From the NCBI GenBank assembly GCA_012178725.1, contig GCA_012178725.1_3030.1: a DNA stretch of 64,000 nt; one strand, written 5' to 3'. The notes beneath the pieces are model-generated. The model ran no database searches and was not told the origin of the DNA. It worked only from the letters and a program-made list of their open reading frames with translations. This document shows positions 1-64,000 of this stretch, in pieces; positions within the stretch are counted from its first letter, which is position 1, and each line of letters begins with the position of its first letter. Both the position numbers and the translations under genes were made by a program. This stretch comes from a phage.

Positions 1-746
1 CGTTTGGCGATCAACGTAAAATGGCAGTAGCAAATGGCACCGGAGCAGATGGTCAAATTATCCATGCTACTGGATATTATCAAAAACACTCTATTGCAGA
101 GTATGCAACTCCAGTGAAAGTTGGCACTAGACATGATATTGATACCTCTACTGTAGGTGTTAAAGTTATCATTGAAAGAGGCGAACTCGGCGATTGTGTT
201 GAATTCATTAATTCTAATGGATCAATATCAGTTACTAATCCTTTAACGATTCAGGCTATTGATTCAATTAAAGGTGTTTCAGGTAATTTGGTAGTAACTA
301 CTCCATATAGTAAAGTTACTTTACGCTGTATTTCATCTGATAATTCTACGTCGGTTTGGAATTATTCTATTGAAAGCATGTTTGGTCAAAAGGAATCACC
401 AGTTGAAGGTACGTGGAATATTTCTACATCTGGATCAGTTGACATTCCATTGTTTCATCGCACTGAATATAACATGGCTAAATTGTTAGTTACATGCCAG
501 TCAGCAGATGGAAGAAAAATTAAAACAGCAGAAATAAATATTCTTGTGGATATTGTTAATTCAGAGGTCATTTCTTCTGAATATGCTGTCATGCGAGTTG
601 GGAATGAAACCGAAGAAGACGAAATCGCTAATATTGCATTTAGTATTAAAGAAAATTATGTAACGGCGACTATAAGTTCTTCAACTGTCGGTATGAGAGC
701 AGCAGTTAAAGTTATCGCTACGCAGAAAATCGGGGTGGCTCAATAA
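1..746 (+). CDS. 9: Baseplate wedge protein gp9 (long tail fibre socket), C-terminal part; N-terminus lies upstream of the window
   Basis: ORF open to the window edge in the frame of 21..746; sits immediately upstream of gp10 with a TAATG stop/start overlap; T4 gene order. Confidence 0.75.
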   Translation, partial: FGDQRKMAVANGTGADGQIIHATGYYQKHSIAEYATPVKVGTRHDIDTSTVGVKVIIERGELGDCVEFINSNGSISVTNPLTIQAIDSIKGVSGNLVVTTPYSKVTLRCISSDNSTSVWNYSIESMFGQKESPVEGTWNISTSGSVDIPLFHRTEYNMAKLLVTCQSADGRKIKTAEINILVDIVNSEVISSEYAVMRVGNETEEDEIANIAFSIKENYVTATISSSTVGMRAAVKVIATQKIGVAQ

Positions 747-2551
747 TGAAACAAAATATTAATATCGGTAATGTTGTAGATGATGGTACCGGTGACTACC
801 TGCGTAAAGGTGGTATAAAAATAAATGAAAACTTTGATGAGCTTTATTACGAGCTTGGTGACGGTGATGTTCCATATTCAGCTGGTGCCTGGAAAACTTA
901 TAATGCTTCATCAGGACAAACATTAGCAGCAGAATGGGGAAAATCATATGCCATTAACACTTCATCTGGAAGAGTAACTCTACAACTTCCTAAAGGAACA
1001 GTTAATGATTATAATAAAGTAATTAAAGCTAGGGATGTATTTGCAACATGGAATGTTAATCCAGTTACTCTAGTAGCCGCTTCTGGTGATACTATTAAAG
1101 GATCATCGTCATCAGTTGAAATTAATGTTCAATTTAGCGATTTAGAGTTAGTTTATTGTGCTCCAGGACGTTGGGAATATGTCAAAAACAAACAAATTGA
1201 CAAAATTATTAGTTCAGATATTAGTAATGTAGCACGTAAAGAATTTTTAGTCGAAGTTCAAGGACAAACAGACTTTTTAGATGTTTTCCGTGGAACTAGC
1301 TATAATGTTAATAACATCCGAGTAAAACACCGCGGTAATGAATTATATTACGGCGATGTATTTAGTGAAAACAGTGACTTTGGCTCTCCCGGAGAAAATG
1401 AAGGAGAATTGATTCCTCTTGATGGATTTAATATTAGGTTAAGACAGCCTTGTAATATTGGTGACACTGTTCAAATTGAAACATTTATGGATGGTGTATC
1501 ACAATGGAGAAGTTCATATACAAGACGCCAAATAAAAGTACTGGATTCAAAACTAACATCAAAGACTTCTTTAGAAGGAAGCATTTATGTTACTGATTTA
1601 TCAGCGATGAAATCAATTCCATTTTCTGCATTTGGATTAATTCCTGGTGAACCCATTAATCCTAACTCTCTTGAGGTTCGTTTTAATGGAATTTTACAAC
1701 AACAAGCTGGAACAGCCGGATATCCTCTGTTTTTGTGTGAAGGTGCTAATTCAGATACGCAAGAAGGATGTATATCTCTTGGTGGTGAATGGAAAGAATC
1801 GAATACAGATTATTCTATAGAATATGAAGATGGAAAACCTGTCAGTCTTTTATTTGATAGAAAATTTGAATCCGGCGATATAATCGTTATAACATGGTTC
1901 AATAATGATTTAGGAACTCTTTTAGAAAAAGATGACATTATTGAATTAACTGATGACCGTTATGTTAGTAAAGGATCATCTACTGAAGTTACTGGTGATG
2001 TAGCCTTAACAGATTTTGATAAAATCGGTTGGCCAAATGTTGAAAAAGTTGATTCTTATACTAGAACGTATAATTCAATATCATCTATTTTCGACAGCAT
2101 TTATCCTGTTGGTTCAATTTATGAAAATGCTATAAATCCAAATAATCCAGTGACTTATATGGGATTTGGTTCATGGAAATTATTTGGTAAAGGGCAGGTT
2201 TTAGTAGGATGGAATGATGATGTTACAGATCCAAACTTTGCATTAAACAATAATGATTTAGATTCTAGCGGAAATCCTTCACATACCGCCGGTGGAACAG
2301 TTGGTACAACATCAGTAACGCTTGAAAACGCAAATCTTCCTGCGACTAAAACTGATGAAAGAGTTTTAATTGAAGACGAAAATGGATCAGTTATTATTGG
2401 AGGATGTCAATATGACCCAGACGAAACTGGTCCTATATATACAAAATATCGTGAAGACTACGCAACAACAAACTCTTCACATACTCCTCCTGCTAATATT
2501 AGTAATATTCAACCGTCTATTACTGTATACCGTTGGATAAGGATTGCATAA
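746..2551 (+). CDS. 10: Baseplate wedge protein gp10
   Basis: 601 aa ORF; size and position match T4 gp10; coupled to the flanking genes. Confidence 0.85.
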
Positions 2552-3210
2552 TGAGTTTACTTAATAATAAAGCGGGAGTTATTTCCCGCTTAGCAGATTT
2601 TCTTGGTTTTAGAACTAAGAAAAATGATATTTCGGTTATGAATAATCAGCCGGTAGGCGCTGTAACAATTTCACAAATAGCAAAAGGTTTTTATGACCCA
2701 AATGTAGAATCTGCTATCAATGATGTTAGAAATATGGCAGAGCAACAGGTTGGAGCCGTATTAATTAATATAAGCGGCGTATCTCCTACTGGCGTACAAC
2801 AAACTGACTATTGGTCATTTGAAGGAACTGTTACTGATACTTCAGCCAAACCAGGTGACCCAGTTATTGTTAACATGTTTGGTATTCCAGTTAAAGCTAC
2901 TAACGGAATGACTTCAATTGAATTTACCAGTGCCGTTAGAATAGCTCTACAGGAAATGGTTGCAAAATTTATTGCAATTGATTCATTTGAAGACCATCCT
3001 ACCATAGGAAATAAAATACAAGTTAAGTATTTAGATAACCAAGAACATATCTTAGAGCAATACTCTGATAAAGGAATTACTTTCAAGCAAGAAATAATTT
3101 CTCCTTCTAAACCTGGATATGGAACTTGGCAATTATTAGGTGCGCAAACTGTCACGTTAGATAGTCACACACAACCTACAGTATTTTATTATTTTGAGAG
3201 AATAGCATGA
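2551..3210 (+). CDS. 11: Baseplate wedge protein gp11 (short tail fibre attachment)
   Basis: Start set at the internal Met ([20 protein letters not shown]), overlapping the gp10 stop; 219 aa as in T4. Confidence 0.85.
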
Positions 3211-4757
3211 GTAATAATACATATCAGCACGTATCAAATGAATCAAAATATGTTAAATTCGATCCAACTGGATCGAATTTTCCTGACACTGTTACGACAG
3301 TGCAGTCTGCATTATCAAAAATAAGTAATATCGGCGTAAATGGTATTCCTGATGCAACTATGGAAGTTAAAGGAATAGCAATGATTGCATCAGAGCAAGA
3401 GGTTTTAGATGGAACAAATAATTCTAAAATCGTTACACCAGCTACATTAGCAACAAGATTATTGTATCCAAATGCTACTGAAACTAAATATGGTTTAACG
3501 CGTTATTCAACAAATGAAGAAACATTAGAAGGCTCAGATAATAATTCATCAATAACACCGCAAAAACTGAAATACCATACTGATGATGTGTTCCAAAATA
3601 GATATTCGTCTGAGTCATCAAACGGGGTTATTAAAATATCATCTACGCCTGCAGCTTTGGCTGGTGTCGATGATACTACGGCGATGACTCCGCTGAAAAC
3701 CCAAAAACTTGCAATAAAATTAATTTCACAAATAGCTCCTTCAGAAGACACTGCAACAGAATCTGTGAGAGGAGTAGTTCAATTATCTACTGTTGCACAA
3801 ACTCGTCAAGGAACTCTCCGCGAAGGATATGCAATTTCCCCGTATACCTTTATGAATTCTGTTGCAACACAAGAATATAAGGGTGTTATACGTCTAGGAA
3901 CACAAGCAGAAATTAATAATAATTTGGGGGATGTTGCAGTAACAGGTGAAACACTAAATGGTCGAGGAGCTACCGGTTCTATGCGTGGGGTAGTAAAATT
4001 AACGACGCAAGCTGGTATTGCTCCTGAAGGTGATAGCTCTGGGGCATTAGCCTGGAACGCAGATGTAATTAATACTCGTGGTGGACAAACTATTAATGGT
4101 TCTTTAAATTTAGATCATCTCACAGCAAATGGAATTCGGTCGCGCGGCGGAATGTGGAAAAATGGCGATCAACCTGTTGCCACTGAAAGATATGCGTCCG
4201 AAAGGGTTCCGGTTGGAACTATTATGATGTTTGCGGGTGATTCAGCACCTCCAGGTTGGATTATGTGTCATGGTGGAACTGTGTCAGGAGACCAATATCC
4301 TGATTATAGAAACACTGTTGGAACAAGATTTGGTGGGGATTGGAATAATCCAGGGATTCCTGATATGCGAGGTCTTTTTGTTAGAGGAGCGGGCACCGGT
4401 GGTCATATTTTAAATCAACGAGGACAAGATGGTTATGGGAAGGATAGACTTGGTGTAGGATGTGATGGAATGCATGTTGGCGGTGTTCAAGCACAACAAA
4501 TGTCATACCATAAACATGCTGGTGGTTGGGGAGAATATAACAGAAGTGAAGGTCCATTTGGCGCGTCTGTTTATCAAGGATATCTTGGAACTAGAAAATA
4601 TGCCGACTGGGATAACGCTTCATACTTCACCAATGATGGATTTGAATTAGGTGGACCGAGAGATGCCCTTGGTACACTTAATCGTGAAGGATTAATTGGT
4701 TATGAAACTAGACCATGGAATATATCATTAAACTATATTATTAAAATTCATTACTAA
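3207..4757 (+). CDS. 12: Short tail fibre protein gp12
   Basis: 516 aa; [14 protein letters not shown]-terminus and C-terminal ...[16 protein letters not shown] match what I recall of gp12. Confidence 0.9.
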
Positions 4758-4766
4758 GGATTACAA

Positions 4767-6224
4767 ATGATTGAATTAAAAGATTTACCTTTTGTTGATA
4801 GCGTTCCTGGCGAAGGTCAGGAACGTATTTCATGGATTAAAAATGGTGAAGAAATACTAGGAGCTAGTACTAAGTATGGAAACGATGGATCAATGAATAG
4901 ACCAACTGTTTCCGTGTTTAAAAATGTCGAAGTTCTTGATGAAAATGTGGGAATTCTTAAAACTGCCGTTGAAACATCACAGGAAGATATTAAAACAATT
5001 CAAGGCATTTTAGATGTATCAGGAGATATAGAAGCACTATCGCAGATCAGCGTTAATAAAAATGATATATCAAATTTAAAGACACTCACAAATGAACATA
5101 CTGATATATTAAATGGTACAAATACCACAGTTGACCGCATTCTTTCTGATATAGGTCCATTTAATGAGCAAGCAAATTCAGTTTATAGAACGATTAGAAA
5201 TGATTTGCTGTGGATTAAAAGGGAATTAGGACAATATGCTGGACAAGATATTAATGGTCTTCCTGTTGTAGGAAATAACAGCACAGGAATGAAGCACCGC
5301 ATCATTAATAATACAGATGCTATAACTTCGCAAGGAATACGTCTAAGTGATTTAGAAGAAAAATTTATTGAATCTGATGTAGGTTCGCTTACAATCGAAG
5401 TAGGAAATCTTAGACAGGAATTAGGACAAAGACCATCTTCATTTAGTGAAAGCATATATTCGCGTGTGCATAATTTAGACCAAGCACAAATTGATCTAAA
5501 TTCTGAAATTAAATTTATAAAAACTTCTATTGGATATCCAGGAAATACTTCAATAATCACAGATGTCAATGTCAATAGTCAAGAAATTTCAGCTTTAAAT
5601 GATGAACTAAATAAAAGCGGAGGTGTTAAACAACGATTAACTATTATCGAAACATCGATTGGTTCAGATGATATTCCTTCTAGTATTAAAGGTCGAATTA
5701 AAGATAATACTACTTCTATTGAATCTTTAAATGGAATTGTAGGTGAAAACACCTCGTCTGGTTTAAGAGCCAATGTTTCATGGTTAAACCAAATTGTTGG
5801 AACTGATTCTAGCGGTGGACAACCTTCTCCTCCTGGGTCTCTTTTAAATAGAATTTCAACAGTTGAAACTTCCGTTAATAGATTGAACAATGATGTTCAA
5901 AACTTACAAGTTGAAATTGGTAATAACAATTCCGGAATTAAAGGACAAGTTGTAGCATTAAATAAATTAGTAAATGGAACAAATCCAAATGGTTCAACTG
6001 TCGAAGAACGCGGATTGACTAATTCAATAAAAGCTAATGAGACTGACATTGCTTCAATTAATCAAGAGATTCGTAGCATTAAAAGCGATGTATCTTCATT
6101 ACAAAGGGATGTCCAGACTTTACAGGAAGCCGGTTATATTCCTGAAGCTCCAAGAGATGGGCAAGCTTACGTTCGTAAAGACGGCGAATGGGTATTGCTT
6201 TCTACCTTTTTATCACCAGCATAA
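4767..6224 (+). CDS. wac: Fibritin (whisker antigen control), coiled coil with C-terminal foldon
   Basis: 485 aa; C-terminus [27 protein letters not shown] is the T4 foldon. Confidence 0.95.
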
Positions 6225-6227
6225 CAT

Positions 6228-6243
6228 GGGGCCGCAAGGCCCC
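6228..6243 (+). other. GC hairpin with GNRA loop (ggggcc-gcaa-ggcccc) between wac and gene 13; no T-run, likely an RNA stability or processing element
   Basis: Perfect 6-bp inverted repeat read directly. Confidence 0.5.
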
Positions 6244-6255
6244 AAAGGATTTTAA

Positions 6256-7957
<1,702 letters not shown>

Positions 7958-7998
7958 TAAATATTATAAACTAATTAAAGCCCAGATTAGGAGAAATC

Positions 7999-11139
<3,141 letters not shown>

Positions 11140-11167
11140 TATTAAAGCATATTAAAGAGGATTAAAA

Positions 11168-13147
11168 ATGACTTTATTATCTCCGGGCATTGAGCTCAAA
11201 GAAACTACGGTTCAAAGCACCGTGGTTAATAACTCTACTGGTACAGCAGCTTTGGCCGGTAAATTCCAGTGGGGTCCTGCTTTTCAGATTAAACAGGTTA
11301 CAAATGAAGTAGATTTAGTTAATACTTTTGGTCAACCAACCGCTGAAACTGCTGACTATTTTATGTCTGCGATGAATTTCTTGCAGTACGGAAATGACTT
11401 ACGAGTAGTTCGTGCTGTTGATAGAGATACCGCTAAAAACTCATCGCCAATTGCTGGTAATATTGAATACACAATTTCTACCCCAGGTAGTAACTACGCG
11501 GTTGGAGATAAAATCACGGTCAAATATGTTTCAGATGATATTGAAACTGAAGGTAAAATTACTGAAGTAGACGCAGATGGAAAAATTAAGAAAATTAATA
11601 TTCCTACTGCAAAAATTATCGCTAAAGCGAAAGAAGTTGGTGAATATCCAACACTAGGTTCTAACTGGACTGCGGAAATTTCTTCATCTTCTTCCGGTTT
11701 AGCTGCAGTAATAACTCTTGGAAAAATTATTACTGATTCCGGTATTTTATTAGCTGAAATTGAAAATGCTGAAGCTGCTATGACAGCGGTTGACTTTCAA
11801 GCAAATCTCGAAAAATACGGAATTCCAGGAGTAGTAGCTCTTTATCCAGGCGAATTAGGCGATAAAATTGAAATTGAAATCGTATCTAAAGCTGACTATG
11901 CAAAAGGAGCTTCTGCATTACTCCCAATTTATCCGGGCGGTGGTACTCGCGCATCTACTGCTAAAGCAGTGTTTGGATATGGACCACAAACTGATTCACA
12001 GTACGCTATTATAGTTCGTCGTAATGATGCTATTGTTCAAAGCGTTGTTCTTTCAACTAAGCGTGGTGAAAAAGATATTTACGATAGTAACATCTATATC
12101 GATGACTTTTTCGCAAAAGGTGGTTCAGAATATATTTTTGCAACTGCACAAAACTGGCCAGAAGGCTTCTCTGGAATTTTAACTCTGTCTGGTGGATTAT
12201 CATCAAATGCTGAAGTAACAGCAGGAGATTTGATGGAAGCTTGGGACTTCTTTGCTGACCGTGAATCCGTTGATGTTCAATTGTTTATTGCGGGTTCTTG
12301 TGCCGGTGAATCTTTAGAAACAGCATCTACTGTCCAAAAACACGTCGTTTCAATTGGGGATGCTCGCCAAGATTGCTTAGTATTGTGCTCTCCTCCGCGT
12401 GAAACTGTAGTTGGAATTCCTGTAACTCGTGCAGTAGATAATTTAGTTAACTGGAGAACTGCAGCAGGTTCATACACCGATAATAACTTTAATATCAGTT
12501 CAACCTATGCAGCAATCGACGGCAACTACAAATATCAGTATGACAAATATAATGATGTGAATCGTTGGGTTCCATTAGCAGCTGATATTGCTGGTTTATG
12601 CGCAAGAACTGATAACGTATCTCAGACTTGGATGTCTCCGGCTGGTTATAATCGTGGCCAGATTCTTAACGTTATTAAACTGGCTATTGAAACTCGCCAG
12701 GCTCAGCGCGACCGTTTATACCAAGAAGCTATCAACCCAGTAACTGGTACAGGTGGTGATGGTTACGTATTGTATGGTGATAAAACAGCTACTTCTGTTC
12801 CTTCTCCATTTGATCGTATTAACGTTCGTCGTCTGTTTAATATGTTGAAAACTAATATCGGACGTAGTTCAAAATATCGTTTGTTCGAATTAAACAATGC
12901 GTTTACTCGTTCATCATTCCGCACAGAAACTGCCCAGTACTTACAGGGAATTAAAGCTCTCGGTGGAATTTATGAATATCGTGTAGTTTGCGATACAACA
13001 AATAATACTCCGTCAGTAATTGATAGAAATGAGTTTGTTGCAACATTCTACATCCAACCGGCTCGTAGTATAAATTATATCCAACTTAATTTCGTCGCAA
13101 CTGCTACTGGTGCAGATTTTGATGAGTTAACTGGTCTTGCAGGTTAA
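11168..13147 (+). CDS. 18: Tail sheath protein gp18
   Basis: 659 aa; MTLLSPGIELKETTVQS N-terminus; size as in T4. Confidence 0.95.
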   Translation: MTLLSPGIELKETTVQSTVVNNSTGTAALAGKFQWGPAFQIKQVTNEVDLVNTFGQPTAETADYFMSAMNFLQYGNDLRVVRAVDRDTAKNSSPIAGNIEYTISTPGSNYAVGDKITVKYVSDDIETEGKITEVDADGKIKKINIPTAKIIAKAKEVGEYPTLGSNWTAEISSSSSGLAAVITLGKIITDSGILLAEIENAEAAMTAVDFQANLEKYGIPGVVALYPGELGDKIEIEIVSKADYAKGASALLPIYPGGGTRASTAKAVFGYGPQTDSQYAIIVRRNDAIVQSVVLSTKRGEKDIYDSNIYIDDFFAKGGSEYIFATAQNWPEGFSGILTLSGGLSSNAEVTAGDLMEAWDFFADRESVDVQLFIAGSCAGESLETASTVQKHVVSIGDARQDCLVLCSPPRETVVGIPVTRAVDNLVNWRTAAGSYTDNNFNISSTYAAIDGNYKYQYDKYNDVNRWVPLAADIAGLCARTDNVSQTWMSPAGYNRGQILNVIKLAIETRQAQRDRLYQEAINPVTGTGGDGYVLYGDKTATSVPSPFDRINVRRLFNMLKTNIGRSSKYRLFELNNAFTRSSFRTETAQYLQGIKALGGIYEYRVVCDTTNNTPSVIDRNEFVATFYIQPARSINYIQLNFVATATGADFDELTGLAG

Positions 13148-13154
13148 TTGATAA

Positions 13155-13168
13155 GGGGCTTCGGCCCC
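13155..13168 (+). terminator. Hairpin ggggc-ttcg-gcccc (UUCG tetraloop) just after gene 18
   Basis: Inverted repeat 8 nt past the gp18 stop. Confidence 0.5.
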
Positions 13169-13185
13169 TATTCTCGAGGAATCAA

Positions 13186-13791
13186 GTGATTATTTCTAAG
13201 TTTGTTACAATAAAACCAAGAAATCATTCAAAAATGTGGTCGACAATTCTGGGATATAAAGTATCATATCATGATACAGTATCTGTTCCAATAGAATTAA
13301 TGCCAAAGAATAGTAATAAAATAGTTGACGCTAAATGTGATTTGTGTGGTATTAAATTTAGTAGAAGCATTCAGCTTTTAAATAGAACACCCACGCATGC
13401 ATGTAGAAAATGTAGCATTAAACAAGTTGCTATTAAAAATTCGGAAGTTCAATCTGGAATAAGTAGACCATGGCAAAGAGGTGATAAACATCCTCGATGG
13501 ACTGGTAAAAGAAAAGAGTTTGCATTATATGCTAGTAGAGTTCATTCTATAACTAAGTCAGCTAAAATAAGAAAAATTTGGTCAAAATGGCCGAATGCTG
13601 ATAAAATAGGAGTGTGTGGCGTAGAAGGTGCTTACCAACTCGATCATAAAGTATCTATCAAATATGGATTTGATAATTTAATTCCGCCGGAAATTATAGC
13701 AAGCGTAAAAAATTTAGAAATAATCACTTGGGAATCTAACCGAGAAAAGTCAAAAAGAAATAGCGTAGATCTTTGGGATTTACTAGAATGA
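13186..13791 (+). CDS. Putative HNH-family (His-Me finger) homing endonuclease, free-standing; GTG start
   Basis: 201 aa ORF between genes 18 and 19; Cys pairs (CDLC, CRKC) plus LDHKVSIKYGFDNL...NLEIITWESNREK HNH-like motif; GAGGA Shine-Dalgarno 5 nt before the GTG. Confidence 0.65.
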   Translation: MIISKFVTIKPRNHSKMWSTILGYKVSYHDTVSVPIELMPKNSNKIVDAKCDLCGIKFSRSIQLLNRTPTHACRKCSIKQVAIKNSEVQSGISRPWQRGDKHPRWTGKRKEFALYASRVHSITKSAKIRKIWSKWPNADKIGVCGVEGAYQLDHKVSIKYGFDNLIPPEIIASVKNLEIITWESNREKSKRNSVDLWDLLE

Positions 13792-13798
13792 TTCTAAA

Positions 13799-13816
13799 GG
13801 CCTGTTTCGGCAGGCC
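13799..13816 (+). other. Hairpin ggcctg-tttcgg-caggcc immediately after the HNH ORF
   Basis: Inverted repeat read directly. Confidence 0.45.
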
Positions 13817-13817
13817 A

Positions 13818-13825
13818 TATAAATA
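13818..13825 (+). promoter_or_regulatory. Late promoter core TATAAATA (first of two upstream of gene 19)
   Basis: Exact motif. Confidence 0.5.
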
Positions 13826-13876
13826 CACTATATCCTTAATTCTTTAATTCTATATGCCCTAGGTTAAACATAGGGA

Positions 13877-13884
13877 TATAAATA
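13877..13884 (+). promoter_or_regulatory. Late promoter core TATAAATA (second, proximal to gene 19)
   Basis: Exact motif about 15 nt upstream of the gp19 ATG. Confidence 0.6.
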
Positions 13885-13898
13885 CTACAGAGGCTAAT

Positions 13899-14390
13899 AT
13901 GTTTGTAGATGATGTAACACGAGCGTTTGAATCTGGTGATTTTGCTCGACCTAACTTATTCCAAGTAGAAATTTCTTATCTTGGACAAAATTTTACGTTT
14001 CAATGTAAAGCCACTGCTTTACCAGCTGGTATTGTAGAAAAAATTCCAGTCGGATTTATGAACCGTAAAATTAACGTAGCAGGCGATCGTACATTCGATG
14101 ACTGGACTGTTACAGTAATGAACGATGAAGCTCATGATGCTCGCCAGAAGTTCGTTGATTGGCAAAGCATTGCTGCAGGACAAGGAAACGAAATTACTGG
14201 TGGAAAACCTGCAGAGTATAAAAAGAGCGCTATCGTTCGTCAATATGCTCGTGACGCTAAAACAGTAACAAAAGAAATTGAAATTAAAGGTCTGTGGCCT
14301 ACTAACGTGGGTGAACTTCAATTGGATTGGGATTCAAACAATGAAATCCAAACATTTGAAGTAACTCTTGCTCTCGATTATTGGGAATAA
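13899..14390 (+). CDS. 19: Tail tube protein gp19
   Basis: 163 aa; position and size as in T4. Confidence 0.95.
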   Translation: MFVDDVTRAFESGDFARPNLFQVEISYLGQNFTFQCKATALPAGIVEKIPVGFMNRKINVAGDRTFDDWTVTVMNDEAHDARQKFVDWQSIAAGQGNEITGGKPAEYKKSAIVRQYARDAKTVTKEIEIKGLWPTNVGELQLDWDSNNEIQTFEVTLALDYWE

Positions 14391-14397
14391 AATGAAT

Positions 14398-14411
14398 GGG
14401 GAGAAATCCCC
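14398..14411 (+). other. Hairpin gggga-gaaa-tcccc (GNRA loop) after gene 19
   Basis: Inverted repeat read directly. Confidence 0.45.
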
Positions 14412-14422
14412 ATCCTGCTTAA

Positions 14423-16047
<1,625 letters not shown>

Positions 16048-16048
<1 letters not shown>

Positions 16049-16296
16049 TGGAAGGTTTAATTGAAGCTATTAAATCAAACGACCTCGTAGCCGCTCGTAA
16101 ATTATTTGCTGAAGCCATGGCTGCAAGAACGATTGATTTAATTAAAGAAGAAAAAATCGCTATCGCTCGTAATTTCTTAATCGAAGGTGAAGAACCTGAT
16201 GACGAGGATGATGACGAAGACGAAGATAGTGATGATAAAGACGACAAAAAAGACAAAGATTCTGATGAAGATGACGAAGACGAGGATGATGAATAA
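16048..16296 (+). CDS. 67: Prohead core protein gp67, acidic C-terminal tail
   Basis: 82 aa; Asp/Glu-rich tail; position between 20 and 68. Confidence 0.85.
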
Positions 16297-16721
16297 TGCT
16301 TCTGATCCCTGAAACTCATGAATTAGTTCTCGAGAATGTCGAAGCACTTATTCCTGAAGCACAGGGTCGCTTTGACGAATTGTCTTCTGCTTTAAATAAA
16401 GACGATATAAATACAATTGTCGAGAATATGCTTGATGATGAAACTGATTTAGCGGTTGCATTAGCTTCTATTAATGAAAATATGCCGCTAAATGAATTTA
16501 TCGTTAAACATGTTTCCGCCCGTGGTGAAATTACTCGCACTAAAGACCGCAAAACGCGTGAACGTAATGCATTTCAAACCACTGGGTTGTCTAAAGCAAA
16601 ACGTAGACAAATTGCTCGTAAAGCTACCAAAACGAAGATTGCCAATCCAGCAGGTCAATCTCGTGCTCAGCGTAAGCGTAAAAAAGCTCTTAAACGCCGT
16701 AAAGCATTAGGATTAAGCTAA
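16296..16721 (+). CDS. 68: Prohead core protein gp68
   Basis: 141 aa; position. Confidence 0.85.
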
Positions 16722-17359
16722 TGAATGAACCCCAATTACTAATTGAAACTTGGGGTCAACCTGGCGAAATTATTGATGGCGTACCAATGCTTGAATCTCA
16801 TGATGGAAAAGACTTAGGTTTAAAACCAGGTTTATACATCGAAGGAATATTCATGCAAGCGGAAGTCGTCAATAGAAATAAACGTCTTTATCCAAAACGC
16901 ATATTAGAAAAAGCGGTAAAAGACTATATTAATGAGCAAGTTTTAACTAAACAAGCTCTCGGAGAATTAAATCATCCTCCACGCGCTAATGTTGACCCGA
17001 TGCAAGCCGCTATCATTATAGAAGATATGTGGTGGAAAGGAAATGATGTATACGGACGAGCTCGTGTTATTGAAGGTGACCATGGTCCTGGAGATAAATT
17101 AGCAGCTAATATTCGTGCCGGATGGATTCCAGGAGTTTCTTCTCGTGGATTAGGTTCATTGACTGACACAAATAAAGGTTATCGTATCGTAAACGAAGGA
17201 TTCAAATTAACTGTAGGTGTTGATGCAGTATGGGGTCCAAGTGCTCCAGATGCATGGGTAACTCCTAAGGAAATTACCGAATCACAGACGGCGGAAGCCG
17301 ATACAAGTGCCGATGACGCCTATATGGCTCTCGCAGAGGCCATGAAAAAAGCGTTATAA
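16721..17359 (+). CDS. 21: Prohead core protease gp21
   Basis: 212 aa; position and size. Confidence 0.9.
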   Translation: MNEPQLLIETWGQPGEIIDGVPMLESHDGKDLGLKPGLYIEGIFMQAEVVNRNKRLYPKRILEKAVKDYINEQVLTKQALGELNHPPRANVDPMQAAIIIEDMWWKGNDVYGRARVIEGDHGPGDKLAANIRAGWIPGVSSRGLGSLTDTNKGYRIVNEGFKLTVGVDAVWGPSAPDAWVTPKEITESQTAEADTSADDAYMALAEAMKKAL

Positions 17360-17362
17360 ATA
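17355..17362 (+). promoter_or_regulatory. Late promoter core TATAAATA upstream of gene 22
   Basis: Exact motif. Confidence 0.6.
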
Positions 17363-17389
17363 TTATTATCTAAACAACAGGACTACAAA

Positions 17390-18199
17390 ATGCTTAAAGA
17401 ACAACTGATTGCCGAAGCGCAGAAAATTGATGCTTCCGTTGCTCTTGATAGTATTTTCGAATCAGTTAATATTTCTCCGGAAGCAAAAGAAACTTTCGGC
17501 ACTGTATTCGAAGCTACCGTCAAGCAGCACGCCGTTAAATTAGCTGAATCTCATATCGCTAAAATTGCTGAAAAAGCAGAAGAAGAAGTAGAAAAAAATA
17601 AAGAAGAAGCCGAAGAAAAAGCTGAGAAGAAAATCGCTGAGCAAGCTTCTAAATTCATTGACCATCTTGCAAAAGAATGGCTCGCTGAAAATAAATTAGC
17701 AGTTGATAAAGGTATTAAAGCCGAACTGTTTGAATCCATGCTTGGTGGATTAAAAGAGCTCTTTGTTGAACACAACGTTGTTGTTCCAGAAGAATCAGTT
17801 GATGTTGTAGCTGAAATGGAAGAAGAGCTGCAAGAACATAAAGAAGAATCAGCTCGTCTGTTCGAAGAACTCAATAAGCGTGACGCATATATCAATTATG
17901 TGCAGCGTGAAGTGGCATTGAGCGAAAGTACTAAAGATCTGACTGAGTCTCAAAAAGAAAAAGTCTCTGCTCTGGTCGAAGGTATGGATTATTCAGATGC
18001 ATTCTCAAGTAAATTGAGTGCAATCGTAGAAATGGTGAAGAAATCTAATAAAGATGAAAGCACTATTACTGAGAGTATAAATACTCCTGATACTGAAGCA
18101 GCCGGACTGAATTTCGTCACTGAAGCTGTAGAAGATAAAGCTGCACAGGGTGCAGAAGATATCGTAAGTGTATATGCGAAAGTCGCATCTCGTTTCTAA
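17390..18199 (+). CDS. 22: Prohead core scaffold protein gp22
   Basis: 269 aa; Glu/Lys-rich coiled coil. Confidence 0.9.
   Translation: MLKEQLIAEAQKIDASVALDSIFESVNISPEAKETFGTVFEATVKQHAVKLAESHIAKIAEKAEEEVEKNKEEAEEKAEKKIAEQASKFIDHLAKEWLAENKLAVDKGIKAELFESMLGGLKELFVEHNVVVPEESVDVVAEMEEELQEHKEESARLFEELNKRDAYINYVQREVALSESTKDLTESQKEKVSALVEGMDYSDAFSSKLSAIVEMVKKSNKDESTITESINTPDTEAAGLNFVTEAVEDKAAQGAEDIVSVYAKVASRF
18076..18083 (+). promoter_or_regulatory. Candidate late promoter TATAAATA inside the 3' end of gene 22, reading toward gene 23
   Basis: Exact motif about 135 nt upstream of the gp23 ATG. Confidence 0.4.
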
Positions 18200-18217
18200 T
18201 TTTAAAGGTTAACACAA

Positions 18218-19783
18218 ATGACTATCAAAACTAAAGCTGAACTTTTGAACAAATGGAAGCCATTACTGGAAGGTGAAGGTTTACCGGAAATTGCTAATAG
18301 CAAACAAGCGATTATCGCTAAAATCTTTGAAAACCAGGAAAAAGATTTCCAGACAGCTCCGGAATATAAAGACGAAAAAATTGCTCAGGCATTCGGTTCT
18401 TTCTTAACAGAAGCTGAAATCGGCGGTGACCACGGTTACAATGCTACCAACATCGCTGCAGGTCAGACTTCTGGCGCAGTAACTCAGATTGGCCCAGCTG
18501 TTATGGGTATGGTACGTCGTGCTATTCCTAACCTGATTGCTTTCGATATTTGCGGTGTTCAGCCGATGAACAGCCCGACTGGCCAGGTATTCGCACTGCG
18601 CGCAGTATATGGTAAAGATCCAATCGCTTCCGGTGCTAAAGAAGCATTCCACCCAATGTATGGTCCAGATGCAATGTTCTCTGGTCAGGGTGCTGCTAAG
18701 AAATTCCCAGCTCTGGCTGCTAGCACACAAACCGTTGTAGGTGATATCTATACTCACTTCTTCCAGGAAACTGGTACCGTGTATCTGCAAGCTTCAGCTG
18801 TAGTAACAATCGATGCTGGTGCGACTGATGCTGCTAAATTAGATGCCGAAATTAAGAAACAAATGGAAGCTGGTGTACTTGTAGAAATCGCTGAAGGTAT
18901 GGCTACTTCTATCGCTGAACTTCAGGAAGGTTTCAACGGTTCTACCGATAACCCATGGAATGAAATGGGCTTCCGTATCGATAAACAAGTTATCGAAGCT
19001 AAATCTCGTCAGCTGAAAGCTGCTTACTCTATCGAATTAGCACAAGACCTCCGCGCTGTTCACGGTATGGATGCTGATGCTGAACTGTCTGGTATTCTGG
19101 CTACCGAAATCATGCTGGAAATCAACCGTGAAGTTGTTGATTGGATTAACTACTCAGCTCAGGTTGGTAAATCTGGTATGACCCTGACTCCGGGTTCTAA
19201 AGCTGGTGTATTTGACTTCCAGGATCCGATTGATATTCGTGGTGCTCGCTGGGCGGGTGAATCTTTTAAAGCTCTGTTGTTCCAGATTGACAAAGAAGCA
19301 GTTGAAATTGCTCGTCAGACCGGTCGTGGTGAAGGTAACTTCATTATCGCTTCCCGTAACGTAGTTAACGTTCTGGCTTCAGTTGATACCGGCATTTCTT
19401 ATGCTGCACAGGGTCTGGCTACCGGCTTTAACACTGATACTACCAAGTCAGTATTTGCTGGTGTTCTGGGTGGTAAATACCGCGTATATATCGACCAGTA
19501 TGCTAAACAGGATTATTTCACTGTAGGTTATAAAGGTCCGAACGAAATGGATGCTGGTATTTACTACGCTCCATATGTAGCTCTGACTCCGCTGCGTGGT
19601 TCCGATCCGAAGAACTTCCAACCAGTAATGGGATTCAAAACTCGTTACGGTATCGGTATCAACCCATTTGCAGAATCCGCTGCTCAGGCTCCGGCTTCTC
19701 GCATCCAGAGCGGTATGCCTTCTATTCTGAATAGCCTTGGTAAAAACGCTTACTTCCGCCGTGTATATGTTAAAGGTATCTAA
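18218..19783 (+). CDS. 23: Major capsid protein gp23
   Basis: 521 aa; MTIKTKAELLNKWKPLLEGEG... matches T4 gp23. Confidence 0.97.
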   Translation: MTIKTKAELLNKWKPLLEGEGLPEIANSKQAIIAKIFENQEKDFQTAPEYKDEKIAQAFGSFLTEAEIGGDHGYNATNIAAGQTSGAVTQIGPAVMGMVRRAIPNLIAFDICGVQPMNSPTGQVFALRAVYGKDPIASGAKEAFHPMYGPDAMFSGQGAAKKFPALAASTQTVVGDIYTHFFQETGTVYLQASAVVTIDAGATDAAKLDAEIKKQMEAGVLVEIAEGMATSIAELQEGFNGSTDNPWNEMGFRIDKQVIEAKSRQLKAAYSIELAQDLRAVHGMDADAELSGILATEIMLEINREVVDWINYSAQVGKSGMTLTPGSKAGVFDFQDPIDIRGARWAGESFKALLFQIDKEAVEIARQTGRGEGNFIIASRNVVNVLASVDTGISYAAQGLATGFNTDTTKSVFAGVLGGKYRVYIDQYAKQDYFTVGYKGPNEMDAGIYYAPYVALTPLRGSDPKNFQPVMGFKTRYGIGINPFAESAAQAPASRIQSGMPSILNSLGKNAYFRRVYVKGI

Positions 19784-19798
19784 TCTTTGACGATTTAA

Positions 19799-19814
19799 GG
19801 GACCTTCGGGTCCC
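19799..19814 (+). terminator. Hairpin gggacc-ttcg-ggtccc followed by a T-rich tract, after gene 23
   Basis: Inverted repeat plus tttagttgttttt. Confidence 0.6.
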
Positions 19815-19831
19815 TTTAGTTGTTTTTATGG

Positions 19832-19839
19832 TATAAATA
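19832..19839 (+). promoter_or_regulatory. Late promoter core TATAAATA upstream of gene 24
   Basis: Exact motif. Confidence 0.6.
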
Positions 19840-19866
19840 AATCATATAAACCAAAAGGAAAGCGCA

Positions 19867-21150
19867 ATGGCTAAAATCAACGAACTTCTGCGCGAATCAA
19901 CCACAACGAATAGCAACTCAATCGGTCGCCCAAATCTCGTTGCTTTGACTCGCGCTACCACTAAATTAATATATTCTGACATTGTAGCAACGCAAAGAAC
20001 TAATCAACCTGTTGCTGCTTTTTACGGTATCAAATACCTTAACCCAGATAACGAATTTACGTTTAAAACTGGTGCTACTTACGCTGGCGAAGCTGGGTAT
20101 GTAGACCGAGAACAAATCACAGAATTAACAGAAGAGTCTAAATTAACTCTCAATAAAGGCGATTTATTCAAATATAATAATATCGTTTATAAAGTATTAG
20201 AAGATACACCATTTGCTGATATTGAAGAAAGCGACTTAGAGTTAGCTCTTCAGATTGCAATTGTTCTTTTAAAGGTTCGTCTATTTTCTGACGCAGCGTC
20301 AACAAGCAAATTTGAAAGCTCTGATAGTGAAATTGCGGATGCTAGATTCCAGATTAATAAATGGCAAACCGCGGTTAAATCTCGTAAACTTAAAACTGGC
20401 ATCACAGTTGAATTAGCGCAAGATTTAGAAGCAAATGGATTCGATGCTCCTAATTTCTTAGAAGATTTGCTTGCAACTGAAATGGCAGATGAAATCAATA
20501 AAGATATTCTGCAGTCTTTGATTACAGTATCAAAACGTTATAAAGTTACAGGAATTACTGATACTGGATTCATTGATTTGAGTTATGCATCTGCACCTGA
20601 AGCTGGTCGTTCATTATACCGAATGGTATGTGAAATGGTTTCGCATATCCAAAAAGAATCAACTTATACAGCAACGTTCTGTGTTGCTTCAGCTCGTGCT
20701 GCTGCGATTCTTGCTGCATCAGGTTGGTTAAAACATAAACCAGAAGATGATAAATATCTTTCACAAAATGCCTACGGGTTCTTAGCTAATGGTTTACCGC
20801 TTTATTGCGATACTAACAGCCCATTAGATTATGTAATCGTTGGTGTAGTAGAAAATATCGGTGAAAAAGAAATTGTTGGATCAATTTTCTATGCTCCGTA
20901 TACAGAAGGTCTTGACTTAGATGACCCTGAACATGTAGGTGCATTTAAAGTTGTTGTTGATCCAGAAAGCTTACAACCGTCTATCGGTTTATTAGTTAGA
21001 TATGCTTTATCAGCAAATCCTTATACCGTAGCAAAAGATGAAAAAGAAGCAAGAATAATTGATGGTGGAGACATGGATAAAATGGCGGGTCGTTCAGATT
21101 TGTCTGTTTTATTAGGTGTTAAATTACCAAAAATTATTATTGATGAATAA
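19867..21150 (+). CDS. 24: Capsid vertex protein gp24
   Basis: 427 aa; position and size. Confidence 0.95.
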   Translation: MAKINELLRESTTTNSNSIGRPNLVALTRATTKLIYSDIVATQRTNQPVAAFYGIKYLNPDNEFTFKTGATYAGEAGYVDREQITELTEESKLTLNKGDLFKYNNIVYKVLEDTPFADIEESDLELALQIAIVLLKVRLFSDAASTSKFESSDSEIADARFQINKWQTAVKSRKLKTGITVELAQDLEANGFDAPNFLEDLLATEMADEINKDILQSLITVSKRYKVTGITDTGFIDLSYASAPEAGRSLYRMVCEMVSHIQKESTYTATFCVASARAAAILAASGWLKHKPEDDKYLSQNAYGFLANGLPLYCDTNSPLDYVIVGVVENIGEKEIVGSIFYAPYTEGLDLDDPEHVGAFKVVVDPESLQPSIGLLVRYALSANPYTVAKDEKEARIIDGGDMDKMAGRSDLSVLLGVKLPKIIIDE

Positions 21151-21156
21151 AACAAA

Positions 21157-21177
21157 GGGACCGAAAGGTCCCTTTTT
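21157..21177. terminator. Bidirectional intrinsic terminator between convergent gene 24 and rnlB (gggacc-gaaa-ggtccc plus T5)
   Basis: Perfect hairpin with T-run. Confidence 0.7.
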
Positions 21178-21179
21178 AT

Positions 21180-22184
21180 TTAGCTCACCAACTCAATCCA
21201 AGCTGGACGAAGTACATCTTGCACCATTTTAACTAATTCCTTTTTAATCAAAGAAGGATTATCCGCTTGAGTTAGAGTAATACCTTCACGAGAAGTTTCT
21301 TCCAAAATATCTTGAACAGTTAGCCCCATCACCTTTCCAAAATCTTTAGGACCAATTTCGCCAATTTTAGAAATAACGTTATTTACTCGGTTCAGTGTAA
21401 CGTAACAAGCTAAAATTCCCACCAATTTGTTATCAGCTTCTGATAGTTCAACTTTAGCTTTAATAGGCTTATCAGACTTTTTCTTTTCACTAAATTTGGA
21501 ATTCTTGCATTTAATTGCTACACGATTTCCATTACGAAGCCAAGAAGGATAACAAGGTTTCAATACATATCCTTCAGCGGTAAATACTTCGCCTTTTGCT
21601 TCGGCATTCCAAACACATTTATTTGCATCAACTAATCCAGCATGGTCTACTGTAAAATTATAATCTTGGACGACAGAATCTAAATCATTTGGCAATTTAA
21701 TAAGCTCTTCAAATTTACCGCGACCTAAAAGTGGAGCCATTTTAAATTTAAATGTATTACAGAATGATTCCATCATATAATCGTCGACATAAGTCACATC
21801 ACCACTTTCTGTAGTGACAATAATGTCAAATACATAAAAATCTTTATCGCCATAATCAACATTCTTCTGAATGCCAGGTCCAGCGAATTCGCCAAAGACT
21901 TGATAAGATACAACCGCTGAGGTTTCCATAATATCTTGTACTGCTTTAATGGAATCAGCGTAATTCTTTAGAATAATTTCATACCCAAAGAAATCTTCAG
22001 CAGGAAGAATAGGACCAGTACGTTTAGCGCAAGTTACTTTATCACGCTCAATAATCAATGAGAAATTTGTGCCGTGAATTTTTTCACGAGCTACCCATTC
22101 GCCGCCAGTCAATCCCAAGCTATAAAGTTTTTCAATAAATTTAGAGTTGTAATGATTTTCAAGACTGCTATACTTTTTAAACAT
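21180..22184 (-). CDS. rnlB: RNA ligase 2 (Rnl2)
   Basis: 334 aa; [25 protein letters not shown]... with KIHGTN ligase motif I. Confidence 0.95.
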
Positions 22185-22193
22185 AATTAATCC

Positions 22194-22472
22194 TCAAAAT
22201 GAAATTTCTAACCAATCGCCGTCACGCTGATCACTATTGACTTTAAAATTAAATCCTTCTTTTCTCAGCCAATCACCAATTTCTTCAGTAATCAATTTAT
22301 CGCGAGCAGTACAATAATAACTAAAATATGTTTTACCTTGTTCAGCTGCTTTATTAGCAAGTTCTGAAAAATCTTTAATAAAACACTCTAGCTTAAACTG
22401 TTTACTTTTTAATGCTTTTTCACGTAATTGATTAGCAAAAGATTCATTTTCATAAAGATCATACTGTTCCAT
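22194..22472 (-). CDS. Hypothetical protein (between rnlB and hoc)
   Basis: 92 aa ORF, coupled to neighbours. Confidence 0.55.
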   Translation of the reverse strand: MEQYDLYENESFANQLREKALKSKQFKLECFIKDFSELANKAAEQGKTYFSYYCTARDKLITEEIGDWLRKEGFNFKVNSDQRDGDWLEISF

Positions 22473-22674
22473 TTTTCACCTTTTTATTAATATGTCTTTT
22501 TCTATAGACAACTTTTTCTCGAGTTTCAAATCTATTCTTAGCAGTCATAGCTCGAGCCCATAATACAGCCACTTCTTTTGCCTGTAAGTTCAATTCACGA
22601 GCAATTTCAATGAATGACTTTCCAGACTCATGGAGAGTAAACACCACAACCTCAGTTCTCATAATCAATCTCAT
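22459..22674 (-). CDS. Hypothetical small protein with helix-turn-helix-like segment
   Basis: 71 aa; ESGKSFIEIARELNLQAKEVAVLWARA resembles an HTH. Confidence 0.5.
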   Translation of the reverse strand: MRLIMRTEVVVFTLHESGKSFIEIARELNLQAKEVAVLWARAMTAKNRFETREKVVYRKRHINKKVKNGTV

Positions 22675-22743
22675 GTTATCGAGTTGGTGCCATTATATAC
22701 ATCATTTTCTGAGTGTGTTTTGTGTGCTTTCAAAATGAAGAAA

Positions 22744-22757
22744 GGGGCCGAAGCCCC
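22744..22757 (-). terminator. Hairpin ggggc-ttcg-gcccc followed by a T-rich tract, downstream of hoc
   Basis: Inverted repeat; minus strand then reads tttcttcatttt. Confidence 0.55.
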
Positions 22758-22763
22758 TTATGA

Positions 22764-24182
22764 TTATGGATAGGTATAGACGATACCAGTTTCTAAAGCA
22801 GTTTTATGAATGATGTATCCATTACGTGATTCTTGAACATCAACTTCTGGATAGTCTTTCATCATCTTCTGGAGAGTGTAACGATGCAAGTAGTACTTAC
22901 TATCTGGATCGTCAGTTTTCCAATCTTTACCTTCTTCAGTCATTTTTTGGATTTCATCCATAACCCACCAACCGCACCAGATGTAAGCTGAAGTACGATG
23001 TGGAAGAGGATGAACATAAGGCAATTCACCTTCTGGCTCTGGAGCAACTTTATCAGTCACTTGAACTTGACCTTCTGCTGTAATAGTTTTGCTATCATAA
23101 TCAGCAGCAGTAACAGTTGCAGTAACTTCAATAGTTTGACTTCCAATAGATGAGGTATCAACGGTATATACATTAGTTGACCCTTCTACAGGAGAAGAAT
23201 CTTTCTTCCATGAATACGCAATTTGCGCTTCTTCTGGAGCATCAGTGACATTAGCAGTAAATGTAGCCGAAGCATCTTGTTGAACGTTAATAGAAGGAGG
23301 AGTCAATGTAACCTGTGGATTCATTGTCTTCTTATTAACTGTTAATGATACTTCATTCGAAGTAACTTCCTTTTCATTGTAATTTTCAGCAGTTACTTGG
23401 GCTACGCATTTAATTCTTTTTACTCCACTTGTAGTTGGAGTATAGATAAATGTAGAGTTAGTTTCTCCACCAACTTGTGAATCATCTACATACCACTGAT
23501 ACGTAGCAGATGCTCCATCAGGTTGAGAAGCTAAGGCAGCAGTAAATTGAACTAGTGTTCCAATTACTCCAGCTGAAGGACTATCGGGAGTTACTGCCAA
23601 AGTAGTTGTCTGTGTCTTTTTATTAACAGTCAATGACACTTCATTAGAAGTAACTTCTTTTGCATCATAATCTGTCGCGGTTACTTGAGCCACACACTTG
23701 ATTGTTTTAACTCCGCTTGTGTCAGGAGTGTAATTGAATGTAGCGCTAGTCGCTTCGCTCACAGGAGAACCGTCAACGTACCATTGATACGTAGCAGATG
23801 CGCCTGATGGCTGCGAAGCCAAAGCAGCGGTAAATTCAACAGCTGTTCCGATTACTCCTTCCGGAGGACTATTAGGAGTTACAGCTAAGGTAGTCGTTTG
23901 TGTCTTATTTTGAACTGTGATAGTTGTACTAATTTCAGCTGTTTCGGGACTACTATCGGCAACTTGATTTGTTGCAACTACTTTAATAGTCTTTTGACCG
24001 GCAGGTCCTTTTAATACATAACTAAAAGTTGCTTCAGCCCCATCTTGTGGAACATCATCTACAGTCCAAGCATATGTAATAGGTCCATCTCCAGTTTGAC
24101 CACTGGGCGTAGCAGTAAACTGCTGAGTCTGATCTATAACTCCAGTAGGTGTTTTAGGAGTTATATCAACTGTAAAAGCCAT
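22764..24182 (-). CDS. hoc: Hoc (highly immunogenic outer capsid protein), four Ig-like domains plus capsid-binding C-terminus
   Basis: 472 aa; repeated about 96-aa Ig-like units; position between rnlB and inh. Confidence 0.9.
   Translation of the reverse strand: MAFTVDITPKTPTGVIDQTQQFTATPSGQTGDGPITYAWTVDDVPQDGAEATFSYVLKGPAGQKTIKVVATNQVADSSPETAEISTTITVQNKTQTTTLAVTPNSPPEGVIGTAVEFTAALASQPSGASATYQWYVDGSPVSEATSATFNYTPDTSGVKTIKCVAQVTATDYDAKEVTSNEVSLTVNKKTQTTTLAVTPDSPSAGVIGTLVQFTAALASQPDGASATYQWYVDDSQVGGETNSTFIYTPTTSGVKRIKCVAQVTAENYNEKEVTSNEVSLTVNKKTMNPQVTLTPPSINVQQDASATFTANVTDAPEEAQIAYSWKKDSSPVEGSTNVYTVDTSSIGSQTIEVTATVTAADYDSKTITAEGQVQVTDKVAPEPEGELPYVHPLPHRTSAYIWCGWWVMDEIQKMTEEGKDWKTDDPDSKYYLHRYTLQKMMKDYPEVDVQESRNGYIIHKTALETGIVYTYP
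23322..23897 (-). repeat. Tandem direct duplication (2 x 288 bp) inside hoc encoding two near-identical Ig-like domains
   Basis: Protein residues 96-191 and 192-287 are near-identical (TTTLAVTP...SNEVSLTVNKKT). Confidence 0.85.
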
Positions 24183-24191
24183 AAGTTATCC

Positions 24192-24872
24192 TTATTTTAA
24201 TGTTACGAAAGAAGAATTGCGTGTTTCACGAATTAAAACTGATCCGTCACGGTTAATGTAATAAATTAAGCTAAATAATGTTTGGTGTGCAGAAGCATGC
24301 TCAAAACTAGTTGGGTGAGATTTCCAATCCGGAGTTTCAGCGATCCATTGATAAATCCACCAAGGAACAGTACAGAATCCTGGATTTTTTCCAATCAACT
24401 GAAGATTCGGGCTAAAGTTTTCCGGAAGAGTAAATACACACGGCTTTTCAGATTCAATAATCTCAGCTACAGCCTGTTCGAATTTTTCTTCAACAAAAGG
24501 AGTATCTTCAATCAAAACATCGGTATTTTCAGGAATTTTATCCGTTTCTACTACTTCAATTTTAATGTCAGATTTAACTGGAGAATCAATCAAAAGTGCT
24601 GCTTCTGGATTGACTTCTTCATCGTCATATTTTAATCCCTCTGCAGCATCAGCAGCATCAATTAAGTCTTTAATAGATAACCCATCAGTCTCTGGCATAG
24701 GTTCACTAGCGAGCTTCTGGAGAGCTTCTTCAATATCAACAACGATATTATCAAAAGATTTATTCTTTTTGACCTTTATACCAAACTGTTCAGCATATTC
24801 AGCTAATTTAGCTTTAGCTTCTTTGTTATCATCAAGAGCCTTCAGCTCTGCAATATAATCTTTATCTATCAT
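24192..24872 (-). CDS. inh: Inh-like protein (inhibitor of prohead protease), positional assignment
   Basis: 226 aa acidic protein between hoc and uvsW. Confidence 0.65.
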   Translation of the reverse strand: MIDKDYIAELKALDDNKEAKAKLAEYAEQFGIKVKKNKSFDNIVVDIEEALQKLASEPMPETDGLSIKDLIDAADAAEGLKYDDEEVNPEAALLIDSPVKSDIKIEVVETDKIPENTDVLIEDTPFVEEKFEQAVAEIIESEKPCVFTLPENFSPNLQLIGKNPGFCTVPWWIYQWIAETPDWKSHPTSFEHASAHQTLFSLIYYINRDGSVLIRETRNSSFVTLK

Positions 24873-24886
24873 AATATTTCCTCAGT

Positions 24887-24894
24887 ATAAATAT
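24887..24894 (+). promoter_or_regulatory. Late promoter core TATAAATA upstream of uvsW
   Basis: Exact motif. Confidence 0.55.
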
Positions 24895-24922
24895 AGATAT
24901 ATTTATTACATGGTATTTAGAC

Positions 24923-26434
24923 ATGACTGACATTAAAGTACATTTTTATGATTTTAGTCACGTGAGAATTGATTGTGAAGAAAGTACATTTCATGAACTC
25001 CGTGATTTCTTTAGCTTTGAAGCTGATGGGTATCGTTTTAATCCGAAATACAAATATGGCCACTGGGATGGACGAATCCGTCTTTTAGATTATAATCGTC
25101 TTCTTCCATTCGGCTTAGTCGGGCAAATTAAAAAGTTCTGTGATAACTTTGGCTATAAAGCCTGGATTGACCCGCAAATTAATGAAAAAGAAGAATTATC
25201 AAGAAAAGATTTTGATGAATGGCTTTCTAAATTAGAAATCTATTCAGGAAATAAAAGAATTGAACCGCACTGGTATCAAAAAGATGCAGTGTTCGAAGGA
25301 TTAGTTAATCGTCGTAGAATTCTTAATCTTCCAACATCCGCTGGTAAATCGTTAATTCAAGCTTTGCTTGCGCGATATTATTTGGAAAATTATGAAGGTA
25401 AAATTCTTATCATTGTTCCAACAACTGCCTTAACAACTCAGATGGCTGATGACTTCGTCGACTATCGTCTATTCAGTCATGCAATGATAAAGAAAATTGG
25501 TGGCGGAGCATCAAAAGATGATAAATATAAAAATGATGCACCAGTCGTTGTTGGTACATGGCAAACTGTAGTTAAACAACCGAAAGAATGGTTCTCACAG
25601 TTTGGAATGATGATGAATGATGAATGTCATCTTGCTACAGGAAAAAGTATTTCATCCATCATATCAGGTTTAAATAACTGCATGTTTAAATTTGGTCTAT
25701 CTGGTTCATTACGTGATGGCAAAGCCAATATCATGCAGTATGTTGGAATGTTTGGTGAAATATTTAAACCAGTAACGACTTCTAAATTAATGGAAGATGG
25801 ACAAGTAACTGAGCTAAAAATTAATAGTATTTTTCTTCGCTATCCCGATGAGTTCACTACTAAATTAAAGGGAAAAACTTATCAAGAAGAAATAAAAATT
25901 ATTACTGGGCTTAGTAAAAGAAATAAATGGATCGCTAAATTAGCTATTAAGCTTGCGCAAAAAGATGAAAACGCTTTTGTCATGTTTAAACATGTATCAC
26001 ATGGTAAAGCTATTTTCGATTTAATTAAAAATGAATACGATAAAGTTTATTACGTATCAGGGGAAGTTGATACCGAAACCCGCAATATAATGAAAACCTT
26101 AGCTGAAAATGGTAAAGGAATAATTATAGTAGCTAGTTATGGTGTATTTTCTACTGGTATTTCAGTTAAAAATCTGCATCACGTTGTTTTAGCGCACGGT
26201 GTTAAATCAAAAATCATTGTATTACAAACAATCGGTCGTGTATTACGTAAGCATGGTTCTAAGACAATAGCAACTGTCTGGGACCTCATAGATGATTGTG
26301 GTGTTAAGCCAAAATCTGCTAATACGAAAAAGAAATATGTTCATTTGAACTATCTTTTAAAACACGGCATTGATCGTATTCAGCGCTACGCAGATGAAAA
26401 ATTTAATTACGTAATGAAAACAGTTAATTTATAA
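24923..26434 (+). CDS. uvsW: UvsW helicase (SF2 recombination/repair helicase)
   Basis: 503 aa; Walker A PTSAGKS and DEAH-like NDECH. Confidence 0.95.
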   Translation: MTDIKVHFYDFSHVRIDCEESTFHELRDFFSFEADGYRFNPKYKYGHWDGRIRLLDYNRLLPFGLVGQIKKFCDNFGYKAWIDPQINEKEELSRKDFDEWLSKLEIYSGNKRIEPHWYQKDAVFEGLVNRRRILNLPTSAGKSLIQALLARYYLENYEGKILIIVPTTALTTQMADDFVDYRLFSHAMIKKIGGGASKDDKYKNDAPVVVGTWQTVVKQPKEWFSQFGMMMNDECHLATGKSISSIISGLNNCMFKFGLSGSLRDGKANIMQYVGMFGEIFKPVTTSKLMEDGQVTELKINSIFLRYPDEFTTKLKGKTYQEEIKIITGLSKRNKWIAKLAIKLAQKDENAFVMFKHVSHGKAIFDLIKNEYDKVYYVSGEVDTETRNIMKTLAENGKGIIIVASYGVFSTGISVKNLHHVVLAHGVKSKIIVLQTIGRVLRKHGSKTIATVWDLIDDCGVKPKSANTKKKYVHLNYLLKHGIDRIQRYADEKFNYVMKTVNL

Positions 26435-26446
26435 GGGCTTCGGCCC
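26435..26446 (+). other. Hairpin gggc-ttcg-gccc between uvsW and uvsW.1
   Basis: Inverted repeat with UUCG loop. Confidence 0.45.
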
Positions 26447-26459
26447 TTTGGAGAAAAAG

Positions 26460-26690
26460 ATGTTACTAGAATTTAAACAATTTCTTTATGAAGCTTCTAT
26501 TGATGAATTTATGGGTAAAATTGCCTCCTGTCAAACATTAGAAGGTTTAGAAGAACTTGAAGCTTATTATAAGAAAAGAGTTAAAGAAACTGAATTAAAA
26601 GATACTGATGACATCTCTGTGAGAGATGCTTTGGCAGGAAAAAGAGCTGAATTAGAAGATTCAGACGATGAAGTAGAAGAAAGCTTTTAA
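26460..26690 (+). CDS. uvsW.1: UvsW.1 small acidic protein
   Basis: Start set at ATG 26460 (GGAG upstream); 76 aa. Confidence 0.8.
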   Translation: MLLEFKQFLYEASIDEFMGKIASCQTLEGLEELEAYYKKRVKETELKDTDDISVRDALAGKRAELEDSDDEVEESF

Positions 26691-26699
26691 ATTAAAAAA

Positions 26700-26722
26700 G
26701 GCCCAACCAAAAAGGAAGGGCC
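26700..26722. terminator. Hairpin ggccc...gggcc flanked by A/T runs between convergent uvsW.1 and the uvsY-side genes
   Basis: Inverted repeat with A-runs on both sides. Confidence 0.45.
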
Positions 26723-26733
26723 AAAACTATAGA

Positions 26734-26913
26734 CTAAAGGTCACACTATAGCAAAAGTTGTGTTTCATTTAATTGTTCTTCCGAACTTTCTGAAACTGGT
26801 AGTTCTTTAATGTAATTATAGCAAGGCCCAGGATGCACAGGACCTTTGTCTGTTTCAACAACCAATGCAGAATCGATTGGAGTTTTACAGACAACACAAA
26901 TCTTATCTGACAT
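26734..26913 (-). CDS. Small Cys-containing hypothetical protein (59 aa; uvsY.-2 position)
   Basis: Hand-translated MSDKICVVCKTPIDSALVVETDKGPVHPGPCYNY...; GGAGA Shine-Dalgarno before ATG; below the ORF-track length cut-off. Confidence 0.5.
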
Positions 26914-27036
26914 GATTGTCTCCTTTTGAATATAATACTATTTATAACCCCATCTTAAAACGCATTTCTTGTACACGCTTTAAACATGCTTCCATTTCTG
27001 CTAAAAGTCTAAATACTTCTTTATAATTTGTCATAT

Positions 27037-27264
27037 TTACCCCATATCTCTCATATGCATATCAATGCCCATATCTTTAGAATAAAAATATTCATCAAGA
27101 TATCCAGCAAATTTTCCTTTAATATAAAGGACATCTTCACCACACGGGTGGTCGGCCAGGATACGAATATCCTGACGCTTAAGATTATACTTTTTCATTA
27201 AGAATTGAATTTCCGTTTCAAATTCTTCTTCATAATTAAAAGCATCATCAATGCTATATCTCAT
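27037..27264 (-). CDS. Hypothetical protein (uvsY.-1 position)
   Basis: 75 aa ORF coupled to the uvsY stop. Confidence 0.6.
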   Translation of the reverse strand: MRYSIDDAFNYEEEFETEIQFLMKKYNLKRQDIRILADHPCGEDVLYIKGKFAGYLDEYFYSKDMGIDMHMRDMG

Positions 27265-27677
27265 TATTTTCCAGCCTCAAATGCTCGCATGTCTTGAATG
27301 TGCTTAATAGCAAATCCACGTGATTTAATAGCATCAAGAGCTCCGCTACAGAAATCTAATAAAATCCCCCAATACTGCAACGAGGTATCAACCTTTAAAA
27401 CATCCTTATCAGCTGATAGAACCGTCTTCATTTCTGATTTCTCGTAACGATCCATACTAAATTCATCACCATCTCCTCGTCCCGAGTAGTAGTCTAATTT
27501 AGCTTTAAGAGCAACTTTTTTCTGTGCTTCAATTCTAAGCATTTCCTTTTTAATACTTGAATGCTTATTAAGCCATTTACTATATAACATCACATTATTA
27601 GCTGCTTCATACTGTAATTTAGTCGAATCTATAAACACATCTTTCTTCAATTCTTCTTGAAGATCTTCTAATCTCAT
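27264..27677 (-). CDS. uvsY: UvsY recombination mediator
   Basis: 137 aa; MRLEDLQEELKKDVFIDSTKLQYEAANN... Confidence 0.95.
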   Translation of the reverse strand: MRLEDLQEELKKDVFIDSTKLQYEAANNVMLYSKWLNKHSSIKKEMLRIEAQKKVALKAKLDYYSGRGDGDEFSMDRYEKSEMKTVLSADKDVLKVDTSLQYWGILLDFCSGALDAIKSRGFAIKHIQDMRAFEAGK

Positions 27678-27714
27678 ATTGTTCTCTATTCAATTGTTAT
27701 TGGATGGACTTAGA

Positions 27715-27747
27715 TTCATTATACCACGTTTATACGTGAAGCATTAT
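27715..27747 (-). promoter_or_regulatory. Middle (MotA-dependent) promoter for uvsY: MotA box aatgcttca, 13 nt, TATAAT
   Basis: Box and -10 read on the minus strand about 40 nt upstream of the ATG. Confidence 0.55.
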
Positions 27748-28142
27748 ACTCTATTACTAGAAGCCAGTTGCAGTTTTATCTGCTCAATATCATCAGGGTT
27801 ATCGATGACTGAAAAGCGTATTTCTACTATCAGAGTATAATCATCATAAACTGGTATCACATTAACTGCTAATTTATCAATACGTGGCTCGTAGTTTCTT
27901 ACTGCGCTTTCAATGTTACGCTCAACAGTATCAGCAGTAAGAGGAGTCATATTCTCAAAAAGCTGGTCAGATAAATCGCATCCAAATTCTGGGTCAAATG
28001 GCCTTGACCCTTTCCTGGTTGTAATAATTCCTAAAAGGCTATTTTTAATTGACCTTAATCCAAGCGATCTGGAAACGTCTTTGTCCCAGTCCATTTTCAT
28101 TTCTGGGTCAATGTCAGAATAAAGCTTATTAATATTTGCCAT
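27744..28142 (-). CDS. 25: Baseplate wedge protein gp25
   Basis: 132 aa; [28 protein letters not shown]... Confidence 0.95.
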   Translation of the reverse strand: MANINKLYSDIDPEMKMDWDKDVSRSLGLRSIKNSLLGIITTRKGSRPFDPEFGCDLSDQLFENMTPLTADTVERNIESAVRNYEPRIDKLAVNVIPVYDDYTLIVEIRFSVIDNPDDIEQIKLQLASSNRV

Positions 28143-28768
28143 TACAATAGCTCAAAGAATTCTTTGAGTCCTCTTATTACATGAGCGTGAGTTTTTCCAC
28201 ACTCTGGACACTTAATTGGAACAGCCAAATAAACAGTAGGCTTTAAAAGCATATCTTTTATAGCTACAATATCTGACTCTGTGATGATAGAATATAAATC
28301 TTCCAGTTCTTTTTCATTTAAGTCTTCAACTGGAATGCTTTCCCCGTTAGCGTGAATCGTTTCTATGCATGATACTATCATGTGGGCTATATTTTTATCA
28401 TCAAAAATTTTGGGGTAATGGAACTTAATTTTAATGTCACCCAGTGTATACCAGAGGTCTTCTGGTGCATCTATTTGCGTATGTAATAGATTTATATGGG
28501 TTGGTATTTCAGTTCCACAGGTGCACTTCCAGGAGTTTTCGTGATTAACTTCCCCAAGAGAATGTGCCCATAAATGAATCAACAAGAGTTCTGATTCTTG
28601 GCGGTTTAAATCTTTTGCATTTGTGCAGTCTTTGATTAGCTTTTTAACAATTACTTCTACAGAACCATTATTTTTGGCAGTAATAAGTTCTAGATATTCT
28701 TTAAGCTTGAATGCGCGACAATTGATTATTTTAGAACCAACTCTCACATCAAATTTGTATTCATACAT
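28142..28768 (-). CDS. 26: Baseplate hub protein gp26
   Basis: 208 aa; position. Confidence 0.9.
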
Positions 28769-28791
28769 ATTTAGCTCCTTTATTTATCATA

Positions 28792-28801
28792 TTTATAAAT
28801 A
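28792..28801. promoter_or_regulatory. Palindromic late promoter core (atttataaat) between divergent genes 26 and 51; reads TATAAATA on both strands
   Basis: Read directly. Confidence 0.55.
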
Positions 28802-28818
28802 GAATAAAAGGAGCATCT

Positions 28819-29568
28819 ATGGCAAACATTATTCGTTGTAAATTACCAGATGGTGTTCATCGTTTTAAACCATTTACGGTAGAAGATTATCGAGATTTTT
28901 TGTTAGTTCGAAACGATATAGAACATCGGTCACCACAAGAACAGAAAGAAATAATTACTGATTTAATTGATGATTATTTTGGAGACTATCCGAAGACTTG
29001 GCAACCATTTATATTTTTGCAGGTATTTGTAGGGTCAATAGGTAAAACAAAAGTACCGGTCACATTTGTATGTCCAAAATGTAAAAAAGAAAAGACAGTT
29101 CCATTTGAAATATATCAAAAAGAATTAAAGGAACCTGTTTTTGATGTAGCTAATGTTAAAATTAAATTAAAGTTTCCTTCTGAGTTTTATGAAAATAAAG
29201 CAAAGATGATTACTGAAAATATTCATTCTGTTCAAGTAGATGAAATATGGTATGATTGGAAGGAAATTAGTGAATCCAGTCAAATAGAACTTGTTGATGC
29301 CATCGAGATAGAAACATTAGAAAAAATTCTCGATGCAATGAATCCTATTAATTTAACTCTACATATGTCATGCTGTAATAAGTACATTAAAAAATACACT
29401 GATATAGTAGACGTGTTTAAGCTATTAGTTAACCCAGATGAGATATTTACTTTTTATCAAATTAATCACACACTCGTAAAAAGTAATTATAGCTTAAATT
29501 CAATAATGAAAATGATTCCTGCCGAGCGCGGATTCGTATTAAAACTGATTGAGAAGGATAAACAATAA
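28819..29568 (+). CDS. 51: Baseplate hub assembly protein gp51
   Basis: 249 aa; position. Confidence 0.9.
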
Positions 29569-30743
29569 TGAGTATGTTGCAACGCCCCGGATATCCAAAT
29601 CTCAGCGTTAAATTATTTGATAGCTACGACGCTTGGAGTAATAATAGATTTGTTGAATTAGCTGCTACTATTACTACATTAACTATGCGGGATTCTCTTT
29701 ATGGCCGAAATGAAGGAATGCTGCAGTTTTATGATTCTAAAAACATCCATACAAAAATGGATGGAAATGAAATAATTCAGATTTCTGTAGCTAATGCAAA
29801 TGATATTAATAATGTTAAAACACGAATTTATGGATGTAAGCATTTTTCCGTGTCAGTAGATTCAAAAGGTGATAACATCATTGCTATTGAATTGGGAACT
29901 ATTCATTCTATAGAAAATCTTAAATTTGGTAGACCATTTTTCCCTGATGCAGGTGAATCTATAAAAGAAATGCTTGGCGTCATTTATCAGGATCGCACAT
30001 TATTAACTCCAGCAATAAATGCTATAAATGCTTATGTTCCTGATATTCCGTGGACTAGCACATTTGAAAACTATTTGTCATATGTAAGAGAAGTTGCTCT
30101 AGCTGTAGGAAGCGACAAATTTGTATTTGTGTGGCAAGACATCATGGGAGTTAACATGATGGACTATGATATGATGATAAATCAAGAACCATATCCAATG
30201 ATTGTTGGTGAGCCATCTTTAATAGGTCAATTTGTCCAAGAATTAAAATACCCATTAGCATATGATTTTGTTTGGTTGACTAAATCGAATCCTCACAAAC
30301 GTGACCCAATGAAAAATGCTACTATCTATGCTCATTCATTTTTAGATTCTTCACTGCCAATGATTACTACAGGAAAGGGTGAAAACTCTATTGTAGTGTC
30401 AAGGTCAGGTGCTTATTCTGAACTGACTTATAGGAATGGATATGAAGAAGCTATTCGTCTTCAAACTATGGCACAATATGACGGCTATGCTAAATGTTCT
30501 ACTGTCGGTAATTTTAACTTGACTCCTGGTGTTAAAATTATTTTTAATGATAGTAAAAACCAATTTAAAACAGAATTTTACGTTGATGAAGTCATCCATG
30601 AATTATCCAATAATAATTCAGTAACTCATCTATATATGTTCACTAATGCAACGAAACTGGAAACAATAGACCCAGTTAAGGTTAAAAATGAATTTAAATC
30701 TGATACTACCACTGAAGAAAGTAGTTCTTCCAATAAGCAATAA
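29568..30743 (+). CDS. 27: Baseplate hub protein gp27
   Basis: 391 aa. Confidence 0.9.
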
Positions 30744-31221
30744 AGAAGTTTCTATTCCTAAAATGGGTCTTAAACACTATAACATTTTAAAAGATGTTAA
30801 AGGTCCTGATGAAAATTTAAAACTTCTTATTGATTCTATTTGTCCGAATTTATCACCGGCAGAAGTTGATTTCGTTTCTATTCATTTATTGGAATTTAAT
30901 GGAAAGATTAAATCTCGTAAAGAAATAGATGGTTATACTTATGACATTAATGATGTTTATGTGTGCCAAAGATTAGAATTTCAATACCAAGGAAATACAT
31001 TTTATTTTAGACCTCCTGGAAAATTTGAACAATTTTTAACGGTGAGCGATATGTTATCTAAATGCTTACTTAAGGTCAATGATGAAGTTAAAGAAATTAA
31101 TTTTCTTGAGATGCCAGCATTCGTTTTAAAATGGGCAAATGATATTTTTACAACTTTAGCAATTCCTGGCCCTAATGGTCCAATAACTGGAATTGGCAAT
31201 ATTATTGGATTATTTGAATGA
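30688..31221 (+). CDS. 28: Baseplate hub distal subunit gp28
   Basis: 177 aa; overlaps the gp27 3' end. Confidence 0.85.
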
Positions 31222-32990
31222 AAAAGCCACAAGAAATGCAAACGATGCGTAGAAAAGTTATTTCAGATAATAAACCAACACAGGAAGCGGCTAAATCCGC
31301 TTCTAACACTTTATCTGGACTTAACGATATATCTACGAAATTGGATGATGCTCAAGCTGCCTCTGAATTAATAGCTCAAACTGTCGAAGAAAAATCGAAT
31401 GAAATAGTTGGAGCAATTGGTAACGTAGAAAGCGCAGTGAGTGATACTACTGCCGGTTCTGAGTTAATTGCTGAAACTGTCGAAATTGGCAATAATATTA
31501 ATAAAGAAATCGGTGAATCACTCGGAAGTAAATTAGATAAATTAACAAGTTTACTAGAGCAAAAAATTCAGACAGCTGGAATTCAACAGACTGGAACTAG
31601 TTTAGCCACGGTTGAAAGCGCTATTCCTGTTAAAGTCGTTGAGGATGATACCGCTGAATCTGTGGGTCCTTTATTACCAGCTCCTGAAGCAGTTAATAAT
31701 GATCCTGACGCTGATTTTTTCCCTACTCCTCAGCCAGTTGAACCCAAGCAAGAATCGCCAGAAGAAAAACAGAAAAAAGAAGCATTTAACTTAAAATTAT
31801 CTCAAGCTTTAGATAAATTAACAAAGACTGTTGATTTTGGATTTAAGAAATCCATTTCAATCAGTGATAAAATATCAAGCATGTTATTTAAGTACACCAT
31901 CAGTGCTGCTATTGAAGCTGCTAAAATGACTGCAATGATATTAGCTGTTGTTGTTGGAATAGACCTTTTGATGGTTCACTTTAAATACTGGTCAGATAAA
32001 TTTTCAAAAGCCTGGGATTTATTTAATACTGACTTTACTAAATTCTCTAGCGAAACCGGAACATGGGGTCCTTTATTACAGAGCATCTTTGATTCTATTG
32101 ATAAAATTAAACAACTTTGGGAAGCGGGAGATTGGGGTGGATTGACAGCAGCTATTGTTGAAGGACTCGGAAGTGTTCTTTTTAATTTAGGAGAGCTTAT
32201 TCAATTAGGTATGGCTAAATTATCTGCTGCAATTCTTCGAGTCATTCCTGGTATGAAGGATACCGCTGATGAAGTAGAAGGAAGAGCATTGGAAAATTTC
32301 CAAAATTCTACTGGAGCATCTCTCAATAAAGAAGACCAAGAAAAAGTTGCAAATTATCAAGATAAACGAATGAATGGAGACCTTGGTCCGATAGCAAAAG
32401 GATTAGATAAAATTGCTAATTGGAAAACTCGTGCATCTAATTGGATTCGTGGGGTTGATAATAAAGAAGCACTAACTACCGACGAAGAACGCGCAGCAGA
32501 AGAAGAAAAATTAAAGCAACTTTCACCTGAAGAAAGAAAAAATGCTTTAATGAAGGCTAATGAAGCACGTGCCGCGATGATTCGTTTTGAAAAATATGCT
32601 GATTCAGCTGATATGAGTAAAGACTCAACGGTTAAATCAGTTGAAGCTGCCTATGAAGACCTTAAAAAACGGATGGATGACCCGGATTTAAATAATTCAC
32701 CGGCAGTTAAAAAAGAACTTGCTGCTAGATTTTCTAAAATTGATGCTACTTATCAAGAGCTCAAGAAAAATCAGCCTAATGCCAAACCTGAAACTTCTGC
32801 TAAATCACCAGAAGCGAAACAAGTCCAGGTGATTGAAAAGAACAAAGCACAGCAAGCTCCTGTTCAACAAGCATCTCCTTCGATCAATAATACTAATAAT
32901 GTTATTAAGAAAAATACTGTCGTTCATAATATGACACCTGTCACAAGCACAACTGCTCCTGGTGTATTTGATGCGACTGGGGTTAATTAA
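31218..32990 (+). CDS. 29: Tail tape measure / baseplate hub protein gp29
   Basis: 590 aa. Confidence 0.9.
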   Translation: MKKPQEMQTMRRKVISDNKPTQEAAKSASNTLSGLNDISTKLDDAQAASELIAQTVEEKSNEIVGAIGNVESAVSDTTAGSELIAETVEIGNNINKEIGESLGSKLDKLTSLLEQKIQTAGIQQTGTSLATVESAIPVKVVEDDTAESVGPLLPAPEAVNNDPDADFFPTPQPVEPKQESPEEKQKKEAFNLKLSQALDKLTKTVDFGFKKSISISDKISSMLFKYTISAAIEAAKMTAMILAVVVGIDLLMVHFKYWSDKFSKAWDLFNTDFTKFSSETGTWGPLLQSIFDSIDKIKQLWEAGDWGGLTAAIVEGLGSVLFNLGELIQLGMAKLSAAILRVIPGMKDTADEVEGRALENFQNSTGASLNKEDQEKVANYQDKRMNGDLGPIAKGLDKIANWKTRASNWIRGVDNKEALTTDEERAAEEEKLKQLSPEERKNALMKANEARAAMIRFEKYADSADMSKDSTVKSVEAAYEDLKKRMDDPDLNNSPAVKKELAARFSKIDATYQELKKNQPNAKPETSAKSPEAKQVQVIEKNKAQQAPVQQASPSINNTNNVIKKNTVVHNMTPVTSTTAPGVFDATGVN

Positions 32991-32998
32991 GGAATAAT

Positions 32999-34093
32999 AT
33001 GGCAATTGTTAAAGAAATAACTGCTGATTTAATTAAAAAGTCCGGTGAGAAAATTTCAGCCGGGCAGAGTACTAAATCAGAAGTAGGAACTAAAACATAC
33101 ACAGCCCAGTTTCCAACTGGGCGTGCTAGTGGTAATGACACTACAGGGGACTTCCAGGTAACAGATCTATATAAGAATGGATTATTATTTACTGCATACA
33201 ATATGTCATCTAGGGATTCTGGAAGTCTTAGATCGATGAGATCTAACTACTCTTCTTCATCTTCGAGTATTTTACGTACAGCTAGAAACACTATTAGTAG
33301 TACAGTATCAAAACTATCAAATGGATTAATATCAAATAATAATTCAGGAACAATAAGTAAAGCTCCTATCGCAAACATTCTTTTACCGAGATCTAAATCT
33401 GATGTTGATACATCATCACATAGATTTAATGATGTTCAAGAAAGCCTTATCAGTAGAGGCGGAGGTACTGCTACTGGTGTGCTAAGTAATATTGCTTCAA
33501 CCGCAGTATTTGGGGCACTGGAAAGTATAACACAAGGTATAATGGCTGATAATAATGAACAGATTTATACGACAGCCAGAAGTATGTATGGTGGTGCTGA
33601 AAATAGAACTAAAGTGTTTACATGGGATTTGACTCCACGTTCAACAGAAGATTTAATGGCTATTATTAATATCTATCAATATTTTAACTATTTTTCTTAT
33701 GGTGAAACGGGTAAATCTCAATATGCTGCTGAAATAAAGGGGTATTTAGATGATTGGTATCGTTCTACGTTAATTGAACCTTTATCTCCGGAAGACGCAG
33801 CTAAAAATAAAACACTATTTGAGAAAATGACATCGAGTTTAACTAACGTTCTAGTGGTTTCAAACCCGACAATTTGGATGGTGAAAAACTTTGGTGCAAC
33901 ATCTAAGTTTGATGGAAAAACGGAAATATTTGGTCCATGCCAAATACAGAGCATCAGATTTGATAAAACACCTAATGGTAACTTTAATGGATTAGCTATT
34001 GCTCCAAACCTCCCTAGTACATTTACTCTCGAGATTACTATGAGAGAAATTATCACGTTAAACCGTGCTTCTTTATATGCGGGGACTTTTTAA
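32999..34093 (+). CDS. 48: Baseplate tail tube cap gp48
   Basis: 364 aa. Confidence 0.9.
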   Translation: MAIVKEITADLIKKSGEKISAGQSTKSEVGTKTYTAQFPTGRASGNDTTGDFQVTDLYKNGLLFTAYNMSSRDSGSLRSMRSNYSSSSSSILRTARNTISSTVSKLSNGLISNNNSGTISKAPIANILLPRSKSDVDTSSHRFNDVQESLISRGGGTATGVLSNIASTAVFGALESITQGIMADNNEQIYTTARSMYGGAENRTKVFTWDLTPRSTEDLMAIINIYQYFNYFSYGETGKSQYAAEIKGYLDDWYRSTLIEPLSPEDAAKNKTLFEKMTSSLTNVLVVSNPTIWMVKNFGATSKFDGKTEIFGPCQIQSIRFDKTPNGNFNGLAIAPNLPSTFTLEITMREIITLNRASLYAGTF

Positions 34094-35058
34094 TGTATTC
34101 TTTAGAGGAATTTAATAATCAAGCAATAAACGCAGATTTCCAACGTAATAATATGTTTAGCTGCGTTTTTGCGACAACTCCATCAACTAAAAGCTCTTCG
34201 TTGATAAGTTCAATTAGCAACTTTTCTTATAATAACTTGGGCCTAAATTCAGATTGGTTAGGATTAACTCAAGGCGATATTAATCAGGGAATTACCACGC
34301 TAATTACAGCTGGCACACAAAAACTGATAAGAAAATCAGGGGTTAGTAAATATCTTATTGGTGCCATGAGTCAACGCACAGTTCAAAGTTTATTAGGCTC
34401 ATTTACAGTTGGTACATATTTAATTGACTTCTTTAACATGGCATATAACTCATCTGGATTGATGATATATTCTGTAAAAATGCCAGAGAATAGATTATCC
34501 TATGAAACTGACTGGAACTATAATTCTCCTAATATTCGTATAACTGGAAGAGAATTAGACCCTTTGGTTATTTCATTTAGAATGGATTCAGAAGCTTGTA
34601 ACTATCGTGCAATGCAAGACTGGGTTAACTCTGTTCAAGACCCAGTAACTGGATTACGTGCTTTGCCACAAGATGTCGAGGCAGATATTCAGGTTAATCT
34701 TCATGCTCGTAATGGATTACCTCATACTGCAGTGATGTTCACTGGCTGTATTCCAATATCTGTGAGTGCTCCTGAGTTATCATATGATGGAGATAACCAA
34801 ATAACTACATTTGATGTTACTTTCGCTTATAGAGTCATGCAGGCTGGAGCAGTTGATAGACAAGCTGCCCTTGAATGGCTTGAATCTGCTACTATAAATG
34901 GTATTCAAAGCGTTCTCGGAAATAGTGGAGGTGTTACTGGACTATCTAATTCGCTTTCACGACTTAGTAGATTAGGGGGAACTGCAGGAAGCATTTCAAA
35001 TATTAATACTATGACAGGAATTGTCAATTCGCAAAGTAAAATATTGGGAGCAATATAA
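34093..35058 (+). CDS. 54: Baseplate tail tube initiator gp54
   Basis: 321 aa. Confidence 0.9.
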   Translation: MYSLEEFNNQAINADFQRNNMFSCVFATTPSTKSSSLISSISNFSYNNLGLNSDWLGLTQGDINQGITTLITAGTQKLIRKSGVSKYLIGAMSQRTVQSLLGSFTVGTYLIDFFNMAYNSSGLMIYSVKMPENRLSYETDWNYNSPNIRITGRELDPLVISFRMDSEACNYRAMQDWVNSVQDPVTGLRALPQDVEADIQVNLHARNGLPHTAVMFTGCIPISVSAPELSYDGDNQITTFDVTFAYRVMQAGAVDRQAALEWLESATINGIQSVLGNSGGVTGLSNSLSRLSRLGGTAGSISNINTMTGIVNSQSKILGAI

Positions 35059-35062
35059 CAAT

Positions 35063-35080
35063 GGGGACCTTTCGGTCCCC
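35063..35080. terminator. Intrinsic terminator ggggacc-tttc-ggtcccc plus T-rich tract after gene 54
   Basis: Perfect 7-bp stem followed by atatttttattt. Confidence 0.7.
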
Positions 35081-35086
35081 ATATTT

Positions 35087-35377
35087 TTATTTACGGAATG
35101 AAATGAAAGCAGAAACTGAAGCAACTAAACTGTCTTCAATATAAACTTCAATTTTTACCGGAGCTTCTGACTCAAATTTACCTGTTACTACACCCTGAAA
35201 AATACTTTCAGTTTGTTCTGGCTTTGAAAAATTTTCAGAAGGAAAAATTCCGAACTTTTTATCTGTTCCAAAAATTTTAATAAATTCATCGTAAACTGCT
35301 TCATTAAAAGCATTATCAGCAGGAATAACGCCTTCAACTACAAGTTCTTGACCTAAAAAGCGCAAAGAAGATTTCAT
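35087..35377 (-). CDS. Hypothetical protein (alt.-3 position)
   Basis: 96 aa ORF with GAGGAA Shine-Dalgarno and its own early promoter. Confidence 0.6.
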   Translation of the reverse strand: MKSSLRFLGQELVVEGVIPADNAFNEAVYDEFIKIFGTDKKFGIFPSENFSKPEQTESIFQGVVTGKFESEAPVKIEVYIEDSLVASVSAFISFRK

Positions 35378-35404
35378 TTTGTGTTCCTCATGTTATGTCA
35401 GTAA

Positions 35405-35440
35405 GACTACTATAACACAACATAAGGGACTTGTAAACTA
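35405..35440 (-). promoter_or_regulatory. Early promoter GTTTAC-N18-TGtTATAGT (T4 early class)
   Basis: -35 GTTTAC at 35433-35438 and extended -10 at 35409-35417 on the minus strand. Confidence 0.6.
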
Positions 35441-37495
35441 CATTTTGAACTTTTTAGACATTCCGTTGATGTTAACCAAAGAAGCCAAGATTTGAGAAAC
35501 TTCGTTTTCCTCTTCTTTTGATTCTTCTACAAGAAATTGATTAAATCCAGCCATTGGACGAACTTCACCAGTTTCCATTAAATGGTCGCCATCATATACC
35601 GATTCCTCTAATTGTTCAGAAGGAGGAACGATTGTACCTTCGATTAGATACTTGTTATAAGCAGTTTCTTTCATAAAGTACGTACTTACTTTATTAATCT
35701 TCAGTAAAATTCCACGCGGTAGAATAACTTCAGCTTCTGATGGAAATCCTGATAAATGACCTGGAACGATAACTTTGATTCGCTCAGCTCCTTTAATTAC
35801 CATACCCACGCTAGTTTCAGCATCTTCATTAGCATATGTAGAATGACTACCCATATGCATCAAATCTTCTGCGTCAACTGAACCTTCTCCTTCACCAGAA
35901 AATACTGCGCCGGAATCATCTAGAGCCATATAGTTTTTACCATGCTCACCGAAGATATTTGGTTTAAGAGATGTGGATACGAAGTTCTTGAAATAGAACA
36001 TTTTGTTTTCAATGTTATGACGCAAAGTTTTAAAGGTAACTTCTTGTCCGCGATAAAGCGTAGTTCCTGGAGGAAGAACTGAACCTTTAGCGAATGCAGA
36101 ATCCAACGTCTCGATGTGCTTAATAGCTCGTTCCATATATTCTTCACGGGTAGAATCTGGTTTACCCAAAAGGAACGAGTTCATTTCAACATATGAATCT
36201 GCACAATAATCTTCAATTACATCAGATTCGGCCTGAGTCAGTCCTTTTGGAGTTACTTCAGTGCTTGCGTATTCATATGCCTGGGCAGCAGATTCATTAA
36301 TCAATTTATAAATGCCATTCATGACAAATTGAATAATAGCTGTCTTTTCATCTGGCGTAGCTTTAGAACCTTTAACTAAATCATTAATAATTTTCTTAAT
36401 AACATCAAAGCTATTAGAAATATTAATGTCAGCAAGATCGCTTAAAATTTTATCAGTTTTATAATCAAAGAATTCTTTATTCTTTAAATATTCTTGAGAA
36501 CCTTGATATGTTATATCGCTCTGCAACTTGATAGATGGATCACGTAAACGTGCGTGGGCCAATGCAATATGATTTCGGAAGTTTTCTAGTTCATAATCGC
36601 TAGATTTAAAACGAGAAGCACTTCTCATACCACCGATAGCTCCTTTGCTGAAGTTTGAACCAATCTGGATAACGCCAGAGTTCATCGGACCTTCTGCTTT
36701 ATATACCGGAACTTTAGATTCAAACTCTTGATATTTCTTTGCAGCGAAGCTATCACCCTGAAGTGAAGCATCGACAGTAGAATATTGAGCTTGTGCTGCT
36801 AATCGACGACTAATTTTAGTTTTTTGAATAACAGCTTGATCCGTGCGCTTATCATTTTCTAAAGCAATAGAAGCAGCAACAGCGACAGCTTTAGGAACAG
36901 CATTACCTGTTTTAACATCTACATAAACATCACCGACCTTTGATTCAACTTTTGTGAATAACTCAGTTGAAATAGGAGGTACACCTGGAATGTCTTCTAA
37001 ATTGGCATTTTTACGGTAAACCATAATATATGCATATTTCTTATCATAGTCCCAGATTTCCTTTAAAAGAACATATCGACCTGCTCCTTTAGTACGTACT
37101 AAACGGTCAGCAATAACTTGCATTTGACGAGCAGCGCCATTTGTTTTACTCTTTAGTACACGGAATAAGCACGCGTCAATTTTATACTGCTTCATTGTTT
37201 GAAGAGCAGTATCAAAAACAGCATTAATGACGCCAATTGGATTTCCACCCAAGTTTCTAAGCTTAACCAGTGATAATTTCTCGTTGACACCTATCATTAC
37301 GATATGCATCATTTTATCGCCTGGCTTAACGTTTTTATTTGTATCACCACCAGAGGTGTATGTACAAAATCTAAATCCAGGAAGCACGCTTTCTTCGCCG
37401 GCTTGAATAGCAAAAATTTGTGGTATTTTATGCTTAGGATTTAAGTTAACAACCGGCGCCGAAGCGCCGTCAAATAATTCTGTAATAAGTTCCAT
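35438..37495 (-). CDS. Alt-like ADP-ribosyltransferase paralog (distal copy)
   Basis: 685 aa; MELITELFD N-terminus; conserved YRGQ and FYFKNFVSTSL ART-like motifs; C-terminal VYDGDHLMETGE shared with the adjacent Alt. Confidence 0.85.
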   Translation of the reverse strand: MELITELFDGASAPVVNLNPKHKIPQIFAIQAGEESVLPGFRFCTYTSGGDTNKNVKPGDKMMHIVMIGVNEKLSLVKLRNLGGNPIGVINAVFDTALQTMKQYKIDACLFRVLKSKTNGAARQMQVIADRLVRTKGAGRYVLLKEIWDYDKKYAYIMVYRKNANLEDIPGVPPISTELFTKVESKVGDVYVDVKTGNAVPKAVAVAASIALENDKRTDQAVIQKTKISRRLAAQAQYSTVDASLQGDSFAAKKYQEFESKVPVYKAEGPMNSGVIQIGSNFSKGAIGGMRSASRFKSSDYELENFRNHIALAHARLRDPSIKLQSDITYQGSQEYLKNKEFFDYKTDKILSDLADINISNSFDVIKKIINDLVKGSKATPDEKTAIIQFVMNGIYKLINESAAQAYEYASTEVTPKGLTQAESDVIEDYCADSYVEMNSFLLGKPDSTREEYMERAIKHIETLDSAFAKGSVLPPGTTLYRGQEVTFKTLRHNIENKMFYFKNFVSTSLKPNIFGEHGKNYMALDDSGAVFSGEGEGSVDAEDLMHMGSHSTYANEDAETSVGMVIKGAERIKVIVPGHLSGFPSEAEVILPRGILLKINKVSTYFMKETAYNKYLIEGTIVPPSEQLEESVYDGDHLMETGEVRPMAGFNQFLVEESKEEENEVSQILASLVNINGMSKKFKM

Positions 37496-37498
37496 GAT

Positions 37499-39550
37499 TT
37501 ATCCTTGAACGAACTTGTAAGGCATGTTTGCAATATCTATGCAAGACGCAATAATTCCAAGAGATGATTCTACTTTCTGTTTAACATTTGATGAAACAAA
37601 TGATGCAAAGTCAACTCTATCTTCTATATCACCTGTCATTGTAACCAATTCACCAGTTTCCATTAAATGGTCTCCGTCATAGATTACCGATTCGGTGAGT
37701 TCTTCTGTGGTCATAACTTCAGCTTGAATAAGCTTGTTGTTAGTTTTAACTGTTCCATCATTGTAAGATGCATCGGTTATTTTATTAACTTTGACCATTA
37801 ATCCACGTGGCAAAATGACTTCCATTTCATTTGAAGGCGCTAAACTTCCACCGGGTAAAACAACATTGACCTTATCAGCCCCAGTAATAACCCATCCAAT
37901 TCCGACTAAATTATCGCTAGAATTAACAAGCCCTTCATCATTTTTATCGATAGAAATGTTTAGACGCTTTTCATCTGGTAAAACACCAATAGCTGAATCA
38001 GTCATCCAAGTACCAAAAATGTTTGGATATAATGATGTTGATACAAAATTTCTAAAATAAAAAACTCGATTTTTTACCAATGTTTCATATATTGAAGGTA
38101 ACATTCGCTGTGAACGATATAAAGTAATACCCTTTGGCAATCGATCACCATTTTTAAAGGCTGAATCTAAATTATCGATGGCTTGTTCTATTTCAGGTGC
38201 TGTTAAAATACTTGTACGCTCATCTGGATTATATAATCCCAAAAGAGCATTATTCATGTCTACATATCCTGAACCTACATATTCACGAATTCCGCGTTTT
38301 TGCGCTGGTGTGTATTTAGATGAATCTTTATTTTCGACTATAGAATGCAATGACCATCCAACAGTAAGAGCATATCCACGTAATTCTCTTCGAATAATCT
38401 TTGTTTTTATTGCATTCCAAGAATTTTGCACTAACTCATTATTCGCAGCGTCTTGATTTAAATGCGAATGCTTGTTAATATTTCTTTCTAACCAAGCACC
38501 TTTATATTTTTCTAAAGTATCATCGACTATAGAAGCAATAGTTTCTAAAGTTTTTATTGAAGTAATAGATTCTTTTCGTAATCTTTCTAAAGCTTTATTT
38601 TTTATTTCTGTATTAACATCAGTTTCTTTATCTTCAGGAATTATAGAAGCTTCTCTGAATGCCATTCCAGCTGTAACACTATTAAGAGCATTCTCTAATG
38701 CAAATCCTGAAGTAGAAATAACAGTTAATTCATTAGCATCAGAAATTAAAGGAGCGTCAGCAGGTTTATTTAATTCTGCTGCTGAAGCCTCAAATTTTTG
38801 AAACATCGGTGTTTCAAATCTAGAAGATTCCAATGACTGACTTTGTGCAATTGCTCTACGTGAAATTTTAACTTTAACGATTACAGCTTGGTCAGAACGT
38901 TTATCATTTTCTTGTGCAATAGATGCTGCAATTGCCTCATTTTTAGTTACTTGAGCTCCAGTATCTTTATTGATATAAACATCGCCGACTTTCGATTCAA
39001 CTTTAGTAAAGAGCTCGGTACTAATTTCCGGAACTCCTGGAATGTCTTCTAGTGATACATTTTTGCGATGTATAAGAATATATGCATACTTTTTATCATA
39101 ATCCCAGAGTTCCTTAAGAAGGACGTATCTGCCACCTGAACGACTACGGATAAGTCTATCAGCAATAACTTGAATTTGTCGAGCTTGGCCAGCAGTTTTA
39201 GACTTAAGAATACGAAGCATACAAGCATCAATTTTATACTGACGCATTGTTTGCATTGCAACAGTAAAAACTGAATTGATATAATTAATTGGGCTTGGAC
39301 CAAGACCTTTTAATTTAGCAATTGAACCTTTAGCAGTTAATGTAAAAGGAACAATATGCATCATTTTATCGCCCATTTTTAAATCACGATTAGTATCACC
39401 TCCAGATGTATAGGTACATAAACGAAAGCCTGGTTGTTCAATTGCATCATCAACATGAACTGAAAAAATTTGTGGTATTTTCTTCTTTGGATTTAAGTTT
39501 GTAATCGGAAGAGTAGTATCTTCGTCAAATAATTCTGTAATGAGTTCCAT
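37499..39550 (-). CDS. alt: Alt ADP-ribosyltransferase (head-packaged; modifies host RNA polymerase)
   Basis: About 683 aa from MELITELFDEDTTLPITNLNPKKK; YRSQ and FYFRNFVSTSL motifs; late promoter upstream. Confidence 0.9.
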   Translation of the reverse strand: MELITELFDEDTTLPITNLNPKKKIPQIFSVHVDDAIEQPGFRLCTYTSGGDTNRDLKMGDKMMHIVPFTLTAKGSIAKLKGLGPSPINYINSVFTVAMQTMRQYKIDACMLRILKSKTAGQARQIQVIADRLIRSRSGGRYVLLKELWDYDKKYAYILIHRKNVSLEDIPGVPEISTELFTKVESKVGDVYINKDTGAQVTKNEAIAASIAQENDKRSDQAVIVKVKISRRAIAQSQSLESSRFETPMFQKFEASAAELNKPADAPLISDANELTVISTSGFALENALNSVTAGMAFREASIIPEDKETDVNTEIKNKALERLRKESITSIKTLETIASIVDDTLEKYKGAWLERNINKHSHLNQDAANNELVQNSWNAIKTKIIRRELRGYALTVGWSLHSIVENKDSSKYTPAQKRGIREYVGSGYVDMNNALLGLYNPDERTSILTAPEIEQAIDNLDSAFKNGDRLPKGITLYRSQRMLPSIYETLVKNRVFYFRNFVSTSLYPNIFGTWMTDSAIGVLPDEKRLNISIDKNDEGLVNSSDNLVGIGWVITGADKVNVVLPGGSLAPSNEMEVILPRGLMVKVNKITDASYNDGTVKTNNKLIQAEVMTTEELTESVIYDGDHLMETGELVTMTGDIEDRVDFASFVSSNVKQKVESSLGIIASCIDIANMPYKFVQG

Positions 39551-39573
39551 CATATCCTCTCTAGTGTTTATTC

Positions 39574-39581
39574 TATTTATA
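39574..39581 (-). promoter_or_regulatory. Late promoter core TATAAATA upstream of alt
   Basis: Exact motif on the minus strand, preceded by a GC hairpin at about 39585-39600. Confidence 0.55.
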
Positions 39582-39602
39582 AAATTAAAGGCCCGAAGGC
39601 CT

Positions 39603-39791
39603 TTAATAATCTATTGGTAAGAGAGTACGATATATTTCAAACTTTGGACCTTTTTCATAGGCATCAAAAGTTTCTGTGAATTTATTATAAGCATATGCAT
39701 CTATAAATTCAATCATGATTTGTGATACAGAAGTAGAAACATCTCCACCTTCTTTTTGAGCCACGACAATTGTTTCTAAGTAAGCTTTCAT
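39603..39791 (-). CDS. Hypothetical small protein (alt.1 position)
   Basis: 62 aa ORF coupled to the ligase stop. Confidence 0.5.
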   Translation of the reverse strand: MKAYLETIVVAQKEGGDVSTSVSQIMIEFIDAYAYNKFTETFDAYEKGPKFEIYRTLLPIDY

Positions 39792-41251
39792 AAACCAGTT
39801 ACCTCATGAAAATCACCAAATACATCTTCGAATGTATTAGCTTTAGTTTTATCTTCACGTAAACGAATCGCAATCGGAAGAAATAATTTAACGTAATCAG
39901 TGCGGCCATCAGATTTTAACCAACCGTTGCATTCGCACTCTAGAATTTTTCCAATATAATAATTTTGGTTTTCCATAATGCGAGTACGGTCAAGTTCATG
40001 CGATTTTACACCGGCTTTATCTTTTAAGCCTGAACCAGCATTTACTTTAATTTTTCCACACTCTGATTCAAGAATAAATCCACCCGCTTTAGTAGGGTCT
40101 TTACGGTGAGGATAAATTCCTACAATTTTTAAATCAACATCAATTACTTCTTTAAATTTATAGAGATTTTTTGAACGAGCATTTTCCCATAATCCATCGA
40201 TATTTTTGAGAATAATACCTTCAAGACCTTGGTCAATATATTTTTTATAAATTACCTTAGCTTCATTTAGGTTATTTACTACCTGGTTTTCAATTAAAAT
40301 TACTTTATCATATCCTGATGTCATTTGTTCTAGTTTAGAAAAACGTACATCATATTTTAAACGAAACGCTGGAAGACCGTATATTTCTACCAACGGGACA
40401 TAATCCCAGACCTGAAACTTCATACATTGAGCTTCTTTTTCAGAAATGGTTCCTTTTAAGGATTTATTGGCGATTCCATTAGAAGTAGTACGAGATTCCG
40501 CTACTTCGGCGAATTCTTTAGCTTTACTAATTTCAGGATAAGCATCAAAAAGAAAATCTAGGCCTTCTGGTTCCTTTTTAACTTGCTCATGGTATACCAA
40601 TTCGCCATCAATTAACACACCTTCTGGATGAATCTGGCGGGCTTCAGCAGTCATTTTGATTAACTCTTCTTTAAGAAGATCTAATCCTAGATATTCATTA
40701 CCAGCTCGTGATAAAAGACGAACATCATCTAATTCATCGCCTCGGACTTCAGCAAAACACCGAGCTCCATCAGCTTTTAACTGCGCAAAAGCTGGAAACT
40801 TGATATTCTTACTAATGCCTTTTTCATCATAAGAACTTGCCAGCATTTGAGGTTGTTCAGGAATTAAACCTGGCCAAACTTTGTTTGCAATAGATACTGA
40901 AGCACCGCATTCAAGGTCTCGCATCATAACTCGACGCAAAACTTCAACATCATCCTTTTTACCATCGGTGATATATCCAGTTAATTCCTCAATTGCTGCA
41001 TTGCCAGTTAATTTCCGAGTAGCTAACGTGAATTCAATGAAGTCAAGCATATCGGTAATAGTCAGCATTCCAAAACTCTGGGTAGCAATACCAGGTTTAG
41101 GCCATTTCTTGATATAATACTGCAACCCACGAGAATAAGTTAAACGATATACTCGTTTAAGCAATTCATTATCTTTATTCTTTTCAAGAATTGCTTGCTT
41201 CTGCTTAGTTGAACCAATAGATGCTATTTCGTTCAGAATTTTAAGAATCAT
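39788..41251 (-). CDS. 30: ATP-dependent DNA ligase gp30
   Basis: 487 aa; MILKILNEIASIGSTKQKQAILEKNKDNELL... with KADGAR adenylation motif. Confidence 0.97.
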   Translation of the reverse strand: MILKILNEIASIGSTKQKQAILEKNKDNELLKRVYRLTYSRGLQYYIKKWPKPGIATQSFGMLTITDMLDFIEFTLATRKLTGNAAIEELTGYITDGKKDDVEVLRRVMMRDLECGASVSIANKVWPGLIPEQPQMLASSYDEKGISKNIKFPAFAQLKADGARCFAEVRGDELDDVRLLSRAGNEYLGLDLLKEELIKMTAEARQIHPEGVLIDGELVYHEQVKKEPEGLDFLFDAYPEISKAKEFAEVAESRTTSNGIANKSLKGTISEKEAQCMKFQVWDYVPLVEIYGLPAFRLKYDVRFSKLEQMTSGYDKVILIENQVVNNLNEAKVIYKKYIDQGLEGIILKNIDGLWENARSKNLYKFKEVIDVDLKIVGIYPHRKDPTKAGGFILESECGKIKVNAGSGLKDKAGVKSHELDRTRIMENQNYYIGKILECECNGWLKSDGRTDYVKLFLPIAIRLREDKTKANTFEDVFGDFHEVTGL

Positions 41252-41517
41252 TGTTCATCCTTTAGAGTTTGGTTTACAGCTCTATTATAAATCAATTCAT
41301 CATTAAGCTCAGTCAAAGACCTGTGGTACGTGGTTCTAACTTTATTTCCTTGCATCCAGTGCTTGACGTAAATGAAACCTTGTTCTACGCATTTTTTAAA
41401 AATTCGTTCGTCTTTTTGAGCACGGAATTCTGGATTGCATCTAAAAAATTGATTTACGTGACCGTAATCACGTGTAGTATTACCTTCATTTTCATAAATA
41501 GTATGAACAACAAACAT
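41248..41517 (-). CDS. Hypothetical protein (30.1 position)
   Basis: 89 aa. Confidence 0.6.
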   Translation of the reverse strand: MFVVHTIYENEGNTTRDYGHVNQFFRCNPEFRAQKDERIFKKCVEQGFIYVKHWMQGNKVRTTYHRSLTELNDELIYNRAVNQTLKDEQ

Positions 41518-42359
41518 TAGAATGCTCCTTGAAAAATATTATCACCACTAGTAGGTCTATTATACAAATACTCTATGCCACCAGGTTTAATATAGTTCCA
41601 TGTATGAAATGGATGCACATGATATGGATGTGTATAATATGGATGGTATGGATTTAATCCAGGAGTTCTCCAGGTAGTATTCCAACGAAAAGAATCGTTT
41701 TTAATCATCTTTTCAATTGCATCTTTTACAGCTTTTTCACTATCAAAACTTTCTTTATTTTCCTTCAATGGAAAAAGCTTATTCTCTACATCATTCCATG
41801 TATAAACTCGCTGAGCAGTTTTTGGAATACTGTCACGTTCCCCTCGAGCCATCCAATACACAGGAACACGTAATATTTCACTCGCATGATCGCAGTGATG
41901 AGCGAGATCGTCAATATAACAAATTACGTTATATTTCTCTTTTGCCTTTTTGAACAACTCTTCTTTTGAAGAATCATGACCACACATCATTACTTCTGAG
42001 AAGGCACCAGGAAAAAGAGCATTCAAATTAAATTGACGATTCAGCAGAGCGTCAATAGAATCACCCAGCGCTGTAACAGCTACAAAATTATAATCTTCTT
42101 TTAACTTGTTAATTACACACAGAGCATCTTTATATGGAGACAAGTAACGAATAAAATCTGATCGATTGTATTTTTCAATTAACTTAACACCAAGTTCTTC
42201 ATCACAATTAAAAAGTTTACCTGGAGAAATAAATTTCTCATCTTGGATCATTTTTAAAATATGTTCCAACGGAAGATTATATTTCTGAGCAAAATAAGGA
42301 AGGCCTGATTGCCAGCTTAAACATACTCCATCAATATCAGTTAAAATAGTAGGCTTCAT
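41517..42359 (-). CDS. HAD-superfamily-like hydrolase or phosphatase (30.2 position)
   Basis: 280 aa; N-terminal LTDIDGV and a downstream DD motif typical of HAD enzymes. Confidence 0.6.
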   Translation of the reverse strand: MKPTILTDIDGVCLSWQSGLPYFAQKYNLPLEHILKMIQDEKFISPGKLFNCDEELGVKLIEKYNRSDFIRYLSPYKDALCVINKLKEDYNFVAVTALGDSIDALLNRQFNLNALFPGAFSEVMMCGHDSSKEELFKKAKEKYNVICYIDDLAHHCDHASEILRVPVYWMARGERDSIPKTAQRVYTWNDVENKLFPLKENKESFDSEKAVKDAIEKMIKNDSFRWNTTWRTPGLNPYHPYYTHPYHVHPFHTWNYIKPGGIEYLYNRPTSGDNIFQGAF

Positions 42360-42820
42360 AGAGAGTCTCTTAATAGGTTTAACACATCAATAAATTCAGC
42401 TTCGGTTAGTATTGTATCATCTTTTGTTAGACCACTAGCCATGCTGTGCTTCAAAACTTTTCCTTTCGAGGCTTGTAATGCATCACGAAAGCCCTTGTTT
42501 TGAATCGCTGCTTCAAAATATGCATTTGTGTATAATTCTTTCCACGCTGGGGAGTATCTTGAAAACGGAACTCCAAGCCAGAAGAGGGTCCCACGGTCCT
42601 GAGCTCTAGCATAAGACCTTCCAGCTTGTTGGGCGGCAAGCCCGGATAACCCAAATATACGACGTTGTTGTTCAACATTTTTCACCTTGCATCCTTGGAG
42701 GAATCCTTCAAGACCTCCAAATTGAATATCATCCATAACGAAAGGCCATTGGGCGAAATTACTTAATGCACATGATGGCCACCTAAAATTGCTTCTAATC
42801 TCTAGCTCAGACATTTTCAA
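42356..42820 (-). CDS. Hypothetical protein (30.3 position)
   Basis: 154 aa. Confidence 0.6.
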   Translation of the reverse strand: MKMSELEIRSNFRWPSCALSNFAQWPFVMDDIQFGGLEGFLQGCKVKNVEQQRRIFGLSGLAAQQAGRSYARAQDRGTLFWLGVPFSRYSPAWKELYTNAYFEAAIQNKGFRDALQASKGKVLKHSMASGLTKDDTILTEAEFIDVLNLLRDSL

Positions 42821-43013
42821 TGCTTATAATTTCAACATCAGCCCAATGACCATAGTTTGGTAGACGAAATTCAACTGGCCAGTCACTGCCTTTTTCTAAT
42901 ATAATAGACTTAACTTGTGGTTCTTCGTGTTCATCAGTATATGGATTTTTATCTGTTACTTTATATGTGACCTTAATGTACTGAATTCCAAAAATCTTAT
43001 TAATTATATTCAT
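42807..43013 (-). CDS. Hypothetical small protein
   Basis: 68 aa. Confidence 0.5.
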   Translation of the reverse strand: MNIINKIFGIQYIKVTYKVTDKNPYTDEHEEPQVKSIILEKGSDWPVEFRLPNYGHWADVEIISIENV

Positions 43014-43207
43014 ACTAATTCCTTTAATCCGTAAATAGGAGATAATTCATCACCCATACGAAGGTCTTCATTTCCATCTACCCAAGAAACAATATAAGCC
43101 TCTTTTATTTGAATACCACTCCATTTAAATGGAGGTAGAACCTTAGAAATTAATCCAGGTATACCAACTCCCTTTAATTCAACAGTTTGACCTAAAAAGA
43201 ATTTCAT
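43010..43207 (-). CDS. Hypothetical small protein
   Basis: 65 aa. Confidence 0.5.
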   Translation of the reverse strand: MKFFLGQTVELKGVGIPGLISKVLPPFKWSGIQIKEAYIVSWVDGNEDLRMGDELSPIYGLKELV

Positions 43208-43494
43208 TAGAACCTCATCTGAAAACCGTGCGATTTAACATTACCGCTGCCAATATCAGAAATGTTAATTTCACGCGCAATTGAAGGGTCAATGTCAATT
43301 TCGCGATTGAGTTTAGTGATAGCTAAAGTATCGCGCCCATTTACAGTACGGAACTCTAAAGGACATACTACATTAACGTAGTTTTTAATCGATTCGCTGG
43401 TAGGTTGCAAATGAGCAGGAAGGTCTTTAGGCGCCTTAGAGAAAACCACTTCACAGAAGTTTTTACGAGTATCAAAATAAGTAGTCATAAACAT
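43207..43494 (-). CDS. Hypothetical protein
   Basis: 95 aa. Confidence 0.55.
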   Translation of the reverse strand: MFMTTYFDTRKNFCEVVFSKAPKDLPAHLQPTSESIKNYVNVVCPLEFRTVNGRDTLAITKLNREIDIDPSIAREINISDIGSGNVKSHGFQMRF

Positions 43495-43535
43495 AGTATT
43501 TTCCTCAGCAAGGGGCCGAAGCCCCTCATTTTATT

Positions 43536-43913
43536 TTAAATATCAAATTCGTTAAGAACTACATCAAAGATTGCTTCAAGATGCTCAGGTTTAGCTCTAT
43601 TACTCAGAATATGACGAATCCAAGTTTTAACCAAAAGCTTGCGATTAGCACCATTCCAGCAAGGATGAGTCCCTAAATCACGTTGACGAAAATCATCATC
43701 CAGAGCGATTTTGAAGTTTGAACCTTCCATTGTGATTGAAACCGTGATTCCATTTTCAAATCGCATATAAACGTAGTTAGGAGTCATATACTGTTCAATT
43801 TCGCATACTGATCCATTTTGATGTTTCCAAAGGCAGATAGTATCAATAGAACCTGCAATACCATTAGAAACATATTTACGTTCAAAGTTGATGTAGTTCA
43901 TTTTATTCTCCAA
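43536..43913 (-). CDS. Hypothetical protein
   Basis: 125 aa; own early promoter. Confidence 0.6.
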   Translation of the reverse strand: MENKMNYINFERKYVSNGIAGSIDTICLWKHQNGSVCEIEQYMTPNYVYMRFENGITVSITMEGSNFKIALDDDFRQRDLGTHPCWNGANRKLLVKTWIRHILSNRAKPEHLEAIFDVVLNEFDI

Positions 43914-43934
43914 GATGTTTAATTGCGGTACAGG

Positions 43935-43966
43935 TATATAATATCATATCCTGTACCAAAGTAAAC
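43935..43966 (-). promoter_or_regulatory. Early promoter GTTTAC-N17-TGaTATTAT
   Basis: -35 at 43961-43966, -10 at 43938-43943 (minus strand). Confidence 0.6.
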
Positions 43967-43970
43967 TATT

Positions 43971-44339
43971 TTATGCAACTTTAATCCAATTATCTAAATT
44001 TAATTCACCTTTGGCTTTCATTTTTTCAATCAAGAGGTCAGCGGTAATACGACCATTTTGATACCACGTAACATCTTCAGAGTAACCAGTTTCTTTATCT
44101 TCATAAGTCTCACAACGAATTTTACCAATAATCAAAGTTTTCAATTCGTATGTATCTCCAGTAAAAAAGTTAGTTAACATTATTTTCCAAGAGAAATCAT
44201 CAGAAGGACCTTCAGGAGTCATGCAACCTACAAATTCAAATTGTTCTTTGTATAAGTGCCACTGAAGTTCTTTAGTTTCGATAGCTTTATAGCCGTCGTG
44301 ATCTTTACCTTTGATGTATGAGTTAAGATTGATTTTCAT
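43971..44339 (-). CDS. Hypothetical protein
   Basis: 122 aa. Confidence 0.6.
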   Translation of the reverse strand: MKINLNSYIKGKDHDGYKAIETKELQWHLYKEQFEFVGCMTPEGPSDDFSWKIMLTNFFTGDTYELKTLIIGKIRCETYEDKETGYSEDVTWYQNGRITADLLIEKMKAKGELNLDNWIKVA

Positions 44340-44364
44340 TTTATTCTCCTTTGTTTGTGTAAGA

Positions 44365-44397
44365 TAATACTATCACAAAGGAACTATACTGTAAACA
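44365..44397 (-). promoter_or_regulatory. Early promoter-like GTTTAC with a weak -10 (TAGTAT)
   Basis: -35 GTTTAC at 44392-44397. Confidence 0.4.
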
Positions 44398-44416
44398 ACT
44401 TTATGCAATCTTTGGA

Positions 44417-44446
44417 AAATAAAAAAGGACTCCCGAAGGAGTCCTC
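44417..44446 (-). terminator. Intrinsic terminator aggactc-ccgaag-gagtcct plus T-run, downstream of the small basic-protein gene
   Basis: Minus strand reads hairpin then ttttttatttt. Confidence 0.7.
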
Positions 44447-44449
44447 AAC

Positions 44450-44626
44450 TTATGCTTTCTGCTTACCAAAACGAGAAGCATCATCTCGAAGAACCGCACG
44501 TGCTCGGCGCATGATCTTCTCAACAGTTTGATTGATACGAGAGTTCGACCCACGCTTGTAGCCAGCGCGTTTAGAATCACCAACTTTCTTTTCAACTGCT
44601 TTCTTTGCTTTAACTTGTTTTGCCAT
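44450..44626 (-). CDS. Small highly basic protein (58 aa), function unknown
   Basis: MAKQVKAKKAVEKKVGDSKRAGYKRGSNSRINQ...; AAGAG Shine-Dalgarno; ORF track gives a longer 72-aa version from an upstream ATG. Confidence 0.55.
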   Translation of the reverse strand: MAKQVKAKKAVEKKVGDSKRAGYKRGSNSRINQTVEKIMRRARAVLRDDASRFGKQKA

Positions 44627-44870
44627 TATAAATTCTCTTTTAAATGAAAATGCAGGACTTATTGGCATTGCCTGCGCAAGCCCTCAAGGGGGTACTTAGG
44701 TTTTGTATATTTACCGACAGGATAACCATAAACCCGTCATCATTCACATTCAAGAGGTACACCGTAAAACTGCCGGGGTCTTAAAACTATAATGATTCGC
44801 AAATCATTAATCAGACAGTTCGACGGCTCCTCGATTTTAGCTCACACTAAGGCAGTGAATCTCCAATAAA

Positions 44871-45119
44871 TTACTTCAGTGTTACCACAAAGTGACGAAC
44901 TGCTTTTCGTGCAGCAGAAGCCAGAGGCTTAGCATATTTAAGTTCATCTTTTTCCTGAAGCTCAGCAGCTAATGCAGTTTGAGCAGGATTCAGATGTTTG
45001 AAATAACGCAGGATTTCAAGAGCTTCGGCTTCAACATCAATAGATGCGCCATAGTTTTCGTGACCATTATTCCATGCGTTTCGTTGCAGTTCAAGAGCGT
45101 GTTGTAATTGTTTAATCAT
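44871..45119 (-). CDS. rIII: rIII lysis inhibition accessory protein
   Basis: 82 aa; size and position between gene 31 and the 30.x block. Confidence 0.8.
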   Translation of the reverse strand: MIKQLQHALELQRNAWNNGHENYGASIDVEAEALEILRYFKHLNPAQTALAAELQEKDELKYAKPLASAARKAVRHFVVTLK

Positions 45120-45266
45120 TTAAAAATTCTCGTTAGAGATTAAAACTCGGTAGTCACGTTCTTCTGAATTTCATCTTCTTTCGACAGATCTCTCAGTTGT
45201 AGACTACCACATAGAATTGTTCGGTTAACTTATTATTCCGACGCCCAATTCATATTATTATTTATA

Positions 45267-45602
45267 TCACTTATAAAGACACGGAATAGCTTTATAATGA
45301 CAAGTAACGAATTTTTGTTTAATTTCTTTTGGCTGCTTAAGACCCAGAGCTACAAAAGGATGCGGAACATTTCGAATTTGACCAACTGGAAGAGAAGTCA
45401 AATCGCCAACTTCGCAAAAACCTTCAGGAACATCAGGACCAACAGAGTGAACTACACACAGTTCAGGAACTTCACCTTGAACACGTTTACCGATAATAAG
45501 TCCTGATTCTGTAACTTCTTCATCACCAGCTTGTGCAGGTTCAGAAACTAAAATCACATATTCACCGACAGCACGAATTGGTAGCTGTTGTACTTCAGAC
45601 AT
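45267..45602 (-). CDS. 31: gp31 co-chaperonin (GroES analogue)
   Basis: 111 aa from [22 protein letters not shown]... Confidence 0.95.
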
Positions 45603-45632
45603 CATTTTTCCTTTTTGTTAACAGATGAATTA

Positions 45633-45660
45633 ATAATAACAAATAATTCTTAAAGCATTT
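45633..45660 (-). promoter_or_regulatory. Middle promoter for gene 31: MotA box aaaTGCTTTAa, 12 nt, TATTAT
   Basis: Box at 45651-45660 and -10 at 45633-45638 (minus strand). Confidence 0.55.
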
Positions 45661-45967
45661 ATTTACCAATAAATTGGAGCAAATGCTCAACTTTCATACC
45701 ATTAACAGAAATCAATTTGTCAATAGAAAAACCTCGCCATGCACCAAGCTCAACATCAAATACTGGAATCATGTCAGTAGATTCTTTCCGAGTAGATTCA
45801 GTCAATTTACCAGTTTGCATGGTTGGCATAAAGTCTGCATCACGAGTACCTTTCATAGTACGAATAGTACCATCAGACTTTTCAAAAACTACGTTTGAAA
45901 TACCCATGGACAATTTAGTTTTCAAAATTTCACGAATTGCTACTTTTTGTTCAGTCGTCAGTTTCAT
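45659..45967 (-). CDS. Hypothetical protein (31.1 position)
   Basis: 102 aa. Confidence 0.6.
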   Translation of the reverse strand: MKLTTEQKVAIREILKTKLSMGISNVVFEKSDGTIRTMKGTRDADFMPTMQTGKLTESTRKESTDMIPVFDVELGAWRGFSIDKLISVNGMKVEHLLQFIGK

Positions 45968-46207
45968 TTATTTACCTATTACAGTTTTAATATGAGTTGT
46001 TCCACGTTCTTTAAGAGTGGAAAGCAATTTTTGGCATTTTTCTAAATCAGATTTCCAACTATACGGCCTATCAATACAAACCCATTCTGACTTATAATAC
46101 TGTTTCCATTTAGAGAAAAAATACTTCTTATACTCTACAGCAAATGAAATGTTCTCGTTAGAATAAGAACTAATTGCTGTGAGCTGTACCAAACGAAATT
46201 TCATCAT
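45968..46207 (-). CDS. Hypothetical protein (31.2 position)
   Basis: 79 aa. Confidence 0.55.
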   Translation of the reverse strand: MMKFRLVQLTAISSYSNENISFAVEYKKYFFSKWKQYYKSEWVCIDRPYSWKSDLEKCQKLLSTLKERGTTHIKTVIGK

Positions 46208-46785
46208 TCACCACAGAATTCGTTGATATTTTCCCAGTTTAACTTATTCAAGTTTTTCTTAGGAACATTAAACACTTCAATACCTGCATTTCGCAAAATA
46301 TCATCCCAGCCAGGTTTATTTTTGTCGTATGTTTCGCAATAAACTAGTTTTTTAATTCCAGATTGAGCTATCGCTTTTGCGCAATCCGGACATGGAGAAA
46401 GTGTTACATACATAGTAGCACCTTCAATAGAAGAACCATTTCGTGCAGCAAACAAAATTGCATTTAGTTCAGCATGAATTTCATTTTTAGATGACCATTC
46501 CGAGTGAGCGCTGCGGTGTTCTTTCGCCAAGACAAAACGATCAGTTGAACCAAACGATACGCATTCAGGCTTATGACCTTGAATGATAGTATGTTTAGGC
46601 TTGTTCAACAACCAGCCTTGTTCAGCAGCATAATCACAGCAATTCACACCACCAGCAGGTGAACCATTATATCCGGTAGAAATAATACGTCCATTCTTTT
46701 CAATTACTGCTCCTACCTTCCAGGAGCAGCATTTTGATTCTTGCGATACTAAATATGCAATTTGAAGTACTGTACTCGCTTTCAT
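46204..46785 (-). CDS. cd: dCMP deaminase
   Basis: 193 aa; zinc-binding HAE...PCxxC cytidine/dCMP deaminase motif. Confidence 0.95.
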   Translation of the reverse strand: MKASTVLQIAYLVSQESKCCSWKVGAVIEKNGRIISTGYNGSPAGGVNCCDYAAEQGWLLNKPKHTIIQGHKPECVSFGSTDRFVLAKEHRSAHSEWSSKNEIHAELNAILFAARNGSSIEGATMYVTLSPCPDCAKAIAQSGIKKLVYCETYDKNKPGWDDILRNAGIEVFNVPKKNLNKLNWENINEFCGE

Positions 46786-47120
46786 TTCATAATCACCAGA
46801 TAAGCAGATTTAGCAGTTTCTACACGATAAATTTCGTGACGAAGTTTAGTTATACTTTTAATAACAGAACTAATTATATTCTGCCCATCTTTAAAGCGGT
46901 TTTTCTTATCAATGAAAATTGCACCAGCCATCTTTTTGTGAAGCTCAACTGGATACTTCGTCACAATAATAGCATCATACACAGAAGGATGAATACTATT
47001 CACTAGAGTATCATTCATTAAAGTTATTCTAATGAACTGTGCTGTTTCAGAATCAAGCGCTCTATGATCGCCAGTATCATTTTCAAGACAATTATCAATT
47101 ATATCAGTTAAATTCATCAT
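46782..47120 (-). CDS. Hypothetical protein (cd.1 position)
   Basis: 112 aa. Confidence 0.6.
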   Translation of the reverse strand: MMNLTDIIDNCLENDTGDHRALDSETAQFIRITLMNDTLVNSIHPSVYDAIIVTKYPVELHKKMAGAIFIDKKNRFKDGQNIISSVIKSITKLRHEIYRVETAKSAYLVIMK

Positions 47121-47353
47121 AGTACGCCATACACCCTTTGTGCTTCAACTAATCCATCGAAATCCAGTTTAAGATGCGATATTTGATCGCCATCACCTGG
47201 ATTCACAATTACTAATACTGAACGAGGAGTTTCGGTAATAACACGAACCGATGTTTCAGGAAATCGTTCAGAAACCCTATTTACTAATTCCTGCGCAAAT
47301 AGTTTAACTTTTTCTTGGAATTCTTTAACAGTAATTGGTTTTTCACTTAGCAT
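47117..47353 (-). CDS. Hypothetical protein (cd.2 position)
   Basis: 78 aa. Confidence 0.55.
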   Translation of the reverse strand: MLSEKPITVKEFQEKVKLFAQELVNRVSERFPETSVRVITETPRSVLVIVNPGDGDQISHLKLDFDGLVEAQRVYGVL

Positions 47354-47874
47354 GTTGATCCCAGCTCCTTACTTTCAACGTTTTTAACTAATTTGACAGA
47401 AACTAATTCAGCATCTTGAGTAATCATTACCGGACCTTCTTCATACTCTTCAAGATATTCTAGAGCTTTCTTTTTAGCTTCTTCTTTCGTATCAGTTTGA
47501 GCATAGATATAAAACATACAACCAGTAATACCTACTACTTTCCACTTAATTTCTTTATCAGCTTTAATTTCAAATTTACTGACAGAATCATCTTTTTGAA
47601 CTTCTTCGAAAAAAGAATATTCTAACATATAAGCAATTGAAAATAACGGGCTAACTTTATAGGATTCGCCCATTACGTCAACAGCTTTATACCAGCAGTC
47701 ATCAATTTCGCGTTTAATGCTAATAACATTCTTTGCAGGGTCAATTTTTACTTTAAATGAATTTTCCCCAATAAACTGGGCAATTCGTTTATTAGCCCCG
47801 CAAGTTTCATTAAAAATATCTTTATATCCAGCTTTAAAGCGATAAACCTTATCTTCTTCAAACCATTCGCTCAT
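47347..47874 (-). CDS. Hypothetical protein (cd.3 position)
   Basis: 175 aa; own early promoter. Confidence 0.6.
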   Translation of the reverse strand: MSEWFEEDKVYRFKAGYKDIFNETCGANKRIAQFIGENSFKVKIDPAKNVISIKREIDDCWYKAVDVMGESYKVSPLFSIAYMLEYSFFEEVQKDDSVSKFEIKADKEIKWKVVGITGCMFYIYAQTDTKEEAKKKALEYLEEYEEGPVMITQDAELVSVKLVKNVESKELGSTC

Positions 47875-47905
47875 TTCAATTTCCTCGTTTGTTTTGGTAG
47901 AGCTA

Positions 47906-47935
47906 TAATATCACAACTCTACCGTAAAGTAAACT
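47906..47935 (-). promoter_or_regulatory. Early promoter GTTTAC-N18-TGaTATTAT
   Basis: -35 at 47930-47935, -10 at 47906-47911. Confidence 0.6.
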
Positions 47936-47936
47936 A

Positions 47937-48212
47937 TTAAATTGCTTTGAATTCTGCTGTCTGCGATTCAAAACGAATGTCGCCTTTGATAACTAACTCA
48001 GCATCAAGACCGAATACAACAATGATATGCGCTGAACCTGGATACAACGTAATTGCAATAGAATCCACTTGGTCTGGAAGCAAAGTATTCAATACATGAG
48101 TCACTTGAGCATGAATTCGAAGCTCGGCTGCGTTATCAAGCTTTTCAAACATATTATTAGCGATAATTTGACTAAACACTACTTCTACGATTTTAGAATA
48201 AGTCGGAAACAT
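47937..48212 (-). CDS. Hypothetical protein (cd.4 position)
   Basis: 91 aa. Confidence 0.55.
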   Translation of the reverse strand: MFPTYSKIVEVVFSQIIANNMFEKLDNAAELRIHAQVTHVLNTLLPDQVDSIAITLYPGSAHIIVVFGLDAELVIKGDIRFESQTAEFKAI

Positions 48213-48214
48213 AT

Positions 48215-48415
48215 TTACCTCACATAATTTTCTTCAAGCCAATCAATAACATCCAACGCATTATCAAAAGTTGAACCATCTACTTTGTCTTCTGTTTCAT
48301 AATCAAGAACATCTAAGCCTAATCTTCCGTTAACAATAGGCCATAGACAAAATAGATATTTCTTTTCTTTTTCAATTTTATCACAAAGACGATAAATCTT
48401 TTCTAGGTTATTCAT
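48215..48415 (-). CDS. Hypothetical protein (cd.5 position)
   Basis: 66 aa. Confidence 0.5.
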   Translation of the reverse strand: MNNLEKIYRLCDKIEKEKKYLFCLWPIVNGRLGLDVLDYETEDKVDGSTFDNALDVIDWLEENYVR

Positions 48416-48604
48416 AAGTTTTCCATGGTAAAGGCAGTTTAGTTTTCTTTACTGTTAGTTCAACATCGGGATTCTTTTCTCTTAATTTAAGACATTCCTC
48501 CCATGCTCTGATTTCACTAGTGAAAACACAAAATTGACCATTACTAGTACCAACTAAACCGCTATTTACAATAACAATAGCCCAAGTTTCATGATGCAAA
48601 GCCA

Positions 48605-48605
<1 letters not shown>
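48408..48605 (-). CDS. Hypothetical small protein just downstream of pseT
   Basis: ORF-track 48408..48635; start moved to the internal Met whose ATG overlaps the pseT stop. Confidence 0.45.
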
Positions 48606-49826
<1,221 letters not shown>

Positions 49827-49830
<4 letters not shown>

Positions 49831-50063
49831 TTATTTTTCTCAACCAATGATTGAATATAATCATGCAGGTCTTTAGATGCTTTACCCCACTTATTTTGAT
49901 ATTCATTTTTGAGATTAGCGCGTGATTGAGCTAATAAAACATCATTAGTTGGAGGTAAAGATTCTAATCGCTGAATCTGGCGTCCATAAATCATTGCAGC
50001 CATCTCGGATTCATAAATCAATCCTTTAAGATGTTCAAATTGATGCCATGAAATCATTTGCAT
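49827..50063 (-). CDS. Hypothetical protein
   Basis: 78 aa. Confidence 0.5.
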
Positions 50064-50353
50064 TTATCCTCTTTTAACTCTTGACGATAATAACATATCA
50101 TAGTTTTCTGGTCATGTACATATCGTTTTACATCATTAAGCCAAATACGAAATTCCTGGGAATCTTCAAATGGCATACCGACCCAAGCTTTACCATCAAT
50201 AACTTTAACTTGCCAAGATAGTTTAGCTTCATCATATGACTTTATCTGCACAGGCCAATTAGGATGAACTGTTTCTTTCTTTACTTCTAGAGGCTTTGTC
50301 GAACAACCAACTAGAAGACCAATAGATAATATTACTGCTGATAGTCTAATCAT
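50054..50353 (-). CDS. pseT.2: Outer-membrane spanin (lipoprotein, Rz1-like)
   Basis: 99 aa; signal peptide with lipobox LVGC (MIRLSAVILSIGLLVGCSTKP). Confidence 0.75.
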   Translation of the reverse strand: MIRLSAVILSIGLLVGCSTKPLEVKKETVHPNWPVQIKSYDEAKLSWQVKVIDGKAWVGMPFEDSQEFRIWLNDVKRYVHDQKTMICYYRQELKEDKCK

Positions 50354-50703
50354 TTAGAAAGGTCCTGGATGTCTTCTGCGAACTTGTTGAAGGAGTTATT
50401 GATTTGTTTTTCAACCAATCCTGGCTTATGAGCCACCACATCCGCCTTCTTTGCGTCTTTGCGCAGTTTTTCATTTTCACGCTCAATAGCAGCAATTGCC
50501 TCACGATTTTTATTATTCATCGCATCAATATAATTATACTGAATTCGCAAATTATTTAATGCTAAGGCGTTTTCATTGGCCGTTTTTGTAATTTCAGTAA
50601 CCGATGTTTCTAATCTTTCTACCTTATTTTTTAAAATAATAGATGTTCCGCCAAATACTATTACAAGTAATAGCAAACCTGCTGTCGTATTACTTAATTG
50701 CAT
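50350..50703 (-). CDS. pseT.3: Inner-membrane spanin (Rz-like), N-terminal TM anchor and coiled coil
   Basis: 117 aa; hydrophobic GLLLLVIVFGGTSIIL then coiled-coil periplasmic region; directly upstream of the lipoprotein gene. Confidence 0.75.
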   Translation of the reverse strand: MQLSNTTAGLLLLVIVFGGTSIILKNKVERLETSVTEITKTANENALALNNLRIQYNYIDAMNNKNREAIAAIERENEKLRKDAKKADVVAHKPGLVEKQINNSFNKFAEDIQDLSK

Positions 50704-51197
50704 AAAGTTTTAATAACCTCTATAATATCGTCTTGAGAAAGACCGTTAATTAAAATATGATGTTCCGCCGGAGATTTAGAAATTTTAAAGCATGCCGCAA
50801 CATCTTCTGCCATATCCGATGCGCTACGATTTGGATTACTAATTCCAAGACGATGTTTTCCCGTTAAAGGATTAACGATGATATAGCATTTACAGCTATT
50901 GATATGAACATTAGGTTGAGTCTGATTAATGAACACTTCACAATCATACTTAGCGAGTTGATTTTCTAAAAAGACTTTCATCTCTTCAACCGCATCAGGA
51001 AGCATATCACGGGCTTGCTCAAGACGACGATTTCGATATTCTTTAATGGTCGTTTTCCGCTTGACTTGCTTAGCTAAATCTTTCTTAAGATCGGTGATAT
51101 ATCCAACTCGACGATTTCCTTTAAATACAGAAATCCCATCTGTAGTATCACCGTATGCTTCAACGACCATTTCAGTAGTAATAAGCTGCAAATCCAT
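50694..51197 (-). CDS. alc: Alc (blocks host transcription on cytosine-containing DNA)
   Basis: 167 aa from MDLQLITTEMVVEAYGDTTDG... Confidence 0.9.
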   Translation of the reverse strand: MDLQLITTEMVVEAYGDTTDGISVFKGNRRVGYITDLKKDLAKQVKRKTTIKEYRNRRLEQARDMLPDAVEEMKVFLENQLAKYDCEVFINQTQPNVHINSCKCYIIVNPLTGKHRLGISNPNRSASDMAEDVAACFKISKSPAEHHILINGLSQDDIIEVIKTLCN

Positions 51198-51228
51198 CAT
51201 AAAGTCCTCATGTTATGTCAGTAAGATT

Positions 51229-51258
51229 ACTATAACACAACACGAGGGACTTGTAAAC
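51229..51258 (-). promoter_or_regulatory. Early promoter GTTTAC-N18-TGtTATAGT; near-identical to the element at 35405-35440
   Basis: -35 at 51253-51258, -10 at 51229-51234. Confidence 0.6.
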
Positions 51259-51261
51259 AGC

Positions 51262-52849
<1,588 letters not shown>

Positions 52850-52876
52850 AATAAAATGGGCCTTGCGGCCCACTCC

Positions 52877-54046
52877 TTAAAAGTATTTTTTAAAACTCAT
52901 CATAACTTTATCATCAACATCATTATCAATCTGTGCAACAAGGTAAGATGACAGTTCTACTTCTTGTGGCGCGGATTGAACATTATCAGAATTAAGGTAT
53001 TCACGAATCCAAGGATATGGATGTTTAACCGGAGCATCGGTAATTGGGCATGGAAGATCGCACTGTTTCATACGAGATACAGTTAAGTAATCAATAAAGC
53101 TCCACATGCTATTTGTATTTAATCCAGGAACATCACCATCTTTAAATAAATGAACTGCCCAATCTTTTTCTTGGCGGTTAACTTCCATGAAAATATCAAC
53201 TGCTTCTTGTTCACACTCTTGGGCGATTTTAACCCATTCATCACCATCAGTGCCAAGCTGAAGTTGACGAATAATATATTGGGTGCCTTTAAGGTGAAGC
53301 TGCTCATCACGTGCAATGAACTTCATAATCTTGGCATTACCTTCCATGATTTCCATGTTCTTATGGAAGTTAAAGGTACACGCGAAAGATACATAAAAAC
53401 GAATAGCTTCTAAGGCATTAATAACGTGCAAACAGAGGTAAAGAGACTTCATTAAAGCACGTTTAGTACATGCAACAACTTTGCCTAACTCTTCTTTACG
53501 AAATCCTTCTGATAAAATTCCTTCATATTCTTCTTTAGCATTTTCCCATTCACGGGTTTTAATTAGAACGTCATCATAATAGCGACCGATAGATTCAGCG
53601 CGTTTCATAATAGCTTCATCTAATACAATCTCATCAAATACCTTCGATGGATCAGTATAAAGATTTCGCATGATATGTGTATATGAACGACTGTGAATAG
53701 TTTCACTAAAAGTCCATGTAGCAACCCATGTATCAAGACTTGGGTCTGAAATTAATGACATAAGTACAGCAGATGGCGCACGACCTTGAATGCTATCCAA
53801 AAGTGATTGATACTTCAGGTTATTAGTAAAAATATTTTGCTGATACTGAGGAAGCTTATTAAACTGCGCAGAATCCATCATTAAGTTTACTTCTTCAGGC
53901 CGCCAGAAAAATGACAATTGCTTTTCGGTCAAATCTTCAAAAACTTTATGGCGTTGAATATCATAACGCGCAATACCAAGACCTGAACCAAAAAACATAG
54001 GTTCTTTTAAAACATCAACTGGATTTGTATTAAAAACTGTGCTCAT
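52877..54046 (-). CDS. nrdB: Ribonucleotide reductase small subunit (aerobic, class Ia), uninterrupted
   Basis: 389 aa continuous ORF; no intron. Confidence 0.97.
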   Translation of the reverse strand: MSTVFNTNPVDVLKEPMFFGSGLGIARYDIQRHKVFEDLTEKQLSFFWRPEEVNLMMDSAQFNKLPQYQQNIFTNNLKYQSLLDSIQGRAPSAVLMSLISDPSLDTWVATWTFSETIHSRSYTHIMRNLYTDPSKVFDEIVLDEAIMKRAESIGRYYDDVLIKTREWENAKEEYEGILSEGFRKEELGKVVACTKRALMKSLYLCLHVINALEAIRFYVSFACTFNFHKNMEIMEGNAKIMKFIARDEQLHLKGTQYIIRQLQLGTDGDEWVKIAQECEQEAVDIFMEVNRQEKDWAVHLFKDGDVPGLNTNSMWSFIDYLTVSRMKQCDLPCPITDAPVKHPYPWIREYLNSDNVQSAPQEVELSSYLVAQIDNDVDDKVMMSFKKYF

Positions 54047-54099
54047 AAATTTTCCACTTAGTTAATAGATAGTGACTCGTCCCCATGAGTCAAATTATA

Positions 54100-56364
54100 T
54101 CATAATTTACAGGATGAACAATCTTCAGCTTTTGGAGTTTCTATTTCATAATCATCAGTACCAGAACCATCTCGGGTATTATGATAATAGAAATTTTTTC
54201 CACCAAAGTACCAAAAATACAAAAGGTCATCAATCATTATTGACATTGGAACCTTTCCTTTTGGAAAAATCTGCGGGTCATAATATGTATTTGCTGAAGC
54301 TGATTGACATACCCATTTAAGCATAATAGCTACTTGCGTAAGATAAGGTTTATTACCTTTCTTAGCTAATTTCCATGTATAATCATAGAGGTCTATGTTA
54401 TGCTCAATATTGGGCACGACCTGATTAAAGGAGCCCTCTTTTGATTCTTTAACAGAGACTGGTCCACGTGGAGGCTCGATACCGTTTGTACTGTTAGATA
54501 CCTGACTGGACGATTCACAAGGCATCAACGCGGATAAAGTAGAATTTCTAATTCCATGCTGTTTGAGTTCAGATCGAAGTTCGTCCCAATCACACACGTA
54601 GTTGGGCGCAGCGATTTGGTCAATCTTTTTATTGTACCAGTCGATAGGTAATTCGCCTCGAGACCAACGAGTGTCTGAATAATATTCGCAAGGTCCTTTT
54701 TCTTTGGCGAGCTTAATGGATGCTTTAATGAGTCCATACTGTAATCTCTCAAATAGTTCATGTGTTAAATCGTTAGCATCTTCATAAGAAGCAAAGTTAC
54801 TTGCCAGCCAAGCTGCATAGTTGGTAACACCTACGCCAAGGTTACGACGCTTTTTAGCTTTTTCTGCTTCAGGAACTGGATATCCTTGGTAATCCAACAG
54901 ATTATCAAGAGCACGAACTTGAACTTCTGCCAATTCATTAATTTTATCTTGGTCTTGCCAGTCAAAATTATCTAATACGAATGCAGAGAGAGTACACAAT
55001 CCAATTTCAGCATCAGGACTATTCACATCATTTGTTGGAATAGCAATTTCACAGCACAAGTTACTCTGACGAATAGGTGCCTTTTCACGAATAAACGGAG
55101 TATAGTTATTCGTATTATCAATGAACTGTACATAAATCCTTGCTGTTCCTGAACGTTCAGTCATGAGCAATTCAAATAGTTCACGGGCTTTAATACGCTT
55201 TTTACGAATATTAGGGTCTTTTTCTGCTGCTTCGTATAATTCACGGAAACGGTCTTGGTCTTTAAAATAAGAATAATAAAGCTCTCCACCCATTTCATGC
55301 GGACTGAACAAAGTAATGTAATCGTTCTTTCCGAATCGTTCCATCATCAAATCATTCAGCTGAACACCATAATCCATATGACGAATTCGGTTTTCTTCTA
55401 CGCCTTTGTTATTTTTCAAAACGAGAAGATTTTCAACTTCCAAATGCCAAATAGGATAATAAGCAGTAGCAGCGCCGCCACGAATTCCACCCTGTGAACA
55501 TGATTTAACTGCAGTCTGAAAATGTTTCCAAAAAGGAATAACACCAGTATGGCGTACTTCACCCATGCCAATCTTAGAACCTTCGGCACGAATCATACCA
55601 ACGTTAATACCAATTCCAGCTCGTTTGGAAATATATTCAACAATTGAAGCAGAAGCCTTATTGATAGACTTCAGCGAATCACCTGCCTCAATAACAACAC
55701 ATGAACTAAATTGCCGAGTCGGAGTACGGCAACCAGCCATAATAGGAGTTGGCAATGAAATCTGTCGAGTAGATACTGCTTCATAAAAACGAATAACATG
55801 TTTTAATCTGTCAACAGGTTCATCTTGATGCAATGCCATTCCAATAGTCATAAATGCAAACTGCGGAGTTTCATAAATTTGACCAGTGGTTTTATCTTTA
55901 ACGAGATATTTTTCTTTTAATTGCATCGCCCCGGAATAAGTAAATTCCATATCCCGCTCGTGCTTAATTTTTGATTCTAAAAATGTAATTTCTTCTGCTG
56001 AATATTTTGACAACAATTCAGGGTCATATTTACCTTCATTTACGCAGTAAGAAATATGGTCAATAAATGAACGCGGTTCATATTGTCCGTAAACATGCTT
56101 ACGAAGAGCAAACATTAAACAGCGTGCAGCTACGTATTGATAATCAGGCTCTTCAACTGAAATAGAATTCGCAGCAGCCTTAATGACAATAGTCTGAATG
56201 TCATCAGTTGTCATTCCATCACGGAGATAAGATTTAATATTTTCATATAATTCATAAGGATCTACTGATGTTCCCTCAGCTGCCCAAGATAAAACTTTAA
56301 TAATTTTTTGTGGGTCAAAGCTCTGAGAAACACCACTACTTTTGATAACATTAATTAATTGCAT
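54100..56364 (-). CDS. nrdA: Ribonucleotide reductase large subunit (aerobic, class Ia)
   Basis: 754 aa; MQLINVIKSSGVSQSFDPQKIIKVLSWA (ATP-cone) ... CSSCKL tail. Confidence 0.97.
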   Translation of the reverse strand: MQLINVIKSSGVSQSFDPQKIIKVLSWAAEGTSVDPYELYENIKSYLRDGMTTDDIQTIVIKAAANSISVEEPDYQYVAARCLMFALRKHVYGQYEPRSFIDHISYCVNEGKYDPELLSKYSAEEITFLESKIKHERDMEFTYSGAMQLKEKYLVKDKTTGQIYETPQFAFMTIGMALHQDEPVDRLKHVIRFYEAVSTRQISLPTPIMAGCRTPTRQFSSCVVIEAGDSLKSINKASASIVEYISKRAGIGINVGMIRAEGSKIGMGEVRHTGVIPFWKHFQTAVKSCSQGGIRGGAATAYYPIWHLEVENLLVLKNNKGVEENRIRHMDYGVQLNDLMMERFGKNDYITLFSPHEMGGELYYSYFKDQDRFRELYEAAEKDPNIRKKRIKARELFELLMTERSGTARIYVQFIDNTNNYTPFIREKAPIRQSNLCCEIAIPTNDVNSPDAEIGLCTLSAFVLDNFDWQDQDKINELAEVQVRALDNLLDYQGYPVPEAEKAKKRRNLGVGVTNYAAWLASNFASYEDANDLTHELFERLQYGLIKASIKLAKEKGPCEYYSDTRWSRGELPIDWYNKKIDQIAAPNYVCDWDELRSELKQHGIRNSTLSALMPCESSSQVSNSTNGIEPPRGPVSVKESKEGSFNQVVPNIEHNIDLYDYTWKLAKKGNKPYLTQVAIMLKWVCQSASANTYYDPQIFPKGKVPMSIMIDDLLYFWYFGGKNFYYHNTRDGSGTDDYEIETPKAEDCSSCKL

Positions 56365-56680
56365 AAGTCCTCAACTTGAAAATCGTCTTTAAACAATCGG
56401 TTAACTATATGAGCTATTATATCACCATGACACGGCTTTGGTTTACATGTGCATCCTAGCCTCATTCCACGTAAAGGCTCTAAATGTGCTTTAGTTATTT
56501 CTCCGGATTTAATTCGACGTATAAATCTTTTTTGAATAATTCAATGGCAGCCTCCCGGCTGCCAGCATCTTTACCGACGTAATTTCCCCAAAATGTACCA
56601 CGGTGAATATTAACATCAAAGTCGGATTTATATTTATTCACTACCCGACATAGACGGCCCGCGCGGTGATAATTCGGCAT
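56355..56680 (-). pseudogene. Small gene split by a frameshift; CxC...PCHGD motif (DUF4326-like, from memory) in the downstream -1 frame
   Basis: Frame A (56495..56680) ends at TAA; the -1 frame stays open to 56355 and encodes ...LEPLRGMRLGCTCKPKPCHGDIIAHIVNRL...; frames meet at the A6 run (plus T6, 56528-56533). Confidence 0.55.
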
Positions 56681-56897
56681 ATTGTTTTTCCGTTAAAACA
56701 GTAATATCATAATAACAGTCAGAAGAAATTTTAATGGTGGAAACTTTATTATCAAAATACTCACGGGTCATTTTATGAGTATAATATTTTTTGCCATAAA
56801 TGATAATAGGCTGATTTGGTCCTGGAACTTCTAACTCGCTTGGGTTAGGAAGTGTAAAAAGAACTGCACCAGAAGTATCTTTAAATCGTAAAATCAT
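56634..56897 (-). CDS. Hypothetical protein (nrdA.1 position)
   Basis: 87 aa ORF downstream of td. Confidence 0.55.
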
Positions 56898-56920
56898 AAA
56901 TCCTCACAATTAAATTAAAA

Positions 56921-57780
56921 TTACACCGCCATCTTTCCTTTAATTGGCGGGTGAGATACATAGTCGTTAAGAACAAAATTATGCGGCTTTGCGAATTGAC
57001 TCAACCAAAATACCTGTGATTCTGTGTCCCATTCATCAAATTCATCTGGGAATTTTAATTGTAATTCGCATAAATCCATAGGTTCACGACGCAAAATTTC
57101 TTTACATTGTTCTACGTGATTCATATAGATATGAGTATTACCGCCAGAAAATATCAAATCTCCCGGAATAAGATTACATATCTTAGCTACAATATGAACT
57201 AACGCAGCATATGATGCAATATTAAATGGAAGACCGAGGAAAACATCTACTGATCGTTGATACCACTGAAGGTCAAGGTATCCATTACGAACATTAAATT
57301 GATAGAACATATGACAAGGTGGTAATGCCATCTGCTTGAGTTCAGTTGGATTCCATGCTGAAATAATTTGACGCCTATCATTTGGCAGTTTTTTAATACG
57401 ATCAATAACTTCTATAATTTGGTCTACACCACCAAAATCACGCCACTGTTTTCCATAAATTGGACCAAGTTCACCGCTATGGTATCCTAAATCTTTTGCT
57501 TGATTTTCGTAATTTTCATCCCAGACTGTTTTGCCTTGAATTAATGAATCATGTTGAATTAATCGCAAATCATTGACATTTGTGCTTCCTGATAAAAACC
57601 ATATTAGCTCAGCAATGCATGCATTCCAGGCGAGCTTTTTAGTTGTTACTGCAGGAAAACCTTTGGTTAAATCCCAACGCAATTTAGTACCGAACAAAGC
57701 AATTGTTCCTGTGCCCGTTCGGTCATCGGTTTCATAGCCATTTTCAAAAATGTCTTTAATTAAATCTTGGTATTGTTTCA

Positions 57781-57781
<1 letters not shown>
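56921..57781 (-). CDS. td: Thymidylate synthase, uninterrupted
   Basis: 286 aa from MKQYQDLIKDIFENGYETDDRTGTG...; continuous, no intron; in-frame upstream ATG at 57793 also possible. Confidence 0.97.
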
Positions 57782-58809
<1,028 letters not shown>

Positions 58810-58825
<16 letters not shown>

Positions 58826-59169
58826 TGAAAAGAGCTAGAAGCAAATCCGCTATCTTTAATCATTTTAACTAAAGTTACCATTCCTCTGTTAACTGCTTGT
58901 GCGATTTCATCAAAAACTTCATCACTATCACCATAAAGATCACTAAAAAGTTCTAACACGTTCTTCTGAACTTTTAATTTACAGCCAACAAATTCGCCTA
59001 CAGTAAATTCGTTTCCGCCAATTCCAGCGTAAAACGTAATTACACCAGTTAATGGTCTTTCACTAGAACATAGGTCGTGTGATAAATTAATATAAGCCGT
59101 CCCGGGTGCAGTTTTAAGTTGGCAACGAATACTTACTCGAGCAATTCCAGCTACACGAATGTCAGACAT
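58810..59169 (-). CDS. Hypothetical protein (frd.2 position)
   Basis: 119 aa. Confidence 0.6.
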
Positions 59170-59179
59170 AATATTTTCC

Positions 59180-59422
59180 TCAAACAGACTTTTTCACAAT
59201 TTTCCAATCAGTTTTAAACTGATCGACGTCAGAATGATAAATCCAGAATCCTGCGCTTTCTCCATCTTCATAAAGAGGACATCCATCGCATTCATCTTCC
59301 CATCCCATATCACGTAAAAGATGTTCAGCTTTTTCAACGAGCTCAGAATCTTTACCGATGATATTAAAATACCATTTACCTCTAACTTCTGAATCTTTGA
59401 TGCTCTGACGTTGTAATCTCAT
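59180..59422 (-). CDS. Hypothetical protein (frd.3 position)
   Basis: 80 aa; own early promoter. Confidence 0.6.
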   Translation of the reverse strand: MRLQRQSIKDSEVRGKWYFNIIGKDSELVEKAEHLLRDMGWEDECDGCPLYEDGESAGFWIYHSDVDQFKTDWKIVKKSV

Positions 59423-59459
59423 TTTATTCTCCAGTTATTTGGTAACTCAGTATGGGACC

Positions 59460-59489
59460 ATTATATCATAGCCCCATTTAGTTGTACAC
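59460..59489 (-). promoter_or_regulatory. Early promoter GTGTAC-N18-TGaTATAAT
   Basis: -35 at 59484-59489, -10 TATAAT at 59460-59465. Confidence 0.55.
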
Positions 59490-59495
59490 TACTTT

Positions 59496-59873
59496 TTACT
59501 GAATATCAAAAGTTGCTTTAATCAGTGCAATGACTTCTGCCGCATTTTTATGATTTACCTGTACATGAATGGTTTGAGTATCATCAACATCATCAGAAGC
59601 ATCGCTATCAACTTCCAGGAAGTGACAGAATTCCCATTCAGCGAGTTCAAAGTACTCATCATCATCACTCATACTATTCAGGATGGTGCCATCTTTCATT
59701 TCAACTTTTTCAACAAAATAATCACCTTCAATATAACACATATCCAGGACTTTGAAGGAACTGCCATGTTGTTCCATCAACTTGACCATGCACGAATTAG
59801 CATCAGGATTACCAGCGATGAATCGTTTTTTTGCAGCAGGGTCTAATACGTAAAATTTACCAGTTTCCATCAT
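59496..59873 (-). CDS. Hypothetical protein, paralog of 59932..60312
   Basis: 125 aa; shares the NS.VK..E.GG.F.V...Y..V..IE...G and EF.CF.E ... VDE.I.L...TF pattern with the upstream ORF. Confidence 0.6.
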   Translation of the reverse strand: MMETGKFYVLDPAAKKRFIAGNPDANSCMVKLMEQHGSSFKVLDMCYIEGDYFVEKVEMKDGTILNSMSDDDEYFELAEWEFCHFLEVDSDASDDVDDTQTIHVQVNHKNAAEVIALIKATFDIQ

Positions 59874-59901
59874 TTTAATTTCCTCATGTAGTTGATAAGG
59901 C

Positions 59902-59931
59902 TATAGTATCATTACCATAGCCCGTTGTAAA
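59902..59931 (-). promoter_or_regulatory. Early promoter GTTTAC-N18-TGaTACTAT
   Basis: -35 at 59926-59931. Confidence 0.5.
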
Positions 59932-60312
59932 CTACTTTTTGAAAGTTTTTCGCAAAAGTTCAATGATTTCATCTACATTGTTTTCGTCAACAATGCAGTG
60001 AATTTTTGTTACGCCAGAAACCGGGTCTTTGACTTCATCTTTTTCAGAAGTCGGTTCTTTATACTCACGAAAACAATGAAATTCGTCTTCGCAAATTTCT
60101 AAAAGTCTATCTTTGAGGTAAAAATGTTTTCCATTTGCGCATTCAATGTGTTTTACTGCTTTATATCCATTAGCGACGGAAACTTCTTTAACTTCAAACC
60201 ATCCGCCATTCTCTCGAATGGCTTTAACTATTGATGAATTAGAACGTGGGCTATAATTAATAAATGTATCAATAAGTCTTGGAACAAGTTCATACTTTCT
60301 ACCAGTATACAT
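59932..60312 (-). CDS. Hypothetical protein, paralog of 59496..59873
   Basis: 126 aa. Confidence 0.6.
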   Translation of the reverse strand: MYTGRKYELVPRLIDTFINYSPRSNSSIVKAIRENGGWFEVKEVSVANGYKAVKHIECANGKHFYLKDRLLEICEDEFHCFREYKEPTSEKDEVKDPVSGVTKIHCIVDENNVDEIIELLRKTFKK

Positions 60313-60332
60313 AATGTTTCCTCATTTTAATA

Positions 60333-60350
60333 GGGGCTTGATAGCCCCTT
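60333..60350 (-). other. Hairpin aggggc-ttgata-gcccct between the small early genes
   Basis: Inverted repeat read directly. Confidence 0.4.
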
Positions 60351-60355
60351 AATAA

Positions 60356-60574
60356 TTATTGTTCGATCAGTCCCATGTAAAATTCTGCGTCTTCAGAATC
60401 CATGCCATCGCAATATTCATTAGCCATAAAGCGGGTGAGGTCTTCAAGAGGACCTTCAATAACGATTTGAATACTCCAAAACTTAGAATCTTGTACGCTT
60501 GTGATACTAAGTTCAGGATAACGATTACGAATAATTTCTTCGATATATTCAAAATCAACGATGTCAATATCAAC
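60356..60574 (-). CDS. Hypothetical acidic protein
   Basis: Start set at [13 protein letters not shown] (GAGG Shine-Dalgarno); the longer ORF-track version would run through the promoter. Confidence 0.55.
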
Positions 60575-60626
60575 TTTAGCCATATTATTTTCCTCTTTAA
60601 TTATTAGCAGTATTGCCGATAGTTTT

Positions 60627-60656
60627 ATAGTACCATGGAAGGACAAGGATGTAAAC
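60627..60656 (-). promoter_or_regulatory. Early promoter GTTTAC-N18-TGgTACTAT
   Basis: -35 at 60651-60656. Confidence 0.5.
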
Positions 60657-60686
60657 AGTTTTGTGAAAAATTTTTAAAATAAAAAA

Positions 60687-60705
60687 GGGGACCCTAGAGG
60701 TCCCC
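60687..60705 (-). terminator. Gene 32 intrinsic terminator ggggacc-ctaga-ggtcccc followed by a T-run
   Basis: Minus strand reads hairpin then ttttttattttaaaaattttt. Confidence 0.75.
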
Positions 60706-60727
60706 AATTAATTAGTAATATAATCTA

Positions 60728-61636
60728 TTAAAGGTCATTCAAAAGGTCATCCAGGTCCGTGTCATCAGCACTAGATGAACTGCCAGAGCTTGAGCTCATA
60801 AAATCATCTTCAGTTTTTGTATTGAAGTCATCAACATTGAATGCATCCAAATCATCAGCAACTTTATCAGCTTTCTTAGCAGCAGTTGCAGCGGCACCGC
60901 CCATCACAGCAGTTCCCATAACTTGACCGAATTTAGTGCTCAGTTCTTCAAATGATTTGAATTTATCTTTAGAAGTCATTTCAGAAAGGTCAACCATTTG
61001 TTCGAACAGTTCTTTCTGGAAAGATTCATCGTCAATGTTTGGAATAGCAGATTGATTCAGGAATTTAGATTCATCGTAGTTACTAAATCCAGAAACCTGT
61101 TTAACTTTCAGTACAAAGTTAGCACCTTCCCACGGACAAGTTACATCAACCGGAGTTTCACCCATTTCAACATCAACCGCAATCATCGCGTTGATTTTAT
61201 CCCAGATTTTCTTACCGAAACGATATTTAAATACTTTACCTTCATTTTCTGGAGCAGCTGGGTCTTTTACTACAAGAATGTTAGCCCAGTAAGAAGTTTT
61301 ACGTTTAACAAGACCGTACTCTTTATTGTCAGTGTTGTACAAATCATTTTTACTGATGTACTGACATACTGGACAAGAATCGTAATCACCGTAGGTAGAT
61401 GAGCATGTTTCGATATACCATTTACCATTTTTCTTGAAACCGTGATTTACAAGAAGTGCGAATGGTGCTTGTTCATCATTTTTAGACGGAAGAAAACGAA
61501 TTACTGCTTGACCGTTACCCGCATTGTCGAGTTTCAGTTTCCACTCGCCTTTATCTTCAGAAGAAAAACCACCTTTATTTCCAGCCAGTTTAGCCATTTG
61601 CGCAGCGAGTTCAGCAGTAGATTTACGTTTAAACAT
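60728..61636 (-). CDS. 32: Single-stranded DNA-binding protein gp32
   Basis: 302 aa; [17 protein letters not shown]... with acidic Ser-rich C-terminus. Confidence 0.98.
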
Positions 61637-61703
61637 TTTTATTTCCTTTTTAATTTAATTAACAGTTGGTGCTATGACGATGTATGACCTCATAGCTGGT
61701 CAG
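61637..61703 (-). promoter_or_regulatory. Gene 32 translational operator: H-type pseudoknot (61668-61703) plus unstructured A/U-rich leader (61637-61666) bound by gp32 for autoregulation
   Basis: Minus strand CTGACCAGCTATGAGGTCATACATCGTCATAGCACC then AACTGTTAATTAAATTAAAAAGGAAATAAAA-ATG. Confidence 0.8.
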
Positions 61704-61719
61704 TGAGATAATTATAATC

Positions 61720-61727
61720 TATTTATA
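61720..61727 (-). promoter_or_regulatory. Late promoter core TATAAATA upstream of the gene 32 operator
   Basis: Exact motif on the minus strand. Confidence 0.5.
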
Positions 61728-61735
61728 ATAAGCAA

Positions 61736-62389
61736 TTAATACTTACAAGATTTCACAGTTTCAATGAAAACATTTTTAGCTTTCTGTGAATCAATATTTA
61801 AAATTTTTCTATAAGCCTTTAACTTTATAGAATAATTATTCCAGACTAAATTATCAGTCTGTTCATCGTGTTTATCAATTATATTTAAAAACGAATCAAG
61901 CAAGATAAACGTCTCAAACGAAATTATGTTCGATTGCAGAAGTTTAAAAATATAACTTGACTGAACCTTTGGATTATATTCAAAGATTTCTTTAAAAGCA
62001 GAAACTTCAACTTTTTTACTAAAATAGTAAATGTTGCGAATATCTTCTTCAAACTTAAATTTAATTTGCTTTAAGCGTCCGATATATTCACGATAAAACA
62101 CAAGTGCATCAGCGTCAGAGATGTCACCAATCCAAGCATCTTGGTTAGCAACCAAATTGCTTATAAAGATTAAAGCAAGTTCCTTTAATTTATATTTTTC
62201 TGATAACTTCTGGAAAAAATACTTATCCCTTCGCTTTTGATAAGCGGCATCAGACACCCGCATGCACCAGTTATACTTAATAACATCATACTTTCCATTC
62301 ATATGCTGTTTTATCATTAAGTATAATTTATAAACTGATTTACCATCAATGTATCTTTCACCACCAGCAGGCATGCGGAGTTTAATCAT
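61736..62389 (-). CDS. 59: gp59 helicase loader
   Basis: 217 aa; MIKLRMPAGGERYIDGKSVYKLYLMIKQH... Confidence 0.97.
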   Translation of the reverse strand: MIKLRMPAGGERYIDGKSVYKLYLMIKQHMNGKYDVIKYNWCMRVSDAAYQKRRDKYFFQKLSEKYKLKELALIFISNLVANQDAWIGDISDADALVFYREYIGRLKQIKFKFEEDIRNIYYFSKKVEVSAFKEIFEYNPKVQSSYIFKLLQSNIISFETFILLDSFLNIIDKHDEQTDNLVWNNYSIKLKAYRKILNIDSQKAKNVFIETVKSCKY

Positions 62390-62724
62390 AGTAGAAAATC
62401 TAATGTATTAGTTTTTTCACAACGAACAACAGAAGGACGTAAAAGATTTTCGTCAATGGCTTCTGACTGAATTTTTTCAATTATACCCGAAGGAATAAAT
62501 TTAGCAAATTGAGTTTCAGGAATAGAATTTTCTTCTAAGAATGCTGTTGTAGCTTCAAGATAACTCATTCCAAACTCTTCTACCATTTTTTCAATAATAA
62601 ATCCGTTTTCTTGACGATCAAGAAGCTTTGCTATTTCATCCTTTTCTTTCTTGATTGAAAGTTCTTTTTCTGAAAGACCGGTCTCATCGACCGGACGAAT
62701 ATCATTTAGAGAAAACTGTGTCAT
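62386..62724 (-). CDS. 33: gp33 late transcription co-activator
   Basis: 112 aa from MTQFSLNDIRPVDETGLSEKE... Confidence 0.9.
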   Translation of the reverse strand: MTQFSLNDIRPVDETGLSEKELSIKKEKDEIAKLLDRQENGFIIEKMVEEFGMSYLEATTAFLEENSIPETQFAKFIPSGIIEKIQSEAIDENLLRPSVVRCEKTNTLDFLL

Positions 62725-62971
62725 AAAGTTCAACTACCTCTTCGGTTTCAGCTTCAAACACATCACGGTTATCTTTATGATACAAAGCTAATAGACGATT
62801 AAACATCTTACCATCAACGCCAAGTTCATCTTTGGCACGAATTCGAATATCTTTAATCAGTTCATTATAACCGGAAATTTTCAGTTTATGATCAGATGCT
62901 TCTTTAATAAATTTAGCCAAGTCTTCGCCGTGGATAGCTTCATCAAATTCAACCATTTCTTTTTTAGCCAT
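62702..62971 (-). CDS. dsbA: DsbA double-stranded DNA-binding protein (late transcription enhancer)
   Basis: 89 aa; position between 33 and rnh. Confidence 0.85.
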   Translation of the reverse strand: MAKKEMVEFDEAIHGEDLAKFIKEASDHKLKISGYNELIKDIRIRAKDELGVDGKMFNRLLALYHKDNRDVFEAETEEVVELYDTVFSK

Positions 62972-62979
62972 TATTCACC

Positions 62980-63897
62980 TCAAAATTCATTAATGCTATT
63001 AGTTAATTTAGAAAGACCCGCTTTTACAAAATATGAATAAATTTTGCCACGCGGTGGTAATTTATATGAATTATAGTAATTCACAATGTTTGAAGCAATA
63101 TTATCAGGAATATAATCAAAATCAATTAAAACTAAATTTTCTTTATAACGATTATATTCAGATTCTGTGAGAAGCACCTTAGCTTGCTCACGGTCATTAG
63201 CAATAGCTTCAACGATTGAAGTTTTCATTGAAGGAGTTCGTTCACCTTCAACTCTAGTAAACCAAAAGTCAGATCGTACTTTAACTGAAGCAACGTTATC
63301 CTTTTTGTCGCCTTTAAGGATTTTAGTCATACAGTCAATTTCAGCAGAACCGCTTTTAATTTTAACCCATTTCTTATGCATCGGTGACCATTGCTTAACA
63401 TTTGGATATTTGTGAAGCTGAGTGAAGTCACCATCCGATGAAATGATCAAAATCTTATGTCCTTCTAAAGAGAACTTTTTAACAAGAACAGCAATGTGGT
63501 CATCTGCTTCATACTTATCAATATCCATAACAATGTATGGCATATAAGCTTTCAATTCATCTATAACTTTATGACTGGATTCAAAATAACCTTCCCAGTC
63601 CCAAGTAGATTCTTCTCGTGCTTTTCCACGGTTTTTCTTGTAATAATACGCGAAATCACGACGCCAGTATCCAGATTTCGCGTTATCAATACACAGTACA
63701 ATTTTAGTGTATCCAAGCGTTTTTGCTTTTTTGACATTAAACTTAATTGAGTTCAATATCAAATGACGAACCATTGATAAATTAATTTTTTCTTTATCTG
63801 GGAAGTTTACCAGAGCAGTTGAAAGCGCAATTTGACTAAAGTCAATAAAGCAAATTCCTTCTTTGTAATCTTCATCCAGCATCATTTCTAAATCCAT
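62980..63897 (-). CDS. rnh: RNase H (5'-3' exonuclease / flap endonuclease)
   Basis: 305 aa from MDLEMMLDEDYKEGIC... Confidence 0.97.
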   Translation of the reverse strand: MDLEMMLDEDYKEGICFIDFSQIALSTALVNFPDKEKINLSMVRHLILNSIKFNVKKAKTLGYTKIVLCIDNAKSGYWRRDFAYYYKKNRGKAREESTWDWEGYFESSHKVIDELKAYMPYIVMDIDKYEADDHIAVLVKKFSLEGHKILIISSDGDFTQLHKYPNVKQWSPMHKKWVKIKSGSAEIDCMTKILKGDKKDNVASVKVRSDFWFTRVEGERTPSMKTSIVEAIANDREQAKVLLTESEYNRYKENLVLIDFDYIPDNIASNIVNYYNSYKLPPRGKIYSYFVKAGLSKLTNSINEF

Positions 63898-63959
63898 ATG
63901 AACCTCGTTCAATTAGTGAGATTTCTATTATATACCATCCAAATCTTAAAGTAAACAAG

Positions 63960-63967
63960 TATAAATA
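63960..63967 (+). promoter_or_regulatory. Late promoter core TATAAATA with AGGAG at 63989-63993, for a plus-strand gene starting just past the window (gene 34 position)
   Basis: Exact motif and Shine-Dalgarno at the window edge. Confidence 0.5.
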
Positions 63968-64000
63968 CTTATTATTGAAAACACAATAGGAGCCCGGGAG

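Follow-up and report, generated by a model that had tools for sequence, protein, structure and literature searches.

A disrupted allele of the DUF4326 gene nrdA.1 in a T4-like phage genome segment

Introduction

Directly upstream of nrdA, in a 64,000-nucleotide stretch of phage DNA (the window), two small open reading frames lie in different frames. A sequence-only reading had proposed that they are two halves of one DUF4326 gene, split at an A6 homopolymer by a sequencing error, a recent inactivating mutation or expression through -1 ribosomal or transcriptional slippage. The locus thus raises the question of whether a full-length protein is still made across the frames, or whether the gene is disrupted, in the phage or in the deposited sequence. 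Here we show that the window, a T4-like (Tequatrovirus) genome segment, carries a disrupted allele of nrdA.1, and that this is an ordinary knockout allele or a base-calling error, not programmed frameshifting.

Results

The two frames encode consecutive halves of nrdA.1

Both pieces are real, and jointly they constitute the orthologue of T4 nrdA.1 (Pfam DUF4326). The 61-codon ORF and its TAA stop are present exactly as first quoted, and translation confirmed that the second frame is open as far as 56355, reading RFIRRIKSGEITKAHLEPLRGMRLGCTCKPKPCHGDIIAHIVNRLFKDDFQVEDLCN to a stop at 56357-56355; upstream it is open only to 56540, with a TGA at 56543-56541 (Table 1). In Pfam profile searches the 5' piece scored 30.4 bits against profile positions 1-47 of DUF4326 (PF14216; 82 positions, gathering score 25 bits). 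The 3' piece, the C-terminal segment, also exceeded the gathering score, at 42.2 bits over positions 49-81, while the intact NrdA.1 protein of phage CM8 scored 78.7 bits over positions 1-81. Because the pieces match consecutive segments of the profile, they are two halves of one domain, as had been suggested. The 3' remnant holds ancestral codons 53-108 (FIRRIKSG...CHGD...EDLCN) and the stop, and is identical to T6 and CM8 at the protein level.

The homologues are single ORFs and not naturally two genes. In the annotation of T4, T6, CM8 and BW-1, nrdA.1 is one 327-nt CDS of 108 codons, one fewer than the approximately 109 aa first estimated, and at least 80% of the NrdA.1 protein is covered in 1393 of the 1778 phage records with a tblastn match. 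The intact form also matches PHROG 464 at 4e-49, and every structural neighbour in BFVD is a DUF4326 protein. By blastn, the window gene is 99.4% identical to CM8 nrdA.1 over 327 nt with a single 1-nt gap. It thus shares position and whole-length identity with T4 nrdA.1 and lacks the single uninterrupted 108-codon ORF; the window gene is a disrupted allele of nrdA.1.

Table 1 Features of the nrdA.1 locus in the window
Feature	Coordinates	Strand	Description and evidence
nrdA, ribonucleotide reductase large subunit	54100..56364	-	Intact, 754 aa; ORF list, CM8 match
nrdA.1 3' remnant, -1 frame	56355..56525	-	Translation, DUF4326 match, alignment
nrdA.1 5' fragment	56495..56680	-	61-codon ORF, stop TAA; ORF list, DUF4326 match, alignment to CM8/T6
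Region with both frames open	56498..56540	-	43 nt; frame translations, RNA folds
Lesion, coding-strand T3 run (T4 in intact relatives)	56523..56525	-	GAT TTT ATA -> GAT TTA TA; alignments
A6 run, Lys50-Lys51 codons	56528..56533	-	Intact in the window; A7 and A5 in other public T-even genomes
nrdA.2 (DUF5496)	56634..56897	-	Intact, 87 aa; Pfam 184 bits, 100% identical to CM8 protein

The missing base is a T beside the A6 run

The window is one T short in a T4 run, such that GATTTTATA becomes GATTTATA, and this T-run deletion is the sole indel relative to CM8 nrdA.1 in the blastn alignment. The coding-strand A6 run does lie at 56533-56528; placing the split there, however, does not hold, as the CM8, T6 and BW-1 genes all contain A6 and the single alignment gap falls in the adjoining T-run, 3 nt downstream. 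A frameshift in the A6 run itself is therefore ruled out. This run, which is the longer of the two, is called correctly in the window. The proposal that one extra A restores the ORF is arithmetically correct, giving KKRFIRR, but ancestrally this stretch reads KKDFIRR.

The genes on either side are intact. The order on the minus strand, frd - td - nrdA.2 - [nrdA.1] - nrdA - nrdB, is the same as annotated in T4, T6 and CM8, with nrdA.2 overlapping the nrdA.1 start by 47 nt. As first described, nrdA.1 is directly upstream of nrdA; the nrdA ATG, preceded by GAGGA, overlaps its ancestral 3' end. Occlusion of the nrdA ribosome-binding site was considered and rejected, the region folding no more stably than shuffled sequence (z = +1.57). 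Expression of nrdA should be unaffected by the nrdA.1 lesion, because its own Shine-Dalgarno sequence lies in an unstructured region. A promoter and terminator scan of the region gave counts at or below shuffle expectation.

A genuine deletion or a base-calling error

We lean towards a genuine and very recent one-base deletion, T4 to T3 at 56525-56523, that would make nrdA.1 a null allele and would lie in the phage DNA rather than in the assembly alone. It would likely have arisen by replication slippage in the low-complexity tract AAAAAAGATTTT. The main competing reading, which we consider less probable but still a serious contender, is that nrdA.1 is intact in the phage and that the T is absent only from the deposited sequence, through a consensus or base-calling error at a homopolymer. 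The distribution of the allele fits such an error, since a single miscall would also look unique. When 81 nt were compared by megablast with 50,697 phage records, none of the 492 related records had the T3 allele and 404 contained the exact intact tract; the same comparison with E. coli genomes did not find the allele either. Likewise, an exact 22-mer search of IMG/VR returned no contig with the T3 allele versus five with the intact tract, and an exact-product look-up turned up no recorded protein identical to the 61-aa product. Apart from the lesion the gene is free of decay, and the protein encoded there matches T6 and CM8 exactly, which would be expected of an error and of a very recent mutation alike. 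Moreover, several other deposited genomes differ by 1 nt in the homopolymer-rich tract that contains the lesion, a pattern to which a technical hot spot could have contributed.

Against an error stands the quality of the surrounding sequence. A tblastn survey with the CM8 proteins found matches for 83 of 86 in the window, and nrdA.1 alone was split between frames in 64 kb of AT-rich, homopolymer-rich DNA; the assembly is thus not generally error-prone. The two other low-coverage rows of this survey were gp9, which is cut by the window start, and gp24, read through a match to its gp23 paralogue. An assembly ridden with errors throughout was accordingly ruled out, no other split gene having been found, and the indels in the raw blastn list were all either compensated, in divergent patches, or intergenic. 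In addition, the run hit by the lesion is only 4 nt long and the adjacent 6-nt run is correct.

Comparison with other phages also argues against a purely technical origin. Indels recur in the 12-nt tract among public T-even genomes. An A7 allele occurs in 16 phage records representing at least three haplotypes (the phages include Lutter, CHD2BS1, Ec_MI-02, S2_01 and the EC.W series), an A5 allele in phage PD112 and the MAG OP030805.1, and other nrdA.1 frameshifts in HY03 and ECO07P4. At least one of these frameshift lineages bears a second, non-homopolymer lesion: S2_01/EC.W combines A7 with a CGA->TGA nonsense change at ancestral codon 56. The A7 genome of CHD2BS1, for one, is otherwise clean: of its 50 matched genes nrdA.1 alone is frame-split, and td is interrupted only by its intron. 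From the second lesion and the clean A7 genome it follows that real frameshift alleles of nrdA.1 exist. The added nonsense codon in an A7 lineage further indicates that nrdA.1 appears dispensable, and a genuine deletion in the window phage would be tolerated if nrdA.1 is an accessory gene, lost by frameshift in other T-even lineages too.

The locus lacks the features of a recoding site

Could the full-length protein still be made, by leaky or programmed -1 ribosomal frameshifting or by transcriptional slippage on the A6 run? We regard this as very improbable. Only within the region where both frames are open (Table 1) could a -1 shift yield a full-length product, and a shift anywhere within 56540-56498 would give a 108-aa protein with one residue changed (KK-R-FIRR instead of the ancestral KK-D-FIRR); full-length NrdA.1 contains peptides near its C-terminus such as LGCTCKPKPCHGDIIAHIVNR. 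Neither an X_XXZ_ZZN heptamer in phase nor significant structure occurs in this region. Read in the zero frame, the sequence is TTC_AAA_AAA_GAT, which makes C_AAA_AAA the in-phase heptamer, and only an A_AA.A tetramer is present, formed by the second AAA codon and the A before it. In E. coli, A_AA.A is the weakest of six responsive motifs, and tetramers without a pseudoknot shift near background, at 0.147% versus 0.112% (PMC4066793).

The 81 nt downstream fold at -11.3 kcal/mol (z = -0.5) and the wider region at z = -1.5, neither better than shuffles. A Shine-Dalgarno-like GGGAGG does lie upstream of the A-run, but at 17 nt, farther than the approximately 10 nt of the dnaX stimulator, and within a hairpin that all intact relatives share. 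Efficient RNA-polymerase slippage in bacteria typically involves runs of about nine or more A/T; the A6 run is shorter, and in intact relatives it encodes the normal in-frame Lys-Lys. The frameshift is also not conserved, nearly all homologues being single ORFs and the T3 allele unique, and an A7 lineage has gained a stop codon in the ancestral frame, which speaks against any maintenance of the downstream frame after a shift. Thus, the locus combines neither a conserved two-frame arrangement, nor a slippery heptamer, nor a downstream structure or correctly spaced Shine-Dalgarno-like element, and the slippage on the A-run offered in the sequence-only reading is unsupported.

The tract could in principle act as a contingency (phase-variable) switch, in which frequent, reversible 1-nt slippage (A5/A6/A7, T3/T4) would turn a putative counter-defence enzyme that processes ADP-ribose derivatives off and on within the phage population, with residual A-run slippage perhaps expressing the "off" alleles; we hold this to be a long shot.

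The truncated product lacks the conserved Cys/His cluster

If the deletion is genuine, translation would pass native residue 52, add nine wrong residues and stop at 56497-56495. The 61-codon ORF encodes native residues 1-52 (MPNY...ELFKKD), followed by nine out-of-frame residues (LYVELNPEK) and the TAA. In an alignment of 114 sequences, six of the nine invariant columns (C77, C79, P81, C84, H85 and V93) fall after the break. The 61-aa product lacks the C77-x-C79-x-P81-x-x-C84-H85 cluster, which is encoded within 56355-56525, out of the start-codon frame; the DUF4326 Cys/His signature (C-x-C-x-P-x-x-C-H-G-D) is hence missing from the translated protein. In an AF2 model built from the 114 sequences (pLDDT 92; a model from an earlier 19-sequence alignment reached pLDDT 66 and was set aside), the break occurs inside helix 42-59, and strand 74-77 and helix 85-96 are removed. 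Judged from conservation and this predicted structure, the truncated product is almost certainly inactive, and the allele would be null because the second half of a single domain, with its invariant cluster, is missing. That the two pieces are separate, independently translated small genes is the least credible reading of all: an internal ATG (56465) in the 3' piece opens a 36-aa ORF, but it would begin at residue 73, inside the domain. The pieces line up with successive halves of one 82-position Pfam domain, the AF2 model folds them into one compact unit, and intact homologues encode them as a single ORF.

Discussion

Our data favour a disrupted nrdA.1 gene, and annotation should merge the two small ORFs into one such (DUF4326) gene, or the base call be checked; neither a pair of hypothetical proteins nor a recoding site should be annotated here. 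A possible function is suggested by domain fusions, from which DUF4326 has been proposed to be a rhodanese-phosphatase-like enzyme that acts on phosphates of ADP-ribose derivatives (PMC9503650, PMC7824862). A PDB sequence search with NrdA.1 gave no significant match, Foldseek of the NrdA.1 model against the PDB found nothing, and the literature under the name nrdA.1 yielded incidental mentions with no functional data. A gene tied by domain-fusion analysis to NAD+/ADP-ribose conflict systems is one that natural T-even phages repeatedly inactivate by 1-nt indels in one short tract. The natural knockouts (the window phage, the A7 phages and PD112), compared with intact relatives, could reveal a DUF4326 phenotype.

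Set beside known recoding sites, the nrdA.1 locus of the window resembles the dnaX A_AAA_AAG and IS3/IS911 -1 sites of E. coli and its IS elements in having an A-run for Lys-Lys and an overlapping -1 frame that would extend the protein. Unlike these sites, it lacks a heptamer in phase, a stem-loop or pseudoknot downstream and a conserved two-frame arrangement, and its upstream Shine-Dalgarno-like element is at the wrong spacing relative to dnaX-type sites. The A7 and A5 alleles of other Tequatroviruses are parallels as well, being single-base indels in the same tract that truncate nrdA.1 at about the same residue, although they alter the A-run (A6 to A7 or A5) whereas the window allele alters the T-run (T4 to T3). 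Among the closest counterparts are T4 nrdA.1 itself (NP_049846.1, T4p235) and its T6 and CM8 orthologues. The window gene likewise sits between nrdA.2 and nrdA and overlaps both neighbours in the same way, and its nucleotide identity to the CM8, T6 and BW-1 genes is approximately 98-99.4%. The T4, T6 and CM8 proteins are 108 aa and that of the window allele, with one T fewer after the Lys-Lys codons, is 61 aa; with the missing T put back, the window NrdA.1 protein is identical to those of T6 and CM8.

Site and nature of the nrdA.1 lesion

In the window nrdA.1, a known T-even gene that is not essential, is present as an ordinary allele with one base deleted. The sequence-only reading, which proposed a small gene upstream of nrdA frameshifted at an A6 run, is supported in its factual core but not in its placement of the lesion or its appeal to recoding. 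The locus lies in the T-even nucleotide-metabolism cluster on the minus strand, and the 61-aa ORF and its stop codon were recovered as quoted from the window sequence and the ORF list. A second frame, IIQKRFIRRIKSG...CHGDIIAHIVNRLFKDDFQVEDLCN followed by a stop, runs to 56355 and is closed on its upstream side by a TGA, which confines the overlap of the frames to 56540-56498. The coding strand reads A6, then G, A and a run of three T's.

Features of the window discussed in the text
Feature	Coordinates	Strand	Basis or remark
CM8_00233 region	59500-59940		
frd	57984-58595	-	ORF list
td-frd interval	57781-57987	-	68-aa ORF
td	56921-57793	-	ORF list
nrdA.2, 87-aa ORF	56634-56897	-	Pfam DUF5496
61-aa ORF, 5' piece of nrdA.1	56495-56680	-	TAA stop at 56497-56495
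7-bp perfect hairpin GGCAGCC-GGGA-GGCTGCC	56563-56546	-	codons G-S-R-E-A-A within nrdA.1
TGA closing second frame	56543-56541	-	
A6 run	56533-56528	-	
T3 run	56525-56523	-	
nrdA	54100-56364	-	ORF list; ATG at 56364-56362
nrdB	52877-54046	-	ORF list
175-aa acidic ORF	47347-47874	-	
201-aa ORF	13186-13791	+	

A 651-nt query around the locus matched 514 phage records, nearly all Tequatroviruses (490/514 over at least 80% of the query length). Shigella phage CM8 gave the best match (99.5%), and the majority of the matches listed cover 652 nt, a single nucleotide beyond the query length. In each of CM8, T6, BW-1 and T4 a single 327-nt CDS is annotated at the locus (nrdA.1 in T4, T6 and CM8; 'DUF4326 domain-containing protein' in BW-1), as expected if both pieces come from a single gene. 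The A6 run, where the split had been placed, is common to CM8, T6 and BW-1, and the sole alignment gap falls in the run after it, where the relatives read GATTTTATA and the window GATTTATA; a change in the A-run is thereby ruled out. By blastn, CM8 nrdA.1 differs from the window by one deletion, without any further indel. The extra A proposed earlier does close the frame but gives KK-R-FIRR, whereas the ancestor has KK-D-FIRR (...ELFKK-D-FIRRIKSG...). By the gap position and this ancestral reading, the lesion is a deletion that shortened a run of four T's to three.

Mutation or base-call error

None of the 492 phage records matched by an 81-nt query with the lesion at its centre was exact, the best of the matches listed carrying one 1-nt gap each (98.8% identity); with the fourth T restored, the stretch was exact in 404 of the 492. 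A 22-mer with the three-T run had no match in IMG/VR, versus five for the four-T form. An exact-product look-up returned no gene with the identical 61-aa product, E. coli genomes gave no match to the 81-nt query, and over the 14 kb around the locus no phage-collection record exceeds about 95% identity overall.

To assess the surrounding sequence, 88 annotated CM8 CDSs from the syntenic 67 kb were translated and compared with the window by tblastn. Matches were found for 83, in a single frame and over at least 94% of their length save for the nrdA.1, gp9 and gp24 rows. The gp9 alignment is short because the window start truncates the gene; the gp24 row is a gp23 paralogue HSP, picked as the longest, and gp24's own alignment lies outside the count. 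In the nucleotide comparison, indels of a length not divisible by three either compensate each other in pairs within divergent patches or are intergenic, and the longer A6 run adjoining the lesion is correct. On these observations the window is not strewn with homopolymer errors. We lean towards a real mutation; that the missing T is a single base-call error is a serious possibility.

Programmed recoding

The suggested -1 ribosomal or transcriptional slippage on the A-run lacks conservation, a heptamer and downstream structure. The two-frame arrangement is not conserved (0/492 records exact, 404/492 intact), and the in-phase sequence TTC_AAA_AAA_GAT provides C_AAA_AAA and no X_XXZ_ZZN heptamer, leaving an A_AA.A tetramer as the remaining slippery element. 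Tetramers lacking a pseudoknot average 0.147% in E. coli, against a background of 0.112%, and A_AA.A is the weakest of six responsive motifs with a strong pseudoknot (PMC4066793). Folding of the 81 nt that follow the A-run is no more stable than that of shuffled sequence (z = -0.5), and the wider 161-nt region gives z = -1.5. The only strong local element is the 7-bp hairpin, which lies upstream of the A-run, with its GGGAGG 17 nt away, and is kept in intact relatives, CM8 differing only in the loop. Efficient bacterial RNA polymerase slippage needs runs well above six A's. Trace read-through may occur, and its product would be close to wild type (D52R, or, for a shift on the T-run, F53L). Nothing indicates selection for it or significance, and we hold expression of the pieces by -1 frameshifting or slippage to be highly improbable.

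Consequences for the protein and for nrdA

In Pfam searches the 5' piece matches DUF4326 profile positions 1-47 (30.4 bits) and the 3' remnant positions 49-81 (42.2 bits), both above the gathering score of 25 bits; the intact homologue in CM8 aligns to positions 1-81 without a break (78.7 bits). The DUF4326 resemblance put forward in the sequence-only reading was thus correct. Since the pieces fall on consecutive profile segments, they are two halves of one domain, and their being two independent genes is barely conceivable.

An AlphaFold2 model of nrdA.1, built from a 114-sequence alignment, is a confident single domain (pLDDT 92, pTM 0.84) with strand 12-15, helix 42-59, helix 64-70, strand 74-77 and helix 85-96. 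The break lies inside helix 42-59 and everything beyond it is lost, including the Cys/His cluster. Nine alignment columns are invariant (D22, R27, G32, C77, C79, P81, C84, H85 and V93), six of them after residue 52. From the model, the 61-aa product would be very unlikely to fold or function. In virus-host conflicts, DUF4326 has been suggested to act as a rhodanese-phosphatase-like enzyme on the phosphates of ADP-ribose derivatives (PMC9503650, PMC7824862). The literature records no experiment on the family, and nrdA.1 is named only in passing, in two papers. Neither a PDB sequence search with the protein nor a Foldseek search of the model against the PDB returned anything significant, and the matches of a BFVD structure search were all further DUF4326 proteins, a number of which carry fused DUF2493, NADAR or tyrosine-phosphatase domains.

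The nrdA ATG overlaps the ancestral 3' end of nrdA.1, so termination-reinitiation coupling would be lost in the three-T allele. A polar effect on nrdA is not expected, given the GAGGA 5' of its ATG and a start region no more structured than shuffled sequence (z = +1.57).

Other broken nrdA.1 alleles

The CM8 nrdA.1 protein matched 1778 phage records by tblastn, 1393 with at least 80% coverage. Two of the close relatives sampled gave the match in two pieces, and broken alleles were collected from these and similar records. An A6 to A7 allele is present in CHD2BS1, S2_01, EC.W14-2 and Ec_MI-02. The A7 query was exact in 10 records (Lutter in GenBank and RefSeq copies, CHD2BS1, G3G6, G3G7, PM105, PM123, PM136, PM133 and Ec_MI-02) and aligned along all 83 nt, apart from one SNP, in six more (five EC.W phages and S2_01), giving 16 phage records (related loci L011 and L014-L016). 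An A6 to A5 allele occurs in phage PD112 (two record copies) and MAG OP030805.1 (related locus L013). Independent frameshifts elsewhere in nrdA.1 lie near codon 33 in HY03 (locus L012) and near codon 94 in ECO07P4 (protein P0033), and the gene-caller products P0098, around the GSRE codons, and P0107 reflect further shifted alleles. Gene callers render such alleles as odd 61-109-aa products.

Once the extra A is removed in silico, the A7 alleles resolve into three or more haplotypes. That of S2_01/EC.W carries a further lesion, a CGA to TGA stop at ancestral codon 56, and at least one nrdA.1 lineage is a true decaying pseudogene. CHD2BS1 is otherwise clean: nrdA.1 is the sole frame-split gene among 50 matched CM8 proteins, its td being split only by its intron. 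Because A7 and A5 alleles occur in several genomes, 1-nt indels recur in the 12-nt tract AAAAAAGATTTT across public Tequatrovirus genomes. Loss of nrdA.1 is evidently tolerated.

Gene content relative to T4 and CM8

Unlike in T4, td (a contiguous 286-aa match) and nrdB (389 aa) are intron-less in the window, and nrdA and nrdB are separated by a 53-nt spacer without mobE or nrdB.1. Between gp18 (tail sheath, ending at 13147) and gp19 (tail tube, starting at 13899) lies a 201-aa ORF with a Cys-rich N-terminal part and no counterpart at the equivalent place in CM8, possibly a free-standing homing endonuclease insertion. The 175-aa acidic ORF sits in a segment of ~515 nt without counterpart in the aligned CM8 region. 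The td-frd interval has a 68-aa ORF in place of the unrelated 115-aa gene of CM8, for which tblastn gave no match, and CM8_00233 (86 aa) has no counterpart in the window. The differences in the frd-td region are typical T-even mosaicism.
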